Assembly: GCF_006345805.1 (NCBI RefSeq)
Contig: NC_043000.1
Location: 30,442,001 to 30,506,000 of the forward strand
Length of the DNA stretch: 64,000 nt
Reading direction: 5' to 3'
From: Octopus sinensis
Taxonomy: Eukaryota
Shown: one piece after another, positions 1-64,000 of the stretch
Layout of the letters: each line of letters starts with the position of its first letter
Position numbering within the stretch: the stretch's first letter is position 1
Notes under the pieces: model-generated
What the model saw: only the letters and a program-made list of their open reading frames with translations
What the model was told of the DNA's origin: nothing
The model's database searches: none
Position numbers and translations under genes: made by a program

Positions 1-1428
1 TATTGAAATAATAAATAATAATTGATGAAGTCAAATGGTGTTCATCGATATGTCTCCATCTTCTGCCTTCTTTATATATATAATAAAGATTAAGTAGGAT
101 CTGTATTATAGCGGACTTGTATGGACAAACAGTAAGTAGTAAATTTAAATAACTACAGTTGGAAAAAGAGCATCAAAAGCTCTGAACGCTTGACACAAGC
201 AAACTTCAGGAGCTCGTCAGGAGAGAATGCGCTCTCTTTCGGAGCCTTCTTCTGGGCGGCTTCAAGCAGACTGGTTCTCTTCTGATGTAAGACCCTACCT
301 ACAGGATCGACTGGTTAGTATTCGAACGTATGTCCTTCATCTCAGGATCTTCCTTTAAAAAGTAGAATGAGATTCGAGGGTGATGCTAACAGGCCGATAA
401 ACCACGTAGCAGTTCCATACTTTTCTCGTTTATTTTCATTGGTAAGTATAGGATTCACCGTTGTCGCCTCATTTCGCGTCCTTCCTCTTCTGAGCTTTAA
501 AACACACCGGCCCTCCTCACTGTTGTGATGTATTGCCCACTAGATCGACCGAACTAGCATGTAACCATAGATATTCGAACATACGTCCATCCCGTAATCA
601 TTAGCTTCATTTTATACGTGACAAGAGAGGGTGACGTTCGAGTGAGATTTCCTTGTTATTTTTAGCTGTCAAGTAAAGCTCCTAACAGCACCATATTGTT
701 CTTACTTCATTTTAATTCTTAAGTATACATTTTCCAGATAAATACAGATTAATTGGGACGCGTAATATAGGAGAGACGGATACACAGTAAATTGTACATT
801 CAAATAACTGCAGTCGGAAGAATATGACAATGGTTCCATTAAAATGTCAAATTGTTGTTAATCTGTGACTAATTTATCTTTATGTTCTGTGGTACTTTGG
901 CCCCACAATGATCTATTTCGACACTTTTCTATAATTTTTCCCTTTCATTTTGGCAATTCAAAATGGCTTCTTTTGATATTTCTTCTTCATACAATAGATC
1001 CTAACAATAGCTTAACATATTTCGGGAGTATTGTTAAATGTCAAATTGAAATTAATTTCACAATAATTGTTTCACTGTTTTCAATATATACTTCCTTTAA
1101 TGTTGAAAGACAAAATTAAGCACATATCGCTACAATAAATAAATATATATCATTGAGTATAGATCAAACACACGTCTCTATATTCACGGATTAAAACATT
1201 TTTTTTTTCACCATTAACACACAGACAAATATACATTCAAACATGTATCTATATAAAATCAATATATTAGTATCTCTATATACACGTGTACGTGAGTGAT
1301 TGCGTCGCTATTCACAGACTGGCAACCGGAAACTTAGATGCAGATCTCACGTGAACAATTCGAGGTCAGGTTTGCAATAATAGAAATAAAATAATATATA
1401 AACGTAGCATCGAAAACAAATACAGCAA

Positions 1429-1510
<82 letters not shown>

Positions 1511-1657
1511 TTGCCGTTTATGGTTCATTGTATAAAGATCAGTGTAGTGATTTAGAGTTAAAACAACAGGATGTGCATTAGAAATTAATCGGTAGTATTA
1601 CACACTCAGACACACACACTATCATATTCACACATGCACACATACGCATTCTCCCCC

Positions 1658-1693
<36 letters not shown>

Positions 1694-1783
1694 CACAAGC
1701 ATACATCCTTACAACATATCATAGAGAATAGGTTTATAAATATACACACATGCATACATAGATAAGTACACACATACGCATAC

Positions 1784-1838
<55 letters not shown>

Positions 1839-2065
1839 TTCTATCATTGCAGGTGTTTCTAACACTAATCAAATTTAGTAACAATTGTAGATTTCCTTTT
1901 TGGTAAACATTGCATACTGTTGTCTATATTAATTTGTATCTGTGTAGGGGAGGTTGATTGGGCGTATACACGTATATATACGTACACATAATTGTGTATG
2001 AATTAATATATATTTAGAAACATAATAAAATGATATGCACACATACATTAACATACATACACACA

Positions 2066-2113
<48 letters not shown>

Positions 2114-2116
<3 letters not shown>

Positions 2117-2480
2117 TTTATAATTAGGGTTCAGCAAAGATTTGCTTCACCACACACTGAAGTTTAGAAATAGCAGTCAAAAAATCTTAGCTATTCTTTC
2201 TACTTTAAAAGGGACTCCCAGAAAAGTACTTGAAAACAATCCATGCGTGGATTGTTTTCCAGTACTTTGGTTTTTTCTGGGAGTCCCTTTTAAAGTAGAA
2301 GGAATAGCTAAGATTTTTTGACTGCTATTTCTAAACTTCAGTATGTGGTGAAGCAAATCTTTGCTGAAACCTAATTATAAAGTATTACTTGAGCTTACCA
2401 TGAAATGTTCTTTTTCATGCCGAATTCTACTTGGTGAAATTATTAATTACTTCTTAATTAATTAATTTTACCCTTTGTTA
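2114..2480 (+). mobile_element. Fold-back (inverted) PLE pseudo-LTR relic between (TA)n tracts
   Basis: 2114-~2243 is the reverse complement of ~2248-2384. The right arm continues ~95 nt further. Shares the CTGCTATTTCTA / CAGTATG / CTTGGTGAAATT...TTTTACCC motifs with the HHR-bearing repeats at 8300-8473 and 59358-59554. Confidence 0.7.
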
Positions 2481-3291
2481 TTATATATATATATATATAC
2501 ACACACACATTAAACCATTTTATGAACAAACTCAGCCGTTAGCTGAGTGTTAGGGTTTCGCAGCCGCCTACTAGCAACTTTGCTTTTCTATCGTACATTG
2601 GTAAGTCACCAAACCGTTGCCCTTACAGCTTTACTGCGTTCGAAATTTATATTTATACATACATACAAACATACATACATACATACATACATACATACAT
2701 ACATACATACATACATACATACATACATACATGCATCACTTGATGTTGATGACGTTAAGAAAATGATGGTGGTCACGAAGATGGAGGTTGCTGTAATGCT
2801 GTTGGACGAAGTTCGTAAATCTCAATGCGGTTGCTGTGGTGTTCTCACTGGAACTGGCTGTGTCTGCGTGGACTGTGGCTTGACCTCGAAAGATCAGGAA
2901 TCATCACTTGACAACCGATGTCGGTGTGTTTATATATACATTTGTTTGCTTGTTATCAGTCGTAAGACACTTGTTGTTTTCACCGTTAATGCTTCTGTAT
3001 TTCATGTTTCTGTATTCCATTATTGTTTTTTGTTTTTTTTATATCTGTCCCTTTTGCTGTGCTGGTGTTCGTATGCATTCGATCCTTCTTCCAGGAAATC
3101 TACGCTTCCAGCTTAGTTTTTCTTGGCGGGCTGGCCGTGATCTAGTAATCTCAAGATTAATCAGCCGAAATTACTACGATGATCCGGTTCTTGACTGAAG
3201 ACTGAGGGGTTCGAATGTCCTGTCCATGTTTATTGTATCGTCTTCTATGAGTTATACGTTCTGTCCATGTTGTATTTTTCTACATACCTTA

Positions 3292-3322
<31 letters not shown>

Positions 3323-3429
3323 ATATATAATATATATATATATAATATATATATATATATAATTTATTATTTAACGCAACGCATCCATTTCCGAGTAAGT
3401 TTGTCTTCACCTTTTTGATTCCACTCTCT

Positions 3430-3492
3430 ACTCCGTACTGTTTTCGTTCTCCGACTTTCTCTAATTCCCTTTTCTACCCTCCCTCCTTCAAC

Positions 3493-3539
<47 letters not shown>

Positions 3540-3680
3540 CTTCCCTTTTTATCTGTTCCTCTCACTCATTCTCTCGTTGCTTACACGTAACCGTCGTCCA
3601 CCTTTCTTTTCCTCACATGACCTTATTTCTATTCCTGCACGGACGTTTAAACAAGCGGACGTGTTTTTCTTTTTCTCTCT
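3430..3680. repeat. CT-rich interspersed repeat (second copy inverted at ~32830-33030)
   Basis: CTCTCGTTGCTTACACG...CGTCCACCTTTCTTTTCCTCACATG matches the reverse complement of 32905-32960. Confidence 0.5.
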
Positions 3681-4018
3681 TCTATCTTTTCATTTTGGGA
3701 AAATGTTTTTCCCAACGTTCAATGTTTGTTTTCGGTCGGTTTCCTCCTATGTCTCCACTGTCATTTTTTTGTTACCAAATTTGACCCTCCGTATATCCTA
3801 AATTGTATTTCAGAATTTATGGAAGCAACTGTCTTTAAAGACACATGTTGTCGTTGAATGCTTGAACTGAGGAGTAGACAGACAGTCGACAACTGATGAA
3901 TGGTCATTTCTATGTTTTCTGTTTTTTCTCGTTTACGTATTTCAGTACTTTTCTCTGGTATGTTTGTGTATTTCATGATATTTGCAACGTTGGTGACGTC
4001 CTATACCTATATATGCAA

Positions 4019-4089
<71 letters not shown>

Positions 4090-4196
4090 CGAATATATGT
4101 ATTTTTATCAATATTTATTAATATTAAGCAGAAGTAAGAGGAGGAGTTAAAATCTGAGAGCTTCGTGCGTTGGCCCTTATCAACGCACGAAGTTAT

Positions 4197-4299
4197 TGTA
4201 TCGGTTTCCTTTTGTTGAACGGCTAAGTTACGTGGACATAAACACACCAGCAACGGTTGTGAAGCGATATTGCGGGGTCAAACACAGACACAAACATAT

Positions 4300-4357
<58 letters not shown>

Positions 4358-4518
4358 ATACGATAGGCTTCTTTCAGTTTCCATCTATCAAATTCATTCA
4401 CAAGTTTTTGGTCCTCCCGAGGCTTTACTAGAAGACCCTTACCGAAGTTGCCATGCAGTGGGGATTGAACCCGGAACCATGTACTTGGTAAGCAGACTAC
4501 TTAACACACAGCCACTCT
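4197..4518 (-). mobile_element. tRNA-derived SINE, family C (diverged)
   Basis: Homologous to 48387-48790 (GGAACCATGT.., CACACAGCCAC, CTTCTTTCAGTTTCC). Confidence 0.75.
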
Positions 4519-5030
4519 TATATACATATATCCATATATATATATATATATATACATGAAATAATGTATATATATGAAATAATGCATTAAAATTAACCAA
4601 ACTTGGTAAAAAATATATTTATTGCTACATTAATCATTCTCATTGTTTACCATTCCCGATACCATCGAAAGACAAATATATTATCCTAATTACTCTCACA
4701 TGCCTATATTTGTCCATAAAATCTCTCCTACATTTTCATTCTTTCATGCAAGTTAGAAATATATATTTTATTAAAGAGTTTATATTTTACGCATATTAGA
4801 TGCAGTGAAAAAAAGCGATTCCGGTTTATGATATCTATTAATCAACTTACCGCATCGCGTTTTTATAGAACAAATATTTATTGACATATAACAATCAATT
4901 TTCGCAACTTTTCATTTCCCAAAAAATGTTCTTTTACTATATTTCCTTATTCTTAGGAAATCCAATGTTGTGTGTATATTGTCCGTCCGTGTGCGTGTGT
5001 GTGACCTTTTCTGTCTGTCTGCCTATCTAC

Positions 5031-5111
<81 letters not shown>

Positions 5112-5179
5112 TTGTATCTACACACGCACGCGCCCACACACATATACACACATATAGAATATATTTAATATGTATGTGT

Positions 5180-5210
<31 letters not shown>

Positions 5211-5327
5211 ATGTGTGTGTGTGTGTGTAAATACATGTATACATAACAATTGCAGCGTGGAAGGTGTTTGTAAGCCATTTAAGAAACACACAAAAGCCGT
5301 TCGATTCACTTCAGCATTTAAGTTTAA

Positions 5328-5378
5328 TTTGTCAAAATATTTTCGTCGCTTTAAGACCGGGACTTGTTTACTGACAAA
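5328..5378 (-). ncRNA. Degenerate type-I hammerhead motif with G3/C8 core
   Basis: Minus strand reads UUUGUCA-GUAAACA-AGUC..CGAC-GAA-A-AUAU-U-U-UGACAAA: 7-bp stem I, palindromic stem III (AAUAUU). The core deviates from CUGANGA. Confidence 0.5.
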
Positions 5379-5409
5379 AGTCCGTGCTATATATATATAT
5401 CTATGTATA

Positions 5410-6666
5410 TGTAGCGACCGTGTGATGAGGTGAGGAGAATGGTTTCTTTATAATATTGCACAGTCCCTGCAAATTGGTAACCCCGACTCAGGACACGCAT
5501 TCATTTCCCTACTTCAGTGCTAGCTTCCATTTTACTTTAACGACCAACCATTCTTTCTAATTTCATCTCTTAGCTACAAATATATTTTCCTTTTATCGTC
5601 TATTTTGTTTCCAACAAAATGACTCGTGAGTGGCTATATTTAGCGCAGACTCTATATATACGTGCACTCGAACGTAGCAGGGATCAACTGGCCTTCGGTC
5701 GTTGTTTGTATCCATTTTGTCCACTACTCTGGTTGGTATTGGCGCAGGTGGTCTCCTAATCTGTTGTACCAACTGACCGCAGATATCCAGTCAGAGACTT
5801 TAGACAGCATCATGTGAACAACCTTTTCCGAATCCTATTTCGAGCATACTACTTTATATAAAAAAAAACCAGCTTATTCCTGAATACACGTCTTTGGTTC
5901 CTGATATTTCGAGGTCAAGCCACTGTCCACGCAGACACAGCCAGTTCCAGTGAGAACACCACAGCAACCGCATTGAGATTTACGAACTTCGTCCAACAGC
6001 ATTACAGCAACCTCCATCTTCGTGACCACCATCATTTTCTTAACGTCGTCAACATCATCTCTGTACGTACACAGCTCAGTAAGCAGCTCGCTCAGGTTCC
6101 AACACTTTTCTGTTCGTGAATTACTTCACCATGGATCAACAGCGAATATACAACCTGCAAAACCTCCTGTACCAGGTGACCCAGGCAGCAGCATCACAGC
6201 CACAACTTCAAGTATGACATGCACCTGCAACCAACTCAGCATCATGACCGCGATTTCGTGATACAGTATTTCAACTAGCGTGTACTAATGACTATAGACT
6301 GGTATTAATTATCTGACTTGTGTCTATGAACTTCTCACTTCGATAGCTATAGGCTTTTCACTGTCTCCTTCTTTATTGCCATTCTCATATATCCTTCACA
6401 CGCGCATACATCTGTGCTTATGCACACACACATACATTTAGTTCTCATGACGGCCTGTCTATCATTCTCTATACATGACGCACACACAGACTCACATGCT
6501 ATTTTATCAATAAATTTTCTCTTAATCATTCTACGAGGTCGTGTCTCTTTTTCTTTCCCTTTCGCACTTCTATGAAGTATTCAAATTTATATTTATTGTA
6601 TCAACCGTGTGATGTACTAAACAGCCATTCTCGTCAATTCGCATCCCATGATCCTCTAAACGCACA
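5410..6666 (+). mobile_element. Possible solo LTR / unclassified repeat
   Basis: GC-richer block between microsatellites. Starts TGTAGCG, ends CGCACA, has TATA-like motifs and AATAAA near 6509. No TSD or internal domains seen. Confidence 0.3.
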
Positions 6667-7022
6667 CACATATATATATGTATATATATGCATGTATATA
6701 TATGCATATATACATGTATATGTATATGTATATGTATGTGTGTGTGTAGAAGGTTGAAAGGAACACACGAGTAGATATGTATGGGAAAACTTTTTTCCAT
6801 ATATATATATATATATATATAAAATTATTACATTATATAAAAGGGCTTAGTAAAATAAATTACTTTGCCGCATACTGAACTCATTAGAAATAGCAGCTAA
6901 AAAAACATTTATAAAACTATTTCTAATACTTAAAGAAAACCTCTCTCATATAGTGTTTGCTCAATTCAACTCACGGAAGTATGGAGGGTAGAGACATTAA
7001 AAAATCAGATGCAAAGGTTATT

Positions 7023-7076
7023 TGAGAACGTACGTTTCAAGATTAGTCAAAACTCGACATTTCTATCATCAGCTCA
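7023..7076 (-). ncRNA. Type-I hammerhead ribozyme
   Basis: UGAG-CUGAUGA-stem II-GAA-ACGUACGU-U-CUCA; intact core, GUU cleavage triplet. Confidence 0.8.
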
Positions 7077-7582
7077 GAACTCCCTGGTTTGGATTTGAAA
7101 ACACTGAAAGTGGGAGCATACTCCTTCGGCTTCCTATCGCTTTTGAAGATCCGCTCGTAACTAACAGTGCCAACAAACCCAAATATGCAAGCGAAGAATT
7201 TCTGCTCTCCCCTTTCCACCAGCGTGGGTTAAAATCAGCAAACACTATGCTTTTTTCGGTAAAATCCGAGGCATTAAATAGAGAGAGATGAATTATAATT
7301 TCAACAATTGAGGGTAAAATTAATTAATTAATCAATTTCACCAAGTGTTCAGTATGCAAAGGGACCATTTAAGGCGAATTCAAATTATTACATTATATAA
7401 AAGGGCTTAGTAAAATAAATTACGTTGCCGCATACTGAACTCATTAGAAATAGCAGCTAAAAAAACATTTATAAAACTATTTCTAATACTTAAAGAAAAC
7501 CTCTCTCATATAGTGTTTGCTCAATTCAACTCACGGAAGTATGGGGGGTAGAGACATTAAAAAATCAGATGCAAAGGTTATT

Positions 7583-7636
7583 TGAGAACGTACGTTTCAA
7601 GATTAGTCAAAACTCGACATTTCTATCATCAGCTCA
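7583..7636 (-). ncRNA. Type-I hammerhead ribozyme
   Basis: Identical to 7023-7076. Confidence 0.8.
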
Positions 7637-8151
7637 GAACTCCCTGGTTTGGATTTGAAAACACTGAAAGTGGGAGCATACTCCTTCGGCCTCCTATCGC
7701 TTTTGAAGATCCGCTCGTAACTAACAGTGCCAACAAACCCAAATATGCAAGCGAAGAATTTCTGCTCTCCCCTTTCCACCAGCGTGGGTTAAAATCAGCA
7801 AACACTATGCTTTTTTCGGTAAAATCCGAGGCATTTAAATAATTTGAATTCGCCTTAAATGGTCCCTTTGCATACTGAACACTTGGTGAAATTGATTAAT
7901 TAATTAATTTTACCCTCAATTGTTGAAATTATAATTCATCTCTCTCTATTTAAATGCCTCGGATTTTACCGAAAAAAGCATAGTGTTTGCTGATTTTAAC
8001 CCACGCTGGTGGAAAGGGGAGAGCAGAAATTCTTCGCTTGCATATTTGGGTTTGTTGGCACTGTTAGTTACGAGCGGATCTTCAAAAGCGATAGGAGGCC
8101 GAAGGAGTATGCTCCCACTTTCAGTGTTTTCAAATCCAAACCAGGGAGTTC

Positions 8152-8205
8152 TGAGCTGATGATAGAAATGTCGAGTTTTGACTAATCTTGAAACGTACGT
8201 TCTCA
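8152..8205 (+). ncRNA. Type-I hammerhead ribozyme
   Basis: TGAG CTGATGA(8156-62) TAGAAATGTCGAGTTTTGACTAATCTT GAAA(8190-93) CGTACG TT CTCA. Confidence 0.8.
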
Positions 8206-8483
8206 AATAACCTTTGCATCTGATTTTTTAATGTCTCTACCCCCCATACTTCCGTGAGTTGAATTGAGCAAACACTATATGAGAGAGGTTTTCTTAAGTA
8301 TTAGAAATAGTTTATAAATGTTTTTTAGCTGCTATTTCTAATGAGTTCAGTATGCGGCAAAGTAATTTATTTTACTAAGCCCTTTTATATAATGTAATAA
8401 TTTGAATTCGCCTTAAATGGTCCCTTTGCATACTGAACACTTGGTGAAATTGATTAATTAATTAATTTTACCCTCAATTGTTG

Positions 8484-8519
<36 letters not shown>

Positions 8520-8671
8520 CATGCATATGAGATTTATATATTCACACACATTCAGATGGATGAGCTCATAAAACTGCGCAGTGAAAAACACACGTTCATT
8601 AATGTGTGTATATATTTATAAATGTGTGTGTGTTTGCGTGTGTGTGTGTGTATGTGTGTGTGCATGTGTGT

Positions 8672-8713
<42 letters not shown>

Positions 8714-8716
<3 letters not shown>

Positions 8717-8990
8717 GGCGCATGGCTCAGTGGTTAGAGCGTCGAGCTTACGATCGTGAGGTTGTGAGGAGCTCGAATCCCAGACCGGGCTGTGTGTTGC
8801 GTTCTTGATCAAGACACTTTATTTCACGTTGCTCCAGTTCACTCAGCTGTAGAAATGAGTTCCGACGTCACGCGCGCCAAGCTGTATCGGCTCCTTTGCC
8901 TTTCCCTTGCATAACACTGGTGGTGTTTAGGGGGAAGGCCGGTATGCATGGACGACTGCTGGTCTTCCACAAACAACCTTGCCCGGACTT
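8714..8990 (+). mobile_element. tRNA-derived SINE, family A (CORE-like body)
   Basis: A-box TGGCTCAGTGG, B-box-like CTCGAATCC, then TTGATCAAGACACTTTATTTC..CTCCAGTTCACTCAGCTGTAGAAATG resembling the CORE domain. Confidence 0.8.
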
Positions 8991-9133
8991 CTGCCGGGCA
9001 AAGTTGTATATATATATTTATTTATTTGCATGTATACATATATATCCGTATTGAAATCTGCGCATTTAGAATTGTGTGCATATCCATAATGTCTACTCAT
9101 GTATATTTTCCATATTAATATTCACGCAAACGT

Positions 9134-9350
9134 AAGGCGACAAACGCGCAGAATCGTTAGCACGCCGGGCAACATGCTTTGCGGTATTTCGTCCATCTTT
9201 GCATTCTGAGATCAAATTCTGCCGCGGTGGAATTTTCCTTTGATCCTCTTGGGGTCGATAAAGTAAGTTCCAGTTGAGAACTGGGGTCGATAAAATAACT
9301 ACGAGTTAAGAGCTTACCTCAACTCAAAATTTCTAGCCTTGTACCAAAGT
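9134..9350 (+). mobile_element. SINE family B (diverged)
   Basis: GCAGAATCGTTAGCACGCCGGGC..GGTATTTCGTC..GGGGTCGATAAA, homologous to 24930-25505. Confidence 0.75.
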
Positions 9351-9418
9351 TTGAAGCAAATATTTACACAAACACATGCATTCTAATAAACGTATAGAGT
9401 ATATGTGGAAAATTATGT

Positions 9419-9730
9419 GAAGTCGCATGGCTCAGGGGTTAGAGCGTCGATCTTACGATCGTGAAGTCGTGAGTTCGATTCCCGGACCGGGCTGCGTGTT
9501 GTGTTCTGGAGCAAGACACTTTATTTCGCGTTGCTCCAGTTCACTCAGCTGTAGAAATAAGTTGCGACGGCACTTGTGCCAAGCTGTATCGGCTTTTACC
9601 TTTCCCTTGTATAACATTGGTGGCGTGGTGAGGGGAGGCTGGTATCATGGGTGACTACGGGTTTTCCATAAAGAACCTGCTCGAAATTTTACCTCGGAGG
9701 GGAATTTTCTAGGTGTAACCCCATCGCATT
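9419..9730 (+). mobile_element. tRNA-derived SINE, family A
   Basis: Second copy of 8714-8990 with B-box GAGTTCGATTCC. Confidence 0.8.
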
Positions 9731-9855
9731 TAATCTTCAAAATTATATTACATCTGCATATAACATACGGATATGCAGATGAATGCTGTCGTGCAATAAT
9801 TTACAAATAGATACAAATTTGTAAACTTCTGTTTGTATACACATATATGCTTATA

Positions 9856-10415
9856 CGCGGGTGAGTCAAAACGTAATGCCATTTTGTTTAGCACAAGTAT
9901 AATTACTAACACAGGAACGTGTATCATACATCAAAATGAAGCTGGTCCGCTGTGGATCACATCACCACTTCTCAACATAGTCACCGTTTCTCTCAATAAT
10001 TATGTTCCACCTTCAAATGAGAGCATGTATCCCTGCCCCGTAAAATTCTGTTGACTGTTCTTTGAGCCACTTCTCCACTACTGTTTTCACTTCCTCATCA
10101 ATTTAGCGCCTTCAGACTATCATCTCTTCGGCCCCATGAAAGAGGGTTTGAGAGTCAAGCATTATTCCAGTGTCGAGGAAGTGAAAACTGTAGTGAAGTA
10201 GTGGCTCAAAGAACAGTCAACATAATTTTATGGGGCAGGGATACATGCTCTCATCCGAAGGTGGAGCATTGCTATTGAGAGAAACAGTGACTATGTTGAG
10301 GAGTAGCGATGTGATCCACAGAGGACCAGCTTCATTTTGATGTATGATACATGTTCCTGTGGTTGTAATTATACCTGCCGTAAACAAAATAGCATTGCTT
10401 TTTGACTCACCCTCG
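9856..10415. mobile_element. Palindromic non-autonomous mariner derivative
   Basis: TA on both sides and ~245-bp inverted arms. The + strand encodes a mariner C-terminus (LAPSDYHLFGPMKEGL...RWSIAIERNSDYVEE*). Confidence 0.85.
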
Positions 10416-10965
10416 TACATACGGCGTATATATCCACATGCTGTACATATGCAGAGCCGCTTACGTACACAAATGGCAATCTAGAAGTGGGATATGCGCA
10501 TGTGCAAATATAGAATAGAACATACACGCTTACAAATTTGTAAAATGCAAATGATTGAAGGTAAACATGTCCAAATGTCCAAAGATTGTGTAACAATTAT
10601 GCAAATTCTTTTAGAAAGTGAACAAATACATCAAAATTTTGCAACATCCACGCAAACTTTTAAGAAGTGATAACATACAATGTGCAAAATTACACATTGA
10701 CAGAATTAGCGATTATCGCAAGATAATACGATTAAGGAATTGCAAAGTTTAAAATTGACAGTTTGTAAATTTTACAAGTACAGAGAAGTAAATAAAGGTG
10801 AAAATGAAATAGAATTACCAATTTTTATATATTTACAATCCTAAAATCATTAAGCTATAAAATGCATCGCCACTGAATCACACTTGCTGAAATGAACGAG
10901 GATATAGAGAAATCGAAGTGCAAATAGTGAGAAGTTAAGAAAGTTTAAAATTTACAAGTGATGCT

Positions 10966-11810
10966 TGTAAGCTGCCGAACCCTACGGTGCCGCGATTGAA
11001 ACCCTAAGTTGAGCATAGAGGACCCTAGGTTCAAATATATAAGAGAGTTGCATCCGTAGACTACATAGGAAAAAAGATAACTATCGGAGAGAGAAGATAT
11101 ATAAGTATTTATTTGCTGCGGCATTCACCTGGTGTGGGTTGAACTGGCTCCGACCAACGAGTTCACCTCGTTCCTCAACAATGCTGACCACATCCAACGG
11201 TCAGACTACTCATCGAGGTTATAATGGATGCCCACTCCCGGTTCCACTACCGAGCACCATAGACGGGGTGGGGGCTTGACTGTGATTCTACGTTTGCGTT
11301 TACCATCACGACCCACGTATTCAGTTCTCCTCCCGCTCGTTTGCGCCATCCTGGGATGGGAGCCAGGGTGACCGCCTTGCGAGTGAATTCTCCCGGAGGC
11401 TGACGGGAAGTATGGCCAAACCACCTTAGACCTCTTGTGAGTCGAGCTAGCTGCAGAGAATTGATGCAGCAGCGTTGTCGTATTTAGGGGTTCCAATGGG
11501 GAAACATGCAAAATTCAACGTAGGCAGTAGTAGTTGAAGACCTCGAGATTTCGAAGATCTTCAGCACTCACTGGGCATTGTTTGCACTCAAAGAGTAGGA
11601 TGATCCAGATGGACACTTGGAAAATACACAATTTCGTGTGAAGTTGGATATTAAATTAGAGAACCTCAAATAATTGCAATGGGTGAGTGAGCACAATGCG
11701 TACCAGAGAGATATGCGGGAATTTCGCCAAAGGCTAATGTCGTTACACTGAGTCACCTTAGTTTATCTTATCTGATGGCATACAAGGCGCACGGCTATAT
11801 TTTTGACACA
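10966..11810. mobile_element. Possible solo LTR / unclassified GC-richer repeat
   Basis: Sharp compositional block starting TGTAAG and ending ..ACA, with TATA-like motifs. No TSD or coding motif confirmed. Confidence 0.25.
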
Positions 11811-11944
11811 CAGAAACAGAGGTTTTCAGAGCATTTCAAGTTTGGAATACTTTGAATAATCAAGACAGCACGCTGGCAAAATCGTTAGAACGCCGGGCAA
11901 AATATCATTATTATTATTAATATTATTAATATTATTATTATTAT

Positions 11945-13634
11945 TGAGTGAGAGAGCAGTGCATGCCATCAAAGTGACACTGGGGTAAAATATACGAAGC
12001 CCAATATATCCATCATGACTACCTGTCTGATAAGGGTACACCAGGCACATGCATCACAACCATATGTGCGCGACATGGTGATCTCATATCAAGGTAAACA
12101 GCGCATGACCTTGCAGGTGGGGCCCAGTTAGAATTTTCTTCAGGTGGAGTAGCCCATCACGCTCAAAAGGTCCCTGAATAAGGGTTGTTTAAGGATGTTG
12201 AAAGAACCACCCATGTTTCCAGAGGTGAATTATTCAAACACCAAAGAATCCCTCTCAACACATGGCTATGATGATCCACCATTACTTCTGCTCGTGATCA
12301 GACATACACATATCGATCGTCAGCCACTAAGGGACATGCTCACTGGTTAAGGTCAAACAACTGACAACAATCTATGGTATTGAGCAGAATATTTGCGTAG
12401 CCCATCTTTTATACAAGACAAAACAATGTACATGATGACACTTCCAATCATTTAAGATCAGAAGCCATGAGAGCCTGCTGCCTGGTACCATCAGGGCATT
12501 TATTATTATTATTATTGAGTGAGCGAGCAGAGCATGCCATCAGAGTGACCTGGGTTAAAATATACGAAGCCCAGTATACCCATCATGACTACCCGTCTGA
12601 TAAGGTACACCAGGCACATGCATCACAACCATATGTGCGCGACATGGTGATCTCATATCAAGATAAACAGCACATGACCTTGCAGGTGAGCCCAGTTAGA
12701 ATTTTCTTCAGATCGAGTAACCCATCCCGCTCAAAAGGTCCCTGAATAAGGGTTGTTTAAGGACGTTGAACGAAACACCCATGTTTCCAGAGGTGAAATA
12801 TTCAAACCCCAAAGAATCCTTCTCAACACATGGCTATGATGCTCCCCCACTACTTCTGCTCGTGATCAGAGATGCACATATCGTCAGCCACTAAGGGACA
12901 TGGTCAACTGGTTAAGGTCAAAACACTGACAAGCAATCTGTGGTATGAGCAGAATATTTGCTGTAGCCCATCTTTTATACCAAGACAAAACAATATACAT
13001 GATAACACTTCCAATCAGTTAGATCAGAAGCCATGAGAGCCACTGCCTGGTACTGCATCAGGGCATTTATTATTATTATTATTGAGTGAGCGGCAGAGCA
13101 TGCCATCAGAGTGACACTGGGGTAAAATATACGAAGCCCAGTATACCCATCATGACTACCCGTCTGATAAGGGTACACCAGGCACATGCATCACAACCAT
13201 ATGTGCGCGACATGGTGATCTCATATCAAGATACAGCACATGACCTTGCAGGTGGAGCCCAGTTAGAATTTTCTTCAGATCGAGTAACCCATCCCGCTCA
13301 AAAGGTCCCTGAATAAGGGTTGTTTAAGGACGTTGAACGAAAACCCATGTTTCCAGAGGTGAAATATTCAAACCCCAAAGAATCCTTCTCAACACATGGC
13401 TATGATGCTCCCCCACTACTTCTGCTCGTGATCAGAGATGCACATATCGTCAGCCACTAAGGGACATGGTCAACTGGTTAAGGTCAAACAACTGACAAGC
13501 AAATCTGTGGTATTGAGCAGAATATTTGCTGTAGCCCATCTTTTATACCAAGACAACAACAATATACATGATAACACTTCCAATCAGTTAAGATCAGAAG
13601 CCATGAGAGCCACTGCCTGGTACTGCATCAGGCA
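11945..13634 (-). mobile_element. Three tandem copies of a ~550-bp non-coding (TAA)n-associated element
   Basis: Copies at 11945-12498, 12516-13065 and 13083-13634, separated by (TAT)n, all with the same ends, directly 3' of the Dong LINE. Confidence 0.85.
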
Positions 13635-13871
13635 TTTATTATATTATTATTATTCTATGTTTGACTTTTGCTTTATATTTGTACAAGTTGGCTCCAAGTC
13701 TCACCCAGAGACCTCAAGAGACAACAGGGTTGGAAGTTCATGTTGTTGTTATGCCTAGTGTGCCATATATTTGGGGGGTGGGGATGTTGTACTAATGAAT
13801 GTCTAAAAAAAAAATTTTTTTTTTTTTTTTTTTTTTTAAACCGAAAATTATGGTTTTTTTAAACCTTGAGG

Positions 13872-14635
13872 TTACATAGAGAGTATTTTGCGTAGGATAT
13901 GAGCAGTTCCCATGAGCACTATCTTTTGAACTTCTGCCATTTTTGGGTTCCTGGTATCTGAGTTAGGTAGCTATCAGCCCCTTTTGCTATCATTCCCAGG
14001 GCACCTATGACAACAGGTATTGTTTTAGTCTTCAGCTTCCACATTTTGCTGATTTCTATTTCAAGATCTTTATATTTGCTCAGTTTTTGGTAGGTCCTGA
14101 CAGATACGTTTATATCGATTGGGACAGTCATATCAATGAGGAGGCATGTTCTTTGTTTGAAGTCTTTCAATATGATGTCTGGCCTATTTGCATCTATCTT
14201 CCTGTCAGTTTGAATGGTGAAGTTCCAGAGGAGTGAGATGTGGTCATTTTCAAGCACTGGGGGTGGTTTGTGTTCCCACCAGTTTTTTTCATGGGGCAAA
14301 TCCAGGTTTTTACAGATTACCCAGTGAATATATTGTGCAGCTCTATCGTGCCTGTTGAGATACTCTGTAGGCGCTAGAAGACTGCACTTGGAGACCACAT
14401 GGTCAATGGTTTCATTTTGTTGCTTGCATACACGACACGTTGGACTGCTTCTGATCTTTAATATGTTGGCCTGGTAGTTTCTTGTTGGTAGGCATTGATC
14501 TTGAGCTGCTATGATAAACCCCTCTGTTTCAGATTTTAAGCCAGAGGCCATTAGCCATTGATGGGTCAGGGCTTTGTCGATATCTGCATTATTCGCTCTC
14601 TTTGGGTATTTGCCTAGAGAGGTTTTTCTTGCCAT
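13872..14635 (-). pseudogene. Zinc-knuckle + RLE endonuclease segment of the R4/Dong ORF
   Basis: AAQDQCLPTRNY, CCHC knuckle, RHD and PD..D motifs. Confidence 0.9.
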
Positions 14636-15413
14636 TTATTATTCAGAATATCTAAGGCCGCAGTTTTGGCACGGGTTTTCATGCGCCTAGCTTTTTCTGT
14701 GCTTGTTTCTTGTATGTCTATCTCTAATTCCGAAATTGGCTGTATTCGGAATTCACTTAGATATTCCTTTGCTTGTTTTGTGACTGAGTATGATGCTTTC
14801 TTGTTTTCATGTTTTGAGACAAGTTTAACATCCAGTTCTCAGAGTTTTTCAGGTAGGTGTCTAGGCCAATTGTAGCAATCTTCATTGTTATTGCCAGTTG
14901 TAAAAGACAACGGCCTCCCACTTTTTCTTGGCAGATAGAGTCGTTCTGTATCTGCCTTAGGGTGGTGCATTCTATGCATTGTCAACAGTTTCCTTATTAT
15001 TCTGTTGAGCTGACATATTTCAGTAATTGACCTGTTAACAATATTGAAACTGTAAGTCACGACTGGTATAGCTAATGCATTGATCGCTTCGATCCTAATT
15101 CTTGCATTCAGCTCTGTCTTGAGTATTGCTCTCACTCTTCGATAGCATTCTCTCCTGATCCTTTCCTTCATCTCTGAATGCCTTATTCCGTTCCCTTCAA
15201 TTACCCCTAGGTACTTGTAGCTCTCCGCTGGGTCTAGTTCTTTTATGACATTCTGTTGGTCAAGGTTAACGTTAGATGTTTCTGTCATTTTTCCTTTGAT
15301 AAAGGTAGCCTTTGCACATTTATCGAGGCCGAATTGCATTCTGATGTCGTCACTGAATTGTTTGACTATCGCTAGTAAGCCCTTGAGTTGTTGATCATTT
15401 TTTGCAAAAAGCT

Positions 15414-17051
15414 TTAAATCATCCATGTAAACGAGATGATTATATTTTTATCAAACATTTTATACCCGTACTGCGCGTCATTGAGCAGCTTTGAGAGAGG
15501 TATTAAGGATAAACAAAAGAGGAGTGGTGACAGTGAGTCACCCTGGAAAATGCCACACGAAATTTTTACATCACCAGCATTTAGGGATTCACTGTCACTG
15601 TTCAGAGTTAGTGTGGTTCTCCATGATCTCATACTTACAGTCAAGAAGTTTCGCAGAGTTGGTGCTATCTTATACATTTCAAGGCATTTCCTAATCCAGC
15701 TATGTGGTAGGCTATCAAAAGCCTTTTTATAGTCTATCCAGGCTATTGATAAGTTTTTGTGTCGTTTGTGACAATCTTCTAAGATCATCTTATTGATGAG
15801 TAGTTGGTCTTTACAGCCGTAGGATCCACGTTTACATCCTTTCTGTTCATTAGGGAATATGCTGCTGTCTGTTAAAAAACTATAGGTATATTCCGTCAGG
15901 ACAGATGTTAGAGTTTTGTACATAGTTGTTAAGCAGGTTATGGGTCTATAGTTTTTTGGTTCATTGTTTTCTTCACTTTTTGGAAGCAGGAATGTTAACC
16001 CATTAACTAGCCAAGGAGGCATCCTACTAGGGTGTTGCAGAACATCATTGTACAGTTCTGTTAGCAGTTCATGGCTCTCTGGGAAGGCATTCAGCCAGAA
16101 GTTAGGAATTTTATCCTTTCCTGGAGACTTCCATTTGCTTGACCTCCTGAGAGCAGATCTTATATCTTCTACCTTGACACCCTCCCACTTTTGCTCTTCT
16201 AAGGGGTCCAGTTCTGTAGATATTCTGTCAATCCAGGGGGCCTTTTCGTTGTGTGTTTTTTCTTCTGCCCAGATTTTATTCCAAAATCTCTGCACTTCTT
16301 CTTTTGATGGTACAGACCCTGCAGTAAACGCTGTTTTTCCTATCTTCCTGTAAAAATTCTTGGTGTTATTTTTGAACATGTTGTTGTCCTTGAAAAATCT
16401 AACACGCTTTTCATACCTCGCTATGCGGGTAGCTTTGGCAGATACCTTTTGTTTGATGGTTTCTATGGTGGCATCAATATCAAGTATAGTTTTCATATTG
16501 TATTTTTTCAGTAATTTTGGGGTTTTTGTAGGTTTGGTAGTCTTGTGAGCCTTAAGGTTTTTCAAATATTCAATGTCAGATCTAAATACTTTAATTTGTT
16601 GTTGCAGACGCTCTTGCCAAGAAGGCTTTTTGTGGGACTGTTGCCGTTTTCTAATCTTTACACCACATAGGATCGTTGAGATTTTCGCGGATGCATAGTA
16701 TAGGTGGTTGAGGTTTGTGATATCAACATCATTAACTGAAATTATATCCTTAAGTGCAAGCCGGATTTTACCAATTATTTTCATGTTTTGGTTAGAGTTG
16801 CGGATTTTAGGAAGTGTATCACGCTCATCCATGCTGGTTTCTTTAATTTTCAGCCATTCAATCATGATTTGATTTTTTAGCTCATGTAGTTCTGTTGGGT
16901 CAATATTTGTGTGACTTTCTTTATCTATTTGATGCTCATCTGTCTTAGTGTTTATGATTGGTTCAGGGCGTATTTCACTTTGCCTATCACTTATACTAAC
17001 TCTTTCAATCCTCTCTTCGTTTTTATCCGCCCTGGGCTGGTCTATAATCAT
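15414..17051 (-). pseudogene. Reverse transcriptase segment of the R4/Dong ORF
   Basis: 545-aa ORF with RT motifs 0-4; frameshift just before YMDD. Confidence 0.9.
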
Positions 17052-18599
17052 TTCTCTGTATTATCTTCTCTAGCTGCAGCTTCGTTCGTTATTTTATCCG
17101 ATATTGCTTGTCTAACCTGATCAATCTCTACTTCAGTCAGTAATTTCTTTTATAATGTTTCTTCTAACATTGGCAAGCTTGTTACTGTCTATGTAGGGTC
17201 TTACTTCAGGGTGTTTCTGTCTCCAGTTTAAGTATGCTTGTACAGTGCTAGACTCCTGTGGGGAAATATATGGCATGGTAGAAGGCCTCGAGAACTTCTT
17301 TATTATCTTCCCTAGACCATTTTTCCTTCTTTTTCTTTTGATTATTTGGTGATGAGCATGGATGGCCATCTGTTGGAATATTCCGGTTGTGGGGTTCGTC
17401 CAGCTCCTGTGTGTTGGGAAGATTTGATCCAGTAACTGATTTTTCAATCAGGATTTGGTTCAATTTTCGGGTACGTGGTCTTTTGTAATCCGCGCAATGA
17501 CCAATGCGGTTTATTGTTTGATTTGTTGACCTTGAAGCATGACGAGCATCCATTCTTATATTAGGAGATGGATCTGTCAGTTTAGGGTTCACTACATGTA
17601 AGCATTGCTCATAGCGCCGCTTCTTAAGACTAGCAGATCTATATTCGTCTGTATTTTTTTTTGTTGATAGTTTTATCTCCGGACTTTTTTTTTTTCCTTT
17701 CCTCCTTTCCTCCTCTTCCTTTCTTCAAGGCTTACTGTGTCTGTATTAGTTCGAAATAATGAGAATAAAATACGGAGAAGGAAACGAAAAGAAAGGGAAA
17801 AAGACGGGATCTGTCAGTTATTATGTTATTACTATCATCTTCCCACCATCACCATCATCAGCAACATCACCATCACCATCATCATCTTCAATGTGTAGCC
17901 ACAGCCACCATCAACACTCCATTGTGTTGGAGAATGGGTGGTTAAAGAATTCATGTTCTTTGGGTCTATAAATAGCCACGGTAGATGGTGGAGACAAAGG
18001 ACGTTAATGGTCAGTAAAAGGTCAAACCTGTTTACGTTTATTTATTATTTATTTTTTTTTTTTCCCCGTTCTCTTTTCTTCTTCACCACATGCATATGTA
18101 TATGTATATATATGTATATTCACTCACACATATTATCTGATGTTTTCGTCGAAGATTTTTTTTTTTTTTTTTTAAATAACTTTCTGAGTTCAATGTTATG
18201 TATATATTTTTAAATTTCTGAATTCAGTTGTATGTATATAGTAGTAGGTGCTTAATTCCATAACTTTTTATCGTGCATTTAATTGTGTTGTTACAATAAA
18301 AGGTAATTTAAGGCAATTTTACACATTCTTATAGTCATGAGAGACGACTAAATGTAAATGTTCACACAGAATTGGAGATATTTATGTTTCTAATTTTTCT
18401 TGTTAGGTGTACGTTTGTATGAGCTGTAGATATGTAAGTTTTTTTTTTTTTTTACTTATTTTGAGGGTAATTCAAATTACTTACAGAAAACAGTAGATCT
18501 TCCAGTTTTCTACAGTTGACCTGCTGGGTTCGCTGTTGCCAGTTCAGAGCATCGTAAAAATACGTCCATCTCTGTCACGTCCAGCCGCCTTCTTCTTCT

Positions 18600-18601
18600 T
18601 C

Positions 18602-18642
<41 letters not shown>

Positions 18643-18654
18643 GATTATATATTA

Positions 18655-18703
<49 letters not shown>

Positions 18704-18896
18704 TATTCTATTATTATTATTATTATTATATTATTGTTATTATTATTGTTATATTATTGTTATTATATTATATTATTATTTTATTATTATTATTATTATT
18801 ATTATTATACATTATTATTATTATTATTAATAATATTATTATATTATTATTATTGTTATTGTTATTATTATTGTTATTATTATTGTATTATTATTA

Positions 18897-18938
<42 letters not shown>

Positions 18939-18957
18939 GTTATTATTATTATTATTG
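18600..18957. repeat. (TAT)n microsatellite
   Basis: Imperfect trinucleotide array. Similar arrays at 1430-1510, 19850-19936, 20505-20575, 22325-22805, 29730-29897 and 31255-31387. Confidence 0.95.
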
Positions 18958-19110
18958 CCGTTGCACAGCTTCTAACGCTGCAGATGTACTACAGTGTCAG
19001 CTGTTCACTACCAGTGAACTAAGGTAACACCTCTTATTTTTCGAGCACCTTCCGGAGATTTCGAGCGGTTCCAAGCAGTGCTGTTTTCTGCAGGTGCGCC
19101 ACCCTTATTA
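18957..19110 (-). mobile_element. 3' fragment of a second R4/Dong-type LINE family
   Basis: Minus strand encodes HLQKTALLGTARNLRKVLEK*, the same C-terminal motif as 13872-13930, and ends in (TAA)n. Confidence 0.7.
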
Positions 19111-19865
19111 CTACTACTATAGTTACCCCACAACAGGCGCTTCCTTAATGAATTCATATGTTGCACGTCAAGAGAGCAAGTTTTGTTTTGAGGTTGCTGG
19201 CTCGAAGCTTTTGCTAGCCACAGATTAAGTTGGTGACTGGGATTGTTCGGTATCCTTAAGTCTGAATCGACAAATGTTTTTCCCCTCAAGGGTCATGTTA
19301 ATCATTTCTGGCAGTACAATTAGTTTTTCGATGTTGCTAATGTTTGGTCAGATCCAGTAGATTCAACTGCCATTGTTTACCGTGTGCTCTTAGTCATGTC
19401 ATATCAACCACTTTCCCTATTTTGCGTATTGCTTTCGTCGGAAACATGAATGTCCTCCGTTGTGTTGAAATCTGGTGATATTATCTAGAAACATAATGGT
19501 CCTTTTGTTTAGTTCGTTAACGAGTTCCTTCTATTGTTCGGTTTGATGCTTAGTGCTTCCCTGTTTCCTAATGTTCCGTTCGAATCCTAGGAAGCATCCT
19601 TTGAGCATATGTTTGCATTGTTAAAAATTGATAAACGTCCTTTAGTTGCACATTAGTTACTTCCAAATTTAATGCTATATCCCTTGAAGAAATAAACGCA
19701 TATACAAGGACCCACGGTAATATCCATAAATATTACAAATTATATTGCATTCTTCCTATGGATACGGATAATAGTCACAAAAATACAGGCAACTTTTGGG
19801 AACACGCGTAGCGATGCATTAAAATATTTATGAAATTCCATCCTCAGATTATTATACTACTACTA

Positions 19866-19936
<71 letters not shown>

Positions 19937-19937
<1 letters not shown>

Positions 19938-20489
19938 GAGTGAGAGAGCAGTGCATGCCATCAAAGTGACACTAGGGTAAAATACGTGAAGCCCACAATA
20001 CCCATCATGACTAGCCCTCTGATAACGGTACACCAGGCACATGCATCACAACCATATGTGCATGATATGGTGATCTCATATCAAGAAAAACAACACATGA
20101 CTTTGCAGGTGGGGCCAAGTTAGAATTTTCTTTTGGTCGAGTTGCCCATCCCGCCCAAAAGGTTCCTGAATAAGGATTGTTTAATGATGTTGAACGAACC
20201 ACCCATGTTTCCAAAGGCAAAATATCCAAACCTCCAAGAATTCCTTTCAACACACGGCTATGATGCTCCCCCAGTACTTCTGCTCATAATCAGAGATGCA
20301 CTTATCGTCAGCCACTAAGGGACATGCTCAACTGGTTAAGGTCAAACAACTGACAAGCAAATCTGTGGTACTGAGCAGAATATTTTCTGTAGTCCATCTT
20401 TTATACCAAGACAAAACAATGTACATAACACTTCCAATCAGTTAAGATCAGAAGCCATGAGAGCCGCTGTCTAGAACTGCATCAGGACA
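19937..20489 (-). mobile_element. ~550-bp (TAA)n-associated element, single copy
   Basis: Homologous end-to-end to 11945-12498 and flanked by (TAT)n. Confidence 0.85.
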
Positions 20490-20502
20490 TTTATCATCAT
20501 CA

Positions 20503-20578
<76 letters not shown>

Positions 20579-20989
20579 ATTTATCTCACGTTATATTGGC
20601 ACATCTCGGTACGATCCCATAAAACCGCTGTAACTGACATAATAACGTTGGAGCTTCTATGTGCGCACTGGAAAACGTTTCCCGTAAACCAGCTTAGAGG
20701 ATAAATGTTTGTGTGTATGTATGCGTGTGTGTGCGCGTGCAAACGCACGTGTGTGCATTTTCAAGAGAATTTATAAGCAAGTCTTGTCATAACATTAGGA
20801 ACTACACATCCACATTAGGAACCACACGAAGCCGAGTGGGCTCTCGAGGGTGAAGACGTTAGTTTTTTCCCTCCTGGGGAACCCAAATTAAAATTTAAAC
20901 AAAATATATAAACTGAACGATTTATGTCACTAGTGTTCTTTTGATTTCGACCCAACACGGTAATTATTAAAATAGTGAAAATTTACAAA

Positions 20990-21180
20990 AAAGAAATGAG
21001 AAGACGGGTGTGTAAACAACAAACAGATGTATTAATTAACGCTCGGTAAGTGAGAAAGTCTTTTACATTTCGAGCCTACGCTCTTCAACAGAAAGGAACA
21101 CAGAAATAAACAGGGAGAAAAAATAGAAAATAGAAAAAATAGAAAAAGGTATAGAGGCTAGCGATCTATTATGGCGAATG
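20990..21180 (-). mobile_element. PLE-like terminal repeat relic with degenerate minimal hammerhead (21060-21095)
   Basis: Homologous to 44835-44990; CUUU-CUGUUGA-A-GAGC GUAG GCUC-GAAA-UG-UA-AAAG. Confidence 0.5.
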
Positions 21181-21674
21181 ATTAAAATACCTGCCTTCTT
21201 GACAGTTCCAATAGTTTTTCAGACATAGTTTACATAGAAAAACACTATCAGATCTATTTGAAAGAGACATTGCCGTTATTTCTTATAGATAAATCCCACC
21301 CAAAATACTCTTCCTTGACGTCTGTCAAAATAATACCTAAATAGTTTTAGAAATGGCGTAAAATATTCATCGCTAGAAATTTAATCTGTCCGCCATATAA
21401 ATCTCACATTTATTATGGCTTCACTCCATCCTACGTTTATAATTAAATGTCTGCGCACTGATCATCGTCGTGATCACCGTCATTGTCGACTTTCTAGTCT
21501 TCGTCGTCGTCGTCGTTGTCCTCATTATCACCGTAATCATACCATCATCGCTTTAATTAACCTCATCGTTAACTTGATCAACACTACCACCGCCATCATT
21601 AGCATCATCCTTCTCTTTCTTTTCCATAATTTTCATCATCATGCTATTATAATTCAGTAATATTGAAGGAAACC

Positions 21675-21944
21675 TTCTTCTTTTCTTCTTCTTCTTCTTC
21701 TTCTTCTTCTTCTTCTTCTTCTCTTATTTCTTCTTCTTCTTCTTCTTCTTCTGCTTCTGCTTCTTCTTCTTTTTCTTCTGCTTCTTCTTCTGCTTCTGCT
21801 TCTTCTTTTTTTTTCATCTTCTTCTTCTTCTTCTTCTTCTTCTTTTTCATCATCTTCTTCTTTCTTCTTCTTCTTCTTCTTCTTCTTCTTCTTCTTCTTC
21901 TTCTTTTTCATCATCATCTTCTTCTTCTTCTTCTTCTTCTTCTT
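21675..21944. repeat. (TTC)n microsatellite
   Basis: Imperfect CTT array; source of the poly-E/K/S/L ORFs. Confidence 0.95.
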
Positions 21945-22192
21945 CCGGGTTCAGTCCCACAGTTCCCGGTTCAGTCCCACTGTGTGGAACCTTGGGCAAG
22001 TGTCTCCTACTCTAGCCACGGGCCGACCAAAGCCTTGTGAGTGGATTTGGTAGACGGAAACTGAAAGAAGCCTGTCGTATATATGTATTTATATATATAT
22101 ATATATATGTATGTGTGTATATGTTCGTGTGTCTGTGTTTGTCCCACCAACATCGCTTGACATCCGATGCTGGTATGTTTACGTCCCCGTAA
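21944..22192 (+). mobile_element. SINE family C, 5'-truncated
   Basis: GGTTCAGTCCCACTG..CCTTGGGCAAGTGTCT..GACGGAAACTGAAAGAAGCC. Confidence 0.8.
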
Positions 22193-22194
22193 AC

Positions 22195-22326
22195 GGGTAA
22201 AGAGTTAAAAGAGCTTCTAACGCTGGAGATTTACTATGGTGCCAGCTGTTCACTACTAGTGAACGAAGATAACAACCCCATATTTTTCGAGCACCATCTG
22301 GAGTATTCTTGCGGTTCCAAGCAGTA
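22195..22326 (-). mobile_element. 3' fragment of R4/Dong-type LINE (same family as 18957-19110)
   Basis: Encodes LLGTARILQMVLEK; nucleotide homology to 18965-19080. Confidence 0.65.
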
Positions 22327-22344
22327 TTATTATCATCATCATCA

Positions 22345-22394
<50 letters not shown>

Positions 22395-22714
22395 GTATTA
22401 GTAGTAGTAGTTGTAGTAGTAGTAGTAGCAGCAGCAGCGGTAGTTGTAAGAGAGTTGACTTTTTTGTTATTACGAATAATAGGAACAGCCATATGTAACA
22501 ATATTAATAATAGTAATGGCGATGGTGATGATGATGACTATGAGGCCGATGGTACGATGACTATGAAGAAGGTGATAATGATGATGATGATGTTGAGATG
22601 ATGATGATGAAAATTATAATAATAATAATTATAATAATAATAATAATGATAATAATAATAATAATAATAATGACGTTAACAATAATATTAATAATATTAA
22701 TAATAATAATAATG

Positions 22715-22749
<35 letters not shown>

Positions 22750-23326
22750 TATAACAACAACAACAACAATAACAATAACAATAATATTAATAATAATAAT
22801 AATGATAGCTGTGAGAACAGCACCAACAACACCTACACTAGCAATGATACTACCAATGATTATTATTGATATTAATGCTTCTAATTTCAAAATTACTTTT
22901 GACACTAATGTGCAATTCGTCGCATTTAGAGCATTCTCATGTCAAATTTCACAGCTGCTTTATGACTTCTTGTTCCACACAAGACAATACCTGTCACTGT
23001 TTCTATAATCATATACAATAATTTAACGCCTATTAAAAATACGGTAGTTGTGTTCTAATCTTTATCTCTATCTCTGTTTCTGCCTAGATTTACGCTGGAG
23101 ATATATCGCCCCCGAACATCGACATAGATGAATAGAAATAAAAAAATTAAACGAAATAAAAATAAGCCGTAATAATAAAAAAAGGTCAATTTCTGTATGT
23201 CACTGCATGTGTGTTTGTGTGTCATATGCATATATGTATGTATGTGTGTACCTATGAGTATACACACACATACACACACACATAGTTATATATATGCACA
23301 CACACACATACACACACACACATATA

Positions 23327-23373
<47 letters not shown>

Positions 23374-23478
23374 ACATATGTATATGCGCATATGCATATA
23401 AACACATACGTATATATAACTATAAATATATATATATATTCATACATATACATACATACACATATATGAATATATATG

Positions 23479-23533
<55 letters not shown>

Positions 23534-23604
23534 TATGTATGTATATATATATGCATGGATACACACCACATATTTGTGTATCTCTCTCTCTCTCTCTCTC
23601 TCTA

Positions 23605-23638
<34 letters not shown>

Positions 23639-24929
23639 GTCATATATTGAAGTATATTTTTGTGAGTGTGTATCATAGCATACATACATGTATTTGTGTG
23701 TGTATGTGTATGCTTGTATGAATGAAGAAGACAAATATCGAGTGGGAGAGATAGTGAGAGAGAGAAAGAGAGAGAAAAAGAGTGAGATCTAGAGGTGGTG
23801 AGAGATAGAGAGAGTCGCAACGTAGATATATCTGTATGTAAAATATTTTGAATCGAGTGAATTTTATGAAGCTAATATCGATTGATGTTGATAGGGAATG
23901 AAATGTTGTATCATGTAGAAAATATCCAACCACTATAATTAAATCCTCCTTACTGTCCGCATAATTCAACAAGCGTCATTGAAATTCTCCTCTGTTTTAC
24001 AACAGTAAACAGGAAAACACAGTGAGAAGTAATGTATGATATTTAAAGGCAACGGTGCGTGGGAAATTTCTTTCGATTTTCACCGTTAATCCATGCAAGG
24101 TTCACTAGAAATAAGCATTCTTGTTAAAATCCATTATAGATGACATTCTTATACTTTTCTGTGTTCTACATTGTGTAAAATTATCTTGGATTATTACAAA
24201 CGGAGTAGTTGTATCGCGTTGTATTGGAGGATTGCAATGTGTTCCGCTTCAGTGAATAAGAAAATTATATCTATTTAAGTAGTGTGGTAAAATATTCAAT
24301 ATATTTTCAATATACTTCCACGCAAATCTTCAGACGCGAATGGATATTTATATTTGCAGTTAGCTGCACTGTTATAGAATGCAGCCATATTGATTAGTAT
24401 TCTTAGACCGGTTATCTTTGTTCAAACATTGGAGAAATAGATTTGCTAGGTGACTCATATTCTGCCTTTCCGTTGTCAGCTTCTCAGGTATCGAAACTGT
24501 TTGAAATTAACGAAGATATCGAAATATTATTGGAAATTATCGTACGGGGAGATAATCATCTTAAAACAGATACCGAAATGGAGTAAGACTGGATAGGAGA
24601 TAGAAGAAATGTAGCCCCTTTAATTGTGGTATAAAAGCACCAACACAAGAATATGGATAATAAATATTTACGGCTTGAAAGGATTTTCTTACCATGAATA
24701 CCATTTTTTAATCATTCCATTATATTCCTTGGATTAAGAAACCACTTTTGAAACAGAGAATATGTAAAATTCTATTGATGTTCTTTAATTTCTATTTGTC
24801 TGAAATTTGTCTGATATTCAACTAAATCCCAACAATTTCAGTGCAGCTTTTCAGTAGCTTTTTTTTTTTCAAATAAAATAAATCACTACCATTTGTTTTG
24901 TATTCTGTTGTGTCTGATGCAATATATAA

Positions 24930-25505
24930 GCGGCGAGCTAGCAGAATCGTTAGCACGCCGGGCCAAATGCTAAACGGTATTTCGTCTGCATTACGTTGTG
25001 AGTTCAAATTCCGCCGAGGTCGACTTTGCCTTTCATTCTTTCGGGGTCGATAAACTAAGTACCAGTTACGCACTGGGGTCGATGTAATCGACTTAATACC
25101 TATGTCTGTCCTTGTTTGTCCCCTCTGTATTTAGCCCCTTGTGGGTAATAAAGAAATAGGTATTTCGTCTGCCGTTACGTTCTGAGTACAATGTACGCCG
25201 AGGTCGGCGTAATTTGCCTTTCATCCTTTCGGGGTCGATTAAATAAGTACCAGTTACGCACTGGGGTCGATATAATCGACTTAATCCGTTTGTCTGTCCT
25301 TGTTTGTCCTCTCTGTCTTTAGCTCCTTGTGGGTAGTAAAGAAATAGGTATTTCGTCTGTCGCTATGTTCTGAGGTCGACTTTACTTTTCATCCTTTCAG
25401 TGTCGATTATATAAGTACCAGTTAAGCACTGGGGTTGATGTAATCGACTTAATCCCTTGTTTGTCCCCTCTATTTTCATCCCCTTGTGGGCAATAAAGAA
25501 ATAAA
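24930..25505 (+). mobile_element. SINE family B with triplicated body
   Basis: Head GCGGCGAGCTAGCAGAATCGTTAG followed by three ~185-bp units starting GGTATTTCGTCTG (24976, 25159, 25347). Confidence 0.85.
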
Positions 25506-26050
25506 TATGTATTTACAATTAGAAGAAATTTGTATTTCTTGATCTTTTATTATTATCATTTCTTTTTGCTTTGTTTTATATAACGACGGTGGGTTTTCTG
25601 AAAAATACTTCCGATAATTCTATTAGACTAAAATACCCTCAAAAATAAAATTTTAGGTATGTTCAAAGAATACTAACAGAAATGTTATTCTCGCTATATT
25701 TTTCTGAATGCATCACAATTTAAACGTTGTTAGGAATTTACGAGTGAATTGTTTAACGCCCATATTCACATCATTACCTCGCATCTATGCGATTTCATCG
25801 AATGAAATGAAACGAATTGTTCTAACATTGACAAAATAAGACACTTTGTTCGCTGAGTAACTGGATAAACGCTAGCATGGGCGTGTGGTTAAAAAGAATC
25901 GCTATACAATCAGCGGTTTCGGTTACCGAACCTTGGACAAGTGACAACTAATGTATTTCCAGGGTAGACTAATGCATTGTGGGAGAGAGAAACAGTAACC
26001 AGAAACGTTGCGGAAGCCTGTCTTATATGTAAATTTATATATCTATATAT

Positions 26051-26091
<41 letters not shown>

Positions 26092-26852
26092 TTTCTGTGA
26101 GTCTTTGTGACTGTGATGTGTTTTCCAACCGAACACACGCTTGACAAACCGGTGCTGGTTTATTTACATCTCTGTAGATTAGCGGTCAGTTCCGCATAGA
26201 GTACAATAAGTATCAAACTTAAAGTTAAGTACAAGGTGCGATCTGCTCCACTAAACTCAAATAACTGAAAAAAGTACAGAATAATATGTGAAAGGTGAAC
26301 AAAATAAAACACTTCATTTGGTCGGTAAATTTATTGAACAGAATCAATTTTATGAAGTTATAATCCACACTAGATTCATCTGTTGAAAACATTGAACCCA
26401 CATTAGAAAATAAACGATGGCTTGATGTTAAACTTAAGAGTCGAATAAGTTTACAAAGTTCATTGGTTTTGACGTTGGTTATTCCGCTTGTCGATCTCTA
26501 TTAGCATTACAAGTATTGAAGCTAATCATTGATAGATAATTCTCTAAAATTTCTTCGTCTTGTCAACAGTTGCCTTAGCCGAGGGAGTAAAGGTCGAAAG
26601 CGTAGAACTTTTCTTTTGCAAATGAGAACATATCGAGTCTACTTCACCGCTTCTTTCAAGAATTTTATAACGTATCACATTTTATGCTTCCTTTAAGTTT
26701 CAAATGTATGACTTCTTTTTCATTTTGACCTCTGAGTTCTGTAAAGTTTTCAGTACACACATGATAATACATACATACACACACACACACACATATATAT
26801 TATATATATATATATACATGTATGTATTATATATATATGTATATATATATAA

Positions 26853-26895
<43 letters not shown>

Positions 26896-27499
26896 ATAGT
26901 ATATATATATTATATATACATATATATATATAGATGTATGTTATTTATAATATATATATATATATATATATAATATATTATATATATATATAAATACATA
27001 CATGTATATGTATGTATGTATGTTCGTATGTATGTGTGTATTTATTATGTATGTATGTATGTATGTATGTATGTATGTATGTATGTATGTATGTATGCAT
27101 GTGTGTATGTGTGTATTAGCTATACGGTATATTATACAGATCCATTCCAGTCCTAAGAATGCAATCAATGAAAATCTTGTCAGAGACATGAAGTAACTGG
27201 AAACTGACATTTTCCAAGAGTAAAAACGGACCAGGACTTCGTATGTGTTTCCTGCTATATGATACACACATAAAATAATGTAGACGATATATATTCTCGT
27301 CATAATCCTGTAATCTTCTATAATATTAGCTTAAATGAATATTAACGGAGATTGTGGTAACTCGATATAAACACCAGGATAGCTGAGCTGATGCTAATCG
27401 TAAATTTATATGCTGCTCTGTCAGCAACACAAAAATTGCTGGCTGAAATAATAGTACTGCAACTACTACTGCTGTTATACAACAACCTATACTACTACA

Positions 27500-27980
27500 G
27501 ATAATATTAATCCTTTCTATTATAGGCACAAGGCCTGAAATTTCTGAGTGGGGTATAGTAGACTATATAGCACGTATTTTATCGATTCCCGAAAGGTTGT
27601 AAAGCAATACAATTTGAACCCAGAACGTAAAGACACACTCGAAATGCCCCTCAGCATTATGCCCGGTGCGTGAATGACTCTGCCAGTGCTCAGCCTTAAC
27701 AATAATTTGTCTTAATATTCATAGCAACAACTGTAACAACAAACGCAATAACATCATCAGCAATAACGATACTCCTTTCTGTTATAGGCACAAGGCCTGA
27801 AATTTTTGGGGGGAGGGGACTAGTCGATTACATCGACCCCAGAACTTGACTGGTACTTATTTCATCGGCTCAAAAGGTTGAAAGACAAGGTCGTTCTCAG
27901 CAGAATTTGAACTCAGAACATAAAGACGGACGAAATAAGGCCAGGCATGCTAACGATTCTGCCATGTCGTCACCTCAACA
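27500..27980 (-). mobile_element. Two diverged SINE family B copies
   Basis: GGCACAAGGCCTGAAATTT..AATTTGAAC.CAGAAC units at ~27510-27700 and ~27775-27980. Confidence 0.7.
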
Positions 27981-28029
27981 ATAATCTGTCTTATATTCAT
28001 AACAACAACATCAACAACAATAATATTAA

Positions 28030-28250
28030 TAGTAATAATGTCTCTACTTATCTCACCTAACTCTGAAAGCCATCCATTTGCTCTAAGCTGTCGATTTTGG
28101 TCAGTAAACCTTTGTTCAGTAATTTCAAAGTCCCCAGTTTCCCTCCATTTGGCTATCCTTCGCTTTCCATTTCTTCTCTGTCTTGGATTACGACGGCGAA
28201 GAGGCTCACGGAGTGGACAGAAGTTATTGGCTTGCAGATGCACGTAAAGT
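28030..28250 (-). mobile_element. N-terminal fragment of an R4/Dong-like ORF
   Basis: FEITEQRFTDQNRQLRANGWLSEL resembles the TEQRLADQ..WLS motif of R4/Dong N-termini (recognised from memory). Confidence 0.45.
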
Positions 28251-28484
28251 ACATGTTAGGAAAGGCGAAGGTCATTCCAAAGATCCTGGAAGGCTTAAGT
28301 CACAGGTGGGGATTAGTTATCCGGGAATACACCCACCTGAATTTCATTATAGGAGTGAAATACAAAGAATTTCAGAATATTTGAATAATAGTAATAATGA
28401 CAATATAATAAATGTACAAAATATCGGTTAAACAACACGCAGTCAAAAGCATAACCAAAGCCCGAAACTTACTAATATATAATC

Positions 28485-29065
28485 TTTTCTACTCCAGGCA
28501 CAAGGCCCGAAATTCTTAGGGAGGGGGCCAGTCGATTAGATCGATCTCATTACGCAACTAGTACTTAATTTATCGACCTCGAAAGGATGCAAGGTAAAGT
28601 AGACCTCGGTGGAATTTGAACTCAGAACGTAGCGGCAGACGAAATACCTATTTCTTTATTACCCACAAGGGGCTAAACACAGAGAGGACAAACAAGGACA
28701 GACATACGTATTAAGTCGATTATATCGACCCCAGTGCGTAGCTGGTACTTATTTAATCGACCCCGAAAGAATGAAAGGCAAAATCGACCTCGGCGGAATT
28801 TGAACTCACAATGTAACGGCAGACGAAATACCTATTTCTTTCTTGCCCACAAGGTGCTAAACATAGAGGGGACAAACAAGGACAGACAAAGGGATTAAGT
28901 CGATTATATCGGCCCCAGTGCGTAACTGGTACTTAATTTATCGATCTCGGAAGGATGAAAGGCAAAGTCGACCTCGGCGGAATTTGAACTCAGAACGCAG
29001 CGGCGGACGAAATACCGCAAAGCATTTCGCCCGACGTGTTAACGTTTCTGCCAGCTCTCCGTCCT
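28485..29065 (-). mobile_element. SINE family B with triplicated body
   Basis: Reverse complement of the 24930-25505 architecture. Confidence 0.85.
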
Positions 29066-29249
29066 AAGGAATATATATTAAATGCACAGGATAACTATGT
29101 TACGCCCACCACACAACATATGTTGAACACTTTGTATAGACATGAAATAACAACACCAAAACAAACAATAGTACGTGCCAGATACACATAGAGCTGCGCT
29201 CAATGGCGTGAAATTAAAATAAGACGACTGAATAACAACATTAATAATA

Positions 29250-29727
29250 ATGGTTTCTAATTTTGGTAGAAGGCCAGCAATTTCGGGGCACGTTGTAAGA
29301 CGATTACATCAATCCCAGTACTTGACCGGTTTTTATTATATCGATCTCGGAAGGGTGAAAGGATAATTTGAACTAGGAGGAATTTAGCCTCAAAACGTAA
29401 AGACTGGCGGAATTCCGCTAAGCATTTTTCTCGAAGTGTTAATGTTTGTACCAGCTCATCACCTTAAAAAAAATTTTTTATGATGTTCCAAATTTTGCCA
29501 AATTTTTAATAATGTTTTCAAATTTTGCCACATTTTTAATAATAATGTTTCCAAATTTTGCCACAATTTTTCGGAGGGGAGTGAGTCGACTGGTCCTTAT
29601 TTTATCGACTCCGAAAGGATGATAGGCAAAGTCGACTTGGCAGAATTTGCACTCAGAACGTAAAGCTGGACGAATTAAAGTTAAGCATTTCGCCCGGCAT
29701 GCAAGTGATTCTGCCAACTCACCGCTT
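29250..29727 (-). mobile_element. Two diverged SINE family B copies
   Basis: AAGGCCAGCAATTT..AAGCATTT and GGCAAAGTCGAC..CAGAACGTAAAG motifs. Confidence 0.65.
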
Positions 29728-29729
29728 TA

Positions 29730-29792
<63 letters not shown>

Positions 29793-29897
29793 CAACCAAC
29801 AACAACAACAACAAACCACCACAACAACAACACAACAACAACACAACACAACAACAACAACACACAACAACAACAACAACAACAATAATAATAATAA

Positions 29898-31024
29898 TGC
29901 CCTGATGCAGTACCAGGCAGTGGCCTCATGGCTTCTGATCTTACTGATTGGAAGTGTTATCATGTACATTGTTTTGTTCTTGGTATAAAAGATGGGCTAC
30001 AGCAAATATTCTGCTCAATACCACAGATTTGCTTGTCAGTTGTTTGACCTTAACCAGTTGAGCATGTCCCTTAGTGGCTGACGATATGTGCATCTCTGAT
30101 CACGAGCAGAAGTAGTGGGGGAGCATCATAGCCATGTGTTGAGAGGATTCTTTGGGGTTTGAATAGTTCACCTCTGGAAACATGGGTGGTTCTTTCAACA
30201 ATCCTAAGCAACCCTTATTCGGGACCGTTTGAGCGGGATGGGCTACTCAACCTGAAGAAAATTCTAACTGGGCCCCACCTGCAAGGTCATGTGCTGTTTA
30301 TCTTGATATGAGATCACCATGTCGCGCACATATGGTTGTGATGCATGTGCCTGGTGTACCTTTATCAGACGGGTAGTCATGATGGGTATATTGGGCTTCG
30401 TATATTTTACCCCAGTGTCACTTTGATGGCATGAACTGCTCTCTCACTCAGTAATAATAATAATAAACTGCCCTGATGCAGTACCAGGCAGTGGCTCTCA
30501 TAGCTTCTTAGCTTAACTTATTGGAAGTGTTATCCTGTACATTGTTTTGTCTTGGTATAAAAGATGGGCTACAGCAAATATTCTGCTCAATACCACAGAT
30601 TTGCTTGTCAGTTGCTTGACCTTAACCAGTTGACCATGTCCCTTAGTGGCTGACGATAATGTGCATCTCTGATCATGAGCAGAAGTAGTGGGGGAGCATC
30701 ATAGCGTGTGTTGAGAGAAATTCTTTGAGGTTTTGATAATTCACCTTCGGAAACATGGCTGTTTCGTTCAACATTCTTAATAAATCCTTATTCAGGGACC
30801 TTTTGAGTGGGATGGGCTACTCCACCTGAAGAAAATTCTAACTGGGCTCCACCTGCAAGATCATGCGCTGTTAATCTTGATATGAGATCACCATGTCATG
30901 CACATATGGTTGTGATGCATATGCCTTGTGTACCCTTATCAGACAGGTAGTCACGATGGGTATACTGGGCTTCGTATATTTTACCCCAGTGTCACTTTAA
31001 TGGCATGCACTGCTCTCTCACTCA
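29898..31024 (+). mobile_element. Two tandem copies of the ~550-bp (TAA)n-associated element
   Basis: 29898-30450 and 30469-31024; each starts TGCCCTGATGCAGTACCAGGCAGTGG, ends CTCTCTCACTCA and is followed by (TAA)n. Confidence 0.85.
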
Positions 31025-31046
31025 ATAATAATAATTATATTAATAA

Positions 31047-31253
31047 TCTTTTGTACTCTAAGCACATGGCCTGAAATTTTGGGGAAGGGGGTGAGTCGAC
31101 TCCAGTACGCAACTGGTACTTAATTTATCGACCCTCAAGGGATGAAAGGCAATGTCGACCTCGGCGGAATTTGAAATCAGAACGTAAAGACAGAAGAAAT
31201 ACTGCTAACCATTTCGCCCGGCGTACTAACGCTTCTACTAACTCGCTGCCTTA
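31047..31253 (-). mobile_element. SINE family B
   Basis: Homologous to 38630-39025. Confidence 0.75.
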
Positions 31254-31272
31254 AATAATAATAAAAATAATG

Positions 31273-31342
<70 letters not shown>

Positions 31343-31343
31343 C

Positions 31344-31385
<42 letters not shown>

Positions 31386-32098
31386 TAGATGATGATAATG
31401 GTGGTGGCGCTAGGTTCTACAAGAATATGATTTAGAGGCAAGGTTTGTCTGTTTCGAATATTTCAATTTAAATAACGTTAGTGATTATGTATCGTGTTAC
31501 GTACTGTAGCTTATGGTTTCTTGCAAAAATTGTCAGCAAATGTAGGAAACGAATATTATGTAGTCATAGAGGCAAAAAATAAACGAAGAGAAATCTGAGG
31601 AGGCTGGCAACACATAGAAGAATCCGTTGGAAATATCAGCTTACACCGTGAACTATGCATGTATAAAGTTGTCAATATAATATGGACGCCATTTAATCGC
31701 AAATTTGTCATGAATAAATATAATACATGTGGTTTACTGTCACCTGGATAATCGTAAATCTCCAGTAGCAAGAGGTTATTCCGCTTAGGATAACATTTAT
31801 TTGCTTTTATTTGCTTACGAATGTTCTTATGTTGTGGGAAAATGTATGGTAGTCAGCTTGAGTCGTTAATCGAATCATCTCCGTTCGCTATGTAAATAGT
31901 CTTACTTCAACTGGAGAAATATTGTATGGCCAAATCTTTTCACACTTAAATATCGCTATTCACTATTGGCCTTCTTCAAACTGCTGCTGCTGCTGCTGCA
32001 TAGTGTGTATGTGTATATAGAGAGAGAATTGGATATTTAAAAAGATACTTCTACATAAACTTATGTGCATCTCTCCATCCTCTCTCTCTCTCTCTCCC

Positions 32099-32150
<52 letters not shown>

Positions 32151-32182
32151 CATATATATATATGCGTATCTATTTATCTATA

Positions 32183-32313
32183 TTCTTTTATTTGTTTCAG
32201 TCATTTGACTGCGGCCATGCTGGTGCATCGCCCTTAGTCGAGCAGATCGACCCTAGGACTTTTGTAAGCGTAGTACTTATTCTATTGGTCTCTTTTGCTG
32301 AACAGACACACAA

Positions 32314-32359
<46 letters not shown>

Positions 32360-32783
32360 GTGTGTGTGTGTGTATGTGTATATTATATATAAATGTATAT
32401 ATATATATATATACGACGGGCTTCTCTCAGTTTCCGTCTATCAACGCCACCCACAAGGCGTTGGTCGGTCCGAGGCTATGGTAGAAGACACTTGCCATGA
32501 TGCCACGCATTGGGACTGAATCCGGAACCATGTGGTTGGTTATCAAGCTACTTACCACACAGCCTCTCCCACGCCTATGTACATTTGAAACATATAGATA
32601 TTATTTTATTCTTTTATTTGTTTCAGTCATTTGACTGCGGCCAATCCGGAGCACTGCCTTTAGCCGAACAAATCGACCCCAGGATTTATTCTTTGTAATC
32701 CTAGTACTTATTCTATCGGTTTCCTAAGGGGACGTAAACACAGCAACATCGACTGTCAAGCGATGACATGCGGTACAAACAAA

Positions 32784-32790
<7 letters not shown>
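32183..32790 (-). mobile_element. SINE family C copies
   Basis: GTTTCAGTCATTTGACTGCGGCC tail twice (~32192, ~32620); head at ~32500-32577. Confidence 0.75.
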
Positions 32791-32828
<38 letters not shown>

Positions 32829-33739
32829 ACACAATATGAGAGAAAAGAAAGAAGAGAAATAGAAGACGTCCAGTCCTTAGAACGTTGCGAATAAAAGGAA
32901 AGATGGGCATGTGAGGAAAAGAAAGATGGACGATGCTTGCATGTGAGCAACGAGAGAGAGAGAAAGTGTAAGAGGGAGAGAGAGACAGATAGGAGACGGT
33001 GAAAGAGAGAAAATGAGAATTAGAGAAGGATGGGGGGAATGTATGTATATACATGTATATGTACTTATTTACACACATATATACATATATATATTCATAT
33101 ATATACATATATATCATATACTATATGTATGTATATACATACGTATGTGTACATATATTGTGTATCAAGAAATATAAATGTAAAGGGAAATGTATTAATA
33201 TATACGACCGCGTCATTTTTTACGTGTTTCTCGCGTGTCAGGTGAATCTTATTCTCCTAAAAATGGTACCTTTAAATTAATTTCAGTTGCTGTGGGAATA
33301 TCTGTTTAACTTGCAAATATCAATTTATACAAATTATCAACGCTCCATATTTAATATAACTTCACATCTTGCTGTCAACTTGATTTCTAGGAACACGCTG
33401 TACGTCTTAATATCGATTATTAAGAATTACTTCGGTAAAAAGTCTACATATATGGAGTAGAGAACGGTTGATTACATTTATAAAGTCGTGACCCCAGGAT
33501 CTTAGAAGCATCGATTCACAAAGAGGAAATTAAGTTGGTTTTAGTGCATCTGTACCCCAGACAAAAAGCGAAGAAAGTAAATACGGCAAGACTAGATAGA
33601 TTCTTATTTACCGCTCCAACATCGATAAGTAAGACGCGTATATTTTCTATAGAGCTATATCTATTGGATAATTGTGTTGAGAGAATACTTGATGTATATA
33701 TAACTTTAAAATGGTAGTAGCAACTGTTTCCAGCTTAAG

Positions 33740-34890
33740 TTCGGGTTTCGAAACTACTGTACAGTCAAACATATTCTTTTTCATATTCCACTGTCCAAAA
33801 GCCTATGGAGACCACTTGGAATGACCATTTCTATTTTTCGGTTATAAGCTCTATTCGTCTCCTTATTTAACGTCACCCAAGGAATTGACATTTTTACAAT
33901 TAAGACTATTCTGCAGAGACCTGAAATCGGAAGGAGCAATATCTAGTGAATATGGAGGGTGGGGTAACACATCCCAGCCGAGCTGCAGCAATTTTTGTCT
34001 AGTTCCCAAAGAAACGTGCGGTCTTGATTATCATGTTGGAAACGAACACCCTTCCTGTTGGCCAATTTTGAACGTTTCACTTGAATTGCTGCTTTTAACT
34101 CATCCAGTTGTGTGCTGTATTTCTCAGAATTAATTGCCTGGTTACTTGAGAGAAGCTCATAGTACAGAGTTCCTTTCCAATCCCACCAGACACAAAGCAA
34201 GACATTTTAAGGGTGAAGACCCGCTTACTCCAGGTTCACTTTCTGTGAACATTTCTCATCACCTGTCACAATTTGCTTTTAGAAAAGTGGTGTTTTCATT
34301 CCGATTATAAAGCGAGTCGGATGGAAATGCGATTCAATAGGTTCTTCTCACTCAACTCATGTGATACCCAAACATCGTAGCGATTTGTGTACCCAAACTT
34401 TACCAGGTGCTCATGAACGACGGATCTTGATAGGTTGAGGCTTTCTGCAAACTCTCGGGTTGTGCAATGTAGGTTATTCTCAGTTAATGACTTGATTTGG
34501 TCATCATCTGTAATGGATGGTCTGTCAGATCGCTCTTTATCAATAAGGCTACAATTTCCACCTCGGAACCTTGAGAACCACTTCCGTACAGTTCTTTCGG
34601 ATAAAGAAACATCACCGTAAACTGCGCATATTTCTTTGGTTGCTTGTGAGGCATTTTTCCCTTTACGGAAAAAGAAAAGCATCAAGTGCCAAAAGTGTAC
34701 TTTCTTATCTCCCGTTTTAAAGGGTTACAGAATTAGCACAGGTTATAGGAACATAAACCTTCTTCCTCGAAAAGATAGCTTAAACTGTGCTCTAAATGGA
34801 GGTGTAGTAAAATCCTATTTTACGGACTCACCCATGTAAGTCGAAAGGTAAGCTACTATAAATCGGCACAAACTTTACGGAGAACCCAAT
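33740..34890 (-). mobile_element. Decayed mariner transposon
   Basis: HTH ORF 34305-34685 with WVSHELSEKN (WVPHEL motif); 33943-34200 MLCVWWDWKG..QHDN; YSLDIAPSDF motif downstream. 5' TIR-like TATTGGGTTCTCCGTAAAG at 34890. Confidence 0.88.
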
Positions 34891-34972
34891 ATATATGCCT
34901 GGTTACTTGAGAGAAGCTCATAGTACAGAATTCCTTTCCAATCCCACCAGACACAAAGCAAGACATTTTAAG

Positions 34973-35143
34973 ACTGGATAGAATTGACATATCGGTTCTA
35001 TTCTAGCAAAACTGTCCGACGAACGGGAACGTGAAACTCAGAGTAACAGGTTTTGTTGAATTTTCTGATGCTTTAAATAAAGCATATTACTCTACCACTG
35101 GTATTTGAGTACTCTTTTTTCCACCTTTATGTGTTTACTCCGG
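34973..35143 (+). mobile_element. PLE pseudo-LTR 3' fragment (family of 62137-63180)
   Basis: Aligns with 62998-63180 and ends in (TA)n. Confidence 0.8.
35008..35054 (+). ncRNA. Minimal type-I hammerhead (U4C variant)
   Basis: AAAACTGT-CCGACGA-ACG GGAA CGT-GAAA-CTC A GAG-TA-ACAGGTTTT. Confidence 0.65.
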
Positions 35144-35146
35144 TAT

Positions 35147-35230
<84 letters not shown>

Positions 35231-36310
35231 CACATACACACACACACACACACACAAACACAGTATCTGTATGTACATGCACGATGAATATATGTGTATG
35301 TATGAAGGTAGATCGCTGAAAAATACCAGATTGTTGTTGCTGATAAGATTTTTATTTAAAAGTCAATGTTTGTAAAGAACGAAATAAGCACTTATACAGT
35401 CTTAATGATGCGGATGGATGTGGCGAGTGCCGTTCATTGATAAATACGTTGAGAAGAATGTAGAAAAACGTTACCATGGCTTCGGAAACTTTTGGCGCAT
35501 TAGCATGTGAAGTTCACCTGCCACGGTAGCATTGCTTTGGGCTGATAAGTTCAATCACAATGCTCATTTGATAACATCGTTTGTTTTTTTTTCTGATTAT
35601 TGTTCCTAAATGAACTAGAACAGTTAGTTTAGTAATAATATCTCTCACGCATGAATTATAGATGCTGTAGAAAGTTATCCAACTTCTCGTTAAAAAGGTC
35701 TCTGCGCCATTCATTACATAACGACACCTAAAGACAAAAAAAAACCTCCGTATAATCACTTCCTGTGTAAGGACGCTAACATTAGTTGGAAAGAACACGT
35801 GATTGTTACTGGTAGTGATGACTTGTTGCAACAGCGATGTACTTTGATTTCATTCAGAGCACTTCAGGAATAATGCAACCATAACGCAATAAAGAGAAGA
35901 CAAAATGGAGTTTCACCTTGATATCTGCTACGAGTGATCTCGTTTTCTCCTCACCCTCATCTCTCTCTCTCTCTTTCTCTCTCTCTCTTCTTTCTCTTTC
36001 TCTCTCTCTCTTTCTCTTTCTCTCTCTCTCTAACTCTCTCTCTCGTATGTGTTCGTGTATTTGATTTATTGGCTACGCTATACTGATGTTGGTGTAACAA
36101 ATGAAGTAGGCTGCAATGGATTTACATTTTTACATTTTACAATCTCCTACATTCCTTAACGCGTTTCTTTTACCACATTCCAAATGATCGATCGTGTTCG
36201 TTTCTCTTAGATATCATACAAATTATCAACATGCCTGCCTTGATTATCCCTCGAATATTCACTAGCAATGTGCACACAGATACGCAGACAAACCGACACA
36301 CACCTACACG

Positions 36311-36383
<73 letters not shown>

Positions 36384-36719
36384 CCTTTCCAAGTAAAACT
36401 TCCAATGACCATCATTATTCGCACAGTTGAACATCATTAGCATGCCTGCTACAATTTAATATTGATTCTTTTAACACAGACGCGGCGTCAGTGTTTTAGG
36501 ATGCGGCATCTAAACGAGTTTATCGACCTCAGTATTAAACAGGTACAACGTTTTAATGATCAGAGAACGATGGACCCTAAAGTCTACCTCGATTGTGTTT
36601 TAAATTAAAACCTACAGAAAAAGAGACGAAATTAAATACCATCTGGTATATTTACAGACACTTGTGGTTCTGCGAATCAGTGGTCTCTGTATGCTGATAT
36701 ATTAAATTACTGCCAACTG

Positions 36720-37215
36720 TGGAGCAAGCGACGCTATATGGTTACGAAGCTCGCTTTACGACAGCATAATTCTGAGTTCACTCCCACTGAAGAGCAATTT
36801 GGGGAAGTGTCTTTTGCCAAAAGCCTCACGGTGGCCTATCTGTTGTAAGACAAACTGATACAGGGGAAACTGTGTGAACGCCTGTGGTATATATATATGA
36901 AATAATATTGTTATACAAATGTATTACTTTCCAGTAAAATAAAGCCCTATAAATATTAGTGCCTTTTTGTACCACTTATCTGTTTATATGTGTGTGTGTG
37001 TGTGCGTGTGTGTTTGTGTGTGTGTATGTATGTATTTGTTATTTGTACCTGTGTTTGTCGCCCCACCATCGCTTGACAACCGATATTGGTGTGTTTACGT
37101 CCCCGTCAATCAGCGGTTCGGCAAAAAGTGACCGATAGTAAAATGACAAAGCTTACAAAAGAATAAGTCCTAGGATCGATTTGTTCGACTAAAGACGATG
37201 CTCCAGCATGACCAC
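36720..37215 (+). mobile_element. SINE family C, diverged
   Basis: GAGTTCACTCCCACTG..GGGGAAGTGTCTT and CATCGCTTGACAACCGAT..CTCCAGCATGACCACAG. Confidence 0.6.
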
Positions 37216-37259
37216 AGTGTATGTGTGTGTGTATCTGAGTACATGTACCTCTGTGTGTT

Positions 37260-37359
<100 letters not shown>

Positions 37360-38214
37360 GTTTGCGTTTGTCTTCGTTCCCCATTACTGCCTGGCAACCC
37401 GAGTCGGTTTATTTACGTAATCGTAACTTAGCAGTTCGCGAATAAAAGTCCGATAGTTCAAGTACCATACATTAGTAAAATATAAGTACGGGGGACGATT
37501 TGTTCGACGAAACCCTTTCAGTTCCAGGCTGTGCCTTAGCATGGCCGCACTTCAATGCCTGAAACATAGGAAAACAAAAGATATACTGGTGACCGTATTT
37601 CTATCCGTTCTTAATGTTACTAAATTTGTATTTCTTTTCGTTATTCTTCCTAAGAAACAGTCAAGTGGTAAAATAATGGTGTTGTTCGCGTGTCTTTTTA
37701 GACGAACATATAATTAGATAAAATCAAGGAATTAGAGAGGTCGGCCATATTAAAGGCTGATTCAAAGAAACAAAGTTGTCTTCGGCTTATAGCTATATTA
37801 AATTACAGTAATAAGGAGCTATGTAAATCTCTTAGTTAAGAAATAAAATGGCAGAACTAGAGTTGTTTAATGTCTCCTTGTTTTGCACAGACATTTGTGA
37901 TGTACGTGGTGAGAAATAGCTTTAAGTGTAATGTGCAATCAAGTTCATTCTCATAATTACCGCAAAAAGGATTAAAGTAGGATAAAAATATATAAATATA
38001 TTCAAAGATCAGCTGCTGAAAATGAAATAATGTCTGGAAACTTTATACAAGAGGAACAAACGTAGCGTTATATATATCATAATTCCGAACTCAAATACTG
38101 TGACATGGGGAACAAGAGAAAATAGACCTTAAACGCTGTGTTTTATTCATATTGTCTAATACAGAGGATCAGGTTTACAGAAAACACGATATTAGTACCA
38201 GTAATATTATATAT

Positions 38215-39025
38215 TTCTTTACTACCCACAGGGGGCTAAACACAGAGAGGACAAAAAAGGACAGACAAACGGATTAAGTCGATTACATCGACTCCAGTGC
38301 ATAACTGGTACTTGATTTATCGACCCCGAAAGGATGAAAGGCAAAGTCAACCTCGGCGGAATTCGAACTCAGAACGTAGCGGCAGACAAAGTACGGTTAC
38401 GCATTTCGCCCAGCGTGCTAACGTTTCTGCCAGCTCGCCGCCTTTACCAGTAATACCAGTAACATTATATTGTCCATCCGATCGAGTTCATACTACTCTT
38501 TATTCATTTATTCTACATCTAGTGTGAAGTTTCTTTTAATTAACCTCAAGAATGTGGGAATAATTCAACCACAGTGTTATGACTTTCTGATTTTTTATTC
38601 TTTTCAGTAATTGGACGGCGACCATAGTTTTATCTACTCAAGGCACAAGGCCCGAAATTTTGGGGGAGGGAACGAGTCGATTAGATCGACCCCAGTACGC
38701 AACTGGTACTTAATTTATGGACACCGAACGAATGAAAGGCAAAGTCGACCTTGTTGGAATTTGAGTTCAGAACGTAAAATCAGACGAAATACCTATTTCT
38801 TTACTACCCACAAGGGCCTAAACACAGAGAGGACAAACAAGGACAGACAAATGGGTTAAGTCGATTATATCGACCCCAGTGCGTAACTGGTACTTAATTT
38901 ATAGACTCCGAAAGGATGAAAGGCAAATTGACCTCGGCAGAATTTGAACTCAGAAAGTAACGGCAGACGAAATACGGCTACGCATTTCGCCCGGCGTGCA
39001 AACTTATCTGCCCGCTCGCCGCCTT
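38215..39025 (-). mobile_element. SINE family B copies (38215-38445; 38630-39025 with duplicated body)
   Basis: Conserved CTGGTACTTAATTTATCGACCCCGAAAGGATGAAAGGCAAAGTC and head motifs. Confidence 0.85.
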
Positions 39026-39254
39026 TTCTTCCGTTTGTAATTACTTAAATTCTTCCTCTGCGAAAGGAGCTGGGTTTCCACCAAAGATGCAAAGATCCGT
39101 GAATGGAATATATATAACGAAACCAATATATCATTTTAAAGTCTTGTATATTTTTATTGTTTCACTTACAGAATATACTGTAATGTGCGAGCTAGTTGGT
39201 TGGTTTCTTTTCCTAAACATCGAAGCTTATCCAAAGTGTTAGTGAGGCACTGCT

Positions 39255-39552
39255 CAAAAAAGTTGTCAACCACCTCACCAATAACAACACTGAACACCTT
39301 TTTGATCTCCATGTGTCTAACACACGTGGACATGCCTACAAAGTCAGAAAACAACACAGCTCCCATGACTTTCGGAAACATTTCTTCACACTCAGAGTTG
39401 CTGAAGCATGGAATAAACTGCCTGCGTCAGTTGTTGACTGCCAAGACACTGCATCCTTTAAGGCCCTCATGCTCTCCGAAATCCGTCGAAACTACACCTG
39501 ATTATATATACACTTTCGATGAGTTGTAGTGCACCTGAGCACTGTACACAAT
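39255..39552 (+). mobile_element. CR1-like LINE 3' fragment
   Basis: TRGHAYKVRKQHSSHDFRKHFFTLRVAEAWNKLP, a CR1/L2 ORF2 C-terminal motif. Confidence 0.8.
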
Positions 39553-39853
39553 GTTTATTATTATTATTATTATAAAATCAAGTGCACCTATCATTTTTGG
39601 CATAAATATATTCATGTGTGCATGTGTGTGTATGTACGCATGCATACACACACACACAAGCACGCACGCACACACATATCATGCATATGTGTATATATGT
39701 GTGCGTGTGTATGTATGTGTGTCTATGTGTTATTTATGAGTGTACTTGTGGCACTAATTAATTAATTTTTTTTATTTATTTATTTGCCAGTGTTCCTTTA
39801 TCCGCTCACCTTTGCTACGTTATATGCGTGTATGTGTGCATGTGTGTGTATGT

Positions 39854-39908
<55 letters not shown>

Positions 39909-40158
39909 CATACATACATATATACATACATACATACATATATACATACATACATATACATCGGTGTGCGTGTGTGTTATTTATGTGTATATGTGAGGAT
40001 GGGTTATTTGCAGTTCGTCGAAAAAGAACGATGGAATATATTCTATCGTTCTCTTTTGACGAACTGCAAGTAACCCCCAGGCTATCAACAAGGAATAAGT
40101 AATGCGGTAGATTTGTTCGACCAAAACTTTGAAGAGAGTGCAGCAAAATAGTCGCCGT

Positions 40159-40850
40159 GAAGGCGGCGAGCTGGCAGAAACGTTAGCCCGCCGGGCGAAA
40201 TGCTTAGTGGGCAGTAAAGAAATAGGTATTTCGTCTGTTTTTATATTCTGAGTTCAAATTCCACCAAGGTCGACTTTGCCTCTCATCCTTTCGGGCTCGA
40301 TAAATTAAGTTCCAGTTGCGTACTGAGGCCGAGCTAATCAACTGGACACCTCCCCCAAAATTTCAGATCTTGTGCCTAGAGTAGAAAATAATTAAAAACA
40401 GAAGATTACATATATACAGGCCTTACGCACAGTTTCCGAAATAACAAATTGCCTCAGAAAAGTCATTTTCTCAAGTTACTACGCAATGGGACTGAACCTG
40501 AAGTCATGGGCTCGCAAATCAACCTGTTAACCACACAGCCAATCATGCGCCCGCGTATATATTTAGCCATAAGTATACAAAATGGGATTGTAAAATATTT
40601 AACCGCTTACTATGTAGTTTTCTTTACTACCCACAAGGGGCTAAACACAGAGGGGACAAACAAGGAGAGACAAACGGATTAAGTCGATTACATCGACCCC
40701 AGTGCGTAATTGGTACTTAATTTATCGACCCCGAAAGGATGAAAGGCAAAGTCGACCTCGATGGTATTTGAACTCAGAACGTAGCGGCAGTCGAAATACG
40801 GCTACGCATTTCGCCCGGCGTGCTAACGATTCTGCCAGCTCGCCGCCTTA
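40159..40850. mobile_element. SINE family B copies (40159-40390 +; 40620-40850 -)
   Basis: Head AAGGCGGCGAGCTGGCAGAA and body homology. Confidence 0.8.
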
Positions 40851-41689
40851 CCGCATACTATATATCGCTGTTATTTTTCGCTGAGAGACAATCTGCATGT
40901 AAATGATACTCAGCCTAATAACTAGAAATATATTACTGTTGACAACAATAGGTATTTTTCTGTATAAACCCTACGGTATATTCCAATGTACTAAAACATT
41001 GTAAACCGAGCAATCCAGCATATGATATTCTTAAAGTTACCGAAGAGCAGTTATGTAGCGATGAAAGGTTTAAAACCTTTACTTCATATGCTAATTACAT
41101 TAGCGGCATGCGTTTCTTTAAACTGGCGTATTTTTATATCGTTTTGTTATGTTTTGTTTACAGGAAATTTGTATTATTCCGAGTGATGGAGAAAAATAGA
41201 ACGGAAAACAAACAGCTCTATGGCTCTGGTAAATAAACATATTAATTAATGAAATTTTCAGTTACACACTGACATAAAAAAAAAAACAAGATAAAATGTG
41301 ACTGGAATATTTCGTTCTTTCCTACAAAGTAAACATGTGACTGGCATAATTCGATTATGGAAATAATTTCATATTCTTATTTATTTAGGAGAAAACGCCA
41401 AAGGATATCTTTAGGATTTCACCCACTCTAGTTTCTAAGTAAATTGCATTGTGTGTAGATGCTATTAGTCATGTAGCCATGGATTAAATTAAATTCACTG
41501 GTGAATAGGTGAAATGCTTCTCTACAGAATGATGGCGAGATTGAAAAATTCGTTCGGTAAATTTCCTTCCCACATCACAGTAATAATGCTTTCTTATATC
41601 AATAAAATATAACGTTAACCTGCTTAAAAGCTTTTTTTTTTATTATACGACAAAATTATACGACAAAATACGTAAACTTGATGCTGCCA

Positions 41690-42320
41690 AATATCGATTT
41701 CAAATTTTGGCACAAGGCCAACAATTTTGCAGGAGGGGATAAGTCAAGTACATGGAGGCTAGTGCTTAACTGGTACTTACTTTATCGACAGCAAAAGGAT
41801 TAAAGGAAAAATCGACCTCGGTGGAATTTGAACACAGAAAGTGACGACGGGCAAAATGGTGCTAAGAATTTTCCTGGTGTCCTAACATTTCTGCCATCTC
41901 ACCGCCTTTGTTTTTTTTAGATATTACCCAAAATGCAAAGAACTCTCAAAAAACAAATATTTGAAACTTCTATACCAGCATGCAGAGCATGAACGACATA
42001 AGCATACCAAGAATAATGAAGGCATTAAATATATTTCTCATCCTTTCTGCTTCGATAAAACCAGCGCCACTTGAGCATCGTCTTATCCCCTTCCCCGCAA
42101 ACATTTTAAGCCTTGTGCCTGAGGAAGGATGCTTATGTGTCACGATAAAACAGTGAGCTGGCAGAATCGTTAGCACCCCTGACAAAATCCATCGAGGGAT
42201 TTCCTCCTGCTTTACGTCCTTTTGGGATCGATAAAATAAGTACCAGTTGATATTTGGGGTAGACGTAATTGACGGACCCCATGGTCCTCAAAATTTTAGG
42301 CCTTGTAACAATAGTACAAA
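41690..42320. mobile_element. Diverged SINE family B copies (41690-41910 -; 42150-42320 +)
   Basis: GGCACAAGGCC..CGACCTCGGTGGAATTTGAAC and GAGCTGGCAGAATCGTTAGCAC motifs. Confidence 0.65.
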
Positions 42321-42988
42321 TAATTATTATGGGCCTCGTTATAGAATATGATACATGCTAACTCTAATTAAGGACCACATAATAATCCAAACGCGATGAC
42401 AAAAACTCATAAGAGACTGTTTTCTACCATTTCTTGAATCTCTGTTTAAGGACAAAAATATTACATTCGCAAATCTTTCATTAGTAATGTAATTTTATAG
42501 ATGAAAAGCAAAAGGTGTTTTAATTGGCGTTGATGATATCATTGTCAATACTATCGACACTTCCTAGCAACATAGGTTTTCTTTGAAGTATTCACAAACC
42601 AATGCTTGAAAAGCTGTTAGTTTACTGGTATCTAACAAGAACCGTTAATTTAGTGAACTCTAACCTCCCACGTCACTAATTATTTTATATCAATCAATCT
42701 TAATTATATTCATCGGAATGAAATTATGAGACAACCGTCTCATACAATATTCCTGGTATCTGTTACAAATATTCCTGTTGACTATTACAAATAGTAACTT
42801 GTATATTTATTATATAGATATCTTATTAAAAGAAAAAAACACGGAGATTACTAGTCGTCTATAATTCCTCTCATTATAGTCTTTGCTGTAATATATTTTA
42901 CTATGACTTGTATTTTAACTATGCAAAAGTTGCTTCCTTACACTATTTTTCTTCAAAAGCTAAAGACTATATATATGTGTATATATAT

Positions 42989-43025
<37 letters not shown>

Positions 43026-43076
43026 TATATATATATATAAATAGATATAGATAGATATATATAGATATAGATAGAT

Positions 43077-43137
<61 letters not shown>

Positions 43138-43283
43138 AAATATCATGTACATTAAAACACATTAAGAGGTTTCCATCATAGGAATGCCTTGCGTTAGAAA
43201 GAACAGTTAAAGTCCAAGCCACTAATTAAGGATAAATTCTCGAAGGGAATGAAAAATAAAAACATTTACCATCTAATTCAATT

Positions 43284-43350
43284 CCCGGACCATGGTTTTT
43301 GACTTATTTCAGTAAAATATAAATTTACTGAGGCCGTCTTCTTCAGAAGA
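43284..43350 (-). ncRNA. Degenerate hammerhead relic
   Basis: CUGAAGA, extended stem II (UCAGUAAA/UUUACUGA), AAAA instead of GAAA, palindromic ACCAUGGU, then C. Stem I is weak. Confidence 0.4.
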
Positions 43351-43434
43351 CCACTAGTAGTAAAAATTTCTATAATTTTGATTACCCTGATATTATTCAT
43401 TGTGTTATATATATATATATGTGTGTGTGTGTGT

Positions 43435-43473
<39 letters not shown>

Positions 43474-43503
43474 TGTATGTATGTATGTATGTATGTATGT
43501 ATG

Positions 43504-43537
<34 letters not shown>

Positions 43538-43541
43538 TATA

Positions 43542-44770
43542 CGGGTTGGACAAAATAATGGAGACACCTTAAAATTTCAAACAAATTTATTTTAATATGG
43601 GGTAGCGCCGACTTTGTTAGTAATTACAGCTTGCATTCTACGAGGTATGGACTCGTACAAAGTTGGAATTGTTTCCAAAGGAATTTGTGTCCATTCTTCA
43701 GCTAAATCAGTCTCCTGGTCTTGTAGTGATGATGGTGGAGGATATCGACTCCTTACTTGTTTTTCTAAAATGCACCATAAATGTTCAATAATATTGAGAT
43801 TTGGGGACTGTGGTGGTCAGATAAAATGTCCAACTTCACTAGAATTTTCCTCATGCTATTTCAGTAAGAAATTTAGTTGTGTAAATTGGTGCATTATCAT
43901 CCTGGAAGATTGAGTTGCCCTCCGGAAACAGCTCCGCAGGTATAGGATGGATTTGATCAGATAAAATGCTTAAATAGTCTTCACTATTAATTGTGCCATG
44001 AAGGGAAACCATTGGACTGGCGGATCCCCAAGATATAGTTCCCCTCCCCTGATCATCAAAGATCCTCCTCCAATTTTAACAGTTGGAAGAAGGCAGTCTG
44101 AGTCAAATAATTCTTTTGGCTGTCTCCACACGTATACTCAACTGGGGGTCGGAAATAAAGTAAAGGATGACTCGTCCGAGAAAATAACATTCCTCCACTG
44201 CTCTAAAGTCAATTTTGTAGGTTGTTACTCGACTCTAAGCACTTTGCAACGTTTGTTTTTGAAAGTAGTGGTTTTATGATTGCAGCCCTCCCATAAAATC
44301 TGGCTTTGTGCAGCTCCTGTCAAACAGTTTTTGTGGAAACTAGGTTCTTGAGGTGGTCATTAAGCTCTGCAGTAATTTTGGGAGCTGTACTTTTGTGATT
44401 CTTTCTTACAAGTTGCGTAAGAGTCCGATGGTCCCTATCTTAAAGTTTTGGCTCTCTTCCGAAGTTTTGTTTCGACGAGGAGGCTTTTCCCTCTTTCTCA
44501 AAAGCTGTCATTACTTTCGAGACAGTACTTCTTGAAACACCTATCACTTTGTCTGTTTTCTTTACGCAAACGGCTGCCATATGAGTACCAACAATTTGAC
44601 CTCTTTGAAAGTTTGATAGATTTGCCATTTTAGAAGCAATTTTACCAAAACATATTAAGCAACACTAATAATATATCAAAGAACCTAAAAAATAGATGCT
44701 TTTGACGGTTTTATAGATATTTCAAAATTATATTGCTATAATGGGTGTTTCCATTATTTTGTCCAACTCC

Positions 44771-44772
<2 letters not shown>
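43542..44772 (-). mobile_element. Decayed Tc1-like transposon
   Basis: TIRs GTTGGACAAAATAATGGAGACACC / GGTGTTTCCATTATTTTGTCCAAC with TA flanks. N-terminal ORF MANLSNFQRGQIVG.. (44440-44628); FSDES and QDDNAPIH motifs on -. Confidence 0.88.
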
Positions 44773-44821
<49 letters not shown>

Positions 44822-44892
44822 AGGGAGAATTCATGTAAAAAAGCAAAAGACGAAGACAGGTGGTGTAGAAAACAAACGGGAATTGAAAAAGT

Positions 44893-44928
44893 CTTTTACG
44901 TTTCGAGCCTACGCTCTTCCTCAGAAAG
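44893..44928 (-). ncRNA. Minimal type-I hammerhead candidate within a PLE-like terminal repeat (~44835-44990)
   Basis: CUUU-CUGAGGA-A-GAGC GUAG GCUC-GAA-ACGU-A-AAAG; one extra A before stem II. Confidence 0.55.
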
Positions 44929-45281
44929 GAACACAGAAAGAAACAAGGAGAGAGAAAAATTCTGTAGTGGCTACCGATCTATCATGGCGACTCTATGTAC
45001 ACACACACACACACACACACACATACACACACACACACACACATGTATATATATGTTATAGCAAGGATATATATTGTTCTTAAAAGGGATTTTAGCATAC
45101 AAGTTTCCCCAGTTTAACCATGTATATCGGTGAAATACTCAGGGGTCACGTTTTACTTGCTAGTATAGGTGTTTGTTATTTAGTAATAGGCACAAATATT
45201 AAAAACGTTACAGAGCCCCGGTATACTTTAATTGATGCGTGTTTCACTTCGATATATATGGGTATATTTTCATACAATAAA

Positions 45282-45591
45282 TGTTAACGAAGTAGACGGA
45301 GAGCTTTAACTGATAACATCCATTTATTAACATATTTATTAACAATTGTTTCCATATCCAACTCATTCAAATTACAAATTCTTAAACTAAAAAGGCATTT
45401 TGAATATTGCAAGTTAAATATTTCTTCAGGGCGAAGAAATATTTAACTTGCAATTTTCAAAATATAATTTTAATTTATAAATTTGTAATTTGAATGAGTC
45501 GGATATGGAGACAATTCTAGGCGAGTGTAAATTAACAATATGTTAATAAATGGATGTTATGAGTTAAAACTATCCGTTTTCTTCTTTAACA
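45282..45591. repeat. Fold-back of a PLE-like terminal repeat, turning within a hammerhead
   Basis: Arms 45282-45427 and 45433-45591. The - arm has CGCC-CUGAAGA...GAAACAAUUGU; the + arm has ..GAGACAAUUC-UA-GGCG. Confidence 0.75.
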
Positions 45592-45687
45592 CTTAACATA
45601 TACTATATATACATACATACTACATACATACATACATACATACATACATACATACTATACATACATACATATATATACATATATATA

Positions 45688-45731
<44 letters not shown>

Positions 45732-45743
45732 GATATATATATA

Positions 45744-45788
<45 letters not shown>

Positions 45789-45800
45789 TATATATATATA

Positions 45801-47315
45801 AGCAAGCTGAAAGAGGGAATAATATGCCCAATACATAAAGGGGGAAGTAGAACAGATGCCAAAAACTATAGGCCTATCTCTCTGACTTCACACATCAGCA
45901 AAGTCATGGAACGCATAGTCAGAAAGAAACTAATTGCATTCCTTGAGGAAAATAACTTGCTGAGTGATACCCAGCATTGTTTTCGACCAGGTAGGAGCTG
46001 CCTGACCCAGCTCTTACAACATTATGACTGGGTGTTGAGGCAGTTACTCAACAAATCAAATGTGGACGTAATCTACCTTGATTTTGCAAAAGCTTTTGAC
46101 AAGGTGGATCATGGTATGATATGCCACAAACTGTGTGACCTCGGCATAGCTGGAAAACTTGGAGTGTGGTTACATGACTTCCTGAAAGATAGGAGTCAGG
46201 CAGTAGTGGTTAACGGAGCCACCTCTATGACCACACACATAGTGAGCGGTGTTCCACAGGGCACTGTCTTGGGACCACTGCTTTTTATAGTGGCCCTCTC
46301 AGATATGCCCTCAAATGCCCGGTTAACCACTCTGGCCAGCTATGCAGACGATACGAAAGTCTCGCAGAAAATACAGAACCCCAGCGATGTTGCACACCTG
46401 CAGCAGGAGTTGGACTCAATCTACAGATGGGCTGAGGATAATAATATGCAGTTTAATGGTGAAAAATTCCAGGCCCTGCGCTACCGGCATCCAAAACTGA
46501 ATATTAAACTTACAGGATACACCGGTCCACAGGGAATTTCAATCCCAGAGCCTAAGTCTGTGAGGGACCTGGGTATCGACATGAGTGATGATACCTCTTT
46601 CCAAGTGCACATTACCAGGATGGCGACAAAGTGCAGGCGACTGGCTGGGTGGATCCTAAGAAAATTCAGAACCAGAGATAAGGAAACCAAGATGGTCCTC
46701 TGGCGACATTTGTCCTCAGCCGCCTGGATTACTGCTCACAGCTATGGTCACCCACCAGTGTAAAATTAACAGCGGACCTTGAAGAAATCCAGAGAAGATT
46801 CACAAAGAAGATCGTCTCTTTGCAACAGCTCAGCTACTGGGAAAGGTTGAAACAGCTAAGACTCTACTCCCTGGAGAGAAGACGGGAGAGGTATGCAGTA
46901 ATATATTTCTGGAAGATCCTGGAAGGAATTGTACCAAATTTTGGCATTGTAAGCTACACTAATGCTAGAACGAGTCGACACTGCATAGTGCCAAAGATCC
47001 CAGCAATGCCATCACGCTTCAGGACCAGCTTCTGCAACAGCCTGGGTTTCAAGGGCCCACAGCTTTTTAATATTTTCCCAAAGAGTCTGAGGAACTTGCA
47101 CAAAGTAGATGTAGCGGTTTTTAAATCAAAGCTGGACATCTTCCTATCGAGAGTCCCAGATGAACGTACCTCACGGCAAGAGGTGCAAATGAGAGTAGCT
47201 ATATCAAACTCCATTCTTCACCAAGTGCCACATATTAGACGAGGTTCTTCGCAATAACAGTGTAGCACAAAACGGCGGTGCATCAGCATGGCCGCAGCTC
47301 TGAGCTGAAACTAGA
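45801..47315 (+). mobile_element. 5'-truncated CR1-clade LINE (RT and C-terminus)
   Basis: NYRPISLTSHISKVMERIV, QHCFRPGRSC, DFAKAFDKVDH, GVPQGTVLGP, YADD, SYWERLKQLRLYSLERRRER; frameshift near 46710; stem-loop 3' tail. Confidence 0.92.
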
Positions 47316-47326
47316 GAAAAAAAAAG

Positions 47327-47365
<39 letters not shown>

Positions 47366-47419
47366 ATAGAAATATGATACAAAAAGAAAATAGAAACTAC
47401 ACGTGTAAATGTAAGGGGA

Positions 47420-47604
47420 AGCAGGAGTGAAGAACAGCTCTTTCGAGAGGTTACACTTACCGCTTATGATGTTGTGAGCGAGAATGAGATCAGCACGGCG
47501 TCGTTGTTTTTCTAGAGAATAAAGGTCGAGTGTCTTCAGCCTTTCTTCATAAGACATACATACATACATACATACATACATACATACATACGTACGTACG
47601 TACG

Positions 47605-47666
<62 letters not shown>

Positions 47667-47992
47667 ACATATATATATATGTATATATGTATATACGTAT
47701 GTATGTATGTATATATATATATACATATATATGTATATATGTATATACGTATGTATGTATGTATGTATGTATGTATGTATGTATGTATGTATGTATGTAT
47801 GTATGTCTTATGAAGAAAGCCTGAAGACGCTCGACCTTTATTCTCTAGAAAAACGACGACGCCGTGGTGATCTCATTCTTGCTCACAACATCATAAGCGG
47901 TAAGTGTAACCTCTCGAAAGAGCTGTTCTTCACTCCTGCTCCAGAGCGTCGGCTGCGGGATCACTCCGGAAAGCTCTATCTGCGACGATTTC
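47420..47992. repeat. Inverted pair of CR1 C-terminal fragments around a microsatellite
   Basis: 47420-47556 (-) and 47804-47992 (+) both encode [29 protein letters not shown]. Confidence 0.8.
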
Positions 47993-48022
47993 ATACATAC
48001 ATACATATATACGTATATACAT

Positions 48023-48095
<73 letters not shown>

Positions 48096-48098
48096 AAA

Positions 48099-48238
48099 GG
48101 GCACATGAAAAAACAAAGACGGATCATTCGGAGTTTTCTTTCGTCAGTCGTGTTCCAGTAGCCGAAACTGCAATGGAAATCTGGAAAGCGACTGAAGAAA
48201 GGAAACTCCGAATGACCAATCCTTGGTTTTTCATGCCC
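48099..48238. repeat. Short fold-back repeat (~50-bp arms) next to (TA)n
   Basis: CATGAAAAA..CATTCGGAGTTT..TCAGTCG / CGACTGA..AAACTCCGAATG..TTTTTCATG; weakly similar to 3165-3290. Confidence 0.6.
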
Positions 48239-48348
48239 TCTCTTTGTGTCATCCAACTGTTGGATGATTTTTGTTGCCTGTTGCTTTCTTGTCCCAATGT
48301 TTATATTATTTTTATATACATATAGCGCGTATGTACACTTTGGTCTCT

Positions 48349-48386
<38 letters not shown>

Positions 48387-48790
48387 CTCTTTTACTCTTT
48401 TACTTGTTTCAGTCATTTGACTGCGGCGATGCTGGAGCACCGCCTTTAATCGAGTAACTCGACCCCGTGACTTATTCTTTTGTAAGCCCAGTACTTATTC
48501 TATCGGTCTCTTGTGCCGAACCGCTAAGTAACGGGGACATAAACACACCAGCATCGGTTGTCAAGCAATGCTAGGGGAACAAACACAGACACACAAACAC
48601 ACACACGCATACATATATACATATATACGACGGGCTTCTTTCAGTGTCCGTCTACCAAATCCACTCACAAGGCTTTGGTCGGCCCGAGGCTATAGTAGAA
48701 GACACTTGCCCAAGGTGCCACGCAGTGGGACTGAACCCGGAACCATGTGGTTGGTAAACAAGCTACTTACCACACAGCCACACCTGCGCC
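48387..48790 (-). mobile_element. Full-length tRNA-derived SINE, family C
   Basis: Minus strand: GGCGCAGG TGTGGCTGTGTGG (A box), GGTTCAGTCCC (B box), CCTTGGGCAAGTG CORE-like, internal microsatellite, LINE-like tail ending (AGTAAAAG)n. Confidence 0.88.
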
Positions 48791-49369
48791 TATATATATA
48801 TACATACGTTGTATATGTCTTTGTGTCTTTGTTTGTTCCTCAAAACCACTTGACAACCTGTGCTGGTGTGTTTATATCACTGTTACTTAGAGGTTCGGCA
48901 AATGCTGCCGACAAAATACGTACCCAGCTTTAAAACAAAGCACTGGTGTCGATACAATCGAGTAAGAAATTTTCAAGGCGGTGCTCCAGCATGACCGCGG
49001 TCTATTGACTAACACAGAAGAGAAATAATTATTTTCGCTGCTTGATTCTCAACCAAGAATAAAACAGAGAAAACCAATCCCTAATTGTATGCCTTGGGGC
49101 CTCTCACAACATTGAAACATTCAAAGGAAAACTAATTCAATTACAATTGAAAAACATTTATTTTTTCTACATCAAAGAAATCCATTGGGAAACATCAGTC
49201 TTCTTCTTCGCAATAAAATAATTTATTCCGCAGTGAAATTGATGTATTTAGGGGTTGGTGAAACAGACTATCGTTAATTCTCACGAACTTCTTATGCAAA
49301 TGTTGTTAATCCCGATAGGGATTATCCTGTGATAATTGGGTTTCGTTTGATCGCAATACGAAATTCGTT

Positions 49370-49620
49370 TTCTTTGTGTTCCCTGCAATCCAGTTCTGCT
49401 CGTAGGATGTGGCACTTCTATTGATGCAGCTTAACCAGGCTAGGTGGCTCTGTGTTTGCATTTCCCAGGTGTCGACATTGATCTCAAAGCCCTTTAGTGA
49501 GACTTTGATTGCGTCCTTGAAGCACTTTTTGTGTCCAACTTGCGTGCGCTTGCCTTCGACCATTTCACTGTGAAACAGTCTCTTGGGTAGTTACGTGTCA
49601 GGCACACGAGCAGCGTGTAA
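49370..49620 (-). mobile_element. RTE-clade LINE C-terminal fragment
   Basis: EGKRTQVGHKKCFKDAIKVSLKGFEINVDTWE resembles the RTE/BovB C-terminus. Confidence 0.6.
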
Positions 49621-50427
49621 CATAACGACAATGGTGACAGAAACGTTCAGAGAAAACGTTTCACAGATTTCGATTTCTGACATTGATCTGTTAAAAACGC
49701 CAATCTTCTTAGCACAATACTAATAATCTATTCCATTATTCCATATTTTCTAAGGAATGGGGTGTTTTTGTAGAGATTACAATGTTTGTGCTGAGATATG
49801 GGATTGAAAATAACTTGCTTAGAATGTGATTTCTTATTAGCACAGCTACGTTTTACACTTTGTGTATAATGCTGTGTGCCCTGGAATGCTTTGTACGTTT
49901 TACAGTAATATTTTTTATCATTGCCCCGTGCTCTGCACTTCATTGTTATTTTTTTAATACTTTCTTCCACCAGTTCTATCTAAATTCGAAGATCATTATA
50001 TTTTGACGATTCTCCATATCAATTCGCGTTATGCTATGATCAGATGGGATTCAGATGCCTACCGGTTTCTTGTTGTTGTTGTCATCGTCGTCGTCGTTGT
50101 TATTCTTTCCTTTTTGCTGTTGTTATTCATCTTCAACACCTGTTAATGCTTTTGTTTTCTTTTTCATCTTCCTTAATACCTCTTTCTGCTTCTCTTTCTG
50201 CTCCTCTTACTGATACTATACTTTTCTCTTTTTCATTATTTGCCTCTACTTTCTCATGATTTGCCGTCGTTGCCAACATCATCCCTATTGCCAGCGTTCT
50301 CCTCCCCTCTCCTTATTATCTTCCTCGTCCACGTATTCATCAACCCACCACAAGATACATAAATACATACATATATACACACATATATATACATATACAT
50401 ATATATACCTATATACATGTATGTATA

Positions 50428-51030
50428 CGAGAGGTATTTGTTAAAGATTCCCCCTGAGCCACTTACCAAGGACTAGGATAAACGAAACTTAGCATAATTA
50501 TTTCTCCTTTTATACATAGCCACCACCAATGGTGAAACACTTCTCCCATCGCTTTATGGAGTTGGGAAGACCTCTTTTGTTGTAGTTGGTGGGTTGCGTC
50601 TGGAGCCAAGACTTTACTTCGGAAATAAGTTTATTATAATCCGAAAAGTGCTTCCCCTTCAAAAAAGATTTCATAGTTAGAAAGAGATGAAAGTGAGATG
50701 GTGCGGGGACGGGAGAGTAAGGGGAATGAGGAAGGATTTCAAAGCCGCAGAAGTTTGGTTTTCATCTGGGCAACATCCACATTGTGAATTTGAGCGATGT
50801 CTTGGAGGAGGCGACTACTTTGGTCAGCATTCTACGCCTCTCTGCTTTGATGGCATCCCGTTATTTCTACAGTAGAGAAGCAAAGTATGTCTCGTTAATT
50901 GTGGTGCTCCTTGTCAGAAAATCCATCATCACTATTCCACGCTGGTCTCAAAAGACTGTGAGCATCACCTTGCCTGCTGAGGAATGGACACGAACCTTCT
51001 CGAGAGCAATTGATTCGTTCCTGCGTGTCC
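50428..51030 (-). mobile_element. Mariner 3' fragment
   Basis: TA + CGAGAGG TIR-like end. Minus strand has degenerate PYSP..., LKGKHF..EVKSWL..RWEKC..GGYV*. Confidence 0.7.
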
Positions 51031-51061
51031 ATGTTTTAATTTAATTCGATTCTATATCTTT

Positions 51062-51149
51062 ATGCAGCTGAGGATTGCTCTGTATTTAAATTGATGTAAT
51101 GACTGCATTGTTCAATTAAATGGAGTTGCTTGAAACGATCGTACAGCAT
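51062..51149 (+). ncRNA. Type-I hammerhead with extended stem II (diverged; family of 57231-57322)
   Basis: ATGCAG-CTGAGGA-...-GAA-ACGATCGT-A-CAGCAT. Downstream CTTGTTGCCTATTTTGATT matches the reverse complement of 57200-57218. Confidence 0.6.
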
Positions 51150-51797
51150 TACCTCTAGATATCCTTGTTGCCTATTTTGATTTTAATCAACTTATTTTGA
51201 AATTGTATGGATAATAACGTACTAAATACTGGTACCTCAACTTAAGTACCTAATTCATTTGAATCTAAATTTTTTATGTATATATTTTTTATGTATATAT
51301 AAGCCTGTCTTATATGTAAATTTATATATCTATGTGTGTGTGTGTGTTCGGGCAATCTTTATATCAAACTTAACGTGGGTGTTTTGTTAGAACTTCAAAT
51401 ACTGTGTTGTTTACCATGAGAGGACCTCTCGTATAGATGCATGGTACACAAAAGCAGTTATGTTTATATCGTCGTAGACAAGAATCGTCTGCTAAGGTCA
51501 CCGGAAGAACAATATCGTGTGATTTTGATCTCTCGGCTCTTTGATGGCAGATGTCCGGTGCCGGTGATCTTGCTGGCTATTTACGACAGCAGTGCATTAA
51601 AAATACTTAAATTCAATATATTATTGACAATGAGATTCGGCTAATAAAGCATGGTAAATGTTTTTAATTTTCATTTCCTTCGAATTTGCTCTTAAATGTG
51701 GTTTGGACTTTTTCACTGTTCTTTCTAGTATGTTAAGCAGCCTGTTAGTGACTTGCCTCTGTGTGTATAAATATATATGTACGTATATATATATACT

Positions 51798-51829
<32 letters not shown>

Positions 51830-51844
51830 TGTATGTCACTGTTG

Positions 51845-52085
51845 CCTAGCTGTATCGGCCTTTGTCTTTCCCTTGGATAACATCGTTAGCGAGAAAAGGG
51901 GAGGGTGGTATGCATGGGTGACTGCTGGTCTTCCATAAACAACCTTGCTTGGACTTTCTAGGTAAAATCCCATGGTCAGTCATGACCGAAGGAGTCTCAG
52001 CCGAACCGCTAAGTGACGAGGACGTAAACACACCAGCATCGGTTGTCAAGCAATGCTAGGGGGACAAACACAGACACACAAACAC

Positions 52086-52116
<31 letters not shown>

Positions 52117-52284
52117 CATATATACGACAGGCTTCTTTCAGTTTCCGTCTACCAAATCCACTCACAAGGCATTGGTCGGCCCGGGGCTATAGCAGAATAC
52201 AGTTGCCCAAGATGCCACGCAGTGGGACTGAACCGGAACCATGTGGTTGGTTAGCAAGCTACTTACCACACAGCCACTCCAGCG

Positions 52285-52287
<3 letters not shown>
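51845..52287. mobile_element. SINE A 3' part (+) joined to SINE C (-)
   Basis: 51845-51998 matches the 3' part of family A (8880-8990, 9580-9730); 52000-52287 matches 48515-48790. Confidence 0.8.
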
Positions 52288-52365
<78 letters not shown>

Positions 52366-53274
52366 CTGTAAATGTATATAATACATTTAATAATTTTAAG
52401 AATAATTGTGTTTTTAATCTCTTCTAATCTTTTTCTTCATAAGCCGTTAAAATATATGAACATTTGTTCTTTTTAACATACTGTGGTTATTCTGTTTTTC
52501 TCTTCCAAAACTTTCTGGTTCCCCGCCACGAAAACTCTCTATTATAATCTCGTCTAGTGTCAACAGTGTTCAATAAGATATTATGTCCCCATTCATTTTA
52601 ATTTTGTAAACATACATAATGAAATAGAGAAGCACAATTAGCAATTCCTTAATCAGCAGAGGATCGGCGTTATTTGCTTCTAATGGTGGAATAATTATAT
52701 TCACTGTGTACTCATTTTAATAACGACAAAATCAAGAAATCCTCTGTGACTCACACAACCCAACTGAACAAACATCCCTGTTGTGCAGCGAGAGCCTAAT
52801 TGTATGATAATTACAATGAGTTTGCAATAATTATATATTATTAGGCTTACAAGAGATTGCTCTACTCACCATAGAGGAGTTAGTTGGATAAACATTATGG
52901 AGGTCGTAAATCTACGAAATAATGAATCTATGTCGAATTAGAGACTGAAAGATCGATATGTTTACTTGCGACGAGAAATGGAAATGAGGCTATAAAGTGC
53001 CATTATTGTGAATAAATGAAGAATATACACAGGATGTCTGTGTTCATAGAACAGCATAATATGCTGACAGAGAAGGTAACTATACAGTCATAATCACAAT
53101 TGACTTGTCCATCCATCTATTCATCCATCCAGCAAACCAGCCAGCCATCACATTTTCTGTCCACTAAGCCTTTAATGTCTGTGGTGTGTGGTCTCATCAA
53201 CTACCTTCTTCATAGGGTGCTATCAGAAACTGGAGTCCCAAGCATGATCAAATGACACTATGGATATTATTCAA

Positions 53275-53510
53275 AGGTGGAGAGCTGGCAGAAAAGTTAA
53301 CACGCCGGGAGAAATGCATAGCATATTTCGTCTGCCACTACGTTCTGAGTTCAAATTACGCCGAGGTCGACTTTGCCTTTCATCCTTTCGGAGTCGATTA
53401 AATAAGTACCAGTTATACACTGGAGTCGATATAATCGACTTAATCCGCCTGTCTTGCCTTGTTTGTCCCCTTGTGTGTATCCCCTTGTGGGCAGTAAAGA
53501 AATAAGAAAT
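53275..53510 (+). mobile_element. SINE family B
   Basis: Head and one body unit. Confidence 0.8.
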
Positions 53511-53524
53511 AAGAATAAGATATT

Positions 53525-53760
53525 ATTCAAACATCTTGTTCTTGGTCGATTTCTCGGTCTCCTGACGGTTGGCTCGGCTTGAAGAATCCGTTTTGTGATT
53601 CTTTCTTGCGACATTGTAAACACATATCCGTAATGCAGGTGCTGTGATGACTCAATGCAAATACGTAGCAGTTCCACGCCCCCGGAGAAACTCCTTCATC
53701 TCAAGGCTACGCACCCTGTCGAATAACCTTTATTCGTAGAAACATATACATACCATTATA
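53525..53760 (-). mobile_element. RTE-like LINE C-terminal fragment
   Basis: QHLHYGYVFTMSQERITKRILQAEPTVRRPRNRPRTR resembles LRW.GHV.RM..R..K......RPRGRPR.RW. Confidence 0.55.
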
Positions 53761-56057
53761 TTCTGAGGTGTAGTTATATGTTTTAGACATATAAATTTGC
53801 TGTGTGATGAAAGATGAGTGGAAGCTTTCACGTTGTGGGAAATGATGTTTCACACGAGATTAATGCGATTTTGAATTTGTGCAAAAAACTAACAGAGCGA
53901 GGCTATATTCTTCATGAAAATAATACTCTCCAATTCAGTTGTTTGTGAGGATACCTCTCTTTATGGAACATTCTGGATGTCTCACTATATCTGTGAGCTA
54001 TCCAGGAAGCGGGACCAATACCCGCTATATTTGTCAAAAGGAATTCCGTTGGAAAATGTCCTGTCTGGCTGTTCTGCTCAATGAGACATCACGACATCAA
54101 TCCCTTTCTACTGGTCAGAAAATGTTAAATACAAGAATGTTGTTATCTAGGATTTATAAATATTTGTCCTTGGACTTTAGCAAGGGTGACGAAATCATTG
54201 TCATACAAAAGTTGAAAAGATATGACAATAAATATTGCTAAGACAACTTCTATCTGTGAATTTGAGTAGCAGCTTCATCAAAATGCTTTTATTTAGTATG
54301 ATGGGGAAAATATCTTGGGGAAAATATAGTTACAAATTATCAATATCATAAACAGAGCCTTGTGAATAGTAAAACGGACATTGAGTAAACAGCAAAGAAG
54401 ATACCAATATTCAACAGCCTGTATTGACATAACACACAATTGAATGTAATAAAGTTACAAAGCGCATACGCAATCCCATAACATTGAATCGTAGGCACAA
54501 TATAGGCCCAAACGTATACAGATACATGCGGCCATTTTGTATTCACTTGTTTCATATAAAACTCGGTCCGGTGATGCATGAGATCAATCACATTGAAGAG
54601 GTAAATAACAATAAATATTCTGTTTTATTTCTTCAGGTTTTAAGATACAAAAAATCTCTCTTAAAGTATTTAATATTAATTTACTGACACAGATTCCTAC
54701 GGATGTGAATATTATTGTTGCCAGATTTATATATAAAGTAACAAAAAAAATCTGTCATTTGTTTTCTTCTCTCAATGGACATCACAACCAAAGCTAACAG
54801 TACTGATGGGAAACACATCGGCGTACATTACATACGATGAAATATTAATGTGAATGCCATCAGCTGTTGCTATAAAGCTGTAATAAATGCGCCAACATCA
54901 CTTATATAATCAGTGATTCGTTATTGAATGCCTTGTAAATGCTGAAATAACATTCTCTCAGAATGTTGGCAGCGTTGACATTTACAGCATCCACCATTTC
55001 ATACAACATTCATGAAATATCAAAGATCTTCAAATCAGTGCAGGAACCTCTGCGCTCTAAAATAAACTGTTAGAAATAGCAGTAAGTTTTGCATCCGATC
55101 ATATGCATACTATCCTTAATTTTATGCCGGACTCATCAAGATTCAACTTGCATTATCTCCTCCCCTATCTACGTTATTAATGCATTTGAGTATTTGCTAT
55201 TTTAATCGAATGTTATACATTGAATAAAAATCATTTCTGGAATGAAAACAGCAAATAATAAAAATAAGCTTATTTCGACTAAAAAGTATTCACCATGATC
55301 AATGTCACATATGATACATTCATTTAAAGATTCAACTCAGGGATTGACTATTTCCTTGAAGTATATGGCTTACATGAATTACCAAACTATAAACATGCTT
55401 CGTATTACATCTGCAATCGAGTTGCTTGTAAGATTACCAATTAAATAATGATTTCTCGTACAGATACACAGCAAGATACAATAGAAAAAGATTGTGGTCA
55501 CTGGAAACAACTTCAATAAACTATTAGTAAAGCTATTAGTAAACACAGCATAAGACAAAATGAAAGGAAAATCCGGTTCCGATCGAAAGCTACACAAAGT
55601 CTGCATTTCCACCGATCAAAATAAAAATGTAAATATAAAGAGAAGTGTGTTGATATAGCCAAACTTCGCTTCTATTATTTCAGTCTATCTAGGCAAGACA
55701 ATGAAGAATATGAAAATTCTGGACAATATGTCTAAATTATATTGTTCAATATATCCAAGGCATTGTGTTGGAAAACACAGCAGAATGCGGAGATATATAG
55801 ATCGTAGTTTAAATATTATTTAGTTCCGTTGAGTACTGGCTCTAAACCTATTGTTATTTTAGATCTCAGGTCGAACAGAAACTAATATACCAGTGTACTT
55901 CCGTCAAAATCATTTCTACAGAAATTTCTCTAGACGACATACTCAATTACAATATCATTGTGTTCCTTTAAGAAACATTCTAGTAAATCCCTGCATTTAT
56001 TTTATTTGCATTATATAGCAGTCTAATTAAAACCATTACTATTAACGAATTTAATTA

Positions 56058-56260
56058 ATACCTATTTCTTTACAACCCACAAGGGGCTAAACACAGAGGG
56101 GACAAACAAGGACAGACAAACGGATTAAGTCGATTACATCGACCCCAGTGCGTAACTGGTACTTAATTTATCGACCCCGAAAGGATGAAAGGCAAAGTCG
56201 ACTTGTGGGTAGTAAAGAAGCAGAAATAGGTATTTCGCCTGTCTTTACGTTCTGTGTTCA
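56058..56260. mobile_element. Rearranged SINE family B (inverted junction near 56200)
   Basis: Minus-strand body followed by a plus-strand TTGTGGGTAGTAAAGAA..GGTATTTCG fragment. Confidence 0.7.
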
Positions 56261-56781
56261 GCTATTTATTTTTAAAAAATGTAATAGATTACTCTTTTCA
56301 AACCTGTATTATGCAATATCGCGTATAATTTTATCTTCCAAATAGTAAAATAAAGTTGCCCTTCCAAACAATCTAATTATGATGTTACGTCTTCTCTGTT
56401 TTTAATTTCCACACTTGAGATTGTGATTTTCCAGAGTTTTCAACATTTGAAGTGTCATCTTTAGCTATAGATATTTATAATACATTTTGTGGAGTATGTA
56501 GAAAGTTACTGTTTTCCTACAGTATAACTGTAACAGCTACATGTTTGTACTACACAAACACATCTGTCATTCTATTTATCTACCACTCCTGTCTAATTCT
56601 CATTCCTAACTATATATTCATATATGTGCGTGCGTCTTATGCATATATATGTACATACACACTCACAGACACACACACATACACAAACACGTACACTCAT
56701 ATACACACACATATTTATATACACACATGTTCATACATACACCTATAGACGCACATCGATCTATATAGATACACATGCATA

Positions 56782-57166
56782 TCTCTCTCTATATAACGGC
56801 AGTTTGTCTGTGCGTGTTTCTGTGTGTCTGTTTTCTCGTACCCTCACCCTGACCACGGCTTTCAACCGATTCTGATGAAACTTGACACACACATAGCCCA
56901 ATGTCATAATTCAAAACTAACGCAGCGAAAATTTTGAAAAGTTCCCCCAGTTCTGAAAAAATCGATAAATTCGACATGGGGTCGAGAATAAAAAAAAACA
57001 AACCACAGACTGTCTAGGGGACGCAACTCAACCTTTTATTACTCTCAAAAAAAAAATTACCATCATTTTTTTTCCATTTTTTGGCTATTTTTTGGCTATA
57101 ACTCTCTAAAAATGCTTTATAGTTATTTCCCTTACAAACCCGAGCAACGCCGGGCGATACTGCTAG
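56782..57166 (+). mobile_element. Non-autonomous Helitron
   Basis: Inserted at A|T with a 5' TC and a 3' CTAG preceded by hairpin CCCGAGCAACGCCGGG. (GTCT)-type repeat and ACCGATTCTGATGAAACTTG near the 5' end. No TSD. Confidence 0.8.
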
Positions 57167-57199
57167 TGTATTTATATATGTACGTATATATATATATAT

Positions 57200-58330
57200 A
57201 ATCAAAATAAGCAACAAGAATGACTCCGGTAATTTGGTACGATCGTTTCGTACTACATCATTTTATTAAATGTTGTAAGTAGTACAACAGATTTAAGACG
57301 CTGAGTACTCATCAGCCAATTATAGAGGTTTTCCAATAATACAAACATTTTCAAATCAAGTGGCAACATTATAGAGAAGGTAGATATACTGACAAAGATG
57401 TGGATTTAAATTTTAAGAACATATGAGGTAGTGAAGTCCTTCCACTGACTGACTAAGATATGGTTGTTCCTGACTGCTGTAAGGTTAGAAGCAAGAAAGA
57501 TTTTTTAATTGTAGAAATGGAGGTTTCAGAACTCCATAAAAGGAATTCATGTTGAAGACAGCAATTGCCACTAATAAATCCCAATTACTACTATTTGATG
57601 AGAGAAACTAGGTCAATGTCAAATGGTCCTAATCCCATTCACAGTGAGTGTAATTTAGAGAAAAAAGGGGAAAAAACCTATCACTTATTATAATGAGTAG
57701 GCATAGTACTTTTTAACTGGGAGAAAGCCTTATTAATTTTAAAGCTAGATTAATTTTAGAAAAAAATTTAAATTTCAAGTTTGCAGTGAAGATTTTTCAG
57801 TCATCTATGAATGTTAAATTGAAAGCTAGTATAGTATATTTCTTATTATTTGATTATAAAGAATTAAAATTTCAAAAATATAGGAATACTCACAAAATTA
57901 TTATTTAAAGTATTTAAACGTTCGGGTTGTGCAATGTATACAAGATAATCCCAACTCCAGACGGTTATTGAACAGATTTGTATTACTCTGATGTTTTAAA
58001 ATTTCATAATTTTCCATAGAACAAAGTTGACAACAATCCCTACAATTTTTATAATTTTGCGCCCTTCTAACTATATCCCATTTTAGGTTGAATTCTATAT
58101 TATTTGTTTTTAGTTCCCAAATTTTGCTAGATAGTGTTGTGCAACCTGCCTTGTGTTTGAGCCTAAAAGAGGAAAAATGATTGTTAAGACGTCTTTTAAG
58201 ATCCACCGAACAACCGAAATAAAGAAAGCTATTGCTAGAAGTTATTTAGTATTTATAAATTACGTTTTGGGCCGAACAACGACCAGATACCGGACATTTT
58301 GATCTAATCCTACAATTACAACTGGGGGGA
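57200..58330 (-). mobile_element. 5'-truncated Penelope-like element: GIY-YIG relic + 3' pseudo-LTR
   Basis: Minus translation CNCRIRSKCPVSGRC..VIYKY*..LYFG..DLKRRLNNHFSSF..IWELK..CQLCSMENYEI..NNRLEL. HHR in the 3' region; (TA)n flanks. Confidence 0.85.
57231..57322 (-). ncRNA. Type-I hammerhead ribozyme, intact core, long stem II
   Basis: AAUUGG-CUGAUGA-GUACU..(UUAAAU..UGUUGUA/UACAACA UUUAA)..AGUAC-GAA-ACGAUCGU-A-CCAAAUU. Confidence 0.85.
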
Positions 58331-58344
58331 TATATATATGTGTG

Positions 58345-58376
<32 letters not shown>

Positions 58377-58760
58377 CATATGTCTGACATCGCCCAGTGT
58401 TCCCACGCTTTCCTATCTTGTATCTACACCATACATATTTTCATCAGCTGCTTGATGAAATGTAATAACTTCGAATTTACATTCCCTCTAAAGACGATAT
58501 CTACGTTTCATACACACCATATCAATTCGTCTCCCATATACGCAAAGATATAACCAATCATATACTGCAAACCTGCACATGCGTAAACCTAATTATGTAT
58601 ATATTTCATCTACCTGTCAAGGCAACGAAGCGCAGTGAGTGCAACAGTATTAAAATGCATTAAATCAGATTACCATAAAAACATCATAACAATACCCAAT
58701 TAGCGGACGACGAATATCTGCACATTACCACAATACATATATACATACATACATACATAC

Positions 58761-58828
<68 letters not shown>

Positions 58829-59094
58829 TGTATGTATGTATGTATGTATGTATGTATTTCGTTTTTATTATTTTGACTCTTTAAGGAAAGACGGCGTTCG
58901 GTGATGCGCTAAAAGTTGTTTGTGATTCTATTAATTTCATTATAATTATCTGATATGATAAGTACCTTTAGCTTCTACTTGTTATTTCATACAGCAGCCT
59001 GGCTTTGATGGTGAAATAGTGGATGTTATCTAAGGTACTCTTAAAATATATCATGATATATATATATCTGTGGGTGTGTATATATATACACGAG

Positions 59095-59560
59095 TAATTT
59101 CATATTTTCCCTCCAAGACTACCATGTGCGTTACAAGATAGTACCGCAGAAAAAAAACTGTAGCTTGCTATCAGGGAGTGAAATTATCAGGGAGGGAAAT
59201 AATCAGGGAGTGAATAACCGAAATATTATGCCGATGAAGGAAATGAATTTTTATAATTCTAATCCCGAAACGCGTACATAATTAATCGTAGACTGTTTGA
59301 TTTCGGTTTTTTTTCTTCTTTTTGCCTATGTGTCTGTTGAGTCATATTTGTAGTTAAAAGGAATTAGCTGTCTTTGGCTGCTATTTCTAAATTGTCGGTA
59401 TGTGGTGAAGCAACTTGTTGCTATATCCTTAATTATATTTATACTTGTATATATAAAAAAAATATTTTTGTATAAGTTTTTACCGAATATGGTTCTTTTC
59501 CATACCGAAACTACTTGGTAAAATTCATTAATAAATAAATTATAATTCTTTACCCTATAT
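59095..59560 (+). mobile_element. PLE-like pseudo-LTR relic with HHR and structured 3' domain
   Basis: 3x ATCAGGGAG(T/G)GAA repeats (59170-59216), HHR at 59225-59282, 3' domain homologous to 2297-2472 and 8300-8473; ends in (TA)n. Confidence 0.7.
59225..59282 (+). ncRNA. Type-I hammerhead (U4C variant)
   Basis: ATTATG-CCGATGA-AGGA..GAATT/AATTC..TCCC-GAA-ACGCGT-A-CATAAT. Confidence 0.65.
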
Positions 59561-59630
59561 CTATAATGTATATATATGCATATATATATATTTATATATA
59601 TACTTTATTTAAAGCAGCAGAAAATTCAAC

Positions 59631-59677
59631 AAAATCTGTTACTCTGAGTTTCTCGTTGCCGTTCATCAGACAGTTTT
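59631..59677 (-). ncRNA. Minimal type-I hammerhead
   Basis: Inverted copy of 63034-63080. Confidence 0.7.
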
Positions 59678-60865
59678 TGTTAGAATGAAACCGATATATC
59701 AATTCAATCCAGACTCTTACAAACGCTACACCTTTAAAAAATGGACTTGTTTGATTGGCTCTTTAGAAATAACGGTCAATCTTCGAGCGATAAACAAAAA
59801 ATTGAGCTCAAAAATATATATGCAAATATATATAAAAAAAATTATAAAAATTATAAAATTCGAGGAAAAACCTTACATTGAATAAAATACATATTGACGT
59901 TAATGAAGGAAATATAATTAATACATGGAAATTAAAATGCATTATAAATATTACACTGCAATACATATTCATATTAAAGTGTACATATATATTTATCAAC
60001 ATTCACAGAAGGATGCGTGCAAACGCCATACATATACAGACGTATAAATATAAATATAAAATATACACACAAATGCATGCATACATATGTATACGCAATC
60101 TATCTCGCACGCAAGTTAAAATCATGGATGCTAATGTAGCGTTCCTTATTTACGGAGCAAAGCTTAAGACATAAGTAAGTGAGGGGGACGTAAAGTTGTA
60201 TGCACCAGTATCAGTTAGAGAAAAAAACGAAAGAAAGGAAGAGAGAGAGAAAGGAACGAAGGGGGAAGGAAAAAGGAAAAAGGAGGGGTGGGGGAAAAAA
60301 CGAAATAAGAAAAATTATGTATACAAGCTGTGTAACCACGTTATTGACATATATAGAGAGACAAGTATACAAACACACAAGTTCAAATTGATACATACAC
60401 ATACAGTCGTGTATGTGTGTGCTTAAGCACAAACATACGCTCACTTACACATACACAGAGACGCATGCTTACAAATACAAATCCATGGCTATACACATAT
60501 TTACATCAAAATTCTAATTTTTGACAACATTGATTTTTTTAAAAAATGGTGAGTGCAATAATGAAAAATATAAGAAAGACATATAAAATATAACACCCTA
60601 TTTTGGATCATCTATAAATTAAAAATTAAAGTAATCCTATACAATACAATAACATGAAATAAACAAAGACGAAGGTTTTCCTAAGGTACATGTAGAAATA
60701 TAAACAAAATAAACAAAATATATGCATGAGACTTTGCTATACAGAATGAAATATGCATAGCGCGAAACAAATCTAACGTCGCGTTTACATACTAGTCCAA
60801 GAGTCAAAATCAAAATTTCAAAAATCAAAAATACAAAATATATACTTTATCCATATGGTATATAT

Positions 60866-61570
60866 TTATATTTGACATTTTAATTTGGTTGCGTGTCTAA
60901 ATAAGTTCATCAGCTCACTTCTTTGATTCAAAGAATTATTGTCTTTGAATATACTATACAGTTTCTCTAATAGGCAAAGATTGCATTTAAAATTATTCCT
61001 GTGTGCTCCATGCCTGTATGGTGCCGCTCTGTCCAGAATGCTCCATGTCACGTTGAAAGTTGGGGTTTCCTTTTCTTTTAGTTCCCAGACATATTTTGCT
61101 AGGCTGGTCCTCTTCCTATTCTCTGGGTATCTAAATGAATTTTTATGCGAATAAAATCGTGTTTTAAACGAATTTTCTGAAGCCCCTGTATATGTCTTGT
61201 ATTCCGATGAGCCTTCTATTTGTACCTTGGCTCTATAAACTACTCCTTTTACTAGATATTTCCCTTCTAACGGACAGGAGTTTTCATTTTTGAAATTGCA
61301 TTTCTTAATGGGCTCGGCACCATGCTTAATTTCAATCAGATTCCTACTATGCTGGCTAATGTAAGAGGCGAAATTTCTGCAACAAGAATAGCTAACCTTC
61401 AAGGTTCTTCTATTAAATATCCTATAGAATTTATGGCCCTGCTTAAACTACTTAGAGACTAATCTCCAAAATTCCTTACCTATATTAGTCTTTACGGCCA
61501 AATTGAAAGCCGGGTTGAACCACAAAACTTTCCTGGTCCTAGTTCTTCGTGCAGCATTATTATCAGCATT
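60866..61570 (-). pseudogene. PLE thumb/linker + GIY-YIG endonuclease
   Basis: RKVLWFNPAFN..KTNIG (one in-frame stop) then KVSYSC, CNF-x5-C, VVY..YTG, KTRFYSH, VWELK, CNLCLLEK, LNQRSEL. Confidence 0.88.
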
Positions 61571-62136
61571 AAGCTGGCTAACAACTCGAATAAGATCTTC
61601 GTTAATTCTGATAAGACAAGGAACTTATATGCACTTGATAAGGACGTTTATAAGCGCCTGATTTCGAATAGTGTCACAGATACATACAAAAAAGATAACT
61701 CAAATATATACAAAGAGGTGAACTTAGAAGCAAGAGGAATATATAACGATCTTAAGATTAGCGATAGGATTGAATATCTTTCACCACGACCAGCTTTTAT
61801 TACTCTAAAAGACCATAAAGCCAATTTTAATAGAAACCCCAAATGTAGATTGATAAATCCGGCTAAAACTGAGATAGGAATTATTAGCAAAAATATTTTG
61901 GACCGTATTTTAGCTAAGTTAGATAGTGAAGTAGACTTGAGAATTTGGAAGAATAGTAAGTCAGTCATAGAGTGGTTTAAAGGTATTAGCTATAAGAATA
62001 ATTGCAGTTTTACACAATTCGAAATTATTGACTTTTACCCGTCAATATCTAGGACGTTACTCCTAAGGGCATTGGACTTCGCCAAGCAGTATGTCAGCAT
62101 CGATAGCTCGGAAATTGATATTATTTTTCATTATCG
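61571..62136 (+). pseudogene. PLE reverse transcriptase N-terminal fragment
   Basis: In frame with ORF 61718: SDKTRNLY, AFITLKDHK, PKCRLINP, QFEIIDFYPSI (motif A region). Truncated by fusion to the pseudo-LTR. Confidence 0.85.
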
Positions 62137-63033
62137 TATATTTTTCATTATTGCACTCACCATTTTTTTTAAAAATCAATGTTGTCAAAAATTAGAATTT
62201 TGATGTAAATATGTGTATAGCCATGGATTTGTATTTGTAAGCATGCGTCTCTGTGTATGTGTAAGTGAGCGTATGCTTGTGCTTAAGCACACACATACAC
62301 GACTGTATGTGTATGTATCAATTTGAACTTGTGTGTTTGAATACTTGTCTCTCTATATATGTCAATAACGTGGTTACACAGCTTGTATACATAATTTTTC
62401 TTATTTCGTTTTTTCCCCCACCCCTCCTTTTTCTTTTTTCCTTCCCCTTCTTCGTTCCTTCCTCTCTCTCTTTCTTTCTTTCGTTTTTTTCTCTAACTGA
62501 TACTGGTGCATACAACTTTACGTCCCCCTCACTTACTTATGTCTTAAGCTTTGCTCCGTAAATAAGGAACGCTACATTAGCATCCATGATTTTAACTTGC
62601 GTGCGAGATAGATTGCGTATACATATGTATGCATGCATTTGTGTGTATATTTTATATTTATATTTATACGTCTGTATATGTATGGTGTTTGCACGCATCC
62701 TTCTGTGTATGTTGATAAATATATATGTACACTTTAATATGAATATGTATTGCAGTGTAATATTTATAATGCATTTTAATTTCCATGTATTAATTATATT
62801 TCCTTCATTAATGTCAATATGTATTTTATTCAATGTAAGGTTTTTCCTCGAATTTTATAATTTTTATAATTTTTTTTATATATATTTACATATATATTTT
62901 TGAGCTCTTTTTTTTGTTTATCGCTCGAAGATTGACCGTTATTTCTAAAGGGCCAATCAAACAAGTCCATTTTTTAAAGGTGTAGCGTTTGTAAGAGTCT
63001 GGATTGAATTGATATATCGGTTTCATTCTAACA

Positions 63034-63080
63034 AAAACTGTCTGATGAACGGCAACGAGAAACTCAGAGTAACAGATTTT
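63034..63080 (+). ncRNA. Minimal type-I hammerhead
   Basis: AAAACTGT-CTGATGA-ACG GCAA CGA-GAAA-CTC A GAG-TA-ACAGATTTT; stem II closing pair is mismatched. Confidence 0.7.
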
Positions 63081-63207
63081 GTTGAATTTTCTGCTGCTTT
63101 AAATAAAGCATATTACTCTACCACTGGTATTTGAGTACTCTTTTTTTCCACCTTGTTTCACATTTATGTGTCTACTCCGGTATATATATATATATATATA
63201 TATATAC

Positions 63208-63258
<51 letters not shown>

Positions 63259-63655
63259 CGTGTATATGCATCTATATTAGTTTTTGTATATCTATGTGTG
63301 TGTATATATATATATTTATATAATTATATATGTATATATATATGTATATATATCTATTGATCTATATATAAATACATATGTATGTATGTATATATAAAAG
63401 AGAGAGAAGGAGGAAGACCAAAAGAAACAGCAGAGAATGAGAGTGAGAGTATGTGTGAGAGAGAGTGAGATAATGAGAAAGAAAGCTGGAGAGGGGTTAG
63501 ATCAGAAATTAATCGGGTAAACGAAGCGAAGTAATATTTGAATTTTTTGATATAATTTTTCAGATATTTACTGAAGGAGAATAAGTACATTTATGTAAAT
63601 GAAGACGTGCGGTAGAGACATACATAAATACATACACTTACATGCGTATACACAC

Positions 63656-63695
<40 letters not shown>

Positions 63696-63804
63696 TGATA
63701 CATAGACTTATTTTAATATGTATATTAGGAGAATAGGCGTAATTATATAAATCAAGAAACGCAGTATGAGCAAGCACAAGCATATACGTATACATGTACA
63801 CGTG

Positions 63805-64000
63805 ATCTTTTACTTTTATTTGTTACAGTTATGTGACTGTGGTGAGGCTGCAGCCCTGCATTTACGTGAGCAAATAGACCCTGGGACTTATTGTTTGTAA
63901 GCCTAGTACTTATTCTACCGCGTCTTTTATCGAAACGCTATGTTACGAGGACGTAAACACACCAGCATCGATTGTCAAGCGACGGTAGAGGGGAACATCA
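63805..64000 (-). mobile_element. SINE family C 3' part (runs off window)
   Basis: Homologous to 48390-48590. Confidence 0.65.

Follow-up and report, generated by a model that had tools for sequence, protein, structure and literature searches.

The reverse transcriptases (RTs) of Penelope-like elements (PLEs) are the sister group of telomerase RT. In LINE/SINE pairs and in R2, a structured 3' cis element is recognized by the RT in trans, an arrangement that we likewise propose here for a Penelope-like RT, and in LINE-1 twin priming two primers give rise to an inversion. Statements about published papers, here and below, concern their accessible text. A tail at a single end of the insertion is a known Penelope signature (PMC8557442, PMC3846280), and in PMC11167929 this tail is the stretch between two RT start sites mapped in vitro. 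Non-LTR retrozymes (PMC7229834; 10.64898/2026.07.22.740005), with which the elements described here have these features in common, are built of tandem units that code for no protein and each carry one type I hammerhead; they are low in GC, are predicted to form a self-paired circle and co-occur with PLEs. How PLE RTs choose their RNA, and what mobilizes animal retrozymes, are open questions according to PMC11167929, PMC7229834 and 10.64898/2026.07.22.740005.

We analyzed a window of 64,000 nt from Octopus sinensis (contig NC_043000.1, positions 30,442,001 to 30,506,000, forward strand), in which an earlier note had pointed out a multi-helix RNA domain in three copies, A, B and C, here delimited as 8296..8474 (A), 2294-2474 (B) and 59349-59556 (C), A on the plus strand and B and C in the plus arms of their insertions. 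These copies belong to one family of non-coding mobile elements with a unit of ~570 nt and a hammerhead motif. Following hammerhead-pattern matches through the genome, we found at least 13 subfamilies in the clade, with non-coding, tandem, hammerhead-bearing units of 551-598 nt. A, B and C are homologous along the full unit (52-60% identity) and lie on the deepest branches of the subfamily tree; 11 consensus units share 52-93% identity across their entire length. The copies had been described as three diverged families, and their sequences are indeed diverged, but homology over the whole unit within one clade rules out three unrelated families. Because of this homology, the helix order shared by A, B and C reflects descent, and a covariation test was therefore required.

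Searching the genome turned up numerous tandem and inverted arrays with copies of A, B and C, the copy numbers being lower bounds, and 170 loci yielded 38 distinct hammerhead-to-hammerhead units of 551-592 nt. The units are joined head to tail, have no internal body, protein coding or LTR, and the sequence is ~73% AT; no ORF of at least 100 aa overlaps A, B or C in the window. The earlier note had assigned the domain to PLEs. We reassign it to non-coding retrozymes: at no searched locus did a same-strand ORF with RT and GIY-YIG lie upstream of the domain within the unit, as expected of an autonomous PLE, and 0/3 autonomous Penelope-like families examined carried the domain. Judged on testable features, the carriers fit non-LTR retrozymes. 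Their units of 551-598 nt compare with 170-400 nt in PMC7229834 and 51-972 in 10.64898/2026.07.22.740005 and, unlike in the published elements, the hammerhead has an internal loop in its long stem II and insertions are inverted with one tail. The accessible text of these two sources contains no conserved start-site domain and names no mobilizing family from fused insertions.

Copy A carries a type I hammerhead motif at 8156..8201 on the plus strand, with a predicted cut after 8201, and further copies lie at 7587-7632 and 7027-7072 on the minus strand. Its long stem II holds a conserved internal loop, and the stems fold with the core unpaired. Exact hammerhead patterns gave 1267 and a disjoint 1385 genome matches (at least 2,652), compared with 0 and 1 in reversed controls. 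In this variant, stem II measures 24-70 nt and has, in most subfamilies, a conserved asymmetric internal loop, which may be a tertiary contact or a protein site. The long-stem hammerhead at 8156-8201 was missed by the Rfam scan, and the octopus Hydra hammerhead in the supplement of PMC8557442, as far as accessible, differs from that of the retrozymes. When a metagenome was scanned with the hammerhead pattern, none of 57 loci had the domain (best E 1.6), and the matches were taken as chance. As a side observation, core position 4 is C, not U, in the hammerhead of copy C (59231-59276, plus arm); the same holds for subfamily C and a variant of the autonomous element Hyd1 (window 59231, 35016) and for the autonomous Hyd2 (pLTR of L427), and elements with this substitution have all multiplied.

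The subfamily A insertion (6822..8491) is head-to-head, with a minus arm running 7841->6822 and a plus arm at 7838-8491, and both of its ends lie on (TA)n. The minus arm comprises 1.8 units of 558-560 nt and ends at the first of two copy-end sites, T1, and the plus arm ends at the second, T2. In the subfamily B insertion (2113..2489), the minus arm (2246->2113) likewise ends at T1 and the plus arm (2244-2489) at T2. This insertion is truncated from the 5' side, 3' of the hammerhead, and has no hammerhead in the window, as had been noted before; longer B copies elsewhere do have one. The subfamily C insertion (59083..59568) has a plus arm at 59219-59568, which ends at T2; its inverted piece is short (59189->59083) and stops at neither T1 nor T2. 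Adjoining it but separate is a Hyd1 insertion (59600..63180) with inverted pLTRs, one T1 end, one tail end and RT and GIY-YIG remnants at 60866-62203; this family is a candidate for the mobilizing partner. Two broken regions (13919-17060, minus; 45783-47257, plus) are by motif presumably LINE-type RTs, and a fragment at 34305-34724 (minus) is presumably of a mariner-like transposase. A tRNA-like SINE, recognized by eye, lies directly downstream of A (8715-8960). Tandem repeats of 184-188 bp (24976-25374 and 28530-29016) are dispersed over many loci and adjoin two retrozyme 5' joints (L133, L493).

All helices of the domain named in the earlier note were found in A, B and C at the positions it gave. 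In copy A (plus strand), H1 pairs 8303-8311 with 8331-8339; its 3' strand is invariant, and variation in its 5' strand is nearly all G-U. The long-range stem H2 (8345-8355 with 8428-8438) spans T1 and keeps a core of 8 pairs in 27/27 sequences. The inner hairpin H3 (8356..8381) has a purine-rich internal loop and both-side changes at three pairs. H4 is a small hairpin at 8410..8421, and what had been called a conserved linker is conserved but is really its 3' strand. The terminal hairpin H5 (8443..8472), a near-perfect palindrome, starts and ends with the same motifs as H3. An additional helix, P1, encloses H1 and H2 in a junction. An alternative pairing between the 5' strands of H3 and H4 was dropped, being accounted for by wobble in H4. 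The decayed window copies show an A-C mismatch in the long stem of B, which is absent from the B consensus, and, in C, damage to the outer pair of H3.

Folds of single sequences were compared with shuffles and gave z=-7.25 for A (0/200), z=-3.71 for B (0/200) and z=-2.91 for C (2/200). We then tabulated 44 pairs in P1, H1, H2, H3, H4 and H5 over 10 subfamily consensuses, excluding subfamily B2 (4 copies, noisy consensus); subfamilies A2 and F are represented by 2 full copies each. Pairing was kept in 415/440 cells, and both sides had changed at 9/44 pairs, or at 8 if a doubtful P1 pair overlapping H2 in A is left out. Under a null in which the same number of changes is placed on the tree, 52.1 ± 6.9 unpaired cells are expected compared with the 25 observed (0/3000 as low), and 3.2 compensated pairs compared with 8-9 (P=0.001); covariation in the deeper alignment is significant. 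The consensus structure computed by alifold reached -33.7 kcal/mol, whereas column-shuffled alignments with the structure re-derived averaged -3.2 (0/200 as good). A held-out test, confined to the helices named by the earlier note, considered states present only in seven subfamilies that it had not seen: pairing was kept in 10/18, compared with 68/298 neutral single-copy changes (P=0.004).

Among 27 copies, both sides had changed at 8/42 pairs, and 1/500 shuffles did as well in a procedure that leans towards structure. In 30 further distinct copies, 96.6% of cells were paired in an alignment fitted to the model, and H3 showed the series C-G, U-G, U-A. G-U states outnumbered A-C states (15 vs 4, P=0.01), favoring the hammerhead strand as claimed earlier; alifold gave -33.7 on the plus strand and -17.1 on the minus strand, and in the single-consensus z-scores of F and K the minus strand was as low as the plus strand. 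Rfam yielded three chance matches in 7930-8490 (E 1.8-2.7, far below gathering scores), and a scan of the whole window gave simple-repeat noise and no motif for the domain among the matches listed (best 150 of 177). Among these same best 150 of 177, the sole low-E match outside dinucleotide repeat families was a weak one to mir-981 (39999-40078, minus; 29.1 bits, E=0.0002, gathering 51). The tree null, the held-out test and the shuffled alignments agree in supporting a genuine fold of the domain under selection, the G-U excess places it on the hammerhead strand, and the proposal of a selected RNA fold is supported.

The domain is embedded in a larger predicted structure. Circular folds of 10 subfamilies predict one common branched-rod architecture, with the plus strand better than the minus strand by 28-72 kcal/mol. 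The rod is closed by pairing of sequence upstream of H1 with sequence downstream of the terminal hairpin H5, which is possible only in multimeric, monomeric or circular RNA. Outside the domain the rod covaries more, with both-side changes at 60/109 pairs, and covariation alone is therefore not special to the domain. What sets the domain apart is sequence: it is the part of the unit with the highest sequence conservation, at an identity of 0.70 vs 0.50 in the rods and with 78/189 invariant columns vs 31/316. Sequence kept in the domain and little kept in the rods suggests sequence-specific recognition of the domain.

We mapped where copies end. T1 (8392..8403, plus strand) lies 7-17 nt 3' of H3, and T2 (8480..8491, plus strand) about 7-17 nt 3' of H5. 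The tail between them measures 91 nt in A, with a range of 91-123 nt over the subfamilies. At 507 loci we counted 438 distinct 3' ends at (TA)n, of which 204 were at T1, 220 at T2 and 14 elsewhere; in loci chosen by hammerhead alone, 186/192 ends were at T1 or T2. Most units hold 3-13 further TATA/ATAT sites, which are almost never used, and end positions scatter over about 10 nt in a subfamily-dependent manner. Inverted insertions had one T1 and one T2 end in 79/82 cases, and in 36/38 in hammerhead-picked loci. Manual review gave 80/83, the exceptions being L099, L134 and L160; L287 is T2 (with a deletion) plus T1 by manual review and T1+T1 by script, and L160 is T2+T2, outside the strict rule. 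Both arms came from the same subfamily in 63/63 inverted insertions, and arms of one insertion shared 1.63 variants per 100 sites vs 0.37 for arms of different insertions (4.4-fold), a similarity that could come partly from conversion or assembly polishing.

The insertions have Penelope-type architecture, in which one copy is inverted and 5'-truncated and a single end has the tail. Because the one-end tail is a Penelope signature and the tail in vitro is the stretch between RT starts, we read T1 and T2 as putative RT starts 1 and 2, and by this analogy the stretch from T1 to T2 would be this element's Penelope tail, of ~100 nt. The earlier note had placed the domain at the 3' end, which holds for DNA copies but not for the predicted hammerhead-to-hammerhead RNA, in which it is internal. 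Contigs of three presumed-RNA runs covered 30/30 unit bins and two of them span T2 into the next unit, as do genomic tandems, and these contigs carry no weight as evidence of expression. The same note had suggested an RT-binding or priming element; nearly all copy ends do map to two sites in the domain, which lends this indirect support, and binding itself is presumed.

We sought a partner that could supply the RT. The autonomous elements nearby are of the Hydra clade by motif (RWK, DKT, CxCX5C linker, CxxC, CxH, C-terminal endonuclease, (TA)n target), a set that is complete in Hyd2 and has F for the linker's second C in Hyd1; on this motif definition, Hydra replaced Naiad or Neptune as the clade. 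Their inverted insertions also combine one T1 and one tail end, in 14/14 for Hyd1 and 5/5 for Hyd2. The tails of Hyd1 and Hyd2 (70-110 nt) are unrelated to the retrozyme domain, which was absent from the three autonomous families followed (5+40 Hyd1 loci, 38 Hyd2 loci, 70 third-clade loci). On autonomous tails the covariance model scored at best 26.7 bits (E=0.001), compared with 98-192 bits for true copies, and the unit HMM and the domain model detected no homology in Hyd1, Hyd2 and third-clade pLTRs. Open frames of 717 aa in Hyd2 (L427, L428, L429) and 727-766 aa in Hyd1 (L288-L292) were found, and many identically scoring endonuclease matches suggest recent Hyd2 activity. In the Hyd2 pLTR (L427), the strands preceding T1 and T2 are alike; they may compete for the hammerhead stem I partner and form a possible switch. 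The third Hydra-like clade (window 57200-58245 and 51068-51290; L357-L396) has an asparagine-rich insert, a long-stem hammerhead, a 110-nt tail of three hairpins and a short U-rich motif before both ends.

Three direct fusions join a retrozyme to Hyd1 on the same strand, with Hyd1 5'-truncated and neither a TA run nor upstream Hyd1 sequence. L037 (its duplicate, L048, was left out of the count) is joined at T2, with a microhomology of 4 nt, L293 is joined at T1, and L524 has an internal joint, the one such case among 26 non-inversion 5' joints at 40 loci picked by Hyd1. The joints of L037 and L293 fall in the same site class as the start of the Hyd1 arm, and the whole insertion keeps one T1 and one T2 end. 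No such direct joint with the tRNA-derived SINE was seen in 28 loci, and two 5' joints touched the 184-bp satellite. The count leaves out L270 (G and a piece near a third-clade UTR) and the tail-to-tail neighbors L422 and L496. These three events, few as they are, would most simply be explained if the Hyd1 RT jumped between templates. A 70-nt retrozyme piece also lies at a Hyd2 inversion joint (L296:5310-5570; L397) beside a same-subfamily copy, which could have served as DNA template.

Could the conserved helices be no more than shared ancestry? All subfamilies have a common ancestor, the sequence is ~73% AT, and helices might arise by chance in such DNA during neutral descent; with the tree null, the held-out test and the shuffled alignments all rejecting it, and neutral copies breaking pairs in 230/298 changes, this account is scarcely credible. 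The multi-branch fold, its conserved unpaired residues and the fixed end positions would also suit a second ribozyme, an idea that the earlier note had entertained, which would here cleave itself to leave RNA 3' ends at T1 or T2. Such cleavage is at odds with tandem arrays that reach 10 or more units with T1 and T2 uncut within, and with ends that scatter ~10 nt and vary by subfamily; Rfam detected no family below E=1.8 in 7930-8490, although it also missed the long-stem hammerhead there. We regard a second ribozyme as very improbable.

More weight attaches to an explanation in which the fold is only part of a compact rod that protects or circularizes the RNA, with T1 and T2 set by short motifs and unpaired AU-rich stretches. 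In its favor, covariation is strong over the whole unit, retrozyme circles are described as highly self-paired (PMC7229834), a short U-rich motif stands before both ends in the third autonomous clade, and two copies inserted in spite of deletions through H4 and the H2 3' strand (L160:1243-1904, in both arms, with T2+T2 ends; L287:1463-1978, with T2 and T1 ends). In contrast, sequence conservation in the domain is far above that in the rods, the remaining AU-rich sites are almost never used, both ends lie at a similar distance from related hairpins and L160, both of whose arms lack H4 and half of H2, breaks the T1+T2 rule (one case); on balance this explanation is unlikely. Less likely still is a signal acting as DNA, in which the endonuclease recognizes or trims hairpins and the tail stems from resolution rather than from a pair of RT starts. 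In PMC8557442, resolution by the endonuclease is given as the "most likely" origin of the tail, PMC11167929 cites recognition of Penelope DNA by the endonuclease in a tail-dependent manner, and H5 is a near-perfect palindrome; however, the G-U excess and strand asymmetry indicate a single strand of hammerhead polarity, the fusions fall on T1 and T2 of the second template, and direct mapping in another clade links both tail ends to RT starts (PMC11167929).

We therefore favor, with a probability of about 0.6, the reading that the domain is a covarying retrozyme RNA that acts as recognition and start-site signal for a Hydra-clade Penelope-like RT in trans. As in other retrozymes, transcripts of tandem arrays would be cleaved by their hammerheads to ~570-nt monomers, which would circularize. 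The predicted fold of the covarying RNA is a branched rod that has the domain at one of its ends, where a Hydra RT-endonuclease would bind, cutting both strands of a (TA)n tract. The two DNA ends would prime cDNA at T1 and T2, the sites at which copies end, each ~10 nt 3' of a related hairpin. One start per site, likely on the same RNA, would give the observed head-to-head insertion with a single-end tail, and copying round the circle or along a multimer would give tandem units. Both presumed starts lie at TA-like letters, unlike the homology-free start reported in PMC11167929. A point against recognition in trans is that Hyd1, Hyd2 and the third clade lack the domain, so that shared recognition is unaccounted for; a related family as yet unseen may be its true source.

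More tentatively, and with distinctly less confidence, we speculate that the domain is a two-socket landing pad, in which H2 and P1 keep H3 and H5 side by side, each of these two hairpins docks one subunit of a dimeric Penelope-like RT, and both cut strands are primed at fixed sites from one circular RNA. If true, this would be programmed twin priming and would explain the tail and inverted structure of Penelope-like insertions generally; it would also be a structured RT anchor beside the template, in a group of RTs that is linked to telomerase by ancestry as its sister. The action of a Penelope-like RT on retrozyme RNA becomes directly testable in vitro: a 180-nt RNA with covariation-backed structure, two mapped sites of presumed start and variants from more than 10 subfamilies is at hand, as are a strict one-of-each end rule, fusions naming a partner family and open candidate RT frames of 717-766 aa in the same genome.

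Compared with LINE/SINE pairs, no 3' sequence common to retrozyme and partner was found, and compared with LINE-1 twin priming, the octopus retrozyme starts at fixed neighboring sites and its arms overlap in sequence. With Poseidon from Anolis, whose pLTR has a tail and an AC-rich stem loop (PMC11167929), it has in common two 3' termini, a single-end tail, an internal start close to a stem loop that lies 3' of the hammerhead, and extension of both DNA strands. It differs in a tail of 91-123 nt in a non-coding element, vs 30-40 within an ORF in Poseidon (PMC11167929), in its five-helix covarying domain and in AU-rich starts with TA-like letters matching the target. With Hydra-clade PLEs (PMC8557442) it has in common (TA)n targeting, a hammerhead and inverted insertions that combine a T1 end with a tail end, and direct fusions link it to Hyd1; unlike them, it encodes nothing, and its domain is absent from the three autonomous families examined. 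The literature contained no description of the domain, of a counted one-of-each rule or of retrozyme-Hydra fusions, although Repbase, subscription papers and preprint supplements may hold the repeats; within their accessible text, PMC4209133 and PMC11722881 cover hammerheads only, and the domain is absent. Non-LTR retrozymes and the single-end Penelope tail were already known; new here are the start-site domain, the one-of-each end rule with counts, and the retrozyme-Hyd1 fusions.
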